The notes under the pieces: generated by a model | What the model saw: only the letters and a program-made list of their open reading frames with translations | Databases searched by the model: none | Told to the model about the DNA's origin: nothing | Origin: a virus | DNA: 64,000 nucleotides | Strand: one strand, 5' to 3' | Virus record (IMG/VR): IMGVR_UViG_3300044542_000416 | Span: 2,022 to 66,021 of that record | Made by a program: the position numbers and the translations under genes | Shown here: piece after piece, positions 1 to 64,000 of the stretch | Layout of the letters: the number at the start of each line of letters is the position of its first letter | Position numbering within the stretch: the first letter of the stretch is position 1

Positions 1-197
1 ACACTATTATCCGCCTCCATTTTCGCAAGAATCTGTGCCCCTGTGAAATCACTTGCCGGAAGTGCAGCATCCGCTTTATCGGCATTGGCTTTCATCTGTG
101 TGTCTATTATGTCGGCATTGTTGTTAAAGTCGTCTATATTATATGTATCTGTGCTCGCTGGTTTTGTTAAATTATAATTTGTTGTGCTATCAGCCAA
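1..197 (-). CDS. Tail fibre protein, N-terminal part (truncated by window edge)
   Basis: Not in ORF track. TTG at 197 gives MADSTTNYNLTKPASTDTYNIDDFNNNADIIDTQMKANADKADAALPASDFTG, closely matching the N-terminus of the prophage 2 fibre (35753-36928). Confidence 0.85.
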   Translation of the reverse strand, partial: MADSTTNYNLTKPASTDTYNIDDFNNNADIIDTQMKANADKADAALPASDFTGAQILAKMEADNS

Positions 198-741
198 GGT
201 CTTGAACCTCCCCTCTAATTTCCGCATGTGTATATGATGCTAAGTGCACATGCGTATATGATGTTAATTGTCCGTGTGTGCGGTATTTAAAAGTATAATA
301 AATTGCTAAATGCGCCGGCTTAATCTGCTCTATTGCATCTTTCAAGCCGTCAAGGTCCGTAGGTATGCCATAAATAGATACAAATTGTACATGTATCTTG
401 CCACTTAAAAACTCAACCTCTACTGCCCCATTATGCCAACTGTCAGCAATTAACTGTATTAGCTCCAAGTCGGATTTACTGCCCATTTTCCATTTAGCTG
501 AAATAGCAGACCGTCTGTCTGCAAGATTAAGACTTGTATTTGTTGTTATGCCAAGCTCTTTTTCATAAATCATCAAACCATCTTCGATGGCAGTATCAAA
601 AAACATTTGGTTAACTATTTCGTCAAGCAAGTCTCCGATTTTGTCCATTTCTACGCCTGCGGAGTTAAACAATTCATTTACCCAAGGGTCGTCTCTATAA
701 AGTTTGTTTAAATAACTAATCATGTCTGTTTTACTACTCAT
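190..741 (-). CDS. xkdU: Baseplate protein, XkdU/YmfQ (DUF2313)-like
   Basis: Follows baseplate J; IKPAHL motif typical of the family. Confidence 0.85.
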   Translation of the reverse strand: MSSKTDMISYLNKLYRDDPWVNELFNSAGVEMDKIGDLLDEIVNQMFFDTAIEDGLMIYEKELGITTNTSLNLADRRSAISAKWKMGSKSDLELIQLIADSWHNGAVEVEFLSGKIHVQFVSIYGIPTDLDGLKDAIEQIKPAHLAIYYTFKYRTHGQLTSYTHVHLASYTHAEIRGEVQDLG

Positions 742-1792
742 TTACAGTCACCGTCCCAAGTATTGCTACTTCTTTATCGCCAATTGTTATATTAGCCGTT
801 CCGCTGTTTATAAGTAAATTCGAATAATCAGAAACGCCGTCTGTGTTAAGTATAGCGTCTCCGATTTTTGCATAAGAAACATAGTCTTGCTGAAAGGCAA
901 TGCTTTGTAAATATGTAGTTATGCTATTCTCTATGGCTGTTGTAACATCTGCTAAAACATATCCAGATATAAGAGACACCGTAACAGATACATTTACGTT
1001 TAATCCTGTTGCACTTGCTACCGTACAATATGCCCCGATTGGTGCTTCACCTTCACCGGTGCCGCTGATGTTAGGATCTATATACTCTTGCACCGCTGCA
1101 ATAAGGCTGCTGTCTGCAACGCCTTTGTCGTTGTTTATAATTACTACCTGTACAGTATTGTCACCATTCCAAAGCGGAAATACTTTTGCGTCACCAACGC
1201 CGGATACAGATTTCGCCCATTGTTTGTAATGGTATATGTTTCCACTTGTGGCAGGCTCTTGCAAGGCTTCATAATATCTATCCCTTAAAGCCGTATCCGT
1301 TTCTTCTGCATAGCCACCAACTGCCGCATTTGAGTTTGTAACCGCCGTAATCCCGGCAATGGTAACAGGTATAACGGTAATGCTGTTTGCTCCAACGTTT
1401 CCTGTTTCGCCTGCTGCAACTGCTTGTACGGTCACTGTCCCGCTTGATGTAATTGTGACTGTTTCTGTAGCTTCAAACTGTATGCCGCCTGTGCTTTCAA
1501 ATAAATCACCCTCGGTAATAGTTCCGGTCCCAGTAACGGTTAAATCACACGTGGCATATGTAGCAATTTTACGTTCTATGCCTTTTCTTTGCGACACAAA
1601 CCTTGTCAATTCGTCACCTGTCAAATTATCAACGTCCAGTTTGTCTTCAACCGTCTGTGCCTCTGTCAGCAAAGTTAATGCCTCAATTGCAAATGCTCTT
1701 GTTAAATCGTAAGTCGGATATCCTTCTGTTTTTTGATAACTGTCGTCAATGTTATTAAGCATTTCACTATGTATTGTATCAACATCAGACAT
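734..1792 (-). CDS. xkdT: Baseplate J-like protein (XkdT)
   Basis: GGYAEETDTALRDRY, SGNIYHYKQWA, VFPLWNGDNTV motifs. Confidence 0.93.
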   Translation of the reverse strand: MSDVDTIHSEMLNNIDDSYQKTEGYPTYDLTRAFAIEALTLLTEAQTVEDKLDVDNLTGDELTRFVSQRKGIERKIATYATCDLTVTGTGTITEGDLFESTGGIQFEATETVTITSSGTVTVQAVAAGETGNVGANSITVIPVTIAGITAVTNSNAAVGGYAEETDTALRDRYYEALQEPATSGNIYHYKQWAKSVSGVGDAKVFPLWNGDNTVQVVIINNDKGVADSSLIAAVQEYIDPNISGTGEGEAPIGAYCTVASATGLNVNVSVTVSLISGYVLADVTTAIENSITTYLQSIAFQQDYVSYAKIGDAILNTDGVSDYSNLLINSGTANITIGDKEVAILGTVTVNE

Positions 1793-2219
1793 TAACGCTC
1801 ATCTCCCCACTTGCCCCGTCTTTGAGATTGACTGTAAAATTTATTGTCAAAACTCCGTTGTCCCTCGACGCGGAATAGTTGCTCATGCTGTCGATTGACG
1901 GATTTAATGCCAAACCTTCTTGTATTTCTCTTTTAAGTTCACTGTAAATAAACCCTATCGGTACACTTTTGTAACCTATTAATTCATCTGTAGATACCCC
2001 AAAACTGTCTCCGTAAATCGGATATTTCCCAGGTTTCGTTCTTATTAAAAGTTCTACCCATTGTTTGACAGCCTCTATGCTTGTAGGTTCATCAACCGCC
2101 CCGTCAGTTATTTCAAATTTTTTATCGGTATAGTCAAAAGCAAAAGAACGACCAACGGTTGCCTTTTCTTCTTCCGTCTGTGTATCTATTGTAAAATTAC
2201 TTTCGTCAATAGGAAACAT
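1785..2219 (-). CDS. xkdS: Baseplate wedge protein XkdS/DUF2634 (gp25-like)
   Basis: Position upstream of baseplate J; SELKREIQEGL motif. Confidence 0.85.
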   Translation of the reverse strand: MFPIDESNFTIDTQTEEEKATVGRSFAFDYTDKKFEITDGAVDEPTSIEAVKQWVELLIRTKPGKYPIYGDSFGVSTDELIGYKSVPIGFIYSELKREIQEGLALNPSIDSMSNYSASRDNGVLTINFTVNLKDGASGEMSVNV

Positions 2220-2485
2220 TACGCTATCACCCCTATCGCTGCAAATTTCTGTTCACCTACAGCCAATACTTTTTTACCTATTACATCAACCTCTTTGGCT
2301 GTGGTACGCCAATTATGAAAGCTTTCTGTTTCTATAAGTTTTCCGTTGGTTTCTGATGCAGTTAACTCACCGTCCAAAGTCGTCATTACAAATGGCGATT
2401 TGCTTTTTATTTCAAATATAAAAAAAAGAGGCCGCTCTTTCGGCTTTGCCTTCAATGCTTTTGCTAAATTGTAATCCCAGCTCAT
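2219..2485 (-). CDS. Baseplate spike-like protein XkdR/DUF2577
   Basis: Position between hub and wedge genes; size. Confidence 0.6.
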   Translation of the reverse strand: MSWDYNLAKALKAKPKERPLFFIFEIKSKSPFVMTTLDGELTASETNGKLIETESFHNWRTTAKEVDVIGKKVLAVGEQKFAAIGVIA

Positions 2486-3459
2486 ACACTTTTCACCCTC
2501 TTTATTGTCAAGGCCATTGTGTGTGTTGCTCCGTAATTATGTGTAACCTCAGTTACTATAAAATATCCTGCTATTCCATAGGCAGTTGAACTAAATTCCA
2601 GCATAACACCGCTTTTCACAGCATCCGAACCTAACATATTGCCAACACTGTAATCTTCCGTTACTACGTCTAATTCTTTCAGCTTGTTCTTAGCTATCAT
2701 GTTTGAATTTTGAGTAGATTCAGAGTCTAAAGTTTCAATGTGCTGTAAAAGACCGTATTTGCTTATGCTTGTGCTGTCCTGTGCATTAGCAAGATTTTTC
2801 ACAACCTCATTATCATTTTTAATTACTTTTACGCTGTTTTTAAGCTCTTCAATGCTCTTGCTTCCGCTTACTTCACCCAACAGCCAAGTAACATCAAAGC
2901 TATTACCACTCACTTGTTTATAAAGTGCTGTAATCGGTTTTGTGGGATATGTGTATATATTAAGTTTGCCTTGTTCTATCTTGTATAAATAGTTTTTCCC
3001 CTGTTCTGCCGTTGTCTGGTCAATAATATCTTTTAAAATATCTGCTGGAGTCATGCTTATATAATTCTTGTTTATTATCGTAGGCATTGAAGCTATAGAG
3101 CCTATAGGAATAGACATTTTGTTACACATCATTTTAATGGCATTTGCAGCTGATACTTTATTGCACTGCAGTATCATTTCGGATTTATTTAAGTAAAAAC
3201 CGTAATCATTTGCTTTTATGCTTCCGTCAAAGCCAGCACTTAAAACAATGCCCCGAAATATCTCTGTATTGTCATTTTTAAAAAGTATTTTGTCACCGCA
3301 GTTAATAATAGGCGCAGAGGCAGTTAAATATTTATCTTTGGGATTTTTAACAATACTGAAATTCATTTCTACACTCAGGCTGTCAATATTATCCGTAGTA
3401 GTTAAATTGCTTATAAAGTCAGTAATTTCCGTACCATTGCAATATAGCTTATACATCAA
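2482..3459 (-). CDS. xkdQ: Baseplate hub protein XkdQ/YqbQ-like
   Basis: 325 aa; SISKYGLLQ motif; gene order. Confidence 0.85.
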   Translation of the reverse strand: MMYKLYCNGTEITDFISNLTTTDNIDSLSVEMNFSIVKNPKDKYLTASAPIINCGDKILFKNDNTEIFRGIVLSAGFDGSIKANDYGFYLNKSEMILQCNKVSAANAIKMMCNKMSIPIGSIASMPTIINKNYISMTPADILKDIIDQTTAEQGKNYLYKIEQGKLNIYTYPTKPITALYKQVSGNSFDVTWLLGEVSGSKSIEELKNSVKVIKNDNEVVKNLANAQDSTSISKYGLLQHIETLDSESTQNSNMIAKNKLKELDVVTEDYSVGNMLGSDAVKSGVMLEFSSTAYGIAGYFIVTEVTHNYGATHTMALTIKRVKSV

Positions 3460-3460
3460 A

Positions 3461-3877
3461 TCACCCTGCCTTTACAAATACATATTCTCTTAAGTTAAGA
3501 GTGTAATTAATATCTCCGACTTTATCCGTAGAATATGTAAAATTATCTATCGTACAAGCCATATTAAGCCGTTCCACTACACCCTCTGTTATAACAATCC
3601 TAATAGGTACCTTCTTTGCTCTCCAGCGTTCAAAGAAGTCCACACAGTCGTGTCCATCAGCGCTTGAATTAGCTTTTTGAAAAAAGTAATTTTTGTTCAC
3701 AGGAAAGAAAGACGATATTTCCAAAGTCCTTAAACCTACGTTTCCTATGATGTTTAAGTCCATAGATAACCCTGTGTACGTGTCATTTGCCTGCACCTGC
3801 TCTATAGAAATATCAGGAGGTACAACAGGAAGTACCATAATTTCTTGTCTGTTATTTGCCGAAAATACTATATCCAT
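3461..3877 (-). CDS. Tail tube initiator, XkdP-like without LysM
   Basis: LPVVPPDI, SSFFP, GDINYTLNLREY motifs; directly after tape measure gene. Confidence 0.75.
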   Translation of the reverse strand: MDIVFSANNRQEIMVLPVVPPDISIEQVQANDTYTGLSMDLNIIGNVGLRTLEISSFFPVNKNYFFQKANSSADGHDCVDFFERWRAKKVPIRIVITEGVVERLNMACTIDNFTYSTDKVGDINYTLNLREYVFVKAG

Positions 3878-3890
3878 TTATACCTCCCCT

Positions 3891-5780
3891 TTACATATTG
3901 CCATATGCGGCAATAACTTTGTTTGCAACTACACCGCCTATGTAATCGGCATATTGCTCATTGCCTATCATATTCCCCTGTACATTTAAACTTACATTAA
4001 TATTAATATTCTTGTTTTGCTTTGTGGCCACATCATGCGGTACTATCTGTGTTCCATTCGGGAGGTTTACTATCTCGCCTCTGCCACCCTCATTTATGCG
4101 TGTCTGCCCGCCTGAAAAATAAGATGTTCCAGTTGCGTGTCTGCCCGCCTTTTTCGGGTCTGACATAACACCTAAAACATACTTTGCCCCCGAAAATAAA
4201 GTGCCAATAACAGGTACGTCCTGTACTTTCTTAGCCAAGTTATTAAGCTTATCTTCTACACCTGTAAAAAATCCATATACTTTTTCTTTCGCTGCATCAA
4301 AAGCACCGGTTATGCTATCTCGTATGCCGCCGAATACCTCTGTAATTTTGTCCCACAGCTCCGACGCTTTCCCTTTAACAGCATCCCAATTTTTATAGAG
4401 CAAAACTCCAACCGCAATAAGTGCCCCAATTCCTAAAACTACCCATCCTATAGGACTGGCTATAAAGGCGGCATTTAATGCCCACTGTGCTGCTGTGAGT
4501 GCTGCTGTAGCCCCTGCCGATATAAGCTGTGCGCCTTTAAGCGCTAATAATGCAACCTTTTGTCCTACAAGCATAGCTTTGTTTACAATCCATGCCAACG
4601 TATTTTTTGCAACAGCAGCAGTACCAGTAATAATAGATTTTACAAAATCGCCTGCATATAACGCCTTTAAATATAAAGTCTCTGCTGCATCGGCTATTTT
4701 AACTCCTTTTAACAATGTAAAAGCCGCCGTTAAGCCATGCACTACAGTTGTAAATGTTTTGAAAACCGATATAACAGATACTAAAATATTGTAAGACACT
4801 AAAGCAATAAATAAGCCTTTTGCAGTTGGCAATAACCAATCCATGTTATCTTTTAGCCATTTTACAGCCGTTGTTGCGAAATTCACAGCATTTGTAAACA
4901 TTTCACTCACTTGCTTGCTTATTTGTTCAAGCTGCCCACTTTGCTGAAATTCTGCCATTGCATCAGCAGCTTTTTTTATTATTTCTTTCAGTTTTTCAAG
5001 AGGGCTCCCTGCTGCTATACTACCATCCGTAGACATACCAACAATTTGGGCTAATGCCGATTTTGTTACTCCTGTAACTGTAGACCATAAACCTTTAACC
5101 GTTGTAGCCTGTTTTTCCATGCCTCCTGCGAATTTATCTTGCATCAATGAAGTCATAGCTTCGTTAAATTTTTCCTGGTCTACTATCTGTCCTTTGTTGT
5201 TAACTACTTCAACATTTTTAAACATTTCTCCGGCTTTTTTTGTAATGTCCGCTTTTTTGATGCCGAACTCTTTGAGTCTTTCCAGTTCTCCGGTCTGCGC
5301 ATCAATTAAAGCCTCCGTCGCTTGGTCAAAATCCTTATTTGTAGCTGCTGCCATATCTCCGGCAAGCGGCAGCCACTTTTTAGCACTCATGCTCATTGAT
5401 TCAAATTTTGATGCCGCTTCTACTAACTCGCCACCCTCAAATGGTGTTTTATTTGCTAAGTCGATAGAGTATGTCATTATGTCAGCAGCTTTTTTTGTAT
5501 CTTTTGTTGCGGTTTCAAGCTGTAACCTATAACCTTCAAGGTCGAATGCCTCTTTAAAGCCTGTACCTATTGCCGCACCTGCTAACGCCGTGCCCATTGC
5601 GCTGACACCTTTTACTGCATTTAAAAACGTTTTGTTTACCTTTGTGCCAAAATCACCAACTACATTTGCGGCTTGTTTTACTTGTCTTTGCAGTTTTTTT
5701 GTTTCCGATGTGGCGCGCTGCGCAGGGTCAGTAAATTTGTCAATTAGTGATAGTAAAACATTAATACCTTTATATGCCAA
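3891..5780 (-). CDS. Tail tape measure protein
   Basis: 629 aa, Ala-rich; ANKTPFE, GELERLKEFG, INEGGRGEIVNLP motifs; hydrophobic central segment. Confidence 0.92.
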   Translation of the reverse strand: MAYKGINVLLSLIDKFTDPAQRATSETKKLQRQVKQAANVVGDFGTKVNKTFLNAVKGVSAMGTALAGAAIGTGFKEAFDLEGYRLQLETATKDTKKAADIMTYSIDLANKTPFEGGELVEAASKFESMSMSAKKWLPLAGDMAAATNKDFDQATEALIDAQTGELERLKEFGIKKADITKKAGEMFKNVEVVNNKGQIVDQEKFNEAMTSLMQDKFAGGMEKQATTVKGLWSTVTGVTKSALAQIVGMSTDGSIAAGSPLEKLKEIIKKAADAMAEFQQSGQLEQISKQVSEMFTNAVNFATTAVKWLKDNMDWLLPTAKGLFIALVSYNILVSVISVFKTFTTVVHGLTAAFTLLKGVKIADAAETLYLKALYAGDFVKSIITGTAAVAKNTLAWIVNKAMLVGQKVALLALKGAQLISAGATAALTAAQWALNAAFIASPIGWVVLGIGALIAVGVLLYKNWDAVKGKASELWDKITEVFGGIRDSITGAFDAAKEKVYGFFTGVEDKLNNLAKKVQDVPVIGTLFSGAKYVLGVMSDPKKAGRHATGTSYFSGGQTRINEGGRGEIVNLPNGTQIVPHDVATKQNKNININVSLNVQGNMIGNEQYADYIGGVVANKVIAAYGNM

Positions 5781-5934
5781 GCATCTTCGCCCTCCTTTCC
5801 AGTTCGATTTCCATAGCAGCTATATAAAACAGTTTTTCGTAACTGCTAAGGTTAACTAAATCTTCAAGCTTTTGGCCGCATTGCAGGTAATGAGCTATCA
5901 TATATAGTTCATCGTCCTGCAATATTAGTTTTTT
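5770..5934 (-). CDS. -1 frameshift extension of tail assembly chaperone (gpGT equivalent)
   Basis: Slippery A AAA AAC (5928-5934) just before the stop; -1 frame open: LILQDDELYMIAHYLQCGQKLEDLVNLSSYEKLFYIAAMEIELERRAKMLGI*. Confidence 0.8.
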   Translation of the reverse strand, partial: KKLILQDDELYMIAHYLQCGQKLEDLVNLSSYEKLFYIAAMEIELERRAKMLGI

Positions 5935-6335
5935 GTTTCTTTTTTTGCCTCACTTATGCTTTCATTTAAACCATAAAAATCTCCGGCTTTTTCTGCTACA
6001 TATGCGATTGCTTTCATATTATCGTTAAAAATCGCAGTTACAATGTCATAAGGCTCTGCAATTTTATCAGCATAAGCTTCTTGCAGCTTTTTATCTTGAA
6101 GAATAGGGCAAAACTTATATACGAGTTCTTTGTAATATTCCAAACTGCCTTGAGATGTCCTTATAATATCTTTGTAATTATCTGTTATTCCCAAGAAAAC
6201 ATTTAAAGGTAGTTTCTTTAATGTAAGAGTACCGCCAAGTTCTTTCACATATACTTCTTTATATTCAAGCTTATCATTTTGACTCTGCTGTTTTCTTGCA
6301 ATAAGTTGTTCGAGTGTTATTTTTTTGTTGTCCAT
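5925..6335 (-). CDS. Tail assembly chaperone (XkdN-like)
   Basis: Between tube and tape measure genes; ends KN-stop on a slippery site. Confidence 0.85.
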   Translation of the reverse strand: MDNKKITLEQLIARKQQSQNDKLEYKEVYVKELGGTLTLKKLPLNVFLGITDNYKDIIRTSQGSLEYYKELVYKFCPILQDKKLQEAYADKIAEPYDIVTAIFNDNMKAIAYVAEKAGDFYGLNESISEAKKETKN

Positions 6336-6366
6336 AGATATAATTCCTCCTTAAAATAAGCATAAT

Positions 6367-6392
6367 AAAAGCACCCCAAAGGGTGCTTTTAT
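6367..6392 (-). terminator. Intrinsic terminator of the tail-operon moron
   Basis: AAAAGCACCC-CAAA-GGGTGCTTTT inverted repeat with A/T tracts. Confidence 0.75.
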
Positions 6393-6435
6393 TAATTTAC
6401 TAATAATATGTGGCATTGGTAGATTTTTATAATGT

Positions 6436-7248
6436 TTATTTTAATGCTAAAGTGCATCCTACAAGTGTTAAATATTGACCATCAGTAACTGTTACATATT
6501 TATCTCCTTGAAAATTATCGTTTGAAACAATTGAACTTAATTGCCCTGTGCTGTCTGTTGTGACTTCAATATAACCCTCAGAGTCGGAATGTACTTTGTA
6601 TTCTCCTGCTGGTATATCAAAGCCTACTTTATACATTCCATCTGATAGTTCTCCACTGCTTGTATCCGTAGGAGTAGCATCTGCTACAGCAATCATATTG
6701 CTCATTTTTAATGTGAGATATTCCCCATTTTTTACAGTTAAATAGCGAGTCCCTGAAAAAGTATCATTGCTTATAATGCTTTCAAGATTCCCCGTACTGT
6801 CACTTGCCAATTCATAATAACCCGCTGTTCCATTTGAAACTATTAAATATTCCCCCGCTCCAATATCTGAGCCTATTTTGTACATTCCGTCATTATAGGT
6901 TTTAATAGCTGGCGTAGCAGGCTCGCTTTTAGTTTCTTTTTGTACCGGCTGAGTTGATTGTACCTGTGATATGGTCGCCTGCTCTTTAGGCTCTGTTGCC
7001 TGCTTTTTTTCGCTGCTCTGTGCATCTGCAACCGCTTGATTTGTACTATCGGTATAACTGCTATTGCCCCCTCCTGCAACACCTGATATTTGTCTGATAA
7101 ATACAAAGCAAAATACCACGGTTACAATAATTTTTGCAGCCTTACCCCATGTTTTATATTTCCACATTAGGAATAATCCTATCGGGGCAAATATAATAAG
7201 CATAAGTATAATAAACCATGTCTTTTGATAAAACCTTTCTTTTCCCAT
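6436..7248 (-). CDS. Moron: membrane-anchored surface protein with two tandem beta-rich repeats (possible superinfection exclusion)
   Basis: ATG at 7248 after GGAGG; two N-terminal TM helices; S/Q/T linker; duplicated DGMYK(I/V)GxDIxAGEY domain; own TG-n-TAAAAT promoter and terminator. Confidence 0.75.
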   Translation of the reverse strand: MGKERFYQKTWFIILMLIIFAPIGLFLMWKYKTWGKAAKIIVTVVFCFVFIRQISGVAGGGNSSYTDSTNQAVADAQSSEKKQATEPKEQATISQVQSTQPVQKETKSEPATPAIKTYNDGMYKIGSDIGAGEYLIVSNGTAGYYELASDSTGNLESIISNDTFSGTRYLTVKNGEYLTLKMSNMIAVADATPTDTSSGELSDGMYKVGFDIPAGEYKVHSDSEGYIEVTTDSTGQLSSIVSNDNFQGDKYVTVTDGQYLTLVGCTLALK

Positions 7249-7315
7249 AACTAATCCTCCCTTTTTAGATGCTTTATAGGGATATTTTATCACAATTCAA
7301 AATATATTGCCACAT

Positions 7316-7753
7316 TTAAGCCGAAATCTTGTCGAGATATTCAAAAGCTGATGCCTTAAACGGTACTTCTTCCTCACCGATTGTTTTTCTCTCAAATTTC
7401 ATCAATGATACTTCGTCAAACGTAACTCCGGTTAAATGTATTCTTTCCGCACCGTATGCTGCCGGGTCTTTAAGCCTTGAAACTATCTCTATGTCCGGCA
7501 AAACTCCGCTTGTTATACCGTCCTCTAATAATGCGCCGATGTTATCGTCTGTCTTGTGCATTGTTATTGTACCCTCTATTGCATATCCCATATATTTTTG
7601 AGATGTTCCAAGTTCTTCGGCAATTGCAACTTCTTCATAGTTAAGTGTTAGTTTTGCTTCAAAGCTTTTTACATTTGCATATAAATTACCATTTATCCAT
7701 ACGCGCCCAAAAGCACCGTTGATAATTCTGTTTGAATTAAATGTACTTGCCAT
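7316..7753 (-). CDS. xkdM: Tail tube protein (XkdM-like)
   Basis: INGAFGRVWING, LKDPAAYGAERI, EEEVPF motifs. Confidence 0.9.
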   Translation of the reverse strand: MASTFNSNRIINGAFGRVWINGNLYANVKSFEAKLTLNYEEVAIAEELGTSQKYMGYAIEGTITMHKTDDNIGALLEDGITSGVLPDIEIVSRLKDPAAYGAERIHLTGVTFDEVSLMKFERKTIGEEEVPFKASAFEYLDKISA

Positions 7754-7766
7754 TTTTTACGCCTCC

Positions 7767-8840
7767 TTACGCCATTGTGATGTTGAATGTCAAATCTTCA
7801 ATGGCATCAAGTATCTTTATATCTCCTGCAAGGTAAACATTAGATTGGAATGTCATGTCTTTTACTTTAGCATCATCCCATTCTGCCGCCTCGGTTTCGC
7901 CTGTTGCAAGCCATGCGTCACGCTGTGCCTCGATATCTATGGTGGCGGCATTAGAATAGCTATTGTCAAGAATATCTTCTTTTGCAAGGCTCTTAAAATA
8001 AGAGTTTATAGCAGAAATGAACAAAGATTGATTGTCATAGTTGTTTTTGTAATGTCCAACATAGTTATTCTTAAACTCTGTACTTATGTCAGCAAGTATT
8101 AAATCCATGGCCTCCACAATAGTAATCTTTTTCATATCTGCCGAAACGCCGCTTGTCAGAGTTACAAGACTGTTTACCCCTCTCGCAACTCTAACTTCGC
8201 CGTCATCGTTAAACAAAATAAATTCTCCGTCGTCTATTGCTGCATTAACATCCGCAGGCTCAGCAACGCTTTCAAGGTCTGTAAGAACATAATATGTAGA
8301 ACTTCTCGTGAACGGAAGTCCTGCAAGCATACCAGCAAGGCGTGGGAGATATAAATATCCGCTTATTGCTGTTTCGCCAACTCTGGTTACTGTAGTATTC
8401 GTAAAGTTTACTACATGCATATTATCAGTAGTAGTAGCGTTAAATACAATAGCCTTGTATTTGTAGTTCTTACTGTTTTGATTCTTGCTTATTATATATG
8501 TTGCAACTGCCTGTTGCTCGCCGTCAGAATTGTCTACAAAGCATAGCCAGTTATATTTAAGTGTATTAAGTATTGTTGTGGCATCCGAAAATGTTTCTGT
8601 TGTGGCAATTCTTACAACAATAACTTTTAACGGTGTGCCTAAAAATGCACTTTGTATCGCTGTAAGGTTTTCTGCTGTATAGTCTTCCGATTTAACATCT
8701 GTACTGTATAGATATGTTTGTGTCGCAAAAGAAGTATTCGTGTCATCTTTTACGACAATACAAACAATGCCGTTTTCACTTCTCTTAATTGCTGAAACTG
8801 CATCTTTTGTAAAATTAATCAGGATTTGTGGCAATCCCAT
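7767..8840 (-). CDS. Tail sheath protein (short type)
   Basis: MGLPQILINF start; VARGVNSL, KKITIVEAMDLI motifs. Confidence 0.92.
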   Translation of the reverse strand: MGLPQILINFTKDAVSAIKRSENGIVCIVVKDDTNTSFATQTYLYSTDVKSEDYTAENLTAIQSAFLGTPLKVIVVRIATTETFSDATTILNTLKYNWLCFVDNSDGEQQAVATYIISKNQNSKNYKYKAIVFNATTTDNMHVVNFTNTTVTRVGETAISGYLYLPRLAGMLAGLPFTRSSTYYVLTDLESVAEPADVNAAIDDGEFILFNDDGEVRVARGVNSLVTLTSGVSADMKKITIVEAMDLILADISTEFKNNYVGHYKNNYDNQSLFISAINSYFKSLAKEDILDNSYSNAATIDIEAQRDAWLATGETEAAEWDDAKVKDMTFQSNVYLAGDIKILDAIEDLTFNITMA

Positions 8841-8845
8841 TTTTA

Positions 8846-9286
8846 TCACTCCTTTTTAATATTAAGATTAAGATTTTCAATGTATTCGCTTTCGTCCGTG
8901 TCGTCGGGTATCTGAGCTGTAGTTATGTCAAAAGTTACTTTCAATGCCATATCAAGGCTGCTTATATCGTAATTTATATTTTCAGCATGAATAAAAAAAT
9001 CACCGTCTACATTTATTCGCTTTCGGAGTAAATTGGTAAATTGATTTCTTATTTTTAATAGCTCCAAAAAACCTTTGTTTATGCTGTCGGCAAAATAATA
9101 AACAGCTATATTATGCGTTTGCTGAATAAAATCTTCTGAAAGGTCGTCACTGCCCCCTTCTACATCAATATATATGCAAGGCCTTTCGTATCCCTTTTTT
9201 CTATCCTTATTCATAATATTTGCATTTGGGAAGGCGGCCTCAACGGTTTCTGTAATGGCTTTTATGCTTTCAATAATTGTTTCCAT
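8846..9286 (-). CDS. Tail terminator / completion protein
   Basis: Immediately upstream of sheath; GYERPCIYI motif. Confidence 0.75.
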   Translation of the reverse strand: METIIESIKAITETVEAAFPNANIMNKDRKKGYERPCIYIDVEGGSDDLSEDFIQQTHNIAVYYFADSINKGFLELLKIRNQFTNLLRKRINVDGDFFIHAENINYDISSLDMALKVTFDITTAQIPDDTDESEYIENLNLNIKKE

Positions 9287-9753
9287 TATCTCAACCCTTT
9301 CTCAAGCATTTCATCAATGAATTTGCCGACATCATCAGGAAAAATATTTTTGAATTGAATGTCAGCACGGCCCATAATGTGCTTACCTTCTACATTCCGT
9401 TCTTTATTACTTTTAATATAAAGAACTTGTCCGTTTGAGCTTGTAACAGGAATTGTAGTTAAATGATGCCCATACTCAATTAAATGCGCATGTGGCGCTG
9501 TATTTTTTGCCCTTATCTGGTATTCATCACCATTATAAAGATATGGTGCGCCATGAGTTAAGCCCCTTAAAAGATTGCCGGTTTTCTTTTTGGTTTCCGA
9601 CCTGTAGCCTTTTCTTGCATTTCTGTTTAAGGCATTAGCTTCTCTACGTAAAAACGCTTTTGTCTCTCTCGGAAATTCTACTTGAGCAAGTTGTACCATT
9701 TCATCGTTAAATTCCTCTATCTCACTTGTATCAAATCCGCTTTCAACTGCCAT
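9286..9753 (-). CDS. HK97 gp10-like neck protein
   Basis: TGNLLRG, APHAHLIEYGH motifs; start moved to ATG 9753. Confidence 0.85.
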   Translation of the reverse strand: MAVESGFDTSEIEEFNDEMVQLAQVEFPRETKAFLRREANALNRNARKGYRSETKKKTGNLLRGLTHGAPYLYNGDEYQIRAKNTAPHAHLIEYGHHLTTIPVTSSNGQVLYIKSNKERNVEGKHIMGRADIQFKNIFPDDVGKFIDEMLEKGLR

Positions 9754-10099
9754 AATCAAACACCACCTTGCAGAATATTTCAAGCCGTTCGTGGTTATTA
9801 TATGGGTCCATAATATACAAAATATCATACCTCTGCCCTTTATAGACAAACCACATATCCGGCTTTATATCTGTTCTGTATCTTGTTATAATTTTGTGTG
9901 TTGTCTGGCTTAACTCAGTGTCGGCACTTCTTCCGCTTAAAAGGCTGCCGGTTTGAGGAATAACCCCGGCCCATATGTCTTTAAGTTTGGTTTCGACTAT
10001 ATTATATTGACCAAGCTCGTTTTTTTCTATAGCTTTGGCATTGTACCAAAGTTCTATTTTATGGTTTAAAAGGCTTGTTAGATTATCCGTATTAAGCAT
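9743..10099 (-). CDS. Head closure / head-tail adaptor
   Basis: THKIITRYRTDIKPDM...YDILYI motif. Confidence 0.85.
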   Translation of the reverse strand: MLNTDNLTSLLNHKIELWYNAKAIEKNELGQYNIVETKLKDIWAGVIPQTGSLLSGRSADTELSQTTHKIITRYRTDIKPDMWFVYKGQRYDILYIMDPYNNHERLEIFCKVVFDYGS

Positions 10100-10112
10100 T
10101 TAGTAATCGCCT

Positions 10113-10412
10113 TCATTCATAAGTTCCATATTGCATTTGTAATATAAAACTGCTTACAAGCAGCTTATATTTTTCGTTATCCTTAGTCGTTAGCTGTCTA
10201 TTATCATACATATCTTGCACCATAGCTAACGTTAAAAGCTTTGCCTTGTTTTCAAACCTTGCATTAGCAATTTTAATGTCATAATCAGCTATTCCATCTT
10301 TTAAATATCCCTCTGCATTGTCAATAAATAACTGTATCAAATCATCTTCCGCAACGTTATCCGCATCAACTCTTATGTAAGCTTTTGCTTCATCTATTGT
10401 TAAAATCGCCAT
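10113..10412 (-). CDS. Head-tail connector (gp6-like)
   Basis: EAKAYIRVD...EDDLI...DMYDNR motif. Confidence 0.88.
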   Translation of the reverse strand: MAILTIDEAKAYIRVDADNVAEDDLIQLFIDNAEGYLKDGIADYDIKIANARFENKAKLLTLAMVQDMYDNRQLTTKDNEKYKLLVSSFILQMQYGTYE

Positions 10413-10461
10413 TTGTTCACCAACTTTCAAAAACAAAGCCGCCTAAAATGGCGGCTAATAA

Positions 10462-11667
10462 TTATGAAATTGTTACAAGTGGAGAATAGAAGGCAATAGC
10501 AGCTTTTTTATCAAGAAGCTTAGTATCCATTGCGCCGATTACTCTCATTCCTGTTGCATCTTCATCGAAATAAATGCTTCTGTCAGTATCAATAGCAAAG
10601 CTTTCATGCTCGAATAGTTTTATAGCCTCTTGCAGATTACCGATTATAACAGGGAATTGTGACACAGTAGCTATTGTTTCGTTTTTAAGCTGCCTATCAT
10701 CGAACACAACAATCTCTTTTCCGCTATAACGATATGCAGCAGGATTTGTTATGTCCTGCTGCAAATATCTTTTTCCTGTAGTATCTTTTAATGACAGGAG
10801 ATAATTAAATCCTGTCTGATTAGTATAAATTCTACATTCTGCGCTTGCGGAAACAGCCATAGGCAATGAAACATTGAGTATATTATCAATGTAATCAAGT
10901 GTAACAGGTGCCGTCAGATCCTTATGTATTACGATACCGCCATCGGTTACACCTAAAAGCCCTTGTGCTTTCGTACCATCTGCATAAAATGCAAGTACGT
11001 TTCTCGATGCAACCATCTTTTTCGCAATCCATTGTGAAATATAAGCCATTAAACCGCCTGTTTCATTTTTAAGCAGCTCGTTAGGTATCTTAAGCATACC
11101 TTTATAGTAATTGCAAGTATATCTTATGTCTTGGAATGTTGGCTCATCAATAGCCGGAATTGTTGTAAGCTCGGCAACTTCCGCAAATGGTGTGCTTTCT
11201 GCCTCGACTTCATAAACCCTTGAACCGCTTATAGTGTTTACGGTTTCTCTGCTTGCGTATTGCGCCATGTCGTTATAATTTCTTAACCACGTATTAATAG
11301 ATGTCTGAACATCTTCCGGTATCAAAAGTTTTCCGTTTGCATCTGTAAGTGAGGAAAGAGCCTTGATTTCTCTTTCGCCTTCCATAGGTTTTCCTGCAAG
11401 GGCTTTTGCAAATACTTTAACCTCTAATTTTTTCGCGTCAATAGGTTTGTCAGCACCTTCAACTGGAATTTCTGTGCTTATTTTTGGTTCTTCACCTTCT
11501 TCAACCAAAAGCTGCGCGTCAAGTTTCGCCTTAATCAAATTTATTTCGTTTGTTTTTGCATTTATCTGCTCTACTGTTGCTTTATCATCGTTAACAAGTG
11601 CTTTAGCCTCGGCTTGTGCTGTTGCTAAAGTCTGTCTTAATTCATCGGATACTTTCATTTTTAACAC
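10462..11667 (-). CDS. Major capsid protein, HK97 family
   Basis: Coiled-coil delta domain, LLIPEDVQTSI, IIGNLQEA; after prohead protease. Confidence 0.92.
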   Translation of the reverse strand: MLKMKVSDELRQTLATAQAEAKALVNDDKATVEQINAKTNEINLIKAKLDAQLLVEEGEEPKISTEIPVEGADKPIDAKKLEVKVFAKALAGKPMEGEREIKALSSLTDANGKLLIPEDVQTSINTWLRNYNDMAQYASRETVNTISGSRVYEVEAESTPFAEVAELTTIPAIDEPTFQDIRYTCNYYKGMLKIPNELLKNETGGLMAYISQWIAKKMVASRNVLAFYADGTKAQGLLGVTDGGIVIHKDLTAPVTLDYIDNILNVSLPMAVSASAECRIYTNQTGFNYLLSLKDTTGKRYLQQDITNPAAYRYSGKEIVVFDDRQLKNETIATVSQFPVIIGNLQEAIKLFEHESFAIDTDRSIYFDEDATGMRVIGAMDTKLLDKKAAIAFYSPLVTIS

Positions 11668-11674
11668 TCTCCTT

Positions 11675-12373
11675 TTAAATTATCATTGTAAGTTTTAATT
11701 TTGCTATTGCTCTTTCAATTTCGTTTTCTTTTTGTTTTTTTTCAGCCTGTGCAGCTATTTTTTTGTTATTTAGCTCATTTTTAACCTTATTTATAACCTC
11801 ATTTGGTAAAAGCCCATTGCCATAGCTTGCCGCTATCTGATTGTTTTCATCAAACATAATTTCATCTGCAAAGCCAAGCTCTTTGGCTTTTTTGGCATCC
11901 ATCCAGGTTTCATCAGCCATAAGATTTAATATTTGTTCTTTCGGAAGTCCTGTTTTAAGCATATAAGCATTTGCCATACCTTCATCAACAGTTTTTAGCA
12001 CGGAGGCTTCATGTTCTAAGTCTCTGTGGTCACCGCTTGTCATTTCAGCCGAATTATGTATCATCATTTGAGCTGTAGGCGCGATTTTTAAGGTTTTAAC
12101 GCCCATTGCCACTATGCTTGCCGCACTCGCTGCAAGAGCAACAACCTTGCCCGTTGTATTGCCAGCATAGTCTTTCAATATTGCGTATATTTCAGAGCCA
12201 ACGTCAACATATCCCCCCGGAGAATTTATTATAACCTCCAAATCGTCGCCGTTTGCGTCTTTTACAACATCTTTAACTTTTTGTGGCGATGTGTTAGTCA
12301 TTCCAAAGTAGTCATAAACCGGCGCGTCGTCATCAGATACAAGCAGTCCCTTAATTTCCAGTGTTTTCATCAA
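11675..12373 (-). CDS. ClpP-type prohead protease
   Basis: INSPGG, AASAAS, MMIHN, ETWMDAKKAKELGFADEI. Confidence 0.95.
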   Translation of the reverse strand: MMKTLEIKGLLVSDDDAPVYDYFGMTNTSPQKVKDVVKDANGDDLEVIINSPGGYVDVGSEIYAILKDYAGNTTGKVVALAASAASIVAMGVKTLKIAPTAQMMIHNSAEMTSGDHRDLEHEASVLKTVDEGMANAYMLKTGLPKEQILNLMADETWMDAKKAKELGFADEIMFDENNQIAASYGNGLLPNEVINKVKNELNNKKIAAQAEKKQKENEIERAIAKLKLTMII

Positions 12374-13629
12374 TTTTCACCTCCTTTGCCATATTGTTTG
12401 CCTACATTATCCAAATTAATTATGTTTCCATTTCCAACAAGTTCATTTGCTTTTGGATTGTCTACATATGGCAGTCCAAGTTCTTCTCTTGCCTCGTTTG
12501 GTGTATACATAAGGTTGTTTAATCCCTGCTGCAATACACCCATCTGTTCAACCGGATTAAGTTTAAACAAGGCTTTCGGGTCTACTTCAAGAACTGTGTT
12601 TTGCTTTTCCTTTGCTGTAAGCATCTTTCTTGTGTACTCTTCACTGTAGGTTTTAAAAATAGGCATCATAGTGTTGGTATATAATGCCTGCTGCTGCGTT
12701 ACACTATTGGAATAGCTGCTCTTACTGTAATCATTTACAAAATTAGGAGATACACCAAAGGCCGCAGCAATGCTTAATGCATTAGCTTGTCTTATAGTAC
12801 TAAATTCTGCGTCAACAAGTTTGCTGTCCAGCGGCGTAGCAGTAATTCCTTGTGGCAATGGTATAAAAGCTCCTGTTGCAGATGTAGAAGCATAACCTTC
12901 TACAGTTTTTACAAGTGCCGTCTCCGCACCGGGGTCTAATTCGCCTGTATAATACAAGATTACTTTTGAACTCTGCATATTGCCTTTATACAGCTTTTCT
13001 AAGTATTGCTGTCCATATTTTGCCGTTTCTATCTGCTCGCTTAAAATCTGTCTTACACTTTTACCTACAATGCCGTCAAAAGTAGATGATGTTTTAAAAT
13101 GCAATATATCATTCATGTTAAATCGGTATTGTATTCCTGTTTTACTGTCATTCCAAACATACCACAATGCATTTGGAATGCCGAAAAGTCCCCTGTCATC
13201 CATCCATATTGTTACTTCCGCAGAGGGCAAAAGCCATAAATATTTTAACTGCCCGGCATTTCGGCCTGCTCTGTATCTTTCCATATAAACATAGGCATTG
13301 CCGTAATGGTTCCTATTCATTTCCACGGCCTGTTTCAGTGTCGTGGCAGTGTAATAAGGGTTAGGCTCGATATTAAGCAGATAGTTTAAAGTATTATCAT
13401 ATACACGCTCTTTGCCTTTTGTTCCATCAATTGTATATTTCTTAATATCAAGTTTTCCCATTATCTCGCTTAATGTCTTTAAGCAAATAAAATATGTAGT
13501 TTCGCTTAAAGCGTCACCCGCAGATGCAGAATCTATACCCAAAGATGATAAAAGTGTACTTAAGCTATTTAAGTTATAAGCCGTTGTTTCTGCTCTTATT
13601 TTCTTAGTCTTTATACCAAATAATTTCAA
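12370..13629 (-). CDS. Portal protein, HK97 family
   Basis: LLNIEPNPY, YGNAYV, ILHFK, TPNEAREELGL. Confidence 0.95.
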   Translation of the reverse strand: MKLFGIKTKKIRAETTAYNLNSLSTLLSSLGIDSASAGDALSETTYFICLKTLSEIMGKLDIKKYTIDGTKGKERVYDNTLNYLLNIEPNPYYTATTLKQAVEMNRNHYGNAYVYMERYRAGRNAGQLKYLWLLPSAEVTIWMDDRGLFGIPNALWYVWNDSKTGIQYRFNMNDILHFKTSSTFDGIVGKSVRQILSEQIETAKYGQQYLEKLYKGNMQSSKVILYYTGELDPGAETALVKTVEGYASTSATGAFIPLPQGITATPLDSKLVDAEFSTIRQANALSIAAAFGVSPNFVNDYSKSSYSNSVTQQQALYTNTMMPIFKTYSEEYTRKMLTAKEKQNTVLEVDPKALFKLNPVEQMGVLQQGLNNLMYTPNEAREELGLPYVDNPKANELVGNGNIINLDNVGKQYGKGGEN

Positions 13630-13644
13630 TTACTCACCCCCTGA

Positions 13645-13845
13645 CTATCTGTTTTTGGCTATAAAAAGGCCACCGAAAATAAAAAAAGCACCGATTAAAT
13701 AAAACATCAGCGTCTTGTTTATGCGATAGGTGGCATAGCTTACTAATATTATTCCTATAATTAACATAATTTCCGCAGGGTAAGCCTTTAAAAACCCCTT
13801 AAATTTTCCATGGCAATTTTTTATTAAGCTTTTATTTTTTTTCAT
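13645..13845 (-). CDS. Small membrane protein between terminase and portal
   Basis: Two hydrophobic segments; ATG at 13845. Confidence 0.65.
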   Translation of the reverse strand: MKKNKSLIKNCHGKFKGFLKAYPAEIMLIIGIILVSYATYRINKTLMFYLIGAFFIFGGLFIAKNR

Positions 13846-15547
13846 TTTTACCCCCAAACTTTGCATAAAAATTATTAATGTAATCCTCTGATAATTTCGG
13901 TGGTTTATCTTCTTCAATAAAAAGTTGCGAGTATGCAAAAATGCCACCCATTACTAAATCTATCCTTGATTTGTTTTTATTTACTTTATTCAACAAAATA
14001 TCTCCGGTTGTTCTTCCTTCAACTGTTGTAGTATTGCTCATGCACCAGTCAAGCAATGCATTTTTTTCATATTTCACGATGCCTTTGTATACATCATCCC
14101 TGAACTGTTTTATTGCAGGGCTAAGCACACTATAAGTCTGTTTAAGTAATACTACATCAAATTCTTTTGCAAGCTCCTGCATTGTAGCAGTGATGTTGTA
14201 AGGGTCGGTAGCTATAATTATAACGTGGCATTTATATTTATTTTCTATTCCTCGTATTCGCTCTTTTAATAAGTTATAGTCAACGATATCTCCGGGCGTA
14301 ATCGTACAATATCCTAAACTTTGCATCATACGATAATCTATTTTTTCTCGCCTGTCAGGCAGTGTATTTTCAGGCAAAAAAGCATGCGCTTTCAAATGAT
14401 ATATACCATTTTCTTTATACATTATATCAAGTGCCGTTAAATCTGTTGTCAATGAAGCATCTACACCGATAACAACGTTTTTCCCGGTAAAGTCTATGTG
14501 TTCAACTTCGCATTTCTTCCATGCTTCAAGTTTTATGTACGGCTCACCCGCATTGGATGGAAGGAAATTATTCATATCCTTTGTGATATATTCTTCTTTT
14601 TCTTGCGGTTTTGCTTTCACCATTTTTCTGTTATGGCGTATAGTATCATAATTTTCCTCAATTCTTAACGGATTGGCTTGATATATACCTATATCGTCCC
14701 ATAAATGCTCCGGCTCTGCATAATACAATAAAGCAAACTGTCTTTCATCCTCCCATACTCCATCAAATACTTCTCGAATATATTTAATATCCTCTTCCAT
14801 GATTGAATTGTTAATCGCATAAGCCGTTGTTGTTCTGAATACAAGAGGGTTTATAACATTCTTTTGTCCGCCTTTTAAAGCATTAAAATTATCGGCATTC
14901 TGAAAGTTTGCGTGTTCATCAGAACATAAAGCACTCGGCCTAACACTATTATTTTTCCCGCTTTCTGCTGTTCTTGGCTGGTAAAAACTATGAGTTAATT
15001 TACATTCAATTTTTCCGGTAAACGTTTTGCTTACAGTAAAATGCTTACTTATAAGAGGACTTGCTTCAAGTATTTGTGTCATGGCTTTTCTTATTTCTGC
15101 TGCTAATTCTCTTGTTAAGCAAATAGAATAAAACTCACTGTAGTTTTGCTCTGTCAACATTAAAAGCAAAAAAATAAGCGCTACGATCGCAGTCTTTGCG
15201 TTTTTTCTTGCTATAAAAAGTGTAATATCATTATGCTTAAACTTTTTGGGATTGTTTTTAAATCGCCATGCAAACACATTTGTAATTAAAAAACACTGAA
15301 ACGGCGCTAAATTCTCAAGCACTTGTTCGCCTGCCACAAAGCCAGTAGCAAAATTAAACAGTTTAAGCAAGTTATTAATTTTATTTAATGCATTATTATC
15401 AAAGTAAAATTCAAATTCTTCGGTTCCTTGCCTCTCGTAATAATCTCTTGAAAAGATTTTACATTGTGCTTTTACCTCTTTCGTAGTTATTTCAGTACCG
15501 CTTATAACGTCTTTGGCATACTTTAACGCTCTATCAAGTAAAATCAA
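13832..15547 (-). CDS. terL: Terminase large subunit
   Basis: Walker A variant IARKNAKT, Walker B LCSDEH, nuclease GVDASLTTDLT, RIDLV. Confidence 0.95.
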   Translation of the reverse strand: MILLDRALKYAKDVISGTEITTKEVKAQCKIFSRDYYERQGTEEFEFYFDNNALNKINNLLKLFNFATGFVAGEQVLENLAPFQCFLITNVFAWRFKNNPKKFKHNDITLFIARKNAKTAIVALIFLLLMLTEQNYSEFYSICLTRELAAEIRKAMTQILEASPLISKHFTVSKTFTGKIECKLTHSFYQPRTAESGKNNSVRPSALCSDEHANFQNADNFNALKGGQKNVINPLVFRTTTAYAINNSIMEEDIKYIREVFDGVWEDERQFALLYYAEPEHLWDDIGIYQANPLRIEENYDTIRHNRKMVKAKPQEKEEYITKDMNNFLPSNAGEPYIKLEAWKKCEVEHIDFTGKNVVIGVDASLTTDLTALDIMYKENGIYHLKAHAFLPENTLPDRREKIDYRMMQSLGYCTITPGDIVDYNLLKERIRGIENKYKCHVIIIATDPYNITATMQELAKEFDVVLLKQTYSVLSPAIKQFRDDVYKGIVKYEKNALLDWCMSNTTTVEGRTTGDILLNKVNKNKSRIDLVMGGIFAYSQLFIEEDKPPKLSEDYINNFYAKFGGKNEKK

Positions 15548-16011
15548 TCAGAATCACCACGCAAAGCATTTAACACCGGGTCGTCTTTTTCTTCTTCTGC
15601 ATTAATATTTAAAACTGCAAGAGCGGCGCGGTCCTTCGGGGAAAGGCCTAATTTACTGCTGAATTTTTCAAAGATTTTTGAGTATCGTTCATAAGCTTTT
15701 GTAGCATTATTCTCCTCGCCGGCATTGTTAAACAATCCTTTTTCATTTAATTGTATCTGTGCCTGTGCCATTCTGTCTAATGCTTCGGCAACAATGCCAA
15801 CTACAAACATATCTCCACCACTCAAGAAATCATCAGGCAAAAGAGATATTATCTGTTTATATTTTCTCTTGCCTGTTTTACTAAGCTCTCTTGGAGGGGT
15901 AACGGAAATTGGCTTACTGCCTTTTAATTCATTTTCCGTCGTTTCCCTTTGCTTAATTTCGTCTTTTCCGGTTTTCCCGGTCCTTAATTTTGCTGGTTTT
16001 ATATTCGCCAT
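15544..16011 (-). CDS. terS: Terminase small subunit (P27 family)
   Basis: PPRELS, KLGLSPKDRAAL motifs. Confidence 0.9.
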   Translation of the reverse strand: MANIKPAKLRTGKTGKDEIKQRETTENELKGSKPISVTPPRELSKTGKRKYKQIISLLPDDFLSGGDMFVVGIVAEALDRMAQAQIQLNEKGLFNNAGEENNATKAYERYSKIFEKFSSKLGLSPKDRAALAVLNINAEEEKDDPVLNALRGDSD

Positions 16012-16029
16012 TTTCGTTCCTCCTTCCTT

Positions 16030-16115
16030 ATTGTCCTGAAACTGGCAATTTTTTAAAATGAATGAGCAGGAGACGGTCTACGCCTGATGGTCAAAACTTT
16101 TTCCTATCCCCCTCT
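16030..16115. other. Putative cos packaging region of prophage 1
   Basis: GC-rich core (GACCGTCTCCTGCTC on minus strand) between HNH and terS, the usual cos location in HNH/P27-terminase phages; exact cut site not determined. Confidence 0.45.
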
Positions 16116-16546
16116 GTATCAATGTAATCAGCTTTATACTGCTTTATCAGTTTAAACAAGTATTCTTGCATCTGTTCTTTGTTACCGGTGTCATACTCTT
16201 TATGTATCTCGCTATGGCTTGCATTGCTAAGATAGATAAGATTATCTATGTCATATATCCTTGTGTTATCATCCTTAATTGGTATGACGTGGTGACTTAC
16301 ATTTCCATAAATAATTTTTTTATATTTGTACAGTTGATATATGTCTAACCCATTAAACTTTGCTTTACACAGTTCGGTTAGCTTTTGCCAACCTTTGCTG
16401 TGATAGATAGCGTAAGATGTCTTATCTCTCGAATTAATATCGTACCTCTTGTCTCGTTCCTTTTTCGCCTTAGATGAACAGCCGTTCGGGCATTGTGTAC
16501 CTATTTTATATTTTGCGCCACATATTGTACAAATTTTAAACAGCAT
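16091..16546 (-). CDS. HNH endonuclease (terminase-associated)
   Basis: CxxC...C N-terminus; SHHVIPI...NLIYLSNASHSEIH. Confidence 0.9.
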   Translation of the reverse strand: MLFKICTICGAKYKIGTQCPNGCSSKAKKERDKRYDINSRDKTSYAIYHSKGWQKLTELCKAKFNGLDIYQLYKYKKIIYGNVSHHVIPIKDDNTRIYDIDNLIYLSNASHSEIHKEYDTGNKEQMQEYLFKLIKQYKADYIDTEGDRKKF

Positions 16547-16576
16547 AATAAAATCTTCTCCTTATTGCCTTGCAAA

Positions 16577-16705
16577 CAAAAAGGGCACCACTAAAGTGAT
16601 GTCCTTAAATGAAGGAAAAGTTATAGAAAAACCTTACTACCTAAATTTCATCAATAGCATAATAACACGATTTACCCTCTTAAAACTGTCAACTTTTTGT
16701 CAACA
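16577..16705 (-). promoter_or_regulatory. Late promoter/leader with activator direct repeats and terminator hairpin
   Basis: TGTCAAC direct repeats at 16687 and 16698; hairpin plus U-tract at 16577-16606; homologous to 54610-54736. Confidence 0.55.
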
Positions 16706-16709
16706 AATT

Positions 16710-17111
16710 TTAAATTCCTAATTCCTCGGCAACATGACTTATTAATTCATTTTTTCTACGATTAAAGGTTTCATAAGATACATGAAGTTCATCGCACATT
16801 TTGTATATATCTCTACGACATTTGACATATTTCATTTTGAATATCTGCCTATGGATTTCAGTAGAATTTTGCAAAACCTTTTCTACAACATTTATTATTT
16901 GTTCCATCTTCAGCATTGACGGTACTGTGATAAGTTTCAATGCTTTACTTTCCGTTGGATTTCCTAAGTTATTCCCTTTTGGCATACCATCCGGCGGCTC
17001 AGGAGAGCTTTCAAGTATAGATTCTCTCATGTTTTCAATATTTTTTTTATATTCACTGTAATGATACAGCTCAAATTCTATGTATTTATAAACTCTTCTA
17101 TCAGTTTTCAA
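16710..17111 (-). CDS. Late transcriptional activator, RinA/ArpU-like
   Basis: YIEFELYHY, NPTESKA, C-terminal HTH; position before packaging genes. Confidence 0.85.
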   Translation of the reverse strand: MKTDRRVYKYIEFELYHYSEYKKNIENMRESILESSPEPPDGMPKGNNLGNPTESKALKLITVPSMLKMEQIINVVEKVLQNSTEIHRQIFKMKYVKCRRDIYKMCDELHVSYETFNRRKNELISHVAEELGI

Positions 17112-17112
17112 G

Positions 17113-17418
17113 TTATTCCTCCTCTATCAGCGCCCTAAGAAGTATCAAGTAATTTATACTATCGCATATTTTTTCTTCCCAAAGCTCCTTAGAATAAGCT
17201 TTTCCGCTCATGCACATATCATAAACGCTTACTGTATGCTTAGCCATCATGCCCGCAAGAGACTGTATAGGCGTTTCATTTTTAAGCTTTGCAGCGGTTT
17301 TAAAATTATGCAGCCTATCCTCCGTAGAATATTCCTTTGCTTTCTTACTAAGTGTATGTACGCATTTATTAAGCAAGTTGTTAAGCACTGTATCAAATTT
17401 ATCTGATGTCATTATCAT
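17113..17418 (-). CDS. Nucleotide-modification-associated / MazG-fold-like small protein (DUF1599-like)
   Basis: KAKEYS...LHNFK...EKICDSINYLILL pattern. Confidence 0.55.
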   Translation of the reverse strand: MIMTSDKFDTVLNNLLNKCVHTLSKKAKEYSTEDRLHNFKTAAKLKNETPIQSLAGMMAKHTVSVYDMCMSGKAYSKELWEEKICDSINYLILLRALIEEE

Positions 17419-17810
17419 TCCTCCTTAGGTTCATATTTATAAGCAAGCCATTTCTTGCTGTATGTAATAGTATTCGCCCATTTCGTTAATGCTCTAATTC
17501 TTCTCCATCCATCATCATAAGATAAACTATTCTCCCATAATCCATCATGAGATAAAAATTTACACCATAGCCAACCATTATAGTTATCTTTAAACTCTTT
17601 CTTCAGTTCTTCTATCGTCAGCGGCTTCGGATTCTCCCGTTCCGCTTTTTCTTTAAGTGCCTCGATAATCAGATTGTATCTATATATTTTTGTAGTACAT
17701 CTGTCACAGAATTTCTGGTCAAATTTGTCATACGGCAAAGGCTTTCTTTTCGCTTTGAAATAATTAATTCGAAATTTACAATAATCAATTGTTTTTTCTA
17801 TCTCAGTCAT
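17415..17810 (-). CDS. Hypothetical phage protein
   Basis: RBS and tight packing; PLTIEELK and YSKKWLAY motifs shared with next gene. Confidence 0.7.
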   Translation of the reverse strand: MTEIEKTIDYCKFRINYFKAKRKPLPYDKFDQKFCDRCTTKIYRYNLIIEALKEKAERENPKPLTIEELKKEFKDNYNGWLWCKFLSHDGLWENSLSYDDGWRRIRALTKWANTITYSKKWLAYKYEPKEE

Positions 17811-17812
17811 TT

Positions 17813-18022
17813 TTATTCCTCCTTCAAGCTCAAATTAAGCTCATACGCTAACCAAGCTTTGCCGTAATCCTTAAATTTATATAAATCATAATTAGAAGCA
17901 AATACACCTTCAAAATTTACAGTTCCATATAGTGTCATGTTATAAAAAGTATCAAGTATTTTTACGGCATCGCCGCGGATACTTTTCAACCGTTCTAAGG
18001 TCATCGGCTTATTTTCTTTCAC
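17813..18022 (-). CDS. Hypothetical phage protein (paralogue of previous gene's C-terminal domain)
   Basis: PMTLERLK and YGKAWLAY motifs. Confidence 0.65.
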   Translation of the reverse strand: MKENKPMTLERLKSIRGDAVKILDTFYNMTLYGTVNFEGVFASNYDLYKFKDYGKAWLAYELNLSLKEE

Positions 18023-18034
18023 TCTTACACCTTC

Positions 18035-19402
18035 TCACTTATATTTCTCAATTCTTGCTTTTAATGCCTGCAGCAGTGCTTCCTGTACACCGCATTTATT
18101 ATCAAGGGCTTTTATTACGTCTTCATCAACGGTGCCCTCAGCAATCAGATGGTGTATAATTACCGGGTACTTTTGCCCCTGCCTATGCAGTCTTTTATTT
18201 GCCTGCTGATACTGCTCAAGACTCCATATAGGCCCAAACCAAATAACGTGATGCCCGCCGTCCTGAAGATTAAGGCCATATGCCGTACTTGCCGGATGTG
18301 CAAGAAGTATATCTATTTCGCCGTTATTCCATGCTGTTTCGTCATCGGCGTTTTTAAACAGTCTGACTCTTAGCTTTGTTTTGCTAAGTGCTTCAAGTAT
18401 CCTATCCCGTTCATGCTGGTATCTGTAGAAAACAAGTGCGTGCTCGCCGTTCAAGCTGTCTATCAATTCCATAAAGGCTTCAATCTTACAGGTATGTATA
18501 AGCTGTGCGTTATGGTCTGCGTCGTAAACTGCACCGCCGGCAAGCTGTAAAAGCTTTCCTGTAAGTGTTGCGGCCATATCAGCTGTTATGGTTTCGCCGT
18601 TTACTTCAAGCAATGCCTTTTTTTCAAGTGTTTCGTATGCTTTTTGCGCCTTAGTGTCAAGAACCACGGATGTATTTACCGTCATACAGTCAGGAAGTTC
18701 AAGATAATCCTCGGCTTTCATTGAGATACAAATATCACCTATAAGATTTTGAATAGCTTCCTCAGCGCCGTATTTCGGCTTATATGTGAATATTCTTTCC
18801 GCCGAACGCTTGTCCGGATTAAAATACCGTTCTCTGAATTGCCCTAAGGTTTTTCCAAGTCTTGCGCCTTCATCAAGCAGATAAATCTGCGCCCATAAAT
18901 CAATTAGGCCGTTTGATGACGGTGTTCCTGTAAGAAGCACAATTCTGTTAATTTTTAGCCGTACTCTTTTCAATGCCTTCCAACGTTTAGTATTACGGTC
19001 TTTAAAACTGCTGCTTTCATCAACAACAACCATGTCAAAAGGCCAGTCATTGCGGTAATACTCAACAAGCCATTCAACGTTTTCACGGTTGATAACGTAA
19101 ACGTCAGCCGTTGCAGCAAGTGCCGCAATACGTTTGCTCTTGCTTCCAAGTACCTTTGATACTCTCAAGCACTGTAAATGCTCCCATTTTGCCGCTTCCT
19201 TGCTCCATGTTGTTTCAGCTACTTTCTTAGGTGCTATTACAAGTACTTTTCGTACTTCAAACCTGTAATACTTCAATTCCTTAATGGCTGTAAGTGTTGT
19301 TACCGTTTTTCCAAGTCCCATATCAAGCAGGAGACCTAATGCTGGTTCATTAATCAGCCTATCAATACAGTATTTTTGATAATTGTGCGGTTTAAATATC
19401 AT
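18035..19402 (-). CDS. SNF2-like DEAD/DEAH helicase
   Basis: DMGLGKT, VVVDESS, LTGTP, GLNLQ, RLHRQGQ. Confidence 0.95.
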   Translation of the reverse strand: MIFKPHNYQKYCIDRLINEPALGLLLDMGLGKTVTTLTAIKELKYYRFEVRKVLVIAPKKVAETTWSKEAAKWEHLQCLRVSKVLGSKSKRIAALAATADVYVINRENVEWLVEYYRNDWPFDMVVVDESSSFKDRNTKRWKALKRVRLKINRIVLLTGTPSSNGLIDLWAQIYLLDEGARLGKTLGQFRERYFNPDKRSAERIFTYKPKYGAEEAIQNLIGDICISMKAEDYLELPDCMTVNTSVVLDTKAQKAYETLEKKALLEVNGETITADMAATLTGKLLQLAGGAVYDADHNAQLIHTCKIEAFMELIDSLNGEHALVFYRYQHERDRILEALSKTKLRVRLFKNADDETAWNNGEIDILLAHPASTAYGLNLQDGGHHVIWFGPIWSLEQYQQANKRLHRQGQKYPVIIHHLIAEGTVDEDVIKALDNKCGVQEALLQALKARIEKYK

Positions 19403-19691
19403 TTGAACTACTTCCTACCATCCCTCTTATAAAACAGTCAACCTTATCCTTGCTGTCAATTACATTTACAATCTGCCCCATTGCTCTAAGCTCTTTATGC
19501 TTTGCATGCTGTAACACCGTAGGCTTTTTCCCCGGCGCCTTAAGTTCAACAAATACCGCTGACCGAAAAGGGAATATTACTATCCTGTCAGGCACTCCGT
19601 CATTTCCGGGGCTTACCCACTTATAGGCTTTGCCGCCGAATAATTTAACTCTTTGAACTAAATATTTCTCTATATTTTTTTCATTTTCCAT
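19392..19691 (-). CDS. VRR-NUC domain nuclease
   Basis: KWVSPGNDGVPDRIV...FVELKAPG. Confidence 0.92.
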   Translation of the reverse strand: MENEKNIEKYLVQRVKLFGGKAYKWVSPGNDGVPDRIVIFPFRSAVFVELKAPGKKPTVLQHAKHKELRAMGQIVNVIDSKDKVDCFIRGMVGSSSNDI

Positions 19692-19719
19692 GACATTTCA
19701 CACCTCAATTTTTTAGTTG

Positions 19720-19972
19720 AACCTACAAACCTACAAACTTTTTACCTATACATTTATATATAAAGGATTTAAGGCGTTATATATTGATAAACTCCATTCA
19801 TATTAAGTTTCATGAAATAATTGTAGGTTTGTAGGTAAATGGCTCTAAAGCCTTGAATTTACTATGCTTTTAACACCTACAAATTTGTAGGTCGATTGTA
19901 GGTTTGTAGGTAGGAATTTATATACGTACTTTCGTATACCTACAAACTAAACCTACAATTACCTACAAACGG
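19720..19972. repeat. Iteron array (CCTACAA, about 11 copies in both orientations), putative origin of prophage 1
   Basis: CCTACAA/TTGTAGG repeats flank an AT-rich stretch directly downstream of the primase-helicase gene. Confidence 0.75.
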
Positions 19973-19984
19973 TGTAAAAATGTA

Positions 19985-22375
19985 CTACTTGATTCGTGTA
20001 AATCCGCGTTGACTTTTACAATAACCAAATTTATCCGGATATCCCGCTCTACGCCATCCTTTACAATTTGTAATAATGCTGTTTATCTCAGCAGTATCTC
20101 TGTTCCTTATCATTCTTGAATCACACTCCAAAGCCTCACACCATACCTCTAAAGCACAGACTTTTCGTCTCTCTACAAGTTCACCGGTATAGTTTGAGTT
20201 GCCTTCCCAATAAAGCCGCCTTTGGTCAAGAGTCCAGTTAAGCCAGTCAGCAGGTATTTTTTGTTCAAGAAAGTCAATAATTATACCTTCTCTTGCAGAG
20301 CTTTTTCTGTGACTTTCCTGCTGACGTTTTGCTTCTTCCTCAATTTTGCCGGTTAAATAAAGCGGTTCTCCAGCTCTATAACGTACTACGGCTTCGGCCC
20401 ATAGCTGGTCAATCTCATTATCAAGGTCGGTCCATATATCCTTTACAGCCTTATTTCTCCCGACGGATACAGGCCAAAAACGTCTGTTTCCTGTTCTGTC
20501 TGTTAAATATTCATCGTCGTTTGTTGTCCCAAAGAAAACGCATCTTCTCGGCATTTCTTTTACATGTCTTCCGTATGCTGCTCTGAATCTGTCTGACTGC
20601 TGGCTTAAAAACTGCTTTATTCGGCCGATATCACTGCGATTAAATGCATCCAGCTCGCCGACTTCCACAAGCCATACCCCCTGTAAAAGCTCGCTTGCTT
20701 CTTTTCCCTCAAATGTCCTTATTGAGTCATTAAACCAGCCTTTTGACATTTTCGCTATAAGTGTACTTTTGCCTATTCCCTGCGGTCCTGAATAAATAGT
20801 CATGCAGTCGAATTTGATGCCGGGTTCATAAGCTCTTGCCGCTGCCGCTGTAAACGCTTTTCTTGTTACAGCTCTTACATACGGTGTATCATCGGCGCCG
20901 AGATAGTCTATAACTAACTTATCAAGCCTCGGTATCTTGTCCCATATAAGCCCGTCAAGATACTTTGTAACATCGTTGAAGGCATTTTTATTGCTATGCA
21001 GTGACAAGGCACCGTCTATTTTGCTCATGCCTGTAATTGAGTAGCTTTTTTCCATGTACCAATAAAGTCCCTGATTGTCATTGTCATCCCAAAACCGTCT
21101 GTCGGCATTTATATTCCATGGCAGAGCATCAAGCACTTCACCCCTGCCGGCAAACTCGTTAAGAGCAAATTTGCCTTTTAAGTTCGGATCACTTTCAAGT
21201 ATTATCCATATATTATCTATGGTGTTATCTGGAAGCCCTGTTTTCGGATGCGTCTTAAGTCTTTTCATCCACTCAAGATTATTTTCATCAGCTATATCTT
21301 TAAAGTCATTTTCTGCCTGTTCAAGACGTTCCTTTTGTATAAGCAATAAAACTTCTTTATCTTCTATTGCCTTTCTGCACATGCGGTCATAGCTTGGCAG
21401 TTTATTTGTAGGCGTTCCTTCTTTTGCCTCGTCGTCAAGGTCGCCGAACAAATGCAGCCTTACCATATCGAACGCATTTACAAGCTGGCCGCCGCATGGG
21501 TCTGTAGCATGATGAGAATATAAAAACTTGTCATCGTCGTAGACTATTGCGCCTCCGGTTGTGGATCCGCCGGAGTATGTATATCTGTCTTCACAGTCTG
21601 TCTGCAAATATGTTCCCGGAATAAACTTCTCCATAGCCTGTGTTATGCTGTAAGTACGGCAGAACGCACCCACTGTACCGGATTTAAGTGTCGGGTCGCC
21701 CTGCTTTGCGGCCGACTTTTCTCTGATTTTCTGTTCTCCCGGCACCTGCGGCCATGACGATACATCCCGCCAGTTCTTATACTTAGAAAGCATACCGTCA
21801 GCAGACAAAAACGGGTTATCCTCATATGTAAAAATATATTCGCTGTCAGCACAGCAGCTTGGCCAATACATAAGCCTCTCGGCTTGGAATGTTGTCATAT
21901 CAAACCATGTCATTTCAGGCTGTATCATCTCGGCCAGCTTACGTGCAATAGGCTCATATTCTTCCGCTGTCATCGTCCTGTCTGTAAAAGTGATTACTCT
22001 TAGTCTCGGTGCCGCCGGGCTGTGCTTTCTCGTTGAATAAACCGCATAGCACATGCCGAGGCTTGAGACACGCTGTATTATGGCCTGTGTGCTTTCAGGC
22101 GGGCAGTTATCAAGGTCAAGTGTAATTACATCTCTGCTTTTAACAGCACCCTTTTTGCGCCGTCCTGTGAGGTTTCCGCCTACAAAACCGCCTATGTCCT
22201 TAAGTTCATCCTGCTTATATTTTTTCATCCGCATATAAGCTGAAAGAGTTTCTTTTCCTCTTAAAGGAATACGCAGTTTTTCAATAAGGTCGGATACACG
22301 CATAGTCTGAGGCTGCCAGTTAGTGGCTTTTCTGCTGCCCGCTGTCGATATGGTTATAACTCTGTCATTAATCAA
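19985..22375 (-). CDS. Primase-helicase, VirE/VapE family
   Basis: N-terminal TLDLD...YSTRKH primase-like region; GPQGIGKST Walker A; GTTNDDEYLTDRTGNRRFWP. Confidence 0.93.
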   Translation of the reverse strand: MINDRVITISTAGSRKATNWQPQTMRVSDLIEKLRIPLRGKETLSAYMRMKKYKQDELKDIGGFVGGNLTGRRKKGAVKSRDVITLDLDNCPPESTQAIIQRVSSLGMCYAVYSTRKHSPAAPRLRVITFTDRTMTAEEYEPIARKLAEMIQPEMTWFDMTTFQAERLMYWPSCCADSEYIFTYEDNPFLSADGMLSKYKNWRDVSSWPQVPGEQKIREKSAAKQGDPTLKSGTVGAFCRTYSITQAMEKFIPGTYLQTDCEDRYTYSGGSTTGGAIVYDDDKFLYSHHATDPCGGQLVNAFDMVRLHLFGDLDDEAKEGTPTNKLPSYDRMCRKAIEDKEVLLLIQKERLEQAENDFKDIADENNLEWMKRLKTHPKTGLPDNTIDNIWIILESDPNLKGKFALNEFAGRGEVLDALPWNINADRRFWDDNDNQGLYWYMEKSYSITGMSKIDGALSLHSNKNAFNDVTKYLDGLIWDKIPRLDKLVIDYLGADDTPYVRAVTRKAFTAAAARAYEPGIKFDCMTIYSGPQGIGKSTLIAKMSKGWFNDSIRTFEGKEASELLQGVWLVEVGELDAFNRSDIGRIKQFLSQQSDRFRAAYGRHVKEMPRRCVFFGTTNDDEYLTDRTGNRRFWPVSVGRNKAVKDIWTDLDNEIDQLWAEAVVRYRAGEPLYLTGKIEEEAKRQQESHRKSSAREGIIIDFLEQKIPADWLNWTLDQRRLYWEGNSNYTGELVERRKVCALEVWCEALECDSRMIRNRDTAEINSIITNCKGWRRAGYPDKFGYCKSQRGFTRIK

Positions 22376-22386
22376 TTTTTACCACC

Positions 22387-24387
22387 TCAGTCTTTTGTGA
22401 AATAAGCTCCCGTCCAGCCGTCGGCAGCCATAGGAAGCCCCGGGCAGAACGGTATAGGCTCACCCATAAGCGCACACACTTTTTTAAGGTCGGCCTTTTC
22501 CGGTTCCGTTTCGATTACTACCTCATCATGAATATGAAAAACAATTCTATAACCTAAGGCTTCAAGCTTTTGTATGTTTACAGCAAGGCAGTCACGAGCT
22601 ATCGCCTGTACTATATTTTCAGTTAGCTTGCCGCCATAGGTTTCAATTTGTTCCCATTTCTTCGATGGGCCTATGCCGTAATAACCGAGTGCTTTGTTTC
22701 CCCAGCGGTTTAATGTTAAATACGGCTTTGCATAAAACAATTTGCGTTTTGAAGGCAGCGTTATTGTAAGAAAGTCCTGTCCGTTTGTTATATCCGCTTC
22801 TCTTGCAAAAATAAGGCCTCTTGTTCCTACCGCTTTACAGCTCTCAACTGCCTGTATTGCCGCCGACTCTATTGCTTTCCAGCACCGTACTATATTTTTA
22901 TTAGCCACGCGCCACTTGCTTACAATGTCCGGCAATTCATTTTCAGATAAACCCATTTTTAACGCACCTGTATTTATAAGCGCCGGCGGTCCGCCGGCAT
23001 AGCCCAAAGCAAGAGTTGCGACCTTGCCTCTTTGCCGCAGGGCGTATTCAGGATTGCCCTTTACAATCTTCTCTATAGGAACATTAAACATTTGACTGGC
23101 CGTCGCCTCATAAATTTTCCCATGTGTACGGAATACCTCGAGTTCCCAGTCTTCACCAGCAAGCCATGCAATTACACGCGCCTCAATAGCGGAGAAATCT
23201 GCGTCAACAAATACCTTTCCTTTTTCCGGAATAAAGGCAGTTCTTACAAGCTGTGACAATGTGTCAGGCACATTTCCGTATATAAGTTTTAAGCCGTCTA
23301 CGTTCTTTTGTTTTACAAGCTCTCGCGCATTATCAAGCGTTTTGCCGTGTATGTAAGTCCTTGGTAAGTTCTGGACCTGTACAAATCTGCCGGCCCACCT
23401 GCCTGTACGATTAGCACCGTAAAACTGTAACATTCCCCTTAAACGATTGTCGTCACACATAGCATTAACCATGGCAGTATATTTTTTTACACTGGTTTTA
23501 CCCATTTCCTGACGCAGTTCAAGAAGTCTGCGTACATTTTCCGGAAGTTCTGTATCAAGCATTTCAGATACTGTTTCTTTGGATAGGCCTGTTATATTTT
23601 TGCCTGTTTCCTGTGTAAGCCAGTTTTTAAGCTGTGCAACGCTGTTTGGATTATCAAGGCCTGTTATTTCCTTTGCCTCATTTGTCTGAATAGTGTTTAC
23701 AGCTTCATTGCAATATAAGGCGCCGTCAACAAGTTTTGTATCAATAGCCACACCCCTTGAGTTTTGAATAAGGTCAAGCTCCCATTGTTTTTGTACTTGT
23801 TCCGGCACAGGAAAAGCCGAAAGCCGTCTTTCTATCTCCATTTCAGTAACAACATCCTGACCGTTATATTCTTTAAACAGCTCCCATTTTTCAGGCTCGT
23901 GATACGGATTATTTCTTGTTCTGCCTCCGTTGCTTTTTGTAGGTTTGCATGGTGAACAAAAAATCTTTATAAGTGCTTTGCCTGTTGCAAGCTTTTGTTT
24001 GTCCTGAGGAAGTCCTAAAGCCTTGCCTGTTGCGTCAAGTCCTGCTGTATATCCGCAGTACATACCATGAAGCATTGTACAGCGCCACTGCGAAAGCCAC
24101 GTATTTCTCTGTTCTTCGGTTAGGTTAAAATACTTTGAAAGACAGTACCATTCAAAAGCGGCATTGTACGCATGCTTAATGTAATTACTGTCAAATAATA
24201 TCTGTTTTATTTCATCGGATAAAATATCTTTTGTCAGGTCGATTGTTTTAACTTCTTCACCGTCAATGCTGTAAGCTAACAATAAGATTGAAAAATCAGG
24301 GCTTTGTGCATATTTGTATAGCCCTGATTTCTTTATATTAACGGATGAGAACGTTTCAATATCGACCGATAAATGCCGTTCTCCCAT
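22387..24387 (-). CDS. Phage DNA polymerase, family A
   Basis: DIET exonuclease, HAYNAAFE, TGRWAG, DFSAIEARV, KVATLALGY, HIHDE. Confidence 0.95.
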   Translation of the reverse strand: MGERHLSVDIETFSSVNIKKSGLYKYAQSPDFSILLLAYSIDGEEVKTIDLTKDILSDEIKQILFDSNYIKHAYNAAFEWYCLSKYFNLTEEQRNTWLSQWRCTMLHGMYCGYTAGLDATGKALGLPQDKQKLATGKALIKIFCSPCKPTKSNGGRTRNNPYHEPEKWELFKEYNGQDVVTEMEIERRLSAFPVPEQVQKQWELDLIQNSRGVAIDTKLVDGALYCNEAVNTIQTNEAKEITGLDNPNSVAQLKNWLTQETGKNITGLSKETVSEMLDTELPENVRRLLELRQEMGKTSVKKYTAMVNAMCDDNRLRGMLQFYGANRTGRWAGRFVQVQNLPRTYIHGKTLDNARELVKQKNVDGLKLIYGNVPDTLSQLVRTAFIPEKGKVFVDADFSAIEARVIAWLAGEDWELEVFRTHGKIYEATASQMFNVPIEKIVKGNPEYALRQRGKVATLALGYAGGPPALINTGALKMGLSENELPDIVSKWRVANKNIVRCWKAIESAAIQAVESCKAVGTRGLIFAREADITNGQDFLTITLPSKRKLFYAKPYLTLNRWGNKALGYYGIGPSKKWEQIETYGGKLTENIVQAIARDCLAVNIQKLEALGYRIVFHIHDEVVIETEPEKADLKKVCALMGEPIPFCPGLPMAADGWTGAYFTKD

Positions 24388-24390
24388 AGC

Positions 24391-24987
24391 TTACATCGGA
24401 AGTCCGGTTATAGGATTAATTGCAGGAGCAGCTTGCGTCTCAAGTCCTGCAAAGTCCTGCTCTGCCGTTGTTCCGCCGCTTAACGGCTCACCGTCTCTTG
24501 TTTTCATTACATTGCCGAGGCCGCATCCTACACCGCGGTTTCCGCTTGCATCATAGGGGAAGAAATTTACAGTTACGCGTGCATACATTCCGCTGTAGAT
24601 GTCTGTTTCGGCAAGCTGTACCCTTACGTTTGACTGATGCACTGTCTGAGGCATCTGCTTACTTGATGCTGTAACTACCCAATTCCCTTTGCACTCGTCT
24701 CCAAATGGCTCTCCTGAAGGCCTTACGCCGTCACCGTCATATATAACCGGATATCTAAGCTGCGGTCTTGAGCCTTTCCATTTGTCTTTTACACCTATTT
24801 CATAAGCAGCGTTCAGAGCTGATTTAAGGTCGTTATATGTAGTTGTATCTGTTTTCGGAACAAGTATTGTGCAACTGTATTTTGGTTCTCCGCCGTTGTT
24901 GCTGTATGGTCTTGTTAAATGTTCATAACTAATTCTTACTTCTCCTGTAAGGCATTTGGTTGCTGTATTCTGATACATTAAAATCAT
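24391..24987 (-). CDS. ssDNA-binding protein, DUF2815 family
   Basis: KYSCTILVPK, YSGMYARV, GVGCGLGNVMKTRDGEPLSG. Confidence 0.9.
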   Translation of the reverse strand: MILMYQNTATKCLTGEVRISYEHLTRPYSNNGGEPKYSCTILVPKTDTTTYNDLKSALNAAYEIGVKDKWKGSRPQLRYPVIYDGDGVRPSGEPFGDECKGNWVVTASSKQMPQTVHQSNVRVQLAETDIYSGMYARVTVNFFPYDASGNRGVGCGLGNVMKTRDGEPLSGGTTAEQDFAGLETQAAPAINPITGLPM

Positions 24988-24997
24988 CCCCTCATAA

Positions 24998-26164
24998 TTA
25001 ATTAGTTTCTAAGTTTCCAAAATCCGCTAAAGCGGGATTATATACATCTCTCGAGTCACTTTCAGGAACAAGCGTCGGTTTTCCGGCCGGTTTTACTATG
25101 TAATCTCCAAGCATTGCGGAGAAATCCTTTTTGCCTATCAGCTTTTCACATTCTGTAAGTGTAATAGGTACTTTTTTATAGAGCATAGCTTTCTTTGTTC
25201 CGGCATCAGTAAGCACTTTGTATGCTTTGTCAACGTCGGTAAATGCTCTGTTGCTTCGGCCTTCAACTACTTTCCAGCCGTCGATATGTTTTCCCGCAAG
25301 TGAAGCGTTAAGGGCATATTTTTCAAGCTGTGTGTACCACTTTTTAATGTTAGAAGCAAGTGTAAGAGCTTTCCCCACTTCGGAGTCAGATAAAAGCGGC
25401 GGTAGTTTGCCAAGCTGAGGCTGTACTACTTTCATTTGGCTTAAATACGCACGGCAGTTTCCGCGGCATTTGCAGAAATGACTGTCGCACCACTCGCCGG
25501 CAATACAGTCACCCTCGCCTTTAAAGGCTTTCTCAGCCTGAGGTTTCACAATTAGTTCAGCCCATTTTTTGAGGTCATTGGCTGATATTTCTTCATCTGA
25601 TGTGTTGTTCATTCTCGGCTGAAAAATATGTAAATCTACGGTTTTTATATCAAACAGAAAGCTGTAGGCATTAAGTGCACCAAGTGCGTAAAGCCGCATT
25701 TGTGGGTTGTTCTCGGCATCCACTTTTACCGTTTTGCCGTATTTAAAATCAATGATACGCAGTTTATTTCCACCGATTATTATGCAGTCGGCCGTGCCAA
25801 AACCTTCCGGCGCATAGTCTGAATAGTCAATTGGCTTTTCAAGGTCAACATGAGGGCGTATACTGAAAGACATAGCTACGTCTTTTAGGTAGTCAAGATA
25901 ATCGTCTGTGTAGTTATCAATATCTTTGCTGTAGAGCTCATTCTTTTTTAATGCCAATAGTTCCTTTTCATATTTTGACTTGGTCATTGAAGTAGTAAAA
26001 AAGTACTTTCTCGCTTTAAGCTCGGCGAAAGAATGTGCAAGCGTGCCTTCCGCGGCCGACTCTCCGGCAGTATCTTTTATGTTTTCTTCCAGCCTTGCCG
26101 ACGGTGTGCAGTGAAGCCATTTGTCAGCGGATGAGGCTGAAAGAAGTGCATGTTTGTCTGGCAT
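24998..26164 (-). CDS. DUF2800 PD-(D/E)XK (Cas4-like) nuclease
   Basis: HALLSASS, AAEGTLAH, GFGTADC, IIDFKYG, NPQMRLYALG. Confidence 0.92.
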   Translation of the reverse strand: MPDKHALLSASSADKWLHCTPSARLEENIKDTAGESAAEGTLAHSFAELKARKYFFTTSMTKSKYEKELLALKKNELYSKDIDNYTDDYLDYLKDVAMSFSIRPHVDLEKPIDYSDYAPEGFGTADCIIIGGNKLRIIDFKYGKTVKVDAENNPQMRLYALGALNAYSFLFDIKTVDLHIFQPRMNNTSDEEISANDLKKWAELIVKPQAEKAFKGEGDCIAGEWCDSHFCKCRGNCRAYLSQMKVVQPQLGKLPPLLSDSEVGKALTLASNIKKWYTQLEKYALNASLAGKHIDGWKVVEGRSNRAFTDVDKAYKVLTDAGTKKAMLYKKVPITLTECEKLIGKKDFSAMLGDYIVKPAGKPTLVPESDSRDVYNPALADFGNLETN

Positions 26165-26661
26165 TATATCTGTGCCCCCATTCCTCTTATGGCAACTGCA
26201 AAGTCGTTGTATTTTTCCTTCGGAAGCTGCGGAAGCGCGTTTACACCGAAGGATTTGAGAAGGTTAATAAGTTCCTGCTGTTTCCCGGCGTTAAGTAAAG
26301 TAACTGCCGCATTTGAGAGCTGCTCAAGTGTGTATCCTGTTGGCTGCTGTACAGGTGCCGGCTGTACTGGCGCTTGTGTACTGACTGTGGGCTGTACCGG
26401 CGTTGTATTAATTGGCGGTTGCTGTATTGGTGCTGTATAAACGGGCTGTACCGTTGTTGGCTGTGTGGGTGCTGGCGCTGTATTAACAGACTGTACTGGT
26501 GTATTAACTGCTGGTGTTGAAGGTGCTGCATTAACCTTTTCTACAGTTTTATTTGTTCTTACTTCCAAGACTGCTGAAGCGGCCAGTATTGAGTCCGAAA
26601 GTGCATTTAAGGCTTTTAAAAACTCTCCGTCTGCTGATATGGTAATTTTTAATTCACTCAT
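26164..26661 (-). CDS. Hypothetical replication-module protein with Pro/Gln/Thr linker
   Basis: Usual neighbour of DUF2800; C-terminal LLKSFGVNALPQL domain. Confidence 0.75.
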   Translation of the reverse strand: MSELKITISADGEFLKALNALSDSILAASAVLEVRTNKTVEKVNAAPSTPAVNTPVQSVNTAPAPTQPTTVQPVYTAPIQQPPINTTPVQPTVSTQAPVQPAPVQQPTGYTLEQLSNAAVTLLNAGKQQELINLLKSFGVNALPQLPKEKYNDFAVAIRGMGAQI

Positions 26662-26662
26662 T

Positions 26663-26857
26663 TTAATGCCCCCCTAATTTTAAAATCTTTGACTGCTGTG
26701 TTTTTGATAGCGTCCTAAAACCGTCTAAATCCATAAGTATAAAACCGTGCTCATGCTCAACTTTTAAGTATTCTTGGAGCTCCGGCATATGCTTCTTTTT
26801 TCTGCTGGTGTTTATCTCTGTTTTTGCAAGCTCTATTTGCCTGTCCCACTTGCTCAA
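26663..26857 (-). CDS. Hypothetical protein
   Basis: RBS and operon packing. Confidence 0.55.
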   Translation of the reverse strand: MSKWDRQIELAKTEINTSRKKKHMPELQEYLKVEHEHGFILMDLDGFRTLSKTQQSKILKLGGH

Positions 26858-26870
26858 ATTTAATGCCCTC

Positions 26871-27404
26871 CTAATCGCTAAGTGCTTTCTTTACATATTC
26901 TTTTGATTCTCTAATCTTTTGTCCAACTGCTGATTTTGAGTATCCGCATTTTTTAGAAATTTCTCTTACCGTGTATCCGTCTATGTACAATGAAAGTATT
27001 TTTCTTTTACTTTCATCGAGACTATTAATAGCACATTTTATCGGTATAGCGCTTTTATCATCGGGTAAAGCGGTAAGTATAGATTCATTTAAAGTAAGTG
27101 TATCTGTTAACGCTGCATCCATACTTATGCATGTACCTCTGTTTTTTCTTAACGAATTCCCTACTGCTGAAAAGAACGACCGGCTAACTATTGTTGTAAA
27201 TGAATACCTCTGTAAATTTGTATCTTGCAGGTATTTTTTAGCGGTAGTAATAAGTCTTAAGGCTAAAAGGTCATAGCATTCATCTAAGTCAAGATGATGC
27301 TTGTGTATGTACCAGTAGATAAGATTATGGCTCTTTTCCACTAACATCTTTTCTTCTTCTGTCAGTTTACGTGTCTTTTCTTTTTCTGATAATGTACAAT
27401 TCAT
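26871..27404 (-). CDS. Sigma-70-like / region 4 HTH transcription factor
   Basis: LVEKSHNLIY, FTTIV region-2-like; GYTVREISKKCGYSKSAVGQKI HTH. Confidence 0.75.
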   Translation of the reverse strand: MNCTLSEKEKTRKLTEEEKMLVEKSHNLIYWYIHKHHLDLDECYDLLALRLITTAKKYLQDTNLQRYSFTTIVSRSFFSAVGNSLRKNRGTCISMDAALTDTLTLNESILTALPDDKSAIPIKCAINSLDESKRKILSLYIDGYTVREISKKCGYSKSAVGQKIRESKEYVKKALSD

Positions 27405-27415
27405 CTTTCACACCC

Positions 27416-27510
27416 TTTACAAAATTCTGTTTTTGCAGTATAGTTAAATTGGTTTTTTATATTTGCCGCTTTTGGGATTGCCGTCCCTAAGCGGCTGTTT
27501 TTATTTTTTA
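27416..27510 (+). ncRNA. Putative small antisense RNA unit (promoter, hairpin, U-tract), copy 1
   Basis: TTTACA-17-TATAGT, then GCCGCTTTTGGGATTGCCGTCCCTAAGCGGC plus T-tract; 39 bp identical to 60573-60611. Confidence 0.55.
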
Positions 27511-27857
27511 TGGTTCAAATCTATGTAGCAAAGTCCTATTTCATGGTCATACAAAAGGTCATAATCGCCGATAAAATCCGCTAAGATTTCCGATGCTTTG
27601 ACGGTGCCAGCATTATCTTCGTCCCGAAAGCTTACAGCAAGTCCTACCGACGGGCCACTTCCTTTAAAATAAATACGGTTAGCCGTAACTGCATACTGTA
27701 TATATCTTGTGTGCCTGTTTTTAATCAGCCGTGTAAACGAGTTGTTTCTAAATCGAAAACTTGTCTGCCTTCCGCCACCTTTACCCCGTTTTACAATACT
27801 TATTCCAACATCTGCGTCGCTTTTGTGCATTTTCTTGCCTTTCCAATCAAGTTTCAT
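27501..27857 (-). CDS. Hypothetical protein
   Basis: 118-aa ORF with RBS, in early operon. Confidence 0.7.
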   Translation of the reverse strand: MKLDWKGKKMHKSDADVGISIVKRGKGGGRQTSFRFRNNSFTRLIKNRHTRYIQYAVTANRIYFKGSGPSVGLAVSFRDEDNAGTVKASEILADFIGDYDLLYDHEIGLCYIDLNHKK

Positions 27858-28015
27858 CTTTTCTCCTCTCCGGCAATCTGCCTTGCGTAACTTCTATTAA
27901 CTCTTTTAAGCCTTTCAATTTTTGTGTCATACTTTCTTTTCCAGTTTTTAAACTCACTCCAAATTAATTTAAGCGTAAAAACCATGCTTAAAAAGATTAC
28001 CCAACCTGCCGCCAT
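27854..28015 (-). CDS. Small membrane protein
   Basis: AAGGAGG RBS before ATG 28015; N-terminal TM segment. Confidence 0.6.
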   Translation of the reverse strand: MAAGWVIFLSMVFTLKLIWSEFKNWKRKYDTKIERLKRVNRSYARQIAGEEKR

Positions 28016-28028
28016 GCTTGCCCCTCCT

Positions 28029-28289
28029 TTAGCAGATAACAATTTGATACTCCGGGTGTTCCCAATTCTCACTGTTACGGTATTCAATCAACGCATAGAA
28101 CCTATCATCGCCTTGATACAATGCCGGGATTCTGCAATCCTGATGAACACACCCGGATTCTACACCTAACTTCTGACCGCCTTCCCTGCTCCAAGGTGTT
28201 GTCTCACTCAGTCCACTGCTGATTAAATGAGCTGCTTCGGCTGAACTTGTAATAAAAATTTTATAGCTTGAATTGTTTGCATTTTTCAT
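28029..28289 (-). CDS. Hypothetical protein
   Basis: AAGGAGG RBS; operon packing. Confidence 0.65.
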   Translation of the reverse strand: MKNANNSSYKIFITSSAEAAHLISSGLSETTPWSREGGQKLGVESGCVHQDCRIPALYQGDDRFYALIEYRNSENWEHPEYQIVIC

Positions 28290-28323
28290 GCCTGTTCCTC
28301 CTTTTCTTATGTAAGTAGAACAT

Positions 28324-28503
28324 TTAGTTTGCTATATTGAATCGTTCTTCAAAGTATTTCCGTGGAACCCTTCCGGATACTGTAAGAAATCCTTTTTGAT
28401 TGAGCTCTTTATTAAGTGCTCTCATAATTGCATAAGCCTTGCCTTCTGATACTTCTAATAGTTGCATTACATCTTTACAGCGAAAATATTTTTTCTCACT
28501 CAT
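28324..28503 (-). CDS. xis: Excisionase, ICEBs1 Xis-like
   Basis: DVMQLLEVSEGKAYAIMRALNKELNQKGFLTVSGRVPRKYFEER. Confidence 0.8.
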   Translation of the reverse strand: MSEKKYFRCKDVMQLLEVSEGKAYAIMRALNKELNQKGFLTVSGRVPRKYFEERFNIAN

Positions 28504-28516
28504 ACTATTTCGCTCC

Positions 28517-29296
28517 TTAACTTGCCTGATCAACTCCATATCTGATACACATATCTTTAACAATTGCTACATACCCTTCAATTAGCTTTTTATCATTTGC
28601 TATGACGTCCAACTTATTGAGCTTGTCTATCTTTGACTTACAAACGCCATTTAAAGACATGGTCTTTTTCATATTTGTAAGTCTTATTGATAAAGCAACC
28701 CCAAAGCGTTCATCCAACAATTTATAGCTCTCTTCTCGAATTACATTAAGATGCTCATAGCCTCCAGCCTTAAGAGCCATCTTGTTGATTAGCTTTGATG
28801 TGTCCTTCCGCCAGTCGTTAGGGTTGAGTGCAACAACATCTTTAATATTGTCAATACGCTTGTTGGTGTCCTCAATAGCCTTCTCCTGTTCTTTTTGAGC
28901 AAGCTGTGTTTTAGCTACACTGTCAAATATCTGCTTGAACATTTGAAGTTCAGGGCTGAGCTGAGAAATATCAAGTCCCGTTTTTATCGTTTGTTCCATG
29001 TCGTGAAAACGGTTTATGTACTTCGCAGTAAATTCGGTACCTTTAATACCAGTGAGTTTGTTTGCTATAAACTCGCAGCCCTTTCGAGTCACAAGGTAGC
29101 ATGGTCTTTCTTGATTATTGGCATCTTTATAAGAGCTTTCTTGGAAAAATTCGCCCAAGTGAATATTCCCTTCGGCTCCCTGTGTTATGTATCTGCGAAT
29201 ATCTTTAAGTAATTCGCTGTGTTGTTTTTCTACCATCTCGGCCACTTCTCGGCTGTCAAGTGTTTGTGCTACTGGTTTTTCTAATAATTGGTTCAT
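28517..29296 (-). CDS. Rha-family antirepressor/regulator
   Basis: LDSREVAEMVEKQHSELLKDIR, KGCEFIANKLTG, FTAKYINRFHDME. Confidence 0.9.
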   Translation of the reverse strand: MNQLLEKPVAQTLDSREVAEMVEKQHSELLKDIRRYITQGAEGNIHLGEFFQESSYKDANNQERPCYLVTRKGCEFIANKLTGIKGTEFTAKYINRFHDMEQTIKTGLDISQLSPELQMFKQIFDSVAKTQLAQKEQEKAIEDTNKRIDNIKDVVALNPNDWRKDTSKLINKMALKAGGYEHLNVIREESYKLLDERFGVALSIRLTNMKKTMSLNGVCKSKIDKLNKLDVIANDKKLIEGYVAIVKDMCIRYGVDQAS

Positions 29297-29311
29297 GTGA
29301 TTCCTCCTTGT

Positions 29312-29485
29312 TTATAAAATTGTCTTTCTGCTCTCCTCGAAGATTTTTAGGTCTTCTTCTCTAATACGGTAGCCATTTCCAATTTTAATAGCTGGCAGTT
29401 TTTTTGATCTTATCCAGCTCCATACAGTTCTTGCTTTAACACCGTATTTTAATGAAATTTCGTTACATGTGTACAGTTTATCCAT
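29312..29485 (-). CDS. Excisionase-like HTH protein (Cro position)
   Basis: YTCNEISLKYGVKARTVWSWIRSKKLPAIKIGNGYRI; first gene of leftward operon. Confidence 0.8.
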   Translation of the reverse strand: MDKLYTCNEISLKYGVKARTVWSWIRSKKLPAIKIGNGYRIREEDLKIFEESRKTIL

Positions 29486-29509
29486 AATTATCACCTCTCT
29501 TTTTGTAGG

Positions 29510-29700
29510 GTTTAATACTTACGTTTACTTACGTAAAGTGATATACTTTTATTTATAAGATTACCACATCAAAAAATAAAAGCATTGCGTATGCAAAAGT
29601 ATTTTTGTTCTGTTTACTTTTGTTGATGTAAGTATAGTGTACTACAGCTTGCGTTATTAGTCAAGCCTTTTTACTCATGCTTTTCGTAAGTAATGCTTTT
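29510..29700. promoter_or_regulatory. Lysis/lysogeny switch of prophage 1
   Basis: Leftward TTGACT-17-TACACT (29664-29636); rightward extended -10 TGATATACT (29539-29547); repeated TACTTACG/CGTAAGTA boxes. Confidence 0.55.
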
Positions 29701-29720
29701 TTGTGAAGGGAGCACAAAAA

Positions 29721-30059
29721 ATGTATGAGATATTTGAGCAGCTTTTACAAAGGCGCGGCATTACTGCATACAAGGTTGCTAAAGATACTGGACTAACACA
29801 AACACTTCTGAGTAATTGGAAAAATGGTAAAAGTATACCAAATACACAAAATCTTAAAAAAATAGCTGATTACTTTGGAGTTACGGTTGACTATTTAATG
29901 ACAGGAGAAGATAAGACGGAAACAAAAAATGACTTCTCAGAATTAGAGGGAGCCTATTTTAGCTTAGCTAAGGAAGCTCAGGAAAGCGGTATCGATCCTG
30001 ATGATATAAGAAAAATAATTGAAATAGTTAGGTCTGTGCGTGATAAAAAGGGGGAGTAA
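29721..30059 (+). CDS. XRE-family immunity repressor (ImmR/CI-like)
   Basis: TAYKVAKDTGL...LSNWKNG...KIADYFGVTVDYL. Confidence 0.92.
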   Translation: MYEIFEQLLQRRGITAYKVAKDTGLTQTLLSNWKNGKSIPNTQNLKKIADYFGVTVDYLMTGEDKTETKNDFSELEGAYFSLAKEAQESGIDPDDIRKIIEIVRSVRDKKGE

Positions 30060-30061
30060 TA

Positions 30062-30718
30062 TTGTCAAGTTACCTTACGAAAGCGGATTTATATAATTAT
30101 ATTGACTTGGTACGTATGAAAAACAATATTCACTTCTCTGTTTATCCTTTAAATGTAATAAAAGATTGCCTACAAATCGGAATTGAGGTTAAAAAAGAAT
30201 CATTTTCTACAAAAGGTCTACGTGGTATAGCTATTAAGGGGTCAGGGAAAGAAAAAGACATAATCGTTTTAAATCCAATAAGAAATCCTGAGGAGCAAAA
30301 TTTCGATTGCGGGCATGAATGTGTTCATTTATTCAAGCATCGAAATGAAAAGGTTACTTCTTTTCATTGTTTTGAAACAGTTTTACCACAGCAAAATAGT
30401 TTTTTAGAATGGCAGGCAAATGAGGGTTCTGCAGAATTGCTGGTACCGTATAAATTTTTTATACCAATGTTTTGTAAATATAGAGGGTATTGTAAAAATG
30501 CTACGGACTATATGGCGTTCAAAAATAAGTTGGCTGAAATCTTTAAAGTGCCCGTTGCTGTTATTACTCTAAGGATAGAAAATCTTAAATACGAAATATA
30601 TCAATACGAAAATGGTATAAGCTTAGATAACATAGAAATAAAATCTAATACACAATTAAAAAGAGAACGTATAAATATTGTATCTTACAATGCTATATAT
30701 GATTTTGTAGGCATTTAA
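30062..30718 (+). CDS. immA: ImmA/IrrE-family metallo-endopeptidase (anti-repressor)
   Basis: HECVH zinc motif, EWQANEGSAELLVP; next to repressor. Confidence 0.9.
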   Translation: MSSYLTKADLYNYIDLVRMKNNIHFSVYPLNVIKDCLQIGIEVKKESFSTKGLRGIAIKGSGKEKDIIVLNPIRNPEEQNFDCGHECVHLFKHRNEKVTSFHCFETVLPQQNSFLEWQANEGSAELLVPYKFFIPMFCKYRGYCKNATDYMAFKNKLAEIFKVPVAVITLRIENLKYEIYQYENGISLDNIEIKSNTQLKRERINIVSYNAIYDFVGI

Positions 30719-30727
30719 CCCGTACAT

Positions 30728-30833
30728 AGAAAAAATCCTCTCCTGCTACCGACAAGAGAGGAAATAAATACAGCGGTTAGGCTATATTTTCCATGACAAG
30801 AAAATTATAACACACTGGCCGCTTTTATTTCAA
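30728..30833 (-). ncRNA. Putative antisense RNA unit upstream of integrase
   Basis: Minus-strand TTGAAA-18-TATAAT with TG extension (30833-30804); TCCTCTC...GAGAGGA hairpin plus U-tract (30762-30730). Confidence 0.5.
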
Positions 30834-30863
30834 TACAAAAAAAATAAAGGAGGTCTTATTTAT

Positions 30864-31922
30864 ATGCCTGTTTATAAGGACGATACTCGAGGCACATGGT
30901 ATACAAGTTTTTATTATACTGACTGGCAAGGTAAAAGGAAGAAAAAGAAAAAAGAGGGATTTGCAAAAAAGAAGGACGCGCAAAAGTTTGAGCGTCAGTT
31001 TATAAGTCAACAAAAAGGTTCTTGCGATATGCTTTTTAAAGATATGGTTGCTCTTTATCTCGCTGACAAAAAGGTAAAGTTAAAAATAACAACCTACCTT
31101 GATAAGGAGTTTATTTTTTTAAATCGTCTTAATCCTGTTTTTGGCGACCGTCAGGTTAGCTCTATTACTTCAAACGATGTTAGATTATGGCATAATAGTT
31201 TACTTGAAAATAATAGCTATAAGCCTACATATTTAAGAAAACTAAATGCGCAGCTTTCAGCACTATTTAATTTTGCAGTTAAATATTATGGCCTACATCA
31301 AAACCCTGTTGCTCTGTGTGAGAATATCGGAAAGGGTACAGCTAATATAATGCAATTCTGGACCGTGGAAGACTTTAAGAAGTTTATGGCCTGTTTAAGA
31401 GATGACAAAGCGCTTAAAATTGCATTTGAAATACTGTTTTGGACTGGCCTGAGATGCGGTGAATTAATGGCCCTCACATGGTCTGATGTTGATATGTCAG
31501 GACACAAAATAAGTATAAATAAAACTCTGGCTCGCATTAAGGGCAAAGACGTTATACAAAGTCCAAAAACGCCAAAAAGTAATCGTCTTATTGGTATTCC
31601 GGAATTTTTATGTAATGATATGCTTAATTACAAAAAAAGCTTATACTGTATTACATCTGCGGATAGGGTTTGTACTGTAAGCAAATATGCTATGTATAGA
31701 GCTATAGCGTCTACAAGTAAGATTGCCGGCATTAAACCAATAAGGATACATGACTTACGACATTCGCATGCCTCCCTTCTCATTGAATTAGGTTTTTCGC
31801 CTTTAGCTATTTCTGAAAGATTAGGGCATGAGAAGATACAAACCACACTTGAAATATATGGTCATTTATATCCAAATAAGCAAGAAGAAATTGTTCAAAA
31901 ATTGCAAAACCTCGGTAAATAG
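30864..31922 (+). CDS. int: Tyrosine integrase with N-terminal arm-binding domain
   Basis: TGLRCGEL, HDLRHSHAS, LGHEKIQTTLEIYGH (R-H-R-H-Y). Confidence 0.97.
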   Translation: MPVYKDDTRGTWYTSFYYTDWQGKRKKKKKEGFAKKKDAQKFERQFISQQKGSCDMLFKDMVALYLADKKVKLKITTYLDKEFIFLNRLNPVFGDRQVSSITSNDVRLWHNSLLENNSYKPTYLRKLNAQLSALFNFAVKYYGLHQNPVALCENIGKGTANIMQFWTVEDFKKFMACLRDDKALKIAFEILFWTGLRCGELMALTWSDVDMSGHKISINKTLARIKGKDVIQSPKTPKSNRLIGIPEFLCNDMLNYKKSLYCITSADRVCTVSKYAMYRAIASTSKIAGIKPIRIHDLRHSHASLLIELGFSPLAISERLGHEKIQTTLEIYGHLYPNKQEEIVQKLQNLGK

Positions 31923-32126
31923 TACGATTTTAGTACACACAAACAAAAACAAGCCCCAGAACCATTGGTTTTGGGGCATTTCTTGTAAATTACAATTACT
32001 TAAGTGTTACCGATAGAATGTTTAACCTATTGATTTTCATTGATTTTCATTGATTTTATTAAACAGATTATTTGTATTTTGACGTTTAAAAAGGCGTTTA
32101 AAAAAATAATAGTACGGTTTTAGTAC
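31918..32126. other. attP-like recombination region (arm repeats, core, 10-bp tandem repeats)
   Basis: AATAGTACG(A/G)TTTTAGTAC at 31918-31936 and 32108-32126; candidate core TTACTTAAGTGTTAC 31996-32010; ATTGATTTTC x3 at 32029-32058. Confidence 0.75.
31945..31982. terminator. Terminator hairpin between integrase and att core
   Basis: GCCCCAGAACC-ATT-GGTTTTGGGGC with flanking A/T tracts. Confidence 0.7.
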
Positions 32127-32205
32127 GCTTATTTATAACGGTCAGTGTGTTAGGGGGCCTCTTTATTTGGCCCTAAAATTATTTAAAAATATTTCCATTA
32201 TTCTC

Positions 32206-32234
32206 TTGACATAGCACCGTATCGGTACTATAAT
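32206..32234 (+). promoter_or_regulatory. Consensus sigma-A promoter with palindromic operator, copy 1
   Basis: TTGACA-17-TATAAT; ATAGCACCG-TAT-CGGTACTAT at 32211-32231. Confidence 0.9.
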
Positions 32235-32286
32235 GTATTTAGAAGTTAAGAGAGAGCAAACTAGATAATAAAAGGAGCGATAAAAA

Positions 32287-32904
32287 ATGAAAACAATTAA
32301 AGAAGTCGAAAATGACGTATTAGGTATGGAAATTACAGAAAGCACAGCAGAGAAAAAAATTATTAGCGCTTTTAAAGGCTATAAATATTACGGAGAAACA
32401 GAAGCATATGTAAAGAAAAGTGCCAATGGAGATTGGGATTATGAAGCCTCTATAAACGAAGCAGGCGCCCCATCCTTATTTATAAGGGCTGAAAATGGTG
32501 TAATAACAGACACCTGTGTAGATTATCCTTGCGACTACGAAGAAAACAAAGAGGGGGCAGACATCGGAGAATTAGCTAATAATCTAAAAAATTTTATCGA
32601 CAAAAAGTATACAGGGGATGAAACACAACTTTTATATTTTGACAACGATATTATAAATCAAGACGGCATGCAAGAAACCGACTCTATTTTTGGATATTCC
32701 CTGTATGAGATGCTTAACCCGAGTCCATATTGGGATGGCTTTGGATACATGGTCAATTCCGACGAAGGCGTTAATGTATATTTTTCCAATATAAAAGTTG
32801 ATAATAAAATTATTGACTTTGAAAATAAGGAAGATGTAGCTTTCTTAGAAAATGCTGATGTAGACGATATTTATGTTACTATTAGTAAAACAGAAACCTT
32901 TTAA
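32287..32904 (+). CDS. Acidic hypothetical protein (candidate anti-defence/Acr)
   Basis: AAGGAG RBS; 205 aa, about 43 D/E vs 17 K/R by my count; function inferred from context only. Confidence 0.8.
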   Translation: MKTIKEVENDVLGMEITESTAEKKIISAFKGYKYYGETEAYVKKSANGDWDYEASINEAGAPSLFIRAENGVITDTCVDYPCDYEENKEGADIGELANNLKNFIDKKYTGDETQLLYFDNDIINQDGMQETDSIFGYSLYEMLNPSPYWDGFGYMVNSDEGVNVYFSNIKVDNKIIDFENKEDVAFLENADVDDIYVTISKTETF

Positions 32905-32954
32905 GATATTTGTAAGCTGTCCTATCGGCTACGGGGAGAAAGGGAGGCGGTAAT

Positions 32955-33122
32955 TTGACTATTAAAGAGCTTAGAGCCTTAACCGGCCTGAGCCAAGCAA
33001 AGTTTGGCGAAAAATATAAAATACCTCGCCGGACTATACAAAATTGGGAAGCAGATGTTAATACACCACCCCAATACGTTGTCGACTTGCTTGAAAGAGC
33101 AGTAAAAGAAGATACAAAATAA
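32955..33122 (+). CDS. Small XRE-type HTH regulator (Aca-like), 55 aa
   Basis: Missing from ORF track; GGGAGG RBS, TTG start, MTIKELRALTGLSQAKFGEKYKIPRRTIQNWEADVNTPPQYVVDLLERAVKEDTK. Confidence 0.88.
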   Translation: MTIKELRALTGLSQAKFGEKYKIPRRTIQNWEADVNTPPQYVVDLLERAVKEDTK

Positions 33123-33149
33123 AGGGCTTTTAGCTCTTTATTTTTTTTT
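33121..33149 (+). terminator. Intrinsic terminator after HTH gene
   Basis: AAAGGGCT-TTT-AGCTCTTT followed by T-run. Confidence 0.65.
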
Positions 33150-33168
33150 AAATATTTCTAATAGTCTA

Positions 33169-33197
33169 TTGACATAGCACCGATACGGTGCTATAAT
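33169..33197 (+). promoter_or_regulatory. Consensus sigma-A promoter with perfect palindromic operator, copy 2
   Basis: TTGACA-17-TATAAT; ATAGCACCG-ATA-CGGTGCTAT at 33174-33194. Confidence 0.9.
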
Positions 33198-33243
33198 GTA
33201 TTTAGAAGTTAAGAGAGAGGTAAACAACAAAGGAGAGATTAAA

Positions 33244-33645
33244 ATGACAAATATTAAAACTTTTGATGATGCTGTAAAAATAATGAAAGATTTCGGATTT
33301 GAATATGATACAGATAACAACGGAGAATTTACAATGTATCTTGAACTTAAATATAAAGATTTTAAAAATGATGATTTCCAAAGTGCTATTGGTCATGGAC
33401 GTGTAGCAATAACAGATAAAAAATATAATGCAAATAACAAAACTATAACTTTTAAAGCTCATATATGGGGAATACGAACTTTTATAGGAGAAGAACACTT
33501 TAATAAACTTTTGAGCAAAGGTCTTACCGGAGAGCAGGCTCTTGCAAAGATGATGCAAACTGTCCCTGTAAAAGAAACAGATATTTTAAGAATAAACAGA
33601 GCAAAAGCAGTTGAACTTCTTAAAGCTTTTAAAGCAAATATGTAA
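33244..33645 (+). CDS. Hypothetical protein, 133 aa (candidate anti-defence)
   Basis: AAGGAGAG RBS before ATG 33244; the ORF-track start lies inside the promoter. Confidence 0.8.
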   Translation: MTNIKTFDDAVKIMKDFGFEYDTDNNGEFTMYLELKYKDFKNDDFQSAIGHGRVAITDKKYNANNKTITFKAHIWGIRTFIGEEHFNKLLSKGLTGEQALAKMMQTVPVKETDILRINRAKAVELLKAFKANM

Positions 33646-33680
33646 TAAAGAAGGCCACAATTAAGCGGCCTTTTTCTTTA
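33646..33680. terminator. Bidirectional terminator between accessory gene and endolysin
   Basis: AAGGCC-ACAATTAAGC-GGCCTT with A/T tails. Confidence 0.7.
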
Positions 33681-34505
33681 TCTATTCATTTTGTCAAACA
33701 ACCTTTTAAGGAATACAACCATTTGCTCTCTTGTAGTAAAATTCTTGTACTGTTTATTGCCTTTTTCGTCACCGGCAATAATGCCGTTACTTTCGGCCCA
33801 TTCTCTGGCCTCTTTTGACCAGTCAGCCGGTTCCTCAGTTTTTAAACTTGATAAATAATTATTCATCATTTCATTGAATTGCGCTTGCGTCATCATATCG
33901 TCGTCATCCTCTTTTTCTTCAAAATCTTTATAGCAAATATCTAAATCAAAATTTCCATTGCTGCCGGATATATTCCCCTTTTCTGTATACTGCCACATTG
34001 TATCTTTTATACTGTCTGCGTTTCCCCATTGTGCGTTCCAAAAATAGCAGTTAAATGCGGACCTGTTTATAACCCTTGTAAGAACGCTCTTACTTGCGTA
34101 TATTCCGCATTTTAGCCCCTGCGACTGTATGTAATCCACAAATGTCTTGCAAAGTTTATTTATCAGAGACTTATCAGAATACAGGCTTATTCCATTTTTG
34201 CTTTTATACTCGTCTGCATCTTCCATGTCAAACCATACAGGCATGTCCAATTGTTTATCTTTAACAAGGCTATAAACGTATTTAGCCTCTTTTAGTGCGT
34301 CGTTTGCACATAAAGCATAGCTGTAATGATAAACGCCGACTTTAAGACCGGCCGCTTTTGCCTTTTTGTAATTTTCTTCAAACTTGTTATCTGCTGTATC
34401 TGTACCGTATGAGCTTCTTATAATAACAAACTTAAGCCCTGCCGCCTTAGCGGCGGCAAAGTCTACGGTACCATTGTGTTTACTTACATCAAAACCTTTA
34501 TACAT
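33678..34505 (-). CDS. Endolysin, GH25 muramidase with C-terminal SLH-like domain
   Basis: GFDVSKHNG, VGVYHYSY, WFDME, WQYT, DLD; WSKEAREWAESNGIIAG...TTREQMVVFL. Confidence 0.93.
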   Translation of the reverse strand: MYKGFDVSKHNGTVDFAAAKAAGLKFVIIRSSYGTDTADNKFEENYKKAKAAGLKVGVYHYSYALCANDALKEAKYVYSLVKDKQLDMPVWFDMEDADEYKSKNGISLYSDKSLINKLCKTFVDYIQSQGLKCGIYASKSVLTRVINRSAFNCYFWNAQWGNADSIKDTMWQYTEKGNISGSNGNFDLDICYKDFEEKEDDDDMMTQAQFNEMMNNYLSSLKTEEPADWSKEAREWAESNGIIAGDEKGNKQYKNFTTREQMVVFLKRLFDKMNR

Positions 34506-34516
34506 TTGTATCACCT

Positions 34517-34876
34517 TCAGTTATTTGTGTCATTTGTTCCCAAAACCGTACTGTTTTCTTCCTTTTTCGTATCAATTGTTCCCGAAACCGTATCGTTTGT
34601 GCTTTTTACGGTATCAACTGCGGCAGTAATCTTTTCAACTGTCTCTTTGATTTTATCAATAACAGCATTTATTTCAGCTGTGCTTCCGGTGCCTGCGGCG
34701 TCAATTTTAGCCTCAGCTCTTATATATGTAATAAGTGATACTGCCGAAATAACGGCACCGGATATTGTCTGTATAGTGCTGCTGTCTGCTCCCAAAGCTG
34801 TAGCAATACCAACCGCTACACCGGCTATGCAAGCCCATAACTTTCTTGATGATAACTTCTTAATAATTGTACTCAT
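34517..34876 (-). CDS. Holin
   Basis: KLSSRKLW plus two TM helices and YIRAEAKIDAA; upstream of endolysin. Confidence 0.82.
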   Translation of the reverse strand: MSTIIKKLSSRKLWACIAGVAVGIATALGADSSTIQTISGAVISAVSLITYIRAEAKIDAAGTGSTAEINAVIDKIKETVEKITAAVDTVKSTNDTVSGTIDTKKEENSTVLGTNDTNN

Positions 34877-35027
34877 ATAAAATTCCTCCTTAGCAATCAA
34901 TGTTTTGTTGACTTATTTTTGTTTGTGCTATCTTGGGGTAGGCTAAAAATCGTATTGATATCAAATCCCATAAATAATCACTCCTAACAATCAATATTTA
35001 ATTTACTGCTTTTATACTTGTATCTGG

Positions 35028-35252
35028 TTACCGTCTTTCTTCCTCGTCCCTGATTTCTTCTCTTAACTCGTCAAGTCTGCGGTCTGCCTGCTTCGCTGAT
35101 GCCTCAACCGCCACCATTCTGTCTTGAAGCTGATTGTGTTTGTCCATTTTCTTCTCAAGATATTTAAGCCTTGTACTGAAATTGCCATAAACACAGCCAA
35201 AAGAAACGGCATAAATGATTATCTGTATCCAAAATTGTATACTAAATTCCAA
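35028..35252 (-). CDS. Lysis-module membrane/coiled-coil protein (holin-associated)
   Basis: One TM helix, then LEKKMDKHN motif. Confidence 0.7.
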   Translation of the reverse strand: MEFSIQFWIQIIIYAVSFGCVYGNFSTRLKYLEKKMDKHNQLQDRMVAVEASAKQADRRLDELREEIRDEEERR

Positions 35253-35301
35253 GTCCTCACCTTCTTATAAAAATACCCCTGCCATTCGGCAAGAGTATAT
35301 A

Positions 35302-35439
35302 TTATTCTGCTGTTGTATAATCTGTACCGGTTATGTCTTTATATTCTGCTGATGTAAGGCTGCCGCTTAAAACAAATCTTGAAACATCATCTGTGCTGTA
35401 TATTCCTCTTTCGTAAAACCTTTTAACTATTTTGTACAT
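35302..35439 (-). CDS. xkdX: XkdX-family small protein
   Basis: Not in ORF track; MYKIVKRFYERGIYSTDDVSRFVLSGSLTSAEYKDITGTDYTTAE, GGAGG RBS. Confidence 0.88.
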   Translation of the reverse strand: MYKIVKRFYERGIYSTDDVSRFVLSGSLTSAEYKDITGTDYTTAE

Positions 35440-35453
35440 TATATATTCCTCCC

Positions 35454-35747
35454 TTAACTCTGCTGGTCTAAAAGTATCTGTGCCAAAACTTCATCGTGTT
35501 CGTTTTGCTTAATAATAATATTTTGCTGATTTAAAAGCGCTTCCGCCTGAAAAAGTTCATCGTCTGTTGGCTCTTTCACAGTATCTGTTACATCTTCCCA
35601 AGTACCGTTATTATATTTTTTGCCGAGAAGCGATGCATCATAGCTGTCAATCTGTATCATAGTATCCTTAGTTATTTCATTTGGTGTTTCAAGGACACTT
35701 GAACAAATATTATTGCTGTTTATTTCTGCATAAAACATTATTTTCAC
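35454..35747 (-). CDS. Tail fibre assembly / XkdW-like protein
   Basis: Between fibre and XkdX; SLLGKKYNNGTWE motif. Confidence 0.65.
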   Translation of the reverse strand: MKIMFYAEINSNNICSSVLETPNEITKDTMIQIDSYDASLLGKKYNNGTWEDVTDTVKEPTDDELFQAEALLNQQNIIIKQNEHDEVLAQILLDQQS

Positions 35748-35752
35748 ACTCC

Positions 35753-36928
35753 TTAATAATATTCAACAACTTCAAAACCAACAACTGTACTGTTTGCATT
35801 GTTACTATTTCTATAGGCTGTAATAGTTGTTGAATTTGTAAGTTCAACTCTTGCAAATTGGTCCGCATACTCTGGAACAACATTTCCCAAATAAGATATA
35901 ACCGATTTGCTTGTATCTACAGAAGAAATAGTCGCTGTAGCTGAATACACTCCAGCAAGACTTATTGTACCTCTTTGTATGCTCTTAATCACACTTATCT
36001 CCCCTCCTGTTAAAAGCGATTGAACCTGTGCTGCCACATTGTCGCCAGTAATTACAGGCTGCCATTCTCCCCATTTTGTACTATATACTCTCACGGCTAT
36101 AAGGTTACTGTAACTATGTGCCACCTGTACTCGACGTGTACTCGCTGACTGCACGCTGTAAAAATATTGTGTAACGAACACAAATGTATCATTAGGCATT
36201 AATGCATGAAGCTCTGGATTAACTGTGCTTGTAATAGCCGCAACTACAAGCTCATATGTTGTTGTATCCAAATTTGTATTTCCTCCAGGATCATATGCTG
36301 CAACTTTGCGAAAAGCTCCTAAATTATCTCTTGCTGCATTGGCTGCATTTGCTCCGGTACCTCCATTTTTCACCGGGATTACGTCTACATCCGTATAAAC
36401 TTTCTGCCAACTGCTCCAAGTCCCGGTATTGCCATCGTAGTTTCGTGTAGCCATTATGTTATTTAGGTAACCATGTGCCAATTGCATTCTGCTTCGGCTT
36501 GAGTCTGTTGCCAAATAAAAAATTTGTATTATATAAGCATAGCTTCCTCCAAGCAAAGCATATAGTTCAGCATGATTTGTAGAAGAAAGAGAAACAAGCA
36601 TAACACCGTCTGTAGAAGTATCCGCATAATCCACTGCTGTACTTGCTGCAGTTAATTTGCTTAAACCCAAAAGGTTTGCAAGCCCGTCTTTAGCCGTATT
36701 TGCCTCTGTTCCACCGCTTTTCACTGGAAGTACGCTATTATCTGCCGCCAATTTAGTAAGTACATTTGCACCTGTAAAATCACTTGCCGGAAGCGCTGCG
36801 TCTGCTTTACCAGCATTGGCTTTCATTTGTGTGTCTATTATGTCGGCATTGTTGTTGAAGTCATCTACATCATAAAAATCATCCTGAGCCGGTTTCTTTA
36901 AATTGTAATTCGTTGTATTTGTTGCCAT
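35753..36928 (-). CDS. Tail fibre protein with two knob-like repeats
   Basis: TTNYNLKKP N-terminus; two PVKxGGT.ANxA repeats, each followed by a W-x-x-W-ended domain; IKSIQRG tip. Confidence 0.88.
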   Translation of the reverse strand: MATNTTNYNLKKPAQDDFYDVDDFNNNADIIDTQMKANAGKADAALPASDFTGANVLTKLAADNSVLPVKSGGTEANTAKDGLANLLGLSKLTAASTAVDYADTSTDGVMLVSLSSTNHAELYALLGGSYAYIIQIFYLATDSSRSRMQLAHGYLNNIMATRNYDGNTGTWSSWQKVYTDVDVIPVKNGGTGANAANAARDNLGAFRKVAAYDPGGNTNLDTTTYELVVAAITSTVNPELHALMPNDTFVFVTQYFYSVQSASTRRVQVAHSYSNLIAVRVYSTKWGEWQPVITGDNVAAQVQSLLTGGEISVIKSIQRGTISLAGVYSATATISSVDTSKSVISYLGNVVPEYADQFARVELTNSTTITAYRNSNNANSTVVGFEVVEYY

Positions 36929-37462
36929 TTACATTGCCTCCTCTCTTAACTGCTGATGTGTATAAGCCGCCATCTCCACATGTGTCATTCCTGTAAATGT
37001 CTGGTGCTGATTGTACATAATGACAACCGATAAATATAAATCAAGCGGCAGGATTTCGTCCAGCCGCTCATTTACTGTGCTTCTCATTTTTTTGTTTATC
37101 AATGCCAGCTTAACAGTGCATGTTTGGTCGGCTATGCTTAAGTCGTAGCTGTAGCCGTCTTCTCCGCATAGGCTTGTAAGTATCTCGTTTACCCTCTTTT
37201 CAGTAAATGGAAGATGAGCATTATACTTTGTAAGTATTGCAAATTTACGCTCATCCAGTGTATCCGTATCCTTAGGTGTTATTTTAACAATGGCCTCATA
37301 CCGTTTTACACCGGCTTTATCGGCAGTCTTTACAAACTGTTCCGCCATAACTGTGTCAACGGCTTGTGACACATTTTCAAGTGCCGGATTTTCGGCCGCC
37401 GCCAAAGAGATAAACTCACGCACATTTTTAAGAACATCAGGAATATAGTTTTCAATTTCCAT
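36929..37462 (-). CDS. xkdU: Baseplate protein XkdU/DUF2313
   Basis: EQFVKTA...RYE...TLDERKFAI motif. Confidence 0.88.
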   Translation of the reverse strand: MEIENYIPDVLKNVREFISLAAAENPALENVSQAVDTVMAEQFVKTADKAGVKRYEAIVKITPKDTDTLDERKFAILTKYNAHLPFTEKRVNEILTSLCGEDGYSYDLSIADQTCTVKLALINKKMRSTVNERLDEILPLDLYLSVVIMYNQHQTFTGMTHVEMAAYTHQQLREEAM

Positions 37463-38513
37463 TTACAGTCCCCCTAACGGGTATGTTGTTTGTATCGATA
37501 ACAAGATTGCCTGCGGCATCGTTTATTTTAAGGTTTTCTATGTCCGTAATGCCTTCAAACTCGATTAATCGGCTTTCAATCTGGCTTAGTCTTACAACAA
37601 TAGTGCTGTCTTCCCATGTCTTGTTAAGCTCTAAAAAATAAGCATCAAGTATGCTTTCTATATAGCTTTTGGCATCGTCAGCGCTCCAGCCGGAGGCATA
37701 TGTAATGTCACACGTGATGTTTATGGCTGTGCTTCCAGCGGCTGTTACCGTTACTCTGTGGCCGAACGGCGCTATGCCGTAGCCTTCGCCGCTGTTTACT
37801 ACCGGGTCGATAGCTGTCTGCACCGTATTAACAAGAGTTGAGGACGGAACACCGTAATCGCTTGATATAATTACAATGCTTACATTGCCGCCGCCCTCTG
37901 CTGCTCTGTAGGCTTTGCAGCCCCCGACGCCGTCAATGGCATCTATTTTTTCTTTGTAGTCTGACCTATTGCCGCCAAATGACTGATTGCCGAAGCTGTT
38001 AAAATACCGTGTGCGTAAGTCGTCGTCTGTTTCTTCATCTTCTCCGGGCACAAGTATTTCCGTAAGCTCGGCACTTGTCAGACCCTGCACATAATCTATA
38101 GGTACGAGGGTTCCTGTATAGCCGTTCGGCTCGTTTCCTGAGGTCTCACAGGCCAGTTTGTAGCTGTGGTCCGCATCGCTTATAAGCTCCGTGACTGTGT
38201 AGTTATAACTGTCAAGATTAAACCTGTTTCCTATAGGAACAGCGGTGTTAAATATACCTTTCACTACGGCATATGTTGCCGCTTCACGTTCAAGACCCCT
38301 TTCAGCAACACGCTTGTCAAGATAATCACCTGTCATGGTGTCCGCAAAAGTCTCATTTAAGATTGTATCAAGACTTGTGTACATCTGCGCAAGCTCTATG
38401 GCAGCAGGTGCAATAGCGTCATATATAACACTGCCTTCCCTTTTATCCACACTGCTGGATACCTTTGCAAGCATCTGATTTAATATGTAATCGTATGTAT
38501 AGATTTCAAACAT
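37452..38513 (-). CDS. xkdT: Baseplate J-like protein (XkdT)
   Basis: DKREGSVIYDAIAP, GEDEETDDDLRTRY, FGGNRSDY, GIAPFGH. Confidence 0.95.
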   Translation of the reverse strand: MFEIYTYDYILNQMLAKVSSSVDKREGSVIYDAIAPAAIELAQMYTSLDTILNETFADTMTGDYLDKRVAERGLEREAATYAVVKGIFNTAVPIGNRFNLDSYNYTVTELISDADHSYKLACETSGNEPNGYTGTLVPIDYVQGLTSAELTEILVPGEDEETDDDLRTRYFNSFGNQSFGGNRSDYKEKIDAIDGVGGCKAYRAAEGGGNVSIVIISSDYGVPSSTLVNTVQTAIDPVVNSGEGYGIAPFGHRVTVTAAGSTAINITCDITYASGWSADDAKSYIESILDAYFLELNKTWEDSTIVVRLSQIESRLIEFEGITDIENLKINDAAGNLVIDTNNIPVRGTVNGN

Positions 38514-38904
38514 TTACACTCACCCCGCTTTCAAACGCTCCGTAATCACAGGTCACCGTAAATGTAACGCTTAACGTGTTTCTTCCTGTTTTCTCAAATG
38601 AAAAGTCAGATACATCGCTTATACGGTAATCCTGAGTAAGAGCTTCTTTTATACGCCGTTTTAATTCAGATTTGACATAGTTTATAGGCTTGCCAAAAAG
38701 GTCCTTAAGCTCTATGCCGTAATTCCATGAAAAAATAAGCCAGTCATATCTTTCTGTATTAAGCATAAGATAGACGGCTTGTTTTACGGCTTCTATTGTG
38801 TCTTTTTTGCCTGCTATAAAGTCTTTGCTTATATTAAGTCCGTATGTTTTTGAAGGCTTTGCGGTTACTGTAATATTTGTTGTTGATAATCCTTCAGGTA
38901 TCAT
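38506..38904 (-). CDS. xkdS: Baseplate protein XkdS/DUF2634
   Basis: EAVKQAVY...TERY...YGIEL...RRIKEALTQD. Confidence 0.92.
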   Translation of the reverse strand: MIPEGLSTTNITVTAKPSKTYGLNISKDFIAGKKDTIEAVKQAVYLMLNTERYDWLIFSWNYGIELKDLFGKPINYVKSELKRRIKEALTQDYRISDVSDFSFEKTGRNTLSVTFTVTCDYGAFESGVSVNV

Positions 38905-39320
38905 TCACTCACCGCCCTGTCTAAAATTAAATATTTCTGACCTCCGGCCAGCCGCATAAGTATGACCTTGTCACCGGCTTTAAGTGCATTGTAAACCGTA
39001 ATCTCGTGTTTTACAGCCGGCTGCTTAAATGACATCTTTGACTCACTGCTTTCTGATGTTTCCTGCATATTAAATGTAGTAAATATCTGTTTTATGGCAG
39101 GATTATCAAAGCTTATTTTCGTTTTGTAGTCTGTCAAATACTGCGGTATTATAAGCTGTTTTTCGCCTAAGGTAAGTTTTTGGTCAATAAAAATCTTAAG
39201 CGGCGAAACGCTTTTAACAGTTCCAAATACAATACTTACAGGCTTTGAGTTATTGACCGCGTTTACTGCTACATTTTGTATTACTTTTACTAAATCAGTA
39301 CTGTTAAGCAAGATACTCAC
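38901..39320 (-). CDS. xkdR: XkdR/DUF2577 protein
   Basis: GTVKSVSPLKI, LKAGDKVILMRLAGGQKYLILDR. Confidence 0.9.
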   Translation of the reverse strand: MSILLNSTDLVKVIQNVAVNAVNNSKPVSIVFGTVKSVSPLKIFIDQKLTLGEKQLIIPQYLTDYKTKISFDNPAIKQIFTTFNMQETSESSESKMSFKQPAVKHEITVYNALKAGDKVILMRLAGGQKYLILDRAVSE

Positions 39321-40278
39321 CGCCTGACAGCTCTAAATCCATTGTGTGCTCAGACTGTTTAAAAGTATGGGTACACTTTTCAACAATAAGCCAGTTATTT
39401 GTAAGAATGTCACCAAAGTTTAAAAACACAGGCACTTGGCTTCCCGCTCTCACTCTTAAATCACCAAATACACCGCTTACTGAAATAGAACGTGTTTTGT
39501 TGTTATATAATTCCAGTATCATGTCAGCCACATTTTGCCCGTTTGAGATGTCGTTTATCTTGTCAAAATACTGCAGAACGCCCCATCGTTTAATCGACTC
39601 GTCACATTGCTTTGGAAAAATCTTCATTTCATGTGTACTGCTGTCCTGATAAAGAAGCTTGACTTTGTTGTAGGTCTGACTGTCTATTGAAGTCTCATAA
39701 TTAAAGTCCTGCGCCGTCTGTTCCTCAATTTTAACAGGTACTTTCATGTTTCCTATGTTCTTTAAAGCAAGCTTCCCGAAATCATCATAAAGCACATACA
39801 TCTTTTTTGTATTCTGCATTGTCACTTCAAGAGCGTTTTTCATCATGTCAAAAAGAGTAGTATTATCCTCAACGCGGCTGGCTATTATGTAGCCTGTGTC
39901 ATCAACATCGCCTGTAAATAAGCTGAAATCTTTGGCAATCCGCTTTAAAAGCCAAGAAGCCGTCTTGTTTTCATACTGGTATGTGTCTTTGTTTTTAAAG
40001 TACCTAAGCTGGTCATATGCCGTTACCGAAATAAGCCCGTCTTTGCTCCTCGATTTTTTAAACACAAAACCTAAAAAAACAGGTTTGCCGTCAACTCTGA
40101 ACTCCACCCTGTTTCCTTCCTGAAAGTCTATAATATTATCTTTTATTACTGAAAATTCAAGCTGTCCCGGCGTTCCTTCTCTGCCTGTGGTCCACTTTAT
40201 TCCTTCTTCAACAACGGGCTCGTAAACTTTGTTTTTCTGCGGATTTTCAATTGTTAGACTAATATCCATAAAAATCAC
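39304..40278 (-). CDS. xkdQ: Baseplate hub XkdQ
   Basis: TAYDQLRYFKNKDT, LYDDFGKL, WGVLQY, VRAG. Confidence 0.92.
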   Translation of the reverse strand: MIFMDISLTIENPQKNKVYEPVVEEGIKWTTGREGTPGQLEFSVIKDNIIDFQEGNRVEFRVDGKPVFLGFVFKKSRSKDGLISVTAYDQLRYFKNKDTYQYENKTASWLLKRIAKDFSLFTGDVDDTGYIIASRVEDNTTLFDMMKNALEVTMQNTKKMYVLYDDFGKLALKNIGNMKVPVKIEEQTAQDFNYETSIDSQTYNKVKLLYQDSSTHEMKIFPKQCDESIKRWGVLQYFDKINDISNGQNVADMILELYNNKTRSISVSGVFGDLRVRAGSQVPVFLNFGDILTNNWLIVEKCTHTFKQSEHTMDLELSGGEYLA

Positions 40279-40279
40279 C

Positions 40280-40939
40280 TCACAAAGCCGGAATAATTAT
40301 TTTCTGCCCTACTGATATCCTGTTCGGATTTGCTATTGAGTTGGCTTTGGCTATATCCGCGTATTTGCTTCCGTCGTCGTAAAATTTCTTTGCCAAAACC
40401 CACAGTGTATCACCGGATTTTACTGTGTAGCTTTTATCTTCCTGAGGCTCCGGCGAGTTATCAGTCTCGCGCTGTTTTTCAATTGTTGCCGTGCCGTCAT
40501 CTGCTATGTTTACCACTGAAGTTTTAATGTCGTTATACTCCTTTAATGTAATGCTGACCGTTATATCAAAACCGTCGCCTGCCTGTTCTTTAATCGTGTA
40601 GTCTTCGAGGCTTACCCTGATATTTGTGTCATAAAGCCCGGTGCCGTCCGGCATTTCTCTGTTTACTATAAACCTGAAAGGCTTTTTGTCATTTTTAAGT
40701 TTCTTTAATTTGTCAAGATAGTATTTTTGATTTTTCAAGTCTCCGTTATAGTTGGCAAACGGGTATTTTACCGCCGGAATACGCATGTCAAAACTTAGCT
40801 CTGAAAGCCCCGGAGCTTTAATGAAGTTAAACTCACTTTCATTAATTAAAGTCACAGTGCTGTTTTGGTTTTTAATCTTAATTTGTAAACTTTCCGGTGC
40901 AACAGGAAGCAGTAAATCACCTAAATAAAACTCATACAT
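40280..40939 (-). CDS. xkdP: LysM-domain tail protein XkdP
   Basis: YTVKSGDTLWVLAKKFY...IANPNRISVGQ. Confidence 0.93.
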   Translation of the reverse strand: MYEFYLGDLLLPVAPESLQIKIKNQNSTVTLINESEFNFIKAPGLSELSFDMRIPAVKYPFANYNGDLKNQKYYLDKLKKLKNDKKPFRFIVNREMPDGTGLYDTNIRVSLEDYTIKEQAGDGFDITVSITLKEYNDIKTSVVNIADDGTATIEKQRETDNSPEPQEDKSYTVKSGDTLWVLAKKFYDDGSKYADIAKANSIANPNRISVGQKIIIPAL

Positions 40940-40942
40940 TTA

Positions 40943-43099
40943 TCATCCCTCCGCCATAACCGCCATGGCCTCACTTGTTTTTCTTGCCAAATGGTCGACA
41001 ACTCCGTCAATGTCCATGCCGTTTTTAACTGTGTTGTTCATGCCTGACATATCAACATTAATAGTCGGCGTTACATAACGCATAACGATGTCACGCTCGG
41101 CCATTTTACGTAAGTATTTCATGTTGTCGTCATCGGTCTTCATGCTGCTGGCCATACTTCCGGTGTTGGCCGCCGTCTGCGCCGCATAGTTTGTACCCGC
41201 ATCACTGCCGCCGTTTACACCCAAGTTCGGAATATCTGGCATATTAGGCATAGCGGGCATCTCAGGAATAACAAAGTTGTTTTTGCCAAACAAGCCCTTT
41301 GCTTTGTCTTCTATACCTTTGCCGAAATTGTTCCCGGCTTTATAAGCCTTGCTATAGCTTACTCCTTTAAATAAAACAGGCGCCCTTCTGTCTATAGTAA
41401 TCGCATTCTTATTCTTTCCCCACTTGAGCACATTGCTTTGAAGTGCTGAAAGACCGGCAGTCCAATTTGTTTTAAATATGGCATCAATAATTGTAGTAAC
41501 GACTTTTCCAAGAGATAGGAACCATGAAATAATCTGGCCTATAAGATTTTTAACGGCATCTCCAAAACTGTTAAATCCGCCGTTAGCGGCATTGAGAACA
41601 AACTCTATAATGCTGATAAAAGGTTCAATAAACGTCCATATAACCTGTATCATGGCATTTACTACACCGGCGGCAATATTAAGAATAAAAGCACCGGCTG
41701 TTGCTATGACTCCGCATATAACGCCTGTGGCACTTATTGACGTACCCTTTACCTTGTTTATAATTGCTATTACTATGTAAATGGCTGCAATAACAGCGAT
41801 AATAGATACTATTATCCATGTGATAGGGCAGGCTAAAAGTGTTTGATTAAATATCATTTGTGCTTTTGTCATTCCAGTTGTTTTCAAAGTTTCTTCAGTA
41901 ATAGCAGCGCCATGTGCTACTGACGCGAGTGTTGAGGCAATCTTAACCGCTTTGCTTATACCCTCGACAATAATGTTCGCCAAGACAGCTGCCTTATATA
42001 GCCCTAATATTGTTACAACAGTTAGGATTACAGGCCCGATTATCGACCAGTTATCGCTTATAAACTTTGCCGCGGTTGCTGAAATATTTATAATACCCGA
42101 AATTGCATAAGTAATAAAACTGAAAGCCCCTGCAAGCTGTAAAATAACCTGTTTTGCGGTACCCATGTTGGCACTTATAGTATTAAAGAACTGAAGCACT
42201 GCCGGATAAACTTTGCCGCCGACCGTTTCCCTTATATCGCCCCAAGCGTTTGAAATCTGCTTAATTGCACCTGCCGGCGTCTGTGCCATGACCTGATTCA
42301 TATTTCCTACATTGTCAGTTATTACCTGCGCCAAGACAGCCGCTCTCTGTTCCTCGTTGCCATATTTAAGAGCTTTTTCTTGCGCATCGTTAAATGTAAT
42401 GCCAACTCTTGCAAGTGTTGTGGTCTGCCCCTGCATAGCTTTTCCCATCATATTGCCTATGCTTACAACGTTTTGTGCTGTAACGTCAACTCCGTTTTGC
42501 TGTACCGCAAGATTATTCATAGCCGGTATCAAAGTCTTTAGTGACTTGTCGGAGTTTAAGAATGTGGCAAGCTGCTGTGCTCCTGCCATCTGCACTTCAT
42601 CACCGACAACGCCTATTTTCTGCTGTGCAGCCGTGAGATTCTTAACTGACTGCACCATGCTGTCAGTAGCGCCCATTCTCTGACGCATTATAGTTGTAAG
42701 TTTTGTTTCTGCTTCTATCTGCGTGTTTTCGGCTTGTACAGAGCCGCTGAAAAAGCCTATAGTCTTTTTAATCCCCTGTAAGCCGAGATATACTCCGGCT
42801 ATGCCTTTAATTTTGTTAAGCAGCCCTGCCGCCGGTGAGACTCCGCCGCTGAAATCTCTGTTAAGGCTTCTCTGCGCTTGGTCTGCCTGTGATATGTCGT
42901 TTCTTATGCCTTCAATTGCAATATCAACCTGTGCAAGTGACTCGCGTGCGGTATTTAATGAAGCAAGGTTTACAGTTCTTCCTGACGCTCTCTCTACATT
43001 CTCAAAACTGCTTACTACATGATTAAGAGCCGTAACCATGTTTGAAATAACCGGTGTCACCCTGTCCTGAAGCTGTATTGCTGTATATATGGTTGCCAT
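40943..43099 (-). CDS. Tail tape measure protein
   Basis: ATG 43099 (MATIYTAIQLQD); Ala/Gln-rich with hydrophobic block; between chaperone and LysM gene. Confidence 0.92.
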   Translation of the reverse strand: MATIYTAIQLQDRVTPVISNMVTALNHVVSSFENVERASGRTVNLASLNTARESLAQVDIAIEGIRNDISQADQAQRSLNRDFSGGVSPAAGLLNKIKGIAGVYLGLQGIKKTIGFFSGSVQAENTQIEAETKLTTIMRQRMGATDSMVQSVKNLTAAQQKIGVVGDEVQMAGAQQLATFLNSDKSLKTLIPAMNNLAVQQNGVDVTAQNVVSIGNMMGKAMQGQTTTLARVGITFNDAQEKALKYGNEEQRAAVLAQVITDNVGNMNQVMAQTPAGAIKQISNAWGDIRETVGGKVYPAVLQFFNTISANMGTAKQVILQLAGAFSFITYAISGIINISATAAKFISDNWSIIGPVILTVVTILGLYKAAVLANIIVEGISKAVKIASTLASVAHGAAITEETLKTTGMTKAQMIFNQTLLACPITWIIVSIIAVIAAIYIVIAIINKVKGTSISATGVICGVIATAGAFILNIAAGVVNAMIQVIWTFIEPFISIIEFVLNAANGGFNSFGDAVKNLIGQIISWFLSLGKVVTTIIDAIFKTNWTAGLSALQSNVLKWGKNKNAITIDRRAPVLFKGVSYSKAYKAGNNFGKGIEDKAKGLFGKNNFVIPEMPAMPNMPDIPNLGVNGGSDAGTNYAAQTAANTGSMASSMKTDDDNMKYLRKMAERDIVMRYVTPTINVDMSGMNNTVKNGMDIDGVVDHLARKTSEAMAVMAEG

Positions 43100-43134
43100 T
43101 TGTTTTGCCCCCCCCTTTCTAAATTTTCGTACTA

Positions 43135-43164
43135 AAAAAGCACTCACGTTAAGTGAATGCTTTG
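43135..43164 (-). terminator. Intrinsic terminator of moron
   Basis: AAAGCACTCAC-GTTAA-GTGAATGCTTT. Confidence 0.7.
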
Positions 43165-43167
43165 CTC

Positions 43168-43668
43168 TTATAATTCTATTCTTCCGGTAGGCGGTTCTTT
43201 CTTCGGCATTTTTTCTTTTAAGGCCCTATAAAGGCTCGATGCCTCATTTCTATTTGAAAAATTGTCGCGTAAAAGAAGATTCTTTTCCTCTCCGCTTGAT
43301 GATTTATAGGTTATTAGCAAGTTCCCGGTAGTATCAACTTCTGTCTTAGTTTTAGGAGCAGAGCCAACTATAGCGCCGGGCACTCCGAATAATGCGCCAC
43401 CAACAAGTCCTTTAGTTAGACTGCTTTTGCTTTGAGTAAAAGTTTCTATGTCGTTACTGTATTGGATATCAATTATATTAGATACTTTGAGAATCATTTC
43501 TGTGTCTTGCATTTTTTTTGTTTTACATTTAATACGGATTTGGTCGTCAATTAAATATACCTGCCATGTGAATCTCTCATAGCCCTCAATATTTTTAATA
43601 ACAAATCCACCATGTCCGCCAAATTCTAATCCGCCATCTTTAGTTTTTTTCGGTCCAAACAGTCCCAT
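43168..43668 (-). CDS. Moron: hypothetical protein with Gly-rich hydrophobic hairpin (possible superinfection exclusion)
   Basis: GLVGGALFGVPGAIVGS; own TG-TATAAT promoter (~43709-43737) and terminator; inserted between chaperone and tape measure genes. Confidence 0.75.
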   Translation of the reverse strand: MGLFGPKKTKDGGLEFGGHGGFVIKNIEGYERFTWQVYLIDDQIRIKCKTKKMQDTEMILKVSNIIDIQYSNDIETFTQSKSSLTKGLVGGALFGVPGAIVGSAPKTKTEVDTTGNLLITYKSSSGEEKNLLLRDNFSNRNEASSLYRALKEKMPKKEPPTGRIEL

Positions 43669-43734
43669 ATTATCACCCCTGAAAATAAATTCTTTTTAAA
43701 TTGTTTTTATTATACATCACAAATTATAAAAAAT

Positions 43735-43923
43735 CTACTTTCCTTGGCGTTCTATCTCTTTTACTTTCTCTTCGTCATCTTTGTTTTTTATATCTATTGC
43801 AGCAGCTATGAAGGCCTGTTCTTCTCTGTCCATGCTTAAAAATCTTGAGGGCGGCCAGTGAAATTTATGCAAGCAGTAATATGCATAATTAGACTCAAGG
43901 TCGCCCTCCATTATTAGTTTTTT
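43735..43923 (-). CDS. -1 frameshift extension of tail assembly chaperone
   Basis: A AAA AAC TAA; -1 frame LIMEGDLESNYAYYCLHKFHWPPSRFLSMDREEQAFIAAAIDIK...ERQGK*. Confidence 0.85.
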   Translation of the reverse strand, partial: KKLIMEGDLESNYAYYCLHKFHWPPSRFLSMDREEQAFIAAAIDIKNKDDEEKVKEIERQGK

Positions 43924-44342
43924 GCTTCTTCGACTTTATCATCAAATGTTACATCAAAGCCGTCTAACTTTTGAATTTCAGAAGTTAAATTCTGATATTC
44001 TCCCGGAGAAAGCATCTCTTTAATAAGCTCCTCCGCACACATTACGCCGTAACTGTCCTGAAGCTCTTTATCATTAAGATTAGGATAAACAACACTTGCA
44101 GTCACAAGTTTTCCAAGATAAGTATCCACGTCAAGCTCCGGTGCTTTCACTGCTTTTTTACCGGCGATAGGCACCATCTTAGTACACGTTTCTCTTATTC
44201 CCTCATCACGTTTAGCTGACAGCGGACGTATCTCCCACTTGATAGTTTTTCCTTTTTCATCCGCAAAGCTGTCTGATACAGCTAAAAACAGATGTTCCTT
44301 TTTCTTTTTGTTTGACTTTAAAAATGCACTTAAATTTTCCAT
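43914..44342 (-). CDS. xkdN: Tail assembly chaperone XkdN
   Basis: VVYPNLNDKELQDSYGV...LSPGEY...EEAKN. Confidence 0.92.
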   Translation of the reverse strand: MENLSAFLKSNKKKKEHLFLAVSDSFADEKGKTIKWEIRPLSAKRDEGIRETCTKMVPIAGKKAVKAPELDVDTYLGKLVTASVVYPNLNDKELQDSYGVMCAEELIKEMLSPGEYQNLTSEIQKLDGFDVTFDDKVEEAKN

Positions 44343-44356
44343 ATCTTAGCCCCCTA

Positions 44357-44827
44357 TTATTCCATTCCTGTAAGTTCGTTAAATTCTTCCGGCATCTCCC
44401 AATCCTCAAATGTGAAGTCCATGTCCTCATCAAGAGTATCGCTTCCGGTATCAATTTTGGCAAGTATCCCGCCGTCAAAATTACAGTCTTTCAAAATAAC
44501 TGTCTGCCTTCCTGCACTGCTTGTCGGATCCTCGTTTATTATCATCATGTCAAAATACATGTCTTTTCCGCTTTCTTTAAACTTATAAAGATACCTTCTA
44601 AGTATAGACTGGTTATAATGAAATGTGGCACTTCCGGTGCCCTTCCAGCCGGTTGCTTTGTTTCCTTTGCCTGTTTTGCCGAGTATGGCAACCTCAGTCT
44701 TGTTTTTCTCCATTTTGGCTTCGACCTTGGTTGCCTGCATAAAGTTATAGCGGTTGTCGTCTATTGTTATATAACACTCAGCCAAACTGCCTGATACAGT
44801 GTCTTTTGCATTTAATATTTTAGGCAT
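44357..44827 (-). CDS. xkdM: Tail tube protein XkdM
   Basis: GNKATGWKGTG, NEDPTSSAGRQTVIL, DFTFED. Confidence 0.95.
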   Translation of the reverse strand: MPKILNAKDTVSGSLAECYITIDDNRYNFMQATKVEAKMEKNKTEVAILGKTGKGNKATGWKGTGSATFHYNQSILRRYLYKFKESGKDMYFDMMIINEDPTSSAGRQTVILKDCNFDGGILAKIDTGSDTLDEDMDFTFEDWEMPEEFNELTGME

Positions 44828-44840
44828 TTATTATTCCTCC

Positions 44841-46142
44841 TCACTGAACAATTACTGTCATATAGAGCTTACTCATTGCGCATACAGGCGTTACCGGATT
44901 AGTAACGACAACGCTCTTTTTGTCACTGCCGGCTTCCACGGTAACGTCTTTAGACTCGAAGTCCTCTATAGCCTGCAAGTCCTGTAACTCTTTGTTGTAA
45001 GTTACAATCTCATTCCATAACGAAAGCCTCCCTGCCGCGTTATTCTGCACTTTGCCTAAATATGTCGTATTGAAAAGCACTGCAATGTCGTTGCCTATCT
45101 GGTCAAGCACACGAATTACCTGATTTGATGAAAAATCAGCGCTCTTATCAACGGTAGCTGATACAAAACTGTTTATATCATCAAGTACATGTACCTCATC
45201 GCCTACTTTATGGAATACAAGGTATCCGGCCTTAAGCATTGTTTCAAGCTGGCTTTGTTTGAAGTCTGTATTAACCGTAAATTCACCGTCATAGGTCTTG
45301 TTTGTATTGCTCTTGTTTACAGCACATGACGCCTCAGCGCCTGTAAGCCAGTATACAAGAGAGCTTTCATCCCAGCCGTCATCTGTAACAGCGTTTTTAA
45401 GATTGATAATGCCTTCATAATCGGCAGCATCGTTGTAAAGCACTGTCTGGAATTTAACACCCATTTCATCACGCAGACGTTTTGTATAAGCCACAAATAG
45501 GCTCTTTACGGTATCATCGGTGCTTAGGCACCCAAGAGTATTAAAGCTGTAGCTTTCAAGCTTATCCAAAAATGCCTGATAACTGTCCCCTGTAACTTCT
45601 CCGTTTGTGCCTCCTGTCATAGGTGCTGCGGCCGTTGCTGCAAGTGTGGCCGTTTTATCAAATACAACAAAGTCATTGTCAGCAAGCTCCGAAGCTGCTG
45701 AAACGGTCTGTGTATCAACGGCTGTGCCGTCAAAATAAGTTGTTACATCAAACTTGCTTGTATCATCTACATTTGCGGCAATCGCAATCTTTATGTCATT
45801 GCCTCTTATACCGCTGTACTTAGCTGTTCCAAAAGTATTTGACGCTTTGTCTCCGCTGTTAAGCCTATAGCAGTAAAGAGTTTTGGCATTTATAAATAAA
45901 TCCCTAAGCCCTTTCAGCTTATCTGATGTATAGCTGTATCCAAAAATAATCTTGCTGTCTGACTGGAAATCCCCGCTTTCAACTGTGAATATCTCACCGT
46001 CAACGCCCCAGTCAAGATCAAGTGCTAAAGCGCAGTAACCTCTGTCGCTTATGCTCGCATTGGCGCTTGATGCACTTACAAAGTTTATGTAACTGCCCGG
46101 AAGCACCTTGTTTTGTGTTAAAAATGTTCCTCCGCCAAGCAT
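44841..46142 (-). CDS. xkdK: Tail sheath protein XkdK
   Basis: GGGTFLTQNKVLPGSYINF, NQVIRVLDQIGND, MSKLYMTV. Confidence 0.95.
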   Translation of the reverse strand: MLGGGTFLTQNKVLPGSYINFVSASSANASISDRGYCALALDLDWGVDGEIFTVESGDFQSDSKIIFGYSYTSDKLKGLRDLFINAKTLYCYRLNSGDKASNTFGTAKYSGIRGNDIKIAIAANVDDTSKFDVTTYFDGTAVDTQTVSAASELADNDFVVFDKTATLAATAAAPMTGGTNGEVTGDSYQAFLDKLESYSFNTLGCLSTDDTVKSLFVAYTKRLRDEMGVKFQTVLYNDAADYEGIINLKNAVTDDGWDESSLVYWLTGAEASCAVNKSNTNKTYDGEFTVNTDFKQSQLETMLKAGYLVFHKVGDEVHVLDDINSFVSATVDKSADFSSNQVIRVLDQIGNDIAVLFNTTYLGKVQNNAAGRLSLWNEIVTYNKELQDLQAIEDFESKDVTVEAGSDKKSVVVTNPVTPVCAMSKLYMTVIVQ

Positions 46143-46349
46143 TTATTTCACCCCCGCTTTTTTAAAGTTCTTCTTTTTAAAATTTTCTATCGCCTTATCT
46201 ATTTCATCAAAAGTGTATGCCCTGCCGTCGTCAAGAACTGCATTAAGCAGGTCCGCGCTTTCGGTATACTTTTTTGATTTTAGTATCTGGCTTTTTACAA
46301 ATACCTGTTCCTTTTTGATTGAAACAGTATCATTTTTTGACTTTGCCAA
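46143..46349 (-). CDS. Small tail protein upstream of sheath
   Basis: KSQILKSKKY...DLLNAVL conserved pattern. Confidence 0.75.
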   Translation of the reverse strand: MAKSKNDTVSIKKEQVFVKSQILKSKKYTESADLLNAVLDDGRAYTFDEIDKAIENFKKKNFKKAGVK

Positions 46350-46752
46350 TATAGTTTACCTCCTCCATATACTCATCATCGTTCTTTACATATCCGGTTA
46401 TGCTGTAGTCCACAAAGAAATGAAGCACGTAATCGGTGGTTTGGCTGTGCATGCCTGTACCTCTCAGATATCCGTCATCAACCTGTATGTACTCAAGCAG
46501 ACTGTAAAGTTCTTCCGCAACTGCTTCGCTTTGTTCCTTATCGCGGTGCTGCGGAAAGAACCTCACATCAAAACTGTACTGCCTTTGAAAATGTGTTCCC
46601 AATCCCTGAGTATGTATCTGTGTCAAAAGAATAATAAAAAAACAAGGCTCTTTAAAACCTTGTTCTATATCCTCTGTGCGTATTTCGTATTCATTTTGAC
46701 TGTAAACCGTTCTAATCGCATTGGCTATGGCCGTTTTTATCTTTTCAATCAT
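46330..46752 (-). CDS. Tail terminator (XkdJ-like)
   Basis: EQGFKEPCFFI, VLHFFVDY. Confidence 0.85.
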   Translation of the reverse strand: MIEKIKTAIANAIRTVYSQNEYEIRTEDIEQGFKEPCFFIILLTQIHTQGLGTHFQRQYSFDVRFFPQHRDKEQSEAVAEELYSLLEYIQVDDGYLRGTGMHSQTTDYVLHFFVDYSITGYVKNDDEYMEEVNYIGKVKK

Positions 46753-47147
46753 TTAAACGCCTCCACAAGAAATTGCTGTAACTTCTTTTCGATTATCTTA
46801 GGCGCATCGGCCTCAAGCTCTTTTGTGGATACGGTGAGCATAAATTTTCCTTTTACCCAGCCTTTATGACTTGGCGTTCTATGGCCATATTCAACGTATT
46901 CAGCATACTCAACGGGATTAATAATTTCTATTGTATATGTATTTCCGTTTTTATTTACTTCTCCTACCTGCCAATTGCGTTTAAGTTCACCCGTTTTTGT
47001 CGGCGTTATTGATTTTACTTTTCTTAAAAGCCTTGCGGCAAGCTCTTTTACAGCACTTTCGGAAAACTCATCCATTTTCTGTGAATCCAAATTTTGAAGT
47101 TTATCCCTGAAAGCCTTAAGCTGTGATATGTCCACACTTACACTCAT
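46749..47147 (-). CDS. HK97 gp10-like neck protein
   Basis: TPTKTGELKRNW, YAEYVEYGHR, WVKGKFML. Confidence 0.9.
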   Translation of the reverse strand: MSVSVDISQLKAFRDKLQNLDSQKMDEFSESAVKELAARLLRKVKSITPTKTGELKRNWQVGEVNKNGNTYTIEIINPVEYAEYVEYGHRTPSHKGWVKGKFMLTVSTKELEADAPKIIEKKLQQFLVEAFK

Positions 47148-47506
47148 GCTCTCTCCACCTCACTTACGAGGTTTATTTCTTGATGGCTTTTGTACTTTGC
47201 CGGTATACCTGAGGATACAAAAACGGCACCGTCTGACGTAACAATCTTGCTTCCTGCCGGTATATCATACTCAGGAGAACAAAACAGCTTTATTGACTGA
47301 CTTACGTTGTCGGTGCTGTCTGTCTGTGTGCCGTTTGGGCTGCTTTCAATGCTTATGTGACATGGTATCGAGTCATATAAAACCGTCTCCGTTGTATTGT
47401 TTATAACCCCTTCGGCGGTTGTATATCCTATAACCTGAACAGTGTTACTATGCAAGCCTTCTATATGCTTTTTCATAAGATTATACGGTATATTCATGCT
47501 TACCAC
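47144..47506 (-). CDS. Head-tail adaptor (XkdH-like)
   Basis: IPCHIS, KLFCSP...IPAGSKIV, HQEI. Confidence 0.82.
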   Translation of the reverse strand: MVSMNIPYNLMKKHIEGLHSNTVQVIGYTTAEGVINNTTETVLYDSIPCHISIESSPNGTQTDSTDNVSQSIKLFCSPEYDIPAGSKIVTSDGAVFVSSGIPAKYKSHQEINLVSEVERA

Positions 47507-47853
47507 CCGGCCTTCCTGTACCTGTCAAGCTGACCGGTATAGTTCTTCAAAAACGCCATACCCGGATTATCAGAAACAGCAGAGGCGGAACCAAAGGAAA
47601 CACTTACATCTCCCTCAGTTATGCCTTTTACACTGCCTTCCGCCTGCTCCTGCCCTAACTGGTCGGCACGGTACATGTCAATGCACATGCTGTACATCGT
47701 ATTGTAAAGGCCTTCAGGGACTTCACTTATCCGGCAGTAATTGCATATCATTCCCGATATTTTATCAATTGTAAACTCGATTAAAGCATCTTTATCGGTA
47801 TCCGAAATGCCGAGAAGCGTTTTAAGCTTTTGAACCTGTTCCGTCAGTGCCAT
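47500..47853 (-). CDS. Head-tail connector (gp15/gp6-like)
   Basis: LKTLLGI...ICNYC...ITEGDVSVSF; ATG 47853. Confidence 0.85.
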   Translation of the reverse strand: MALTEQVQKLKTLLGISDTDKDALIEFTIDKISGMICNYCRISEVPEGLYNTMYSMCIDMYRADQLGQEQAEGSVKGITEGDVSVSFGSASAVSDNPGMAFLKNYTGQLDRYRKAGW

Positions 47854-47986
47854 TATCCTCACCGCCTGACTTTGCGGCTTTCTTAGCCTTTTTGTCTGGT
47901 TCAACTACCTTATAACCTTTGCTTATATAAAACTGCAGCTTATTATTATCAATATTTCTGCTTATATTTCCTTTCGCTACCAACAT
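47822..47986 (-). CDS. Small protein after capsid (54 aa)
   Basis: Not in ORF track; GGGGTGA RBS; MLVAKGNISRNID...YISKGYKVV. Confidence 0.65.
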   Translation of the reverse strand: MLVAKGNISRNIDNNKLQFYISKGYKVVEPDKKAKKAAKSGGEDNGTDGTGSKA

Positions 47987-47998
47987 TATTATCACCCC

Positions 47999-48877
47999 TT
48001 ATACAGTTGACTTATGCATATAAATACCTTTTGCCTTGTTCTGGTAAACAAAGCAGTCGTGGTAAAGCCTGAACTGGAAAAGCCAAGCGTCAAGCTTCTG
48101 GTTTTCATCAGGTGTAAATACCTTAGGCAAAGCAAACTTCTTTACCTGAAGCACTGCCTCAGGATATATAATCATAAAGTTTATGTTTTTTGCTTCGGCA
48201 CCCTTTGCATAGCCCCATGCCGATGAACCATCGTTAAGTGTTATTGCAGTATAAAATCTTGTCTTTGGTACATATATGATAGGCATACCGTTATACCCTG
48301 CAAGAACTGTGCTTACTGTACCGTCGGAGCCCCACTGTCTGGTTAATGCACCATTTAATATAGGCTTTAAGTCACTGTTTACATAAAGCTTTCTGCCTTC
48401 CTGAGGTGCCTCTGCGGCATCCATTTCTTTTACTGCTTCATCTATAGCCGCAAGCACTGTATCTTTTGTAAGAACTGCCGCATCTGTGGTTAAAATGTCC
48501 TCTGTTCCGGCGTATTTTGCGAAACGATAAGCATCAAGCTCAGGCACTACCCAGTTTCTCATAAAGTTGCCTGTAACTTTGCCGAAAGCTGTACCCAGTG
48601 TTTCTTCATCGTCCATTCTGTCAACAGAAATTTCTTTTCCTCTTTCCTCATTAAGCTTCATTGTTTCCCAGCCGACAGTTACATCGCCTTGAGGATACCC
48701 TGTAGTTCTGCTATAATCCCCAAGCCCGGTAGTTGATACCTTAAGCACTTTTACTTCATTTACACCGCTGAAATCCGGTTTTATTCCGGCGTCAAGACCT
48801 TCGGTAACCGCCGATGCCTTGTAAACATCATCTATAATCGGTAAAAACTTTTGTGCGTATTCAATGCTGTTTGCCAT
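47999..48877 (-). CDS. Major capsid protein
   Basis: GLGDYSR, VDRMDDEET, VVPELDAYRFAK, RLYHDCFV. Confidence 0.92.
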   Translation of the reverse strand: MANSIEYAQKFLPIIDDVYKASAVTEGLDAGIKPDFSGVNEVKVLKVSTTGLGDYSRTTGYPQGDVTVGWETMKLNEERGKEISVDRMDDEETLGTAFGKVTGNFMRNWVVPELDAYRFAKYAGTEDILTTDAAVLTKDTVLAAIDEAVKEMDAAEAPQEGRKLYVNSDLKPILNGALTRQWGSDGTVSTVLAGYNGMPIIYVPKTRFYTAITLNDGSSAWGYAKGAEAKNINFMIIYPEAVLQVKKFALPKVFTPDENQKLDAWLFQFRLYHDCFVYQNKAKGIYMHKSTV

Positions 48878-48893
48878 ATTTTTTCACTCTCCC

Positions 48894-49466
48894 TTAATCT
48901 TTTAATCCTGCGGCAGCTCTTGCACTTGATACAAAAGCGTCTATGCTGGTACCGCCGCCGTTGTCTTTATTGTCACCCGGATGAAAACCATTACTTACGT
49001 TTTTTATTTCTTCTACATCAAAAAGATAACTGTCGCTCTTTTTAAGCCCCTCAAGGTCAAGACCATCAATAGATCCATCATCTTTAAGATTTATCTTATC
49101 CATGTCGAGCAATGCCTTTATTGCTTTTGAGTTTTTACCCTTTGCCTGAAGAATAGCCATATCAACAGCGTTGTTCTTGGCCATGTCGCTGATTTTTTTG
49201 TCATAGCCTGTTTTCTCTGTCTTATATTTTTCCTGAAGGTCGTTAAATTGCTTTTGTAAGTCCTCGTTACTGCCGGATGACTTTTTAAGAGCCTCGATAT
49301 CTTTATCACGGGCTTTTATCTGTTTATCAAGGTCTGCCTTAGCGGTGTTCAATGTATCATAATCCGCCTTTGATACATAACTTTCACCGAGTTTTGCCGC
49401 TGCCTTGCTGTCCATTTCATCCGTGTAACTGTCCCCGATTATTGCCTTTAACCAATCAAGTTTCAT
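48894..49466 (-). CDS. Scaffolding protein (GP20 family)
   Basis: Coiled coil; AKGKNSKAIKALLD...LKKSDSYLF. Confidence 0.9.
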   Translation of the reverse strand: MKLDWLKAIIGDSYTDEMDSKAAAKLGESYVSKADYDTLNTAKADLDKQIKARDKDIEALKKSSGSNEDLQKQFNDLQEKYKTEKTGYDKKISDMAKNNAVDMAILQAKGKNSKAIKALLDMDKINLKDDGSIDGLDLEGLKKSDSYLFDVEEIKNVSNGFHPGDNKDNGGGTSIDAFVSSARAAAGLKD

Positions 49467-49609
49467 GTTTATTTCTCCTTTCTTTTCCCAATAAAAATAA
49501 GACCTGTTTAACGACTGTGTCTAAAGTCGAGATATCCGGACCACCGCCTTTCTAAAATAAGGTATATGAAATGCCTTTGCACATGCTTGTCACCTCCTGA
49601 AAATATGTA

Positions 49610-49647
49610 ATAAAAAACCACCTAAACATTTAATGTCTAAGTGGCTT
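49610..49647 (-). terminator. Terminator after MuF toxin/immunity pair
   Basis: CCACCTAAACAT-TTA-ATGTCTAAGTGG imperfect hairpin with U-tract on minus strand. Confidence 0.6.
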
Positions 49648-49843
49648 AACAAAATTCTACATTCTCATTTATAAAAGTCTCATTGCTTTCTATAGCTATG
49701 CTATTTTTTAAATCATATGGCATCGTAGCTTTCATTTTTATTCCTTTAACAAGTACACATGTAAACGGTTTTAATGGTATTGGCCCGTCTAAAAATAAAA
49801 CTTTATATTTGCCTATTGAAGCTTCATCTTTAACCTTCAACAT
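49646..49843 (-). CDS. Putative immunity protein for MuF toxin (65 aa)
   Basis: Overlaps MuF stop; AT-rich; GAGGTGA RBS. Confidence 0.6.
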   Translation of the reverse strand: MLKVKDEASIGKYKVLFLDGPIPLKPFTCVLVKGIKMKATMPYDLKNSIAIESNETFINENVEFC

Positions 49844-51362
49844 TTTTATCACCTCTCAATTTTTCTTTGTATTCCTCTAATTGATTTTCATAAAATTCTA
49901 ATTGACTCTTTGTCAATTCTACTTCTTCTAACGGTATTTTATACTTACCAGTATTAGAAAGTAAATACTTTTTGGCATCTATCTCATTTAAAATTGTTCT
50001 TAAATATTCTTCCTTATCGTCATTCATTTTAGTAGCATTCTGCATAAAATGATGCGTTTCCTCAAGTACATCAGAAATTGTTGCATCCGGCCTAAAAATA
50101 ATGGTATCTCCTATAGTAACAGCTGTTGCATTCTGTTCTTTTAAATGCTGAATCCAGTTTTCATCAGCAATCTGGATGTTTGCTCCCCTTTTTATAATTT
50201 TACCTACAATTTTATTATATGCCGGTGTATCAATAATTTTTTGCCCGTTTTCGTTACTATTTCTATGAGTATACCCTTTATGCCTAAAGGCTTCATTCGT
50301 TGATTTAATTATACCACTTCCATTAGCATTATCAACATATTTTTCTTTCCACTGCTGATAAGTTATGTTCCCCGGTACTGTGTAGCTTTTGCCCTCGCTG
50401 TCTCTTGCCGCTCGTTTTTCATCCTGAGTAAACTCGTCGTTGAAATAAGGTACCGTTGTACATCTGCAATTCGGATACAGAGGCGGAGCATTAACGCTCA
50501 TTTCAAAGTCTTTCATGTCAAAAACTTGACCGTCCATAGGGCCGCATATTTCGCAGGTCTTGTCATCCAGTGTCGCAAGATATTCAACCTTTTCAACCCC
50601 AAGCTCTTTGTAGCTGTCCTGCGATGCCATTGACGAAAAAGCAGCCGACTCCGTAAGAACCAGCCGTTTAGTATTGCTTAATTCCATATTTAACTCTTTT
50701 GCTATCTGCCGTGACACTTTGTCCGGTGCCTGACCTCGTATAATGCCCTGTGTCAGCGCTTTATCAAGGGCATAGTTTAATCTGTCCCGGTTCTGCCATA
50801 TCTTATCTGAGTACGTCTGATTATCATACGTCCACGGTTTAGCAAGGACCTTGTCAATCTTATTTTGGTCAAGCGTTGCAAAGGCACTGCCAGTACCGAC
50901 ATATTTTTGTATCTCAAATACATTTTGGTAGTAACCTTCTTTGTACACATCAGCAAGGGTTTTATCCATGGTGTTTTGCTTATAGCCTGACAATTCCTCG
51001 ACCTTTTCCCTCATCTGCATTTGAAGTGCCCTGAGGCGGTCTATTCGGTGTATGTCCGATGCAGACTCAAGCTGTTTTTCCCAGTCGGCCGATATGCCGT
51101 TTTCCTCACCCTTCTTTATGTATTCCTTTAGATCCATTTGAAAACGCTTTCGTTCATCTGAACTGAGTATTTTTTTAGCATCCGCCATTGTGAGGCTCTC
51201 ATTTTTGGCAAAACGTTCATAAAAAGACTGTATCTCCTTATCAATATCATTTATTACCGCCTCATATTTATCCTGCATTTCGGGTATAAGGTCATCTGCT
51301 TTTTTCATGAGATTGTTTTGAAGGATTTCCTGTCTGTTCCTCCAGTATTCGGCGTTTTTCAT
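49830..51362 (-). CDS. Minor head protein MuF (SPP1 gp7-like) with C-terminal metallopeptidase-like toxin domain
   Basis: RLVLTES, ATLDDKTCEICGPMDG, PPLYPNCRCT; C-terminus LEETHHFMQ...NEIDAK. Confidence 0.88.
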   Translation of the reverse strand: MKNAEYWRNRQEILQNNLMKKADDLIPEMQDKYEAVINDIDKEIQSFYERFAKNESLTMADAKKILSSDERKRFQMDLKEYIKKGEENGISADWEKQLESASDIHRIDRLRALQMQMREKVEELSGYKQNTMDKTLADVYKEGYYQNVFEIQKYVGTGSAFATLDQNKIDKVLAKPWTYDNQTYSDKIWQNRDRLNYALDKALTQGIIRGQAPDKVSRQIAKELNMELSNTKRLVLTESAAFSSMASQDSYKELGVEKVEYLATLDDKTCEICGPMDGQVFDMKDFEMSVNAPPLYPNCRCTTVPYFNDEFTQDEKRAARDSEGKSYTVPGNITYQQWKEKYVDNANGSGIIKSTNEAFRHKGYTHRNSNENGQKIIDTPAYNKIVGKIIKRGANIQIADENWIQHLKEQNATAVTIGDTIIFRPDATISDVLEETHHFMQNATKMNDDKEEYLRTILNEIDAKKYLLSNTGKYKIPLEEVELTKSQLEFYENQLEEYKEKLRGDKNVEG

Positions 51363-52921
51363 TCGGCATCATCCTTTTTAGGCTCATTGCCTTTATCAGG
51401 CTGATTATTCTGTTTATTCATTTGCTGATAAGTGCTGTATTTCTCCATATTTTCTTTTTCCTGTGCATCAAGCTCTTTAAGCTCGGCATTTACATCATCC
51501 ACAAACGGATGATGTGCAAGAAGCGTCTTATCTGAAACAATACCCTTTGACTGGTTAATCATATTTACGGTTTCGACGTCATTCATAGGCTGTGAATAAT
51601 TAAGGGTAACGTCTATAGAACCGCTGTCATATGCAGTGCCGTTGTGCCTGTTGTAATCATCCGTAATAAACCAAAAGAACTCTTTAATCGCCTTCTTGAG
51701 CTTTGCAGCCATACTTTCAGCTTTTTCTCTTAACAACTGGTAGTGAAATCTAAGGCTTACGCCACTTGGCGCATTTCCGAAAGTATCGTTTTCAATGTCA
51801 ACACCCATTCCGAATTTATAAATATCCCGGTTAAGCATCTTCAAATACTCAATACGCCCGCTTACAGGAAGCTCCACCTGTTTTGCTTCCACACTTCCGG
51901 AACTGTCGGAAATGTTTACGGCCTTGTTTATCTGAAGCTTTTTTGCTATTGCTCCAGCCGTTTCTCCGCCGTAGCCCTGTATTACCCAGTACAGGTCAAC
52001 AAGGTCAAGAAAGTTGTTTGTGCCTTCGCTTGATATCATGTCGTAGGCATCTATTAAACCCTTTATAGGCTGTAAGTCTGTTGTACTGTTCCTGTTGTTT
52101 TTAAGTATTATAAACGGCACCTTTCCCCACGAATGCGGGACCCGTTTCTTTTCCATTCCGTTTACAAGGCTTATGTCCCAAAAATGCGGCGACGGATTAG
52201 GAATGTCAGTATCTTTTATAAATATGTTCGGCTCTCTTTCGGTGTAATAAGTTACGTCCTGCTTCGTCCACCACTCGACTTTACGACGGCGGTATTTCTG
52301 GCCGGATTTTATAACGGTTATCTCATAATACCGTATTAACTGCTCAAGCTCACGCTGGTAATTTGTGTCATAAACAGGTATGATTTCTTCAGCCGGAACA
52401 ATACAATACTGAAGATTTCCCATATCATCATAATAGACATGCAGTGCTTCAAAGCCTTTGTTTGAGGCGCCTGTTACCCAGTCCTGCAATGTCTCATTGA
52501 AGTTCTCATCAGCAAATTTTGCAATTAGATCCTCGTATGTTTTAAGCTCTTTGTTTTCTTCTGCACCTTCAACACTAAGCGTAGGTTCACGGCCTACAAT
52601 GAAGCTTGTTTTTTGGTCTACAAGTATTCTGTGGAAGGCATTTACATTGTGATGATTGCTTCGGTTTGGATTGCTGAAAGTCTTTACAGTTTCAGTCTCG
52701 CTGCCGTCAGCATCGGCCTGTGTTTCCGATATCCTGGATGTTCTGTAATCCTTTTGAAGCGTGTCATGTTCACCTACGTAATACCGCTCACCCTCGGACA
52801 TATGCTTCTTTTGAAGGCTTATACTGTCCTCTGTCAGTATGTATTTGATTATGTCGCTTTCGTTCATCTGCCCTGCTAATGATAGCTTGGCATTTATAAT
52901 GTCTGCCTGTGTTAAATACAT
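51359..52921 (-). CDS. Portal protein, SPP1 gp6 family
   Basis: LVDQKTSF, WGKVPFI, LIDAYD, SGVSLRF, HHPFVDD. Confidence 0.93.
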   Translation of the reverse strand: MYLTQADIINAKLSLAGQMNESDIIKYILTEDSISLQKKHMSEGERYYVGEHDTLQKDYRTSRISETQADADGSETETVKTFSNPNRSNHHNVNAFHRILVDQKTSFIVGREPTLSVEGAEENKELKTYEDLIAKFADENFNETLQDWVTGASNKGFEALHVYYDDMGNLQYCIVPAEEIIPVYDTNYQRELEQLIRYYEITVIKSGQKYRRRKVEWWTKQDVTYYTEREPNIFIKDTDIPNPSPHFWDISLVNGMEKKRVPHSWGKVPFIILKNNRNSTTDLQPIKGLIDAYDMISSEGTNNFLDLVDLYWVIQGYGGETAGAIAKKLQINKAVNISDSSGSVEAKQVELPVSGRIEYLKMLNRDIYKFGMGVDIENDTFGNAPSGVSLRFHYQLLREKAESMAAKLKKAIKEFFWFITDDYNRHNGTAYDSGSIDVTLNYSQPMNDVETVNMINQSKGIVSDKTLLAHHPFVDDVNAELKELDAQEKENMEKYSTYQQMNKQNNQPDKGNEPKKDDAE

Positions 52922-52922
52922 T

Positions 52923-54152
52923 TTATCTCACCTTCGTATTCCTCATATCAAATTCACGGCTGTAACGTACGGCATCAATACTGTGGTTATTCTTGTCAGG
53001 AAAGCGGGCCTTAAAACCATCGTTTCCGTCAGGCTCAAGGGCATACTCCAAAAACTCTTTTGCTGTCTTCGGGCACCGCATTGGATCTATTATTATCTGC
53101 TCTAAATCCTGAAGCCATTTAACACCGTATTCCACACTGTCGGGCCCTTTCTTAGCTCCTATGGCTTTAATGCCGTAGCTGTTAATTTCGGCTATAGATT
53201 TTGGCTCCGCGCTGTCGCATACAATCACGCTGTTTGATTTATTCTCGGTCTTAATAAGTTCTGCGGCCTTTCTGTTTGACAGGCCTACAAGCTGTATCTC
53301 ATAGAAAATATAAAGCCTGCGGCGCGTTTTGTCATAATGATTAACCGTGTAGTGAAACGGATCGCTCGCATAGCCCCAGTCAAGACCTCGTGAAACGTGG
53401 TCGAAATGCTCTATTTCCTCGTCTGTAATCGTTCGTATTTTGAGGTTTGTAAATACCTCGCCGCCTGTGCCGGTTACTTCGCCGAGATACTCATGTTTAT
53501 AAGCCTGTTCGTTAATCTTTTTAAGATGTTCAGCCTCAACAAAAAACTGCTCTCCAAGCCATTTACGCGGCACAGTCAAATAAGTGCTGTGGTGCACAAG
53601 CCTGTCGGTTCTGGCTTTTAATATCTCCTCATTTACCCAGTTACGCTGTGACTTAGGCGGATTGTAAGAATAAAAAACTAAGCTTTCGCCTCCACGCATT
53701 AAGCTTTGGTTTATTGTCCTTATTTCTTCCATGCCTGTAAACTCGTCAACTTCTTCATACCAAACATACTTGCAATAACCCTGACGGAACTTAGTTGATT
53801 TTATCTTTTTGGGTTTGTCTGCACCTCTGAAAATGATACGCTGGCCGGTAGGAATGTATATAAGTTCAAGCGGGCTTAGTTTGCTCTGCCAAAAGTTATC
53901 TACGCCAAGTGTTGAAATAGCCCACAGTAATTGTTCATAAACACTGTCTTTTAAGTTCATGCCGACTTTTCTAAGCGCCACACAGTTTGCATATTTGTCT
54001 TTCATCATTCCGAGAATTATCTCAACAGAAACAAAGGACGACTTCGTGCTTCCACGGCCGCCCTTAAAAAAGTAATGCGTATGATCATTGTTTTTTATAT
54101 CTATGTGTGCATCGTAAAATGCCGGCGATATTATGTCACTTAGTTTCGGCAT
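52923..54152 (-). CDS. terL: Terminase large subunit, PBSX family
   Basis: KGGRGSTKSS, WYEE, SYNPP, GLDWGY, CDSAEP, NHSIDAVRY. Confidence 0.96.
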   Translation of the reverse strand: MPKLSDIISPAFYDAHIDIKNNDHTHYFFKGGRGSTKSSFVSVEIILGMMKDKYANCVALRKVGMNLKDSVYEQLLWAISTLGVDNFWQSKLSPLELIYIPTGQRIIFRGADKPKKIKSTKFRQGYCKYVWYEEVDEFTGMEEIRTINQSLMRGGESLVFYSYNPPKSQRNWVNEEILKARTDRLVHHSTYLTVPRKWLGEQFFVEAEHLKKINEQAYKHEYLGEVTGTGGEVFTNLKIRTITDEEIEHFDHVSRGLDWGYASDPFHYTVNHYDKTRRRLYIFYEIQLVGLSNRKAAELIKTENKSNSVIVCDSAEPKSIAEINSYGIKAIGAKKGPDSVEYGVKWLQDLEQIIIDPMRCPKTAKEFLEYALEPDGNDGFKARFPDKNNHSIDAVRYSREFDMRNTKVR

Positions 54153-54582
54153 TATCCGTGCCCCCTATATCGTCAATAATCTGCACTGCCGCGGTACCTT
54201 CAAGTTTTACATTATCTGTAAACAGATTATAGCGCTTTCCGAGAAGCTCAGCGGCCTTAATCCTGTCTTTTGCGCCAATATCTTTCTTGACAAGCTCCTG
54301 ACAGCCGTCACCGCAAAGTATAGGCACTTCTTCTTTTTCCTCGCCTCTCATAACCTTGCTGAGATACTGCATAACCTCTTGTGCCTTAGCTATCTTGCGG
54401 TCATTAATTTTCTTAAGCTGCTCATCAACGTACTTTTTAACCTTAGTATTTCTTAGCAACTTAGATGCACATGCTGCAGCCGCTTCATCCTTCTTTACAC
54501 TCGGATATGCCGCCTTATATGCTCTGGTGGCATTAAGGTCGATTATATATTCATCTGCAAAGCGTTTTTGTTTTTCGGTCAT
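54136..54582 (-). CDS. terS: Terminase small subunit
   Basis: MTEKQKRFADEYIIDLNATRAY...RIKAAELLGKRY. Confidence 0.95.
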   Translation of the reverse strand: MTEKQKRFADEYIIDLNATRAYKAAYPSVKKDEAAAACASKLLRNTKVKKYVDEQLKKINDRKIAKAQEVMQYLSKVMRGEEKEEVPILCGDGCQELVKKDIGAKDRIKAAELLGKRYNLFTDNVKLEGTAAVQIIDDIGGTDNAETK

Positions 54583-54609
54583 AATGTCACCCCTTCCTTT
54601 TTCTCCATT

Positions 54610-54736
54610 CAAAAAGGGCACCGGTTCGGCGATGCCCTTAAACGAAAGGAGGTGTAAATGTAAAACCATACTACCTAAAAATTTATACTATCACTATATC
54701 ACGGAAAAGCCGCTTTTTCTTCTCAAAAATTTATCA
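54610..54736 (-). promoter_or_regulatory. Late promoter/leader with terminator hairpin
   Basis: TTCTCA/TTATCA repeats 11 bp apart; AAGGGCA...TGCCCTT hairpin plus U-tract; homologous to 16577-16705. Confidence 0.55.
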
Positions 54737-55180
54737 TCCTATAAGTAGCTTTTTAAATTTCTTTACAGCAGCTGTTTTTCTACGATAAACACTTGCAACC
54801 TCGCAATGTAATGTCTCACAAAGTACGTCAACTGCGTCCTGTCTTCTTATATATCCTGATTGATAAAATTCTTTAAGTACAAGCTGTTCTTCCTCATTCA
54901 GTTTATTCCAAGCAAGATTATAAGCGGCATTAAACCTATAAATATCGTTAAGTTTTTTAATTGTTTCCTGTTTTTCTATTACAAGATTAAGGCTTTTATC
55001 GTTATATTCTCCGCCGTCAACTGGTTCTTTTTCTGTATCTATAGCAGACACACTCGACATTTCCTGCTCAAGTTCATTAAGACGCATACGAAGATTTGTT
55101 TCAGCCGTTTTCTTATTTGGCTGGTCCTTTAAAATACCTTCAACCGCCCTGTCATAGTTTATGTAATCGCTAAGTATCAT
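54734..55180 (-). CDS. Late transcriptional activator, ArpU/RinA-like
   Basis: AWNKLNEEEQLVLKEFY...VASVYRRK; position before terS. Confidence 0.8.
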   Translation of the reverse strand: MILSDYINYDRAVEGILKDQPNKKTAETNLRMRLNELEQEMSSVSAIDTEKEPVDGGEYNDKSLNLVIEKQETIKKLNDIYRFNAAYNLAWNKLNEEEQLVLKEFYQSGYIRRQDAVDVLCETLHCEVASVYRRKTAAVKKFKKLLIG

Positions 55181-55185
55181 CTAAG

Positions 55186-55401
55186 TCACCTCTTATTTTG
55201 CGGCTTATGAAATTCTAAAGTTATCGTTATGCCATTGTCTTCTCTGTGGCAGTATTCTGCTTCGCTCAGCATAGAAATTAAGGCCATAAGCCACATCAAT
55301 ATGTATGAAGCATAAGTGATATCACCAATTACTATGTTGATAAGCCCCATCGCAAACCAAAATATAAAAAATATAAGCGGCGGATTAATCTTTATCTTCA
55401 T
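55186..55401 (-). CDS. Small membrane protein
   Basis: Two TM segments. Confidence 0.6.
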   Translation of the reverse strand: MKIKINPPLIFFIFWFAMGLINIVIGDITYASYILMWLMALISMLSEAEYCHREDNGITITLEFHKPQNKR

Positions 55402-55707
55402 TTAATTGCCCCTTTCCCTACTATCATTTTCTATTCTTGATAAAGTTCTCTCAATTTTCGCTTGTTCAATTTCATCAACTCGACTGTCTGAAAACAAATA
55501 AATACACTGTTTTAATACAAGCCGTACATCTGCCATTTCCTCGCATAAATTTTCTGCTAAATCTTCTAATTTGTCATATCCTTCGATATTCTTATACTTT
55601 TTCAGTTTACAGATAGCCTGTGTCAGCTCCGCCATTTCCTCAATAAGCTGCGTTTCCTGCGCTTCTAAACCGTAGTAATCAGCTATGTATTTTATTTTTT
55701 CGTCCAT
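55402..55707 (-). CDS. MazG-like nucleotide pyrophosphohydrolase domain protein
   Basis: IEEMAELTQAICK...EEMADV. Confidence 0.8.
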   Translation of the reverse strand: MDEKIKYIADYYGLEAQETQLIEEMAELTQAICKLKKYKNIEGYDKLEDLAENLCEEMADVRLVLKQCIYLFSDSRVDEIEQAKIERTLSRIENDSRERGN

Positions 55708-55895
55708 GTAAACGCATCCTTTCCGTTATGATATTTTTCTAATTCTAATTTTAATACCTGATTTTCTTTAACCGCCCGTATTGCAATTTTAAGGGCCTTA
55801 ACATCTTGTTCCCAAATATCATTTTGTTCTTCATGAAAGCTATTACTGTTATCTATTAGGCTTTCAAGCTGATGTATAACTTCATCCGCATTCAT
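55692..55895 (-). CDS. Hypothetical protein
   Basis: Operon packing. Confidence 0.65.
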   Translation of the reverse strand: MNADEVIHQLESLIDNSNSFHEEQNDIWEQDVKALKIAIRAVKENQVLKLELEKYHNGKDAFTWTKK

Positions 55896-56119
55896 AACTG
55901 CTTCTCCTCTAATTTTGCTTTTTGTTCTCTTACCAATTCCAACATTGAATAGCCCTCCGTAAAAGATGTATGACCATTACGTCCAAGTTTATTTTTCTGC
56001 CTAATAAATGCCCTTTGGTTCTCCTGAAAGTTTTCAGTATCTCTTACAATTTCAATTCTTAATAAGTCTAATTCTTTTGATGTTTGGCAATCTTTTATTC
56101 TTTGTAATAAACTTTTCAT
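55892..56119 (-). CDS. Hypothetical protein
   Basis: AAGGGG RBS before ATG 56119. Confidence 0.6.
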   Translation of the reverse strand: MKSLLQRIKDCQTSKELDLLRIEIVRDTENFQENQRAFIRQKNKLGRNGHTSFTEGYSMLELVREQKAKLEEKQL

Positions 56120-56148
56120 ATTTTTATCCCCTTTTATTTTTAATACTC

Positions 56149-56460
56149 TCAGTCCTTGCTTACAAAATAAGGACATTCAATATCGTTTGTTCCTAAATAG
56201 CACACGTCACATTTTATACAGCTTCCGCATTTTGTCATTTTGTCGCTTGCTTTCGTTTTCAAATCAACACGGCCGATAAGGTAATCCACCGATACATTAA
56301 AAATATCAGCCAAAGCAATAAGCTCTTTTATGCCCGGCTCATTTCTTCCGGTCTCGTAATTAGAAATAGCCGTATATCCGTAGTTAAGCCTTTTGCCAAG
56401 CTCAGTCTGTGTCATTTTGTTTTCTTTTCTTAGCTTTTTAAGCCTGTCCTTAAATTCCAT
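56149..56460 (-). CDS. XRE-family HTH protein with Cys-rich tail
   Basis: RLKKLRKENKMTQTELG...ISNYETG...FNVSVDYLIG; CGSCIKCDVC. Confidence 0.88.
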   Translation of the reverse strand: MEFKDRLKKLRKENKMTQTELGKRLNYGYTAISNYETGRNEPGIKELIALADIFNVSVDYLIGRVDLKTKASDKMTKCGSCIKCDVCYLGTNDIECPYFVSKD

Positions 56461-56477
56461 ACTACGCTCCCACCTTT

Positions 56478-57302
56478 TTAACTACTGAAATCTGTAAATT
56501 CAGACAATTTCATTTGATTATTCGGTTCAAAGTTCATCCATAATATTTCTTTTTTCTTACTGCATACCTGTGAATATGATATTGTTTCTTCTCTGTGCCA
56601 ATTTTTTAATTTATCTCTGTAAAGCTCTGTATCATATCCGCTTATCAGCACAGGCCCTTTATGCCGCAATAGAACATCTAAAAGTTGTTCATGGTCTTTG
56701 TCTTTCATTTCGCACCGATATTGTTTCCCGTGTCTGGTCTGCAGCATATACGGAGGATCGCAATAAATAAGCACATTTGAATAATTAAATCTTTGTATCA
56801 AATCAATCGCCGGTTTGTTCTCTATCTGTACTCCTCTTAAACGTTCAGCCGCCTGTATGATTTTTTTGGGAAGATTACACCAATCCTGTGAAGCATAGGC
56901 TTTTTCTCTGCCTTGTATATCATTTTTCCAGCCGACTTTTTCACCGTTTGTTCTAAACCCATGTCCCATATTGCAGCGTATGTAAAATTGTATTGCTTTT
57001 TCAAACTTATCAGCCGGTACCGTTTTATAGCTGTCTTCATAAACTGCTCTGGCATACGGCGTATAATAAATATATCTGGCCAGCTTTTCCGGATCATTGC
57101 GGATACACTCAAACAGATTGATTACATTTCCGTCCAAATCATTTATTGTTTCTATGTCTGACCGCGGCTTATTAAACAATACGGCTCCGCTTCCGAAAAA
57201 CGGTTCCAAGTAGCTGTGGTGTTCTGGAAAAAAGTCTATTATCCATTGAGCTATACTCCATTTACTTCCTGGATATTTGATTACCGCTTTTATTTTTTTC
57301 AC
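56478..57302 (-). CDS. DNA adenine methyltransferase (D12/Dam class), orphan
   Basis: KYPGSK, EPFFGSGAV, INDLD, YCDPPY. Confidence 0.93.
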   Translation of the reverse strand: MKKIKAVIKYPGSKWSIAQWIIDFFPEHHSYLEPFFGSGAVLFNKPRSDIETINDLDGNVINLFECIRNDPEKLARYIYYTPYARAVYEDSYKTVPADKFEKAIQFYIRCNMGHGFRTNGEKVGWKNDIQGREKAYASQDWCNLPKKIIQAAERLRGVQIENKPAIDLIQRFNYSNVLIYCDPPYMLQTRHGKQYRCEMKDKDHEQLLDVLLRHKGPVLISGYDTELYRDKLKNWHREETISYSQVCSKKKEILWMNFEPNNQMKLSEFTDFSS

Positions 57303-57325
57303 CTTCTAATTCACTTTTCAAATAT

Positions 57326-57541
57326 TTATTCTTCACCTGCAAACCATTTCCGGCATTTCCTGACCGGATAAAAATACTTCTCTTTACGCAGTTTGTATTT
57401 TCTCTTCATCGCCTTATCAAATATATAAAACGGCATGCCATATCTGCGGTAAGATGCCAAACAGCTTGCATTTGATACATAAAATTCCTCGACCGCATCC
57501 ATACCCGTTACATACTCAATTCCGTCTTTAACAAATCTCAT
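57326..57541 (-). CDS. Hypothetical (winged-HTH-like) protein
   Basis: YRRYGMP...CRKWF pattern; RBS. Confidence 0.55.
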   Translation of the reverse strand: MRFVKDGIEYVTGMDAVEEFYVSNASCLASYRRYGMPFYIFDKAMKRKYKLRKEKYFYPVRKCRKWFAGEE

Positions 57542-57543
57542 GT

Positions 57544-57915
57544 TTAAGCCTCGCCTTCATCACCTGTTATAGTCACCTTTACACCCTGTTTTTTCTCATA
57601 CACAAACACGTCTTTAAAACCACTTATGTATTTATTCCCGTCGTCTTTTAAAATCCGGCTTTTCTGCAAAGCGTCAAGGATAAACTTTTTTGCAAAGCAC
57701 ACATTGTCCTTGTCCCGCCGTTTGTTTTTCTCGTGCCACTCAAAAGTTATAAATGCCGGCGGTGTAAACTCGCCCGTGCCGGACAGTGCTATTTCAAACA
57801 TAATCTTTTCTTCGGCGTCCTTTTTCATGCCTGCTGAAGCATATTTATTGCCCCTGCTTACTTTCGTATATTCATTAAGAGTCGGAAGGCCGCCCTCTAT
57901 CCAAAATTCAAACAT
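57544..57915 (-). CDS. rusA: RusA-like Holliday junction resolvase
   Basis: LPTLNEY, RRDKDN, KFILDALQ...LKDDG. Confidence 0.85.
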   Translation of the reverse strand: MFEFWIEGGLPTLNEYTKVSRGNKYASAGMKKDAEEKIMFEIALSGTGEFTPPAFITFEWHEKNKRRDKDNVCFAKKFILDALQKSRILKDDGNKYISGFKDVFVYEKKQGVKVTITGDEGEA

Positions 57916-57924
57916 CTTTGCCTC

Positions 57925-58779
57925 CTACATTTCCTCACGCACTTTTTTTTCAATTGCCGCATAATCATACTGCCTTTGGGAATAGCTGTTAAAACTGTTT
58001 TTCTTAGCTTTTTGTTCAGCTGTACCGGATAAACCCGCAGATTTTGAATAATTCCCCTCAAGGATTTTTATTGCGTTTGCCGGTTTTAATATCCAGTCAA
58101 AATCAGCCCTCCACCCTCGGTCATTGCTGCCGGTCAAAAAAGCACTTTGCTGTGCAGTATCCAAAAGTGTTTTCAGGTCCTCTTTGCTGTGTTTTTTCAA
58201 AAAGCTCCTTAAAGCCGTTTTGCGTCTTTCCGTTATTTCGCGCACAGCAGGAAAAGCAGTGCACTGAGTATTAAAATACTGCCGTATACGCTCATAATCC
58301 ATTTTCGGCCTCTCGCTTTTGGGCGTATCATCGTCGGTTTCCGGCGGTAATTCCTTTGTATTCCTTATATCGTTTTGTTTAGTTTTGTTTTGTTTACTAA
58401 TGGTATCATTTGCAGTATCACTTGCAGTATTGTTTGCAGTATCATCTGTAGTATCATTTGTAGTATCATTTGCAGTATCATCTGTAGTATGAAAATCACA
58501 CTGCAGCAGTGAATTTATGTGATATATGGCCGCTTGGTTTCCCCGCTTTTGAAAATCTATGAGCCCTTTGTCCTTCAGCATATTCCTTGCTCTTAAAACA
58601 GCCTGCTTGTTCAGGCCGGTTTTGACTTCGAGCACCACAACAGCTACCGTAAAGTTATCCTGCCACTTCGATTTATTCGCTATGTGCATTAATGCATGCC
58701 ACAGGGCAATTCCCGACGTAGGTAGTTGGTTCACTTCGAGCCAGTCATAAAATGCTTTAATCTCCAGCAAGTAATTCAT
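57925..58779 (-). CDS. Replication initiator / replisome organiser
   Basis: N-terminal HTH (IALWHALM...ARNMLKDKGLI), iteron-coded linker, WRADFDWILKP...KILEGNY. Confidence 0.88.
   Translation of the reverse strand: MNYLLEIKAFYDWLEVNQLPTSGIALWHALMHIANKSKWQDNFTVAVVVLEVKTGLNKQAVLRARNMLKDKGLIDFQKRGNQAAIYHINSLLQCDFHTTDDTANDTTNDTTDDTANNTASDTANDTISKQNKTKQNDIRNTKELPPETDDDTPKSERPKMDYERIRQYFNTQCTAFPAVREITERRKTALRSFLKKHSKEDLKTLLDTAQQSAFLTGSNDRGWRADFDWILKPANAIKILEGNYSKSAGLSGTAEQKAKKNSFNSYSQRQYDYAAIEKKVREEM
58403..58490. repeat. Seven tandem 12-bp iterons (GTATCATTTGCA consensus), putative origin of prophage 2
   Basis: Direct tandem repeats inside the initiator gene next to an AT-rich tract. Confidence 0.8.
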
Positions 58780-58852
58780 TTAATCACCTTTTTCGTATAC
58801 CTATGTAATATATCTGCTGCCCGTTTTAACCGCAGGCAGCAAGTTATTTATA

Positions 58853-59374
58853 TCAGAATGGCAAGTCGTCATCTTCCAAGTCTTCACCAATAGGATAAAA
58901 ACCGTCTGAAGTTTTGCCTTTCAGCTGCTTAAGCTTTGCCACTTGAAAATTGCCTTTTTTAATGTCGTCGGCTGTTTTAAAAGCTGATACATAAAGCCTT
59001 GTTTTAAGACTGCCGTCTTTGCCGACATATTCTTCTTCAGACAAAACAATACCTATATAGGCATTTACAAAATATGAAGGATCATTGCTGAACTTAAAGT
59101 TTTTGTTTGTGCCCTCAAAAGCAACAAGCATGGTTTTAAAAAACGGCTGTGCTTTCTCTTTATAGCTTCTTATAAACCTGCCGCCCCAAAATCCGACATG
59201 GTCATAAAGCTCTCTGAAATATCCCTTATACTCTCCGTAGACAATGTCATACTCAAACTTTATATATTCCTTTTGAGCGTTGTCCTCTGATGATTTTATC
59301 TGTACTATGTAACCGCCTGCCGGCAGCCTGTTCTCGCTTGCAGGTTTTACGTTGTCCCAATTTATGTTAATCAT
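58853..59374 (-). CDS. ssDNA-binding protein (DUF669-like)
   Basis: LPAGGYIV start; acidic DDDLPF C-terminus. Confidence 0.8.
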   Translation of the reverse strand: MININWDNVKPASENRLPAGGYIVQIKSSEDNAQKEYIKFEYDIVYGEYKGYFRELYDHVGFWGGRFIRSYKEKAQPFFKTMLVAFEGTNKNFKFSNDPSYFVNAYIGIVLSEEEYVGKDGSLKTRLYVSAFKTADDIKKGNFQVAKLKQLKGKTSDGFYPIGEDLEDDDLPF

Positions 59375-59390
59375 TTGCTTGTCCTCCTGT

Positions 59391-60032
59391 TTAATACTCT
59401 TCAAGTGCTTTTACAACCTGAACTATGTCGTTATCAATCTCAAAACTTTCAAAAGCTCCCATAGGACTTTTTGCGGTACTGTTGTTTGCCTGCGTTTCCA
59501 AAATGTATCTGTTGCCTGACTTTTTGCTTAAAAGCACCGTTGTAAACTTGCTTTCAAGACAAATCTTGTTAAGCTTTTTCCCGTTTGTCTTGATACGTGT
59601 AAACATATATCCGCTGTCATCCATATCAGTCTGCGTGTGAGCTGTAAAAATGATTGTCAAATCATCTCTGCAGGCATTGGCATAAACTATTAAGCCATAC
59701 ACAGACTGCGCCAAGTCCTGCCATTTGTCATAACCTTTTTCTTTTATACGTCTCATTTCATCATCAATCATTATTCCGTTTAAAGTATCAATTACAACAT
59801 ATTTAAACAATGTTTGTGTCTCGTTTATTCTTTTTAAAGCACTGCGAATCTTTTCCGTGTTTGATGTGCGGACATAATTTTTGTTCGCTTTATTGTACTG
59901 ACTGCGCCAACCTTTCCAGCTTAAACCTTTGCCGTCACAATCTATGTAAAATGTTTCAGACGGGTTCAGATTGCGCATTGCCGTTGTTTTTCCGCTGCCG
60001 CTCTCGCCCATAATACATATAACCTTTGCCAT
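59391..60032 (-). CDS. AAA ATPase / Sak4-like recombinase
   Basis: GESGSGKT, VVIDT, AKSPMG. Confidence 0.88.
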   Translation of the reverse strand: MAKVICIMGESGSGKTTAMRNLNPSETFYIDCDGKGLSWKGWRSQYNKANKNYVRTSNTEKIRSALKRINETQTLFKYVVIDTLNGIMIDDEMRRIKEKGYDKWQDLAQSVYGLIVYANACRDDLTIIFTAHTQTDMDDSGYMFTRIKTNGKKLNKICLESKFTTVLLSKKSGNRYILETQANNSTAKSPMGAFESFEIDNDIVQVVKALEEY

Positions 60033-60036
60033 GCTG

Positions 60037-60525
60037 TCACCTGATTCTTAAACTCTTGCCTTGCACTAACTGCGCAAAGTCTAATTGTGTGCCTTCCTTT
60101 AAGGCATTTTTAATGCTTTCCGTGTCTGCCTTAGGCGGCTGCGGTATTAAATACCGTTCAGGTATTTTTTTACCATTTATAAGCTGTACGGCAGGAGGAT
60201 TTTTTTGAATTGTAAAACTGAATAAATCCGTTTTTATCTTTGTTTTTTCCATGGCTTCCATTGAATTAAATATGTTCCCTTTGAGCCATTTAACACGGTT
60301 TTCAAGAGTTTTTCTGCGGCTGCTCAGCCTTGTTTCTTCTTCCTTTAACCCATTGATATCGGCAGATATGTTCTTGATTATCTTGCCGTACCCGTCAGCC
60401 TTTTCAGACAGTTCACACTCTATGCACTGTAAGGTATTTTCAAGAGTGTCAAGGTCAATGTCGTCATTTTCAAGGTATTCAAATACGTTATTAAAATCAG
60501 CTGTCAGTTCGTAAAGTTTAGCCAT
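60037..60525 (-). CDS. Siphovirus Gp157 family protein
   Basis: KLYELT...KIKTDLFSFTIQKNPPAV...SLRIR. Confidence 0.92.
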   Translation of the reverse strand: MAKLYELTADFNNVFEYLENDDIDLDTLENTLQCIECELSEKADGYGKIIKNISADINGLKEEETRLSSRRKTLENRVKWLKGNIFNSMEAMEKTKIKTDLFSFTIQKNPPAVQLINGKKIPERYLIPQPPKADTESIKNALKEGTQLDFAQLVQGKSLRIR

Positions 60526-60543
60526 TTTATTTTTTCCTCCTTT

Positions 60544-60613
60544 GTGCTATACTAAATTTGAATGTTTTACTGTGCCGCTTTTGGGATTGCCGTCCCTAAG
60601 CGGCTGTTTTTTA
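60544..60613 (+). ncRNA. Putative small antisense RNA unit, copy 2
   Basis: Extended -10 TGCTATACT, then the hairpin identical to 27464-27502 plus T-tract. Confidence 0.55.
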
Positions 60614-60826
60614 TAAACAATATTTTGTAATATTATCTATACACCCTTGTGCAATGGCTTTTTTCGTACACTTAATCTCGCCACCGTCTTCATACTCTAA
60701 GCCATTTATGCAACCTATCAAAGCGCCAACAATAGCACTAACTACGTCTATAGCCTCCCCTTTGGTTCTTATATTTGCCTTTCCATTGTTGTTGCATTTT
60801 ATAGATACCTTCACACGCTTTTTCAT
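60611..60826 (-). CDS. Hypothetical protein
   Basis: GGAGGGGTGA RBS. Confidence 0.65.
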   Translation of the reverse strand: MKKRVKVSIKCNNNGKANIRTKGEAIDVVSAIVGALIGCINGLEYEDGGEIKCTKKAIAQGCIDNITKYCL

Positions 60827-60859
60827 TTTTTCACCCCTCCGGTAATTTGCCTTGGTATC

Positions 60860-61603
60860 TCATAAAGCAATAACAACAGAATTATTTTCAATTTCTGACT
60901 CAAACTTATCATCAAGATAAGCCTTTATGGTCTTGCGTGCTGTTAATTTCCACATTCCGCCGTCTGCCTCAACAAAATTAATTCCGCGCTCGTTTATTCG
61001 TATTAAGAATTCACTTTCAGGCTGTTCAACTTCCTGAAATGTTCTGTATGGTTTCAGCTTTACAATAGGTTTAATTGCGTCATTACTCTGTAATGCAATG
61101 CCTTTTTTTGTTACAACACTTGTTGCCAACCCGTTATCGTTGTATGTTACCTGTGCCCCTGTTGTAATATCAGACAGCAATTTTAAGGCATATATTGTAT
61201 CTGCCGTATCCTGAAAACGAGTTCTTAATGCAATCATGGCCTGTTCAAAGCTTAACTGCGTACTCGGTTCCCAACCCGGTACGTCTGTCGCTTTTGCAAT
61301 ATAATATGTAGGTCTTATACAATGCCCCGAGTGCTCAAAAGGCTGTGTAAAACACTCTACTTTCTCATGTGTTGGTACTGTTATATAAAGAGGTGTAACG
61401 TCACTGTATTTTGGTATACCTTCCGTTTTTACCATTTTTATAAGAGCATCAAGACTGTTTAAATTCAGAACATCAGGAAATATAACATCAGGAAATATTT
61501 CGCTGTATTTTCCGTCGTTTGTTACTACAAATAAATGTCCGTCAATCTCTTTCAATGTTGGTGCTGCCATTGCTTCAATTTTTTCGATTGCTTCTTTAAT
61601 CAT
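60860..61603 (-). CDS. Conserved hypothetical phage protein
   Basis: LKPYRTFQEVEQPESEFLIR...EADGGMWK; usual partner of the upstream gene. Confidence 0.8.
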   Translation of the reverse strand: MIKEAIEKIEAMAAPTLKEIDGHLFVVTNDGKYSEIFPDVIFPDVLNLNSLDALIKMVKTEGIPKYSDVTPLYITVPTHEKVECFTQPFEHSGHCIRPTYYIAKATDVPGWEPSTQLSFEQAMIALRTRFQDTADTIYALKLLSDITTGAQVTYNDNGLATSVVTKKGIALQSNDAIKPIVKLKPYRTFQEVEQPESEFLIRINERGINFVEADGGMWKLTARKTIKAYLDDKFESEIENNSVVIAL

Positions 61604-61629
61604 TTTTATTTCCTCCTTAGAATTTATAA

Positions 61630-61998
61630 TTAACAAGATTTAACTAACTTAAGTGTTACTGGCTGGTCTTGTTCCTCACCATACAAATTCATTTGACCGG
61701 GTATTTGCGGCACCATTTCAACTACTTGAACATCGCTGTTCGAGTCAGAACCTGCAATATACAAATTCGTGCGTACAGGATTAGTAGACGCAAGCGCGCT
61801 CTTTGCGGTAAACTTAACACTTACATTGCTGCGTGAATCATCCGGCGCAAGCTCCATTGTAATAGTCAATTTGCGCTTGTCTGTGGCCTTTGTGTTTGGA
61901 TCCATGATGTTGTCAATAATCCTGCTCATTTCGTAATCGGCACGCTCTATAAAAGCACCGTGCGCCATTTCAAGAATGGATTTTTTTAGATCTTCCAT
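61630..61998 (-). CDS. Conserved phage protein (often annotated replication terminator)
   Basis: GAFIER...NIMDPNTKATDKRKLTI...IPGQ. Confidence 0.78.
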   Translation of the reverse strand: MEDLKKSILEMAHGAFIERADYEMSRIIDNIMDPNTKATDKRKLTITMELAPDDSRSNVSVKFTAKSALASTNPVRTNLYIAGSDSNSDVQVVEMVPQIPGQMNLYGEEQDQPVTLKLVKSC

Positions 61999-62000
61999 TT

Positions 62001-62237
62001 TTATTTCTCCTCCTTAATAAAATTAATTATTTCTTTGTTCATGGCCTTTGTTAAAGACCCATAATCATAACCTTTGCTGTACCCTTCATCATAGCCTTTA
62101 TAGTATTGGCGATATTTTTCATATTCGTTTTCTTGGCTCTGCTGTTTTATTTTGTCTCTTAATTTGTCGTTTTTGTAATCTGCATAAAGCCAGCCGAGAA
62201 TTGCTGTGCCAAACAAGATTGTTAATACAGGTATCAT
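62001..62237 (-). CDS. Membrane-anchored hypothetical protein with GYxxG repeats
   Basis: N-terminal TM; KGYDEGYSKGYDYG. Confidence 0.65.
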   Translation of the reverse strand: MIPVLTILFGTAILGWLYADYKNDKLRDKIKQQSQENEYEKYRQYYKGYDEGYSKGYDYGSLTKAMNKEIINFIKEEK

Positions 62238-62239
62238 GC

Positions 62240-62461
62240 TTATCCCTCCTCTGACAGATATGCTTCAATCTTTTTTGCAGTAGCCTTTCCAATACCTTTT
62301 ATTTTGCCCTCCTTTACTGCGTAAATAACTCCGGCCGCACCGTCTGTAATGCCGACTTTATACGCCTTAGTGCATAAGCCCTGACAGAATTCACTCATTT
62401 GGCCATGGTCCATTTTTTTAACCTGCTTGTATCTGTCTCTATTCAAAACAAACGCTTTCAT
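62240..62461 (-). CDS. Hypothetical protein with HhH motif
   Basis: YKQVKKMDH...IKGIGKATAKKI; ATG 62461. Confidence 0.7.
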   Translation of the reverse strand: MKAFVLNRDRYKQVKKMDHGQMSEFCQGLCTKAYKVGITDGAAGVIYAVKEGKIKGIGKATAKKIEAYLSEEG

Positions 62462-62474
62462 TTTCCCACCTCTC

Positions 62475-62714
62475 TTAATGAGGTCCTTTTTGTATGTTTC
62501 GTAAAGCTTGAGAAAAATTTGAAACCGCTTCATCAAGCTTTATAGGCTTAATTTCTGGATAATCATAGTCAGGCAAATCATTGTCATAGTAACTAAGTGT
62601 TACACTTGCAGCTTTCGTAAGAGCTCTCAACTCTTCAGGAGTTGCATTTTCCTTGTTTGCGGTCCTGACAATTAAATCCGTCAAAGCATTTAAAATCTTT
62701 TCTTTGTTTTCCAT
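62475..62714 (-). CDS. Hypothetical protein
   Basis: AAGGAGG RBS. Confidence 0.7.
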   Translation of the reverse strand: MENKEKILNALTDLIVRTANKENATPEELRALTKAASVTLSYYDNDLPDYDYPEIKPIKLDEAVSNFSQALRNIQKGPH

Positions 62715-62928
62715 TTTTGTGCCTCCTTGAATACTTTAGTCTTGTGAACCAGTACCATAACAAATCCTTAATTGTGCTGGTCCGTACTTTTGAAATAGGA
62801 CATTCGGCAAACATAGGATACTTGCCTCCTAAATCCTTTAATAGCCGGATTTTTTTAATTCCAAAGAGCCCTGTTTCAATTTCAATAACATACTTGCCGG
62901 ATGAAACGGAAAAGTCTATACAAGTCGT
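62635..62928 (-). pseudogene. ORF with ACG start (non-canonical start or start-codon mutant), 97 codons
   Basis: AAGGAGG-8 nt-ACG; frame open to TGA at 62635. Confidence 0.4.
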
Positions 62929-62971
62929 TTTTCTCGCCTCCTTCGTTTATGCAAGCAGAACACTGAAATAA

Positions 62972-63148
62972 TCAGTTTGTTACTGCATACTTTTTTATGA
63001 AGCTTTCAACAGAGCTTTCAGGTATGTACATCTTCTTTGTGCTGTAAACCAGATATGTTAATTTTCCGGACTTGCAAAGATTCCGCACAGTCTGTGGAGA
63101 TGTGGAAAGCAGTTCTGCAACTTCTTTTACGGTCAATAGCTGTGCCAT
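62972..63148 (-). CDS. Excisionase-like HTH protein (58 aa)
   Basis: Not in ORF track; MAQLLTVKEVAELLSTSPQTVRNLCKSGKL. Confidence 0.85.
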   Translation of the reverse strand: MAQLLTVKEVAELLSTSPQTVRNLCKSGKLTYLVYSTKKMYIPESSVESFIKKYAVTN

Positions 63149-63165
63149 ATTAGCATCATCCTTCC

Positions 63166-63375
63166 TTAGCTCGCTTTGTCCGGCTTAAAGAAATCTTCCG
63201 GAGGTGTTTTTAAAAATTTACAAATTAATAAAAATTCATCGGCTCTTAATTTCCTCTTGCCACTTATGGAATTATGTAAAACGTTCCGTGAGAGCCCCGT
63301 GTGTCTTGCAATAGTGGAAACTGTTATTCCTTGCTCTTTTATGTAATTAGCTATTTCTTTTGTAACGTTAGGCAT
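63166..63375 (-). CDS. Cro-like XRE HTH protein
   Basis: YIKEQGITVSTIARHTGL...KRKLRADEFLLICKFL; ATG 63375. Confidence 0.88.
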   Translation of the reverse strand: MPNVTKEIANYIKEQGITVSTIARHTGLSRNVLHNSISGKRKLRADEFLLICKFLKTPPEDFFKPDKAS

Positions 63376-63394
63376 TATATATCTTCCTTCCTTT

Positions 63395-63519
63395 GTCGCT
63401 ATTTTAGCTACTAAATAAATTATATTCTTTGTTTTAGCGAATGTCAATATCATTTTGAAAAATATTTTCGTCAAATTAGCGAAAAAAACATTGACTTGCT
63501 TTGCAATGCAATTTATAAT
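63395..63519. promoter_or_regulatory. Divergent cro/cI switch with three 17-bp operators
   Basis: Leftward TTGACA-17-TATAAT (63447-63419); rightward TTGACT-17-TATAAT (63491-63519); operators at 63395, 63425, 63467 approximating TTCGCTAWWWTAGCGAA. Confidence 0.8.
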
Positions 63520-63550
63520 TAACTTATAGAAAAATTAAGGAGATACCAAA

Positions 63551-64000
63551 ATGACAAAAGGTGATATCGCAAAACTTTTAAAGGATAGCAGGATTAAAGC
63601 AGGTTTTGAAGCTAAAGAAGTAGCTGAAAAACTAATTGAATTAGGCGCTATCAAAAGCGTTAAATCATTTTATAATTGGGAGAGTGGAAGAACTCAGCCT
63701 GACGCAGACACATTTATGTACCTTTGCAACCTTTACAAGATAAAGAATGTCCTCGAAACATTCGGCTATAAAGGTTTTGATGACGTGCAAGAAGTATCCA
63801 ACGCCTACGAAAAAGCGGACATAAAGACTAAAAATATAGTTCGTTACGCTCTTGGTTTGCCAACATTAGATGAAGAAGAACCAAAAGTTAAACTTGCAGC
63901 ACGAGGCGGATATATAGAGCTGACTGAAGATGAAGCAAAAGACTTAGCTGAAAGCGCTAAAAAAGCTCCTGATGAATCAGGAAATAAAGATTTGTTCTAA
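63551..64000 (+). CDS. CI-like XRE repressor of prophage 2
   Basis: LKDSRIKAG...YNWESGRTQPDADTF; AARGG motif; divergent from cro. Confidence 0.88.
   Translation: MTKGDIAKLLKDSRIKAGFEAKEVAEKLIELGAIKSVKSFYNWESGRTQPDADTFMYLCNLYKIKNVLETFGYKGFDDVQEVSNAYEKADIKTKNIVRYALGLPTLDEEEPKVKLAARGGYIELTEDEAKDLAESAKKAPDESGNKDLF

What the first reader, a model, noticed from the sequence alone, without database searches (positions are those of the whole stretch)
32160..33680. Candidate anti-defence (acr-aca-like) regulon: two unknown genes under twin operator-promoters plus a hidden HTH regulator
Seen: between the att site and the endolysin, on the opposite strand to the lytic genes, two units start from perfect TTGACA-17-TATAAT promoters (32206, 33169). 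Their spacers carry the same 21-bp palindrome (ATAGCACCG-N3-CGGT(A/G)CTAT), and the 28 bp from the -10 box onward are identical (TATAATGTATTTAGAAGTTAAGAGAGAG). Unit 1 is an acidic 205-aa unknown followed by a 55-aa HTH gene (32955-33122, TTG start, absent from the ORF track) and a terminator. Unit 2 is a 133-aa unknown. Established: acr-aca operons have a strong promoter with an inverted repeat, small often acidic Acr genes and a trailing HTH Aca autorepressor, and in Listeria prophages they lie between lysin and att. Inference: the HTH represses both promoters, giving a burst of expression on DNA entry, and the two unknowns, which I do not recognise, are candidate inhibitors of CRISPR-Cas, RM or another defence.
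Basis: partly seen in the sequence, partly recalled or inferred. Interest (0 to 1): 0.85.

Follow-up and report, generated by a model that had tools for sequence, protein, structure and literature searches.

The report
Self-repressed phage accessory gene cassettes
At one end of a prophage from a Clostridia-type bacterium, two copies of a very strong promoter with a built-in repressor site drive two unknown genes and a small DNA-binding protein; relatives of that protein sit in the same layout beside known inhibitors of bacterial immunity in other phages, so the two unknown genes are good but untested candidates for new inhibitors.

Summary
Two perfect TTGACA-17-TATAAT promoters (32206, 33169) each carry the same 21-bp palindrome centred in the spacer. 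They lie inside a duplicated 91-nt promoter-operator-leader cassette. Unit 1 is orf205 (pI 4.1), a 55-aa XRE HTH and a terminator. Unit 2 is orf133 and a terminator.

The HTH family is common in Clostridia phages (at least 491 IMG/VR hits). In 60 of 104 fetched loci a near-consensus promoter with a spacer-centred palindrome lies upstream. The palindrome differs between HTH subgroups, and the genes between promoter and HTH are swapped (37 clusters).

Known anti-defence genes occupy the cargo slot in some relatives:
- an AcrIC5 homologue (2 loci)
- an orphan Cas5b homologue, AcrIB3-like (6 loci)
- ArdC (1 locus)

The locus is therefore an acr-aca-type self-repressed regulon. orf205 and orf133 match no known family or fold, so their anti-defence role rests on association only. 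orf205 is a fusion of two independent cargo modules.

Evidence against: the HTH most resembles antitoxin HTHs, and distant relatives sit beside HipA, MazEF and Fic.

The scan noted similar cassettes on other DNA (e1-3497693, e1-2918474), though a sequence look-up found none with this HTH. Verdict: new member of a known kind, interest 0.55.

The parts
32166..32256 (+). Cassette copy 1 (promoter, operator, leader). The -35 box is at 32206-32211, the -10 box at 32229-32234. The 21-bp palindrome at 32211-32231 has one arm mismatch. An unstructured purine-rich leader follows.
32287..32904 (+). orf205, a very acidic two-module protein. The N-domain (1-79) belongs to a family of acidic 77-84-aa phage proteins. 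The C-part (about 100-156) has a stand-alone homologue under the same cassette in L113.
32955..33122 (+). 55-aa XRE-type HTH with a TTG start. It is the proposed dimeric autorepressor of both cassettes (Aca-like).
33116..33144 (+). Intrinsic terminator of unit 1. It overlaps the HTH stop codon.
33129..33219 (+). Cassette copy 2. The -35 box is at 33169-33174, the -10 box at 33192-33197. The palindrome at 33174-33194 is perfect. The leader is identical to copy 1 for 28 nt from the -10 box.
33244..33645 (+). orf133, a basic orphan protein (pI 9.0). Its only match is a weak one to phrog_22039 (E 1.6e-4).
33651..33672 (.). Hairpin terminator shared with the convergent endolysin gene.
33678..34514 (-). 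GH25-type endolysin of the prophage that carries the module (a flank, not part of the regulon).
31918..32130 (.). att-like region between the integrase of the left prophage and the module (a flank). The repeats were seen by eye only.

Best explanation
This is an acr-aca-type, self-repressed accessory regulon at the lysin/att end of a temperate Clostridia phage.

Proposed mechanism:
1. A portable promoter-operator-leader cassette of about 90 nt is present twice.
2. When phage DNA enters a cell that has no HTH protein, both consensus sigma-70 promoters fire. They produce orf205, the HTH and orf133.
3. The 55-aa XRE HTH then binds as a dimer to the palindrome, which fills the 17-bp spacer between the -35 and -10 boxes. 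This blocks RNA polymerase at both promoters.
4. The result is a burst of expression followed by low steady expression in the lysogen.

Unit 2 has no regulator of its own and is controlled in trans by the HTH of unit 1. The cargo genes (orf205, a fusion of two acidic modules, and the basic orphan orf133) are most likely inhibitors of host defence such as CRISPR-Cas or restriction.

Shown: the anatomy, its conservation, and its association with anti-defence genes in relatives. Inferred: DNA binding, repression, timing and cargo function.
For: Anatomy: see the observation check.

Family size: 47 homologues at 53-98% identity. In IMG/VR, 491 of 556 candidate stretches encode a relative. Twenty-four loci lie in Clostridia genomes or MAGs.

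Conserved operator-in-promoter: I counted promoters with at most 2 mismatches and a palindrome centred in the spacer.
- 69 sites on the HTH strand, from 2.5 kb upstream to about 0.57 kb downstream of the HTH start (307 kb scanned).
- 5 sites on the opposite strand of the same intervals.
- 9 (+) and 15 (-) sites in the remaining 597 kb.
- Present in 54 of 80 viral loci, 9 of 24 genome loci, and 36 of 63 distinct HTH sequences.

The palindrome sequence differs between HTH subgroups while its position is kept.

Cargo is swapped: 91 ORFs between promoter and HTH in 60 of 104 loci fall into 37 clusters.

Known anti-defence genes in the cargo slot:
- L060:4739-4942 matches PF22147 AcrIC5 at 35.2 bits against a cut-off of 27. 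It lies directly between a palindrome promoter and the HTH, followed by a terminator. A second, shorter copy is in L056.
- An orphan Cas5b homologue lies in the HTH operon of L048-L053. A Cas5 homologue, AcrIB3, is a proven type I-B inhibitor (preprint 10.1101/2023.06.24.545427, passages read).
- ArdC in L004, which is 71% identical in its HTH: PF08401 plus PF18818, and phrog_7245 at 2e-48.

The same operator drives other cargo in L113, L115 and L116. Twin cassettes also occur in L037 and L056, with two more copies about 4.9 kb apart in L054.

Dimer: complex prediction gave a score of 0.76 against a best control of 0.01. That mark was reached by 20 of 30 proteins solved as pairs and by 1 of 23 solved as single chains. 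The three runs agreed in 100% of contacts and the partner's pLDDT was at least 94. XRE dimers are already solved, so this pass may come from memory.

orf205 N-domain relatives are very acidic (pI 4.05-4.2). They sit next to lysins together with small RHH regulators. In L112 such a gene is again driven by a promoter with a spacer palindrome.
Against: - No experiment supports the reading, and no RNA data were found.
- orf205 and orf133 match no Acr, anti-restriction or other named family and no solved or viral fold.
- Anti-defence cargo was recognised in only 9 of the 104 loci (2 AcrIC5-like, 6 Cas5b-like, 1 ArdC), plus one probable DarB-like neighbour. The rest of the cargo is unknown.
- The HTH profile's best solved matches are Atu1735 and the antitoxin HigA-2. 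Its best NCBIfam match is the MqsA antitoxin family, below cut-off.
- More distant genome relatives (46-60% identity) sit beside HipA, MazE/MazF, Fic and an ABC/AbiEii-like ATPase.
- My scan found no operator-promoter in 44 of 104 loci.
- orf133 is basic, unlike most Acr proteins.
Confidence: 0.6

Rival explanations
1. The regulatory circuit is the same (HTH autorepressor on two operator promoters), but the cargo serves the lysogen. Under this reading the two unknown genes act in superinfection exclusion, anti-phage defence or another lysogenic-conversion function, not in counter-defence.
For: - The lysin-to-att position is the usual site for prophage morons. In L111 the same region also holds a lipoprotein gene.
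- An autorepressed promoter still gives steady low expression in a lysogen.
- The cargo has no match to any anti-defence family.
Against: - Neither protein matches any PADLOC defence model.
- In the phage relatives, the recognisable cargo in the operon proper is anti-defence: AcrIC5, a Cas5b homologue and ArdC.
- PADLOC hits among the 66 neighbour proteins came as a tally only. Only the Cas5b hit was pinned to a locus (L052). The Cas12f-type hits fit the TnpB transposase of L098, and the DrmD hits fit the helicase of L092. I did not pin PDC-S04, mad3 or Csx1.
Confidence: 0.2
2. The locus is a three-part addiction or toxin-antitoxin-like module. Basic orf133 would be a toxin, acidic orf205 its neutraliser, and the HTH a separate regulator, as in omega-epsilon-zeta systems.
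For: - The HTH is closest to antitoxin HTH domains: HigA-2 at 4.6e-6 and the MqsA family at 1.7e-5.
- Distant relatives neighbour HipA, MazEF and Fic.
- The two cargo proteins have opposite charges and identical promoters.
- The orf205 N-domain is fused to RHH or HTH domains in P0053 and P0057, an antitoxin-like layout.
- It has a weak fold resemblance to HigB (Z 3.5, not significant).
Against: - Neither cargo protein matches a toxin family.
- The HTH is a bare 55-aa domain with no neutralising extension.
- The MqsA match is far below cut-off (24.6 against 61.8 bits).
- The cargo is exchanged freely under the same operator, which a co-adapted toxin-antitoxin pair would not tolerate.
- orf205 and orf133 are in separate transcription units.
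Confidence: 0.1
3. The palindrome is not the site of this HTH. It would instead be bound by another phage or host factor, or would simply be a hairpin-forming sequence, and the HTH would regulate something else.
For: - No binding data exist.
- One metagenome contig (L114) has the same palindrome in a promoter in front of a tRNA-like sequence, with no HTH found on the 11.7 kb held.
Against: - The palindrome is 10- to 14-fold enriched upstream of the HTH and on its strand.
- It changes with the HTH subgroup.
- It is found with the HTH in phage lineages that are otherwise unrelated.
Confidence: 0.05

Closest known systems
acr-aca operons with an Aca autorepressor (Aca1 and Aca2 paradigms). Guilt-by-association is described in PMC10732046 and in the AcaFinder preprint 10.1101/2022.08.29.505781 (passages read).
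   Same: - A strong promoter carrying an inverted repeat.
- Small, variable, often acidic cargo.
- A trailing small HTH gene.
- The same regulator family paired with different cargo in different elements.
   Different: - This HTH could not be tested against Aca1-13 or AcaFinder's 36 predicted families, because no Aca models were available and the supplements are closed.
- Here a single palindrome sits exactly in the spacer.
- The whole cassette is duplicated to drive a second unit that has no regulator.
- The cargo is unrelated to any known Acr.
Listeria prophage acrIIA loci with the AcrIIA1 N-terminal HTH autorepressor (recalled, not read here).
   Same: - Position between the lysin and the attachment site, on a temperate Firmicute phage.
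- A palindromic operator in the acr promoter.
   Different: - The regulator here is a separate bare HTH, not a bifunctional Acr.
- No sequence relation was tested.
AcrIC5 (Leon et al. 2021, PMC7913775, passages read; Pfam PF22147).
   Same: A homologue occupies the cargo slot in front of this HTH family in L060 and L056. AcaFinder reports that AcrIC5 co-localises with 10 new Aca families.
   Different: The window carries no AcrIC5 homologue. orf205 and orf133 do not match PF22147.
AcrIB3, a viral Cas5 homologue that poisons type I-B Cascade (preprint 10.1101/2023.06.24.545427, passages read).
   Same: An orphan Cas5b homologue lies in the same operon as this HTH family in L048-L053.
   Different: It is found in relatives only, not in the window. 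Its activity is untested, and the profile match covers only the two ends of the Cas5b model.
HTH antitoxins of the HigA-2 / MqsA type (PDB 5jaa; TIGR03830).
   Same: These are the most similar HTH domains by sequence profile. They also use palindromic operators in their own promoters.
   Different: The window HTH has no toxin-binding extension and no toxin-family partner. The scores are below the family cut-off.

Membership tests
XRE-type HTH (Pfam HTH_3, PF01381) | Match to the family model above its gathering score | tested here: met
   32.7 bits against a cut-off of 23, residues 3-49
acr-aca operon | A small HTH gene in the same transcription unit as small cargo genes | tested here: met
   Promoter, orf205, HTH and terminator, with ribosome-binding sites and short gaps
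acr-aca operon | An inverted repeat overlapping the promoter of the operon | tested here: met
   A 21-bp palindrome fills the 17-bp spacer at both promoters. The same arrangement occurs in 60 of 104 related loci.
acr-aca operon | The regulator family is found next to known Acr genes in other elements (guilt by association) | tested here: met
   An AcrIC5 homologue above the Pfam cut-off in L060, with a second, shorter copy in L056 found by phmmer with the L060 protein. An orphan Cas5b homologue in the L048-L053 operons.
acr-aca operon | The HTH binds the inverted repeat and represses the promoter | not testable with these tools
   Indirect evidence only: co-variation and enrichment and a predicted symmetric dimer.
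acr-aca operon | The cargo inhibits a CRISPR-Cas system | not testable with these tools
   No homology to any Acr in Pfam or PHROGs. The host genome is not held, because the record is a 66-kb provirus.
Named Aca families (Aca1-Aca13, AcaFinder families) | Sequence match to a named Aca family | not tested
   No Aca model library was available. None of the 22 PDB matches at E<=0.01 is named Aca. The AcaFinder supplements are closed.
Type II toxin-antitoxin module with an HTH antitoxin (HigBA, MqsRA, HipBA) | The partner gene belongs to a toxin family | tested here: not met
   orf205 and orf133 have no match in Pfam, NCBIfam or PADLOC.
Type II toxin-antitoxin module with an HTH antitoxin (HigBA, MqsRA, HipBA) | The antitoxin matches the family model above its cut-off | tested here: not met
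   TIGR03830 (MqsA) scored 24.6 bits against a cut-off of 61.8. TIGR03070 scored 18 against 71.65.
PepSY / BamE-like small alpha-beta domains (for the orf205 N-domain) | Significant structural or sequence match | tested here: inconclusive
   Atlas rows have TM 0.27-0.34. The best VIA Z is 4.1 and Foldseek gives no match at E<=1e-3. There is no Pfam match.

The most novel reading that the evidence does not exclude
orf205 and orf133 are inhibitors of bacterial defence systems with folds not represented among solved structures. orf205 would be a fusion of two acidic modules that also exist as separate genes.

The promoter-operator-leader cassette of about 90 nt is itself a portable plug. Through it, unrelated Clostridia phages exchange counter-defence genes under one small repressor. 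That would make this HTH family a direct handle on dozens of unknown anti-defence families (37 cargo clusters in the 60 loci analysed).
Probability: 0.35. Interest if true: 0.75.

Novelty: new member of a known kind. Interest (0 to 1): 0.55.

Why it matters
Few anti-defence genes are known for phages of gut and anaerobic-digester Clostridia. This small HTH, together with its operator-in-promoter signature, marks a slot where such phages keep exchangeable early genes. In relatives that slot already holds an AcrIC5 homologue, a Cas5 mimic and ArdC. If the association holds, the window's two orphan proteins and the roughly three dozen other cargo clusters form a ready list of candidates for new inhibitors of CRISPR-Cas or restriction. 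The compact promoter-operator-repressor set could also serve as a tight burst-type expression switch for Clostridia.

Tried and rejected
Searches that gave nothing useful:
- The word-index homologue search found only the proteins themselves for orf205 and orf133.
- The ESM Atlas gave no usable feature hit for orf205, only low-TM structural rows, and scores of 0.82 or below for orf133.
- In the phage collection, blastn of 31900-33700 and tblastn of orf133 found nothing. For orf205 the only hit was the N-domain in Fusobacterium phage phiRTG5.
- The phmmer hit P0050 is a 1908-aa protein of tandem repeats that matched in 12 stretches. I set it aside as repeat- and composition-driven.
- The single-sequence AlphaFold model of orf133 had a mean pLDDT of 50 and was not searched.
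- The orf205 model is confident only for residues 1-79. It gave no Foldseek PDB or BFVD match at E<=1e-3 and a best VIA Z of 4.1.
- PDB sequence searches with orf205 and orf133 found nothing below E 0.01.
- Among the fetched loci, orf133 matched only its own copies, and orf205 additionally matched only the phiRTG5 protein in L001.
- The exact operator pattern found no match in viral contigs.
- No RNA holder was listed. Contigs of four runs covered only short pieces, mainly the HTH gene and the 3' end of orf133.
- The L072 180-aa protein looked to me like a Cys-cluster plus AP2 (CasPR-like) protein, but Pfam gave no AP2 match, so I dropped that reading.
- CasPRs are CapR plus AP2 proteins, not XRE HTH proteins, so this HTH is not a CasPR.
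- A PDB sequence search with the Cas5b-like protein found nothing.

Limits of my scripts:
- mapped only 57 of the 80 viral loci. The greedy ORF choice or my motif missed the HTH in the others.
- One search dropped 23 more loci because of a motif that was too narrow.
- For alignment A3 I used 59 of its 72 cluster representatives. I left out 13 ORFs of 41-81 aa that looked spurious or tiny, and added 7 chosen by hand.
- redo the counts on all 104 loci using the match coordinates.
- The PHROG DarB-like hit is a tally. I assign it to L092:25-3951, the only protein of that size, without a per-member table.
- One of the two HipA hits was pinned to L103. The other was not pinned.
Full report
**1. What is in the sequence**

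The region lies between two tandem prophages.
- On the left, a tyrosine integrase (30864-31922, +) ends a prophage whose other genes run leftward.
- On the right, a GH25-type endolysin (33678-34514, -) is the last gene of a second prophage. Its holin, tail, head and packaging genes run on the minus strand up to about 55 kb, and its early region reaches the window end.

The module has the following parts.
- Two 12-of-12 matches to TTGACA-17-TATAAT, at 32206 and 33169. The 64-kb window holds only three such matches, against 0.02 expected.
- In both, the spacer is filled by ATAGCACCG-N3-CGGTRCTAT. This occurs nowhere else in the window, even with 3 mismatches, and nowhere else in the 66-kb virus record.
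- The two promoters are part of a 91-nt direct repeat at 82% identity, 32166-32256 and 33129-33219. Apart from the loop and one arm base of the palindrome, the repeat is identical from the -35 box to 22 nt past the -10 box.
- The leaders are purine-rich and unstructured (0 kcal/mol).
- Unit 1 encodes orf205 and the 55-aa HTH and ends in a hairpin terminator. Unit 2 encodes orf133 and ends in a hairpin shared with the lysin gene.

**2. The three proteins**

*The HTH.* It is a bare XRE domain (PF01381, 32.7 bits against a cut-off of 23). Its TTG start gives MTIKE, which is the conserved N-terminus of the family. A profile of 47 homologues finds Atu1735, a Staphylococcus regulator and the antitoxin HigA-2 as the nearest solved proteins. 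NCBIfam's best match is the MqsA antitoxin family, far below its cut-off. A two-copy model gives a symmetric dimer through residues 21-23 and 40-52. The score is 0.76 against a best control of 0.01. That mark was reached by 20 of 30 proteins solved as pairs and 1 of 23 solved as single chains. The runs agree in 100% of contacts and the pLDDT is at least 94. XRE dimers are already solved, so this pass may reflect likeness only.

*orf205.* It has pI 4.07 and net charge -26. It matches no family and has no full-length homologue.
- An exhaustive phmmer search shows that residues 1-77 match stand-alone proteins of 77-80 aa (five proteins, E 3e-7 to 6.5e-4). It also shows three longer proteins in which the domain follows another region. 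By my reading of their sequences, not tested, these regions are an excisionase-type HTH in P0053, a ribbon-helix-helix in P0057 and an unassigned region in P0055.
- These relatives are very acidic, with pI 4.05-4.2 for the stand-alone ones.
- With them as an alignment, AlphaFold models residues 1-79 at pLDDT 93-98 as two helices packed on a four-stranded sheet. The rest stays below 50 for most residues.
- No solved or viral structure matches: Foldseek gives nothing at E<=1e-3 and the best VIA Z is 4.1.
- Residues 100-156 are 47% identical (E 1e-8 in a small database) to the start of a separate gene in metagenome contig L113. That gene sits directly behind a 92%-identical copy of the unit-2 cassette. 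orf205 is therefore a fusion of two modules that also exist as independent cargo.

*orf133.* It has pI 9.0. Its only match is a weak one to phrog_22039 (E 1.6e-4). It has no homologues, and its single-sequence model is poor.

**3. The HTH family and its surroundings**

The family is large.
- 47 proteins in the word-index search.
- 491 confirmed stretches in IMG/VR, of which the best 80 were fetched.
- 24 loci in genomes or MAGs named as Clostridia, Lachnospiraceae, Pseudobutyrivibrio, Eubacterium, Ruminococcus and others.

I scanned all 104 loci for promoters with at most two mismatches whose spacer holds a centred inverted repeat.
- 69 such sites lie on the HTH strand, from 2.5 kb upstream to about 0.57 kb downstream of the HTH start.
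- 5 lie on the opposite strand of the same intervals.
- 24 lie in the remaining 597 kb.
- 54 of 80 viral loci, 9 of 24 genome loci and 36 of 63 distinct HTH sequences have one.

The palindrome keeps its place but changes sequence between HTH subgroups. That is the pattern expected of a repressor and its operator evolving together. Relatedness among loci inflates the raw counts: most viral loci come from one phage lineage and one sample.

Between the operator promoter and the HTH, 60 loci hold 91 ORFs in 37 clusters, mostly of 44-200 aa. Twin cassettes occur in L037 and L056, and L054 holds two copies about 4.9 kb apart. In L037 and L056 the repeat again runs from just upstream of the -35 box to about 20 nt past the -10 box.

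The window's own operator recurs in metagenome contigs with different cargo.
- L113 carries the orf205 C-module homologue.
- L115 carries genes of 72, 94 and 185 aa, followed by a 151-aa protein ending in this HTH.
- L116 carries a copy of L115's 94-aa gene directly behind the operator.

**4. What the cargo is in relatives**

Most cargo has no Pfam or PHROG match. The recognisable genes in phage operons are counter-defence genes.
- L060:4739-4942 (67 aa) matches Pfam AcrIC5 above the gathering score. It lies in a palindrome promoter, AcrIC5-like gene, HTH, terminator unit that mirrors unit 1 of the window. L056 has a shorter copy behind its second cassette.
- In L048-L053 the operon continues past the HTH with two small acidic ORFs and a 229-aa orphan Cas5b homologue. 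PADLOC gave 4e-23 in the tally. The search of three of the records placed it at the expected coordinates and matched only the two ends of the model. A Listeria Cas5 homologue, AcrIB3, inhibits type I-B CRISPR by entering Cascade (preprint 10.1101/2023.06.24.545427, passages read).
- L004, the closest viral relative (71%), carries ArdC inside the operon.
- L092 has a 1308-aa SNF2/ResIII protein just upstream. It is probably the DarB-like hit.

AcrIC5 homologues are known in Firmicutes (PMC7913775). AcaFinder reports AcrIC5 next to 10 newly predicted Aca families. I could not check whether this HTH is one of them, because the supplements are closed.

**5. Evidence pointing the other way**

- Among the genome loci, which are more distant (46-60% identity, many with a loop insertion or a C-terminal extension), neighbours include HipA directly upstream of an extended HTH (L103), MazE/MazF (L091), Fic (L094), an ABC/AbiEii-like ATPase, RadC, an LPD29 protein and a TnpB. 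Part of the wider family therefore probably works as antitoxins or other regulators.
- In 44 of 104 loci my scan finds no operator promoter.
- The two window proteins have no tie of their own to any defence or counter-defence family.

**6. orf205 N-domain contexts**

Two viral loci with stand-alone N-domain genes repeat the theme with another type of regulator.
- In L111 the gene lies between an integrase region and a convergent lysin. It is followed by a 142-aa protein whose C-terminus I read as ribbon-helix-helix.
- In L112 a TTGACA-17-TACAAT promoter with a spacer palindrome drives the N-domain gene, a 111-aa gene and a 54-aa RHH-like gene next to an amidase. The RHH assignments are by eye.
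- In Fusobacterium phage phiRTG5 a 160-aa protein matches the N-domain profile at 2e-22.

**7. Reading**

The regulatory half is well supported by comparison, at about 0.8. It consists of the HTH dimer on a spacer-centred operator, autorepression of unit 1, and trans-repression of unit 2. The anti-defence role of the two cargo genes rests on position, on the variability of the slot, on the acidity of orf205, and on the known counter-defence genes in the same slot in relatives. I put that at about 0.5-0.6.

Rivals:
- Lysogen-serving cargo (0.2).
- A toxin-antitoxin-like triad (0.1).
- An operator bound by something else (0.05).

**8. Novelty**

This is a new member of a known kind, the acr-aca-type locus. 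The particular points are the duplicated portable cassette, the fusion nature of orf205, and an HTH family that marks many unknown cargo families in Clostridia phages.

The scan has noted similar self-repressed cassettes on other genomes (e1-3497693, e1-2918474).

Noticed in passing
L052:5207-6333 (also L048-L053): Downstream of the HTH, in the same operon, lie two small acidic ORFs (76 and 64 aa) and a 229-aa orphan Cas5b homologue whose start overlaps the preceding stop. This is a candidate AcrIB3-like Cascade-poisoning anti-CRISPR in gut phages.
   Followed up: partly
L060:4665-5200; L056:4666-4874: A compact unit of palindrome promoter, AcrIC5 homologue (67 aa), HTH and terminator. The L056 copy of the AcrIC5-like gene is shorter.
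   Followed up: partly
L113:1-1899: In this metagenome contig, bases 1-1530 are 99% identical to window 28701-30229, the immunity region of the left prophage. The contig breaks off inside the ImmA-like gene and continues with the unit-2-type cassette and an orf205 C-module homologue. It is either a real recombinant, which would mean the cassette moves between phages, or an assembly chimera.
   Followed up: partly
L114:1722-1800: The same palindrome sits inside a perfect promoter directly in front of a tRNA-like sequence in an unrelated phage-like contig. No HTH of this family was found on the 11.7 kb held. One match of this length in so large a collection could be chance.
   Followed up: no
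L011:2939-3673; L056:3785-4555; L115 (151-aa ORF, 1081-1542 on the stored strand): These proteins join an unknown N-terminal domain to a C-terminal copy of this HTH. Several genome loci (L085, L088-L090, L097, L102, L103) have the HTH followed by a C-terminal extension. The layouts resemble fused regulator-cargo proteins.
   Followed up: no
window 1-143 and 36732-36874: A 143-nt stretch at 84% identity is shared between the two prophages, inside the tail-fibre-region gene of the right one.
   Followed up: no
window 27432-27502 and 60541-60611: A 71-nt repeat at 82% identity, with an identical GC-rich hairpin, lies in the early regions of both prophages.
   Followed up: no
window 58403-58498: A tandem array of a 12-nt unit (six overlapping 36-nt copies) lies inside a minus-strand ORF.
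   Followed up: no
window 63419-63447 (-): This is the third perfect TTGACA-17-TATAAT promoter of the window. It has no palindrome of the module's type and faces the early genes of the right prophage, next to the + strand ORF at 63551.
   Followed up: no
L112:2030-2970: A stand-alone orf205-N-domain gene is driven by a TTGACA-17-TACAAT promoter with its own spacer palindrome. It is followed by a 111-aa gene and a 54-aa RHH-like gene next to an amidase. The design is the same but the regulator type differs.
   Followed up: partly
L072:78-620: A 180-aa protein directly upstream of the HTH has a cysteine cluster and, by eye, an AP2-like C-terminus (a CasPR-like layout). Pfam did not confirm AP2.
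   Followed up: partly
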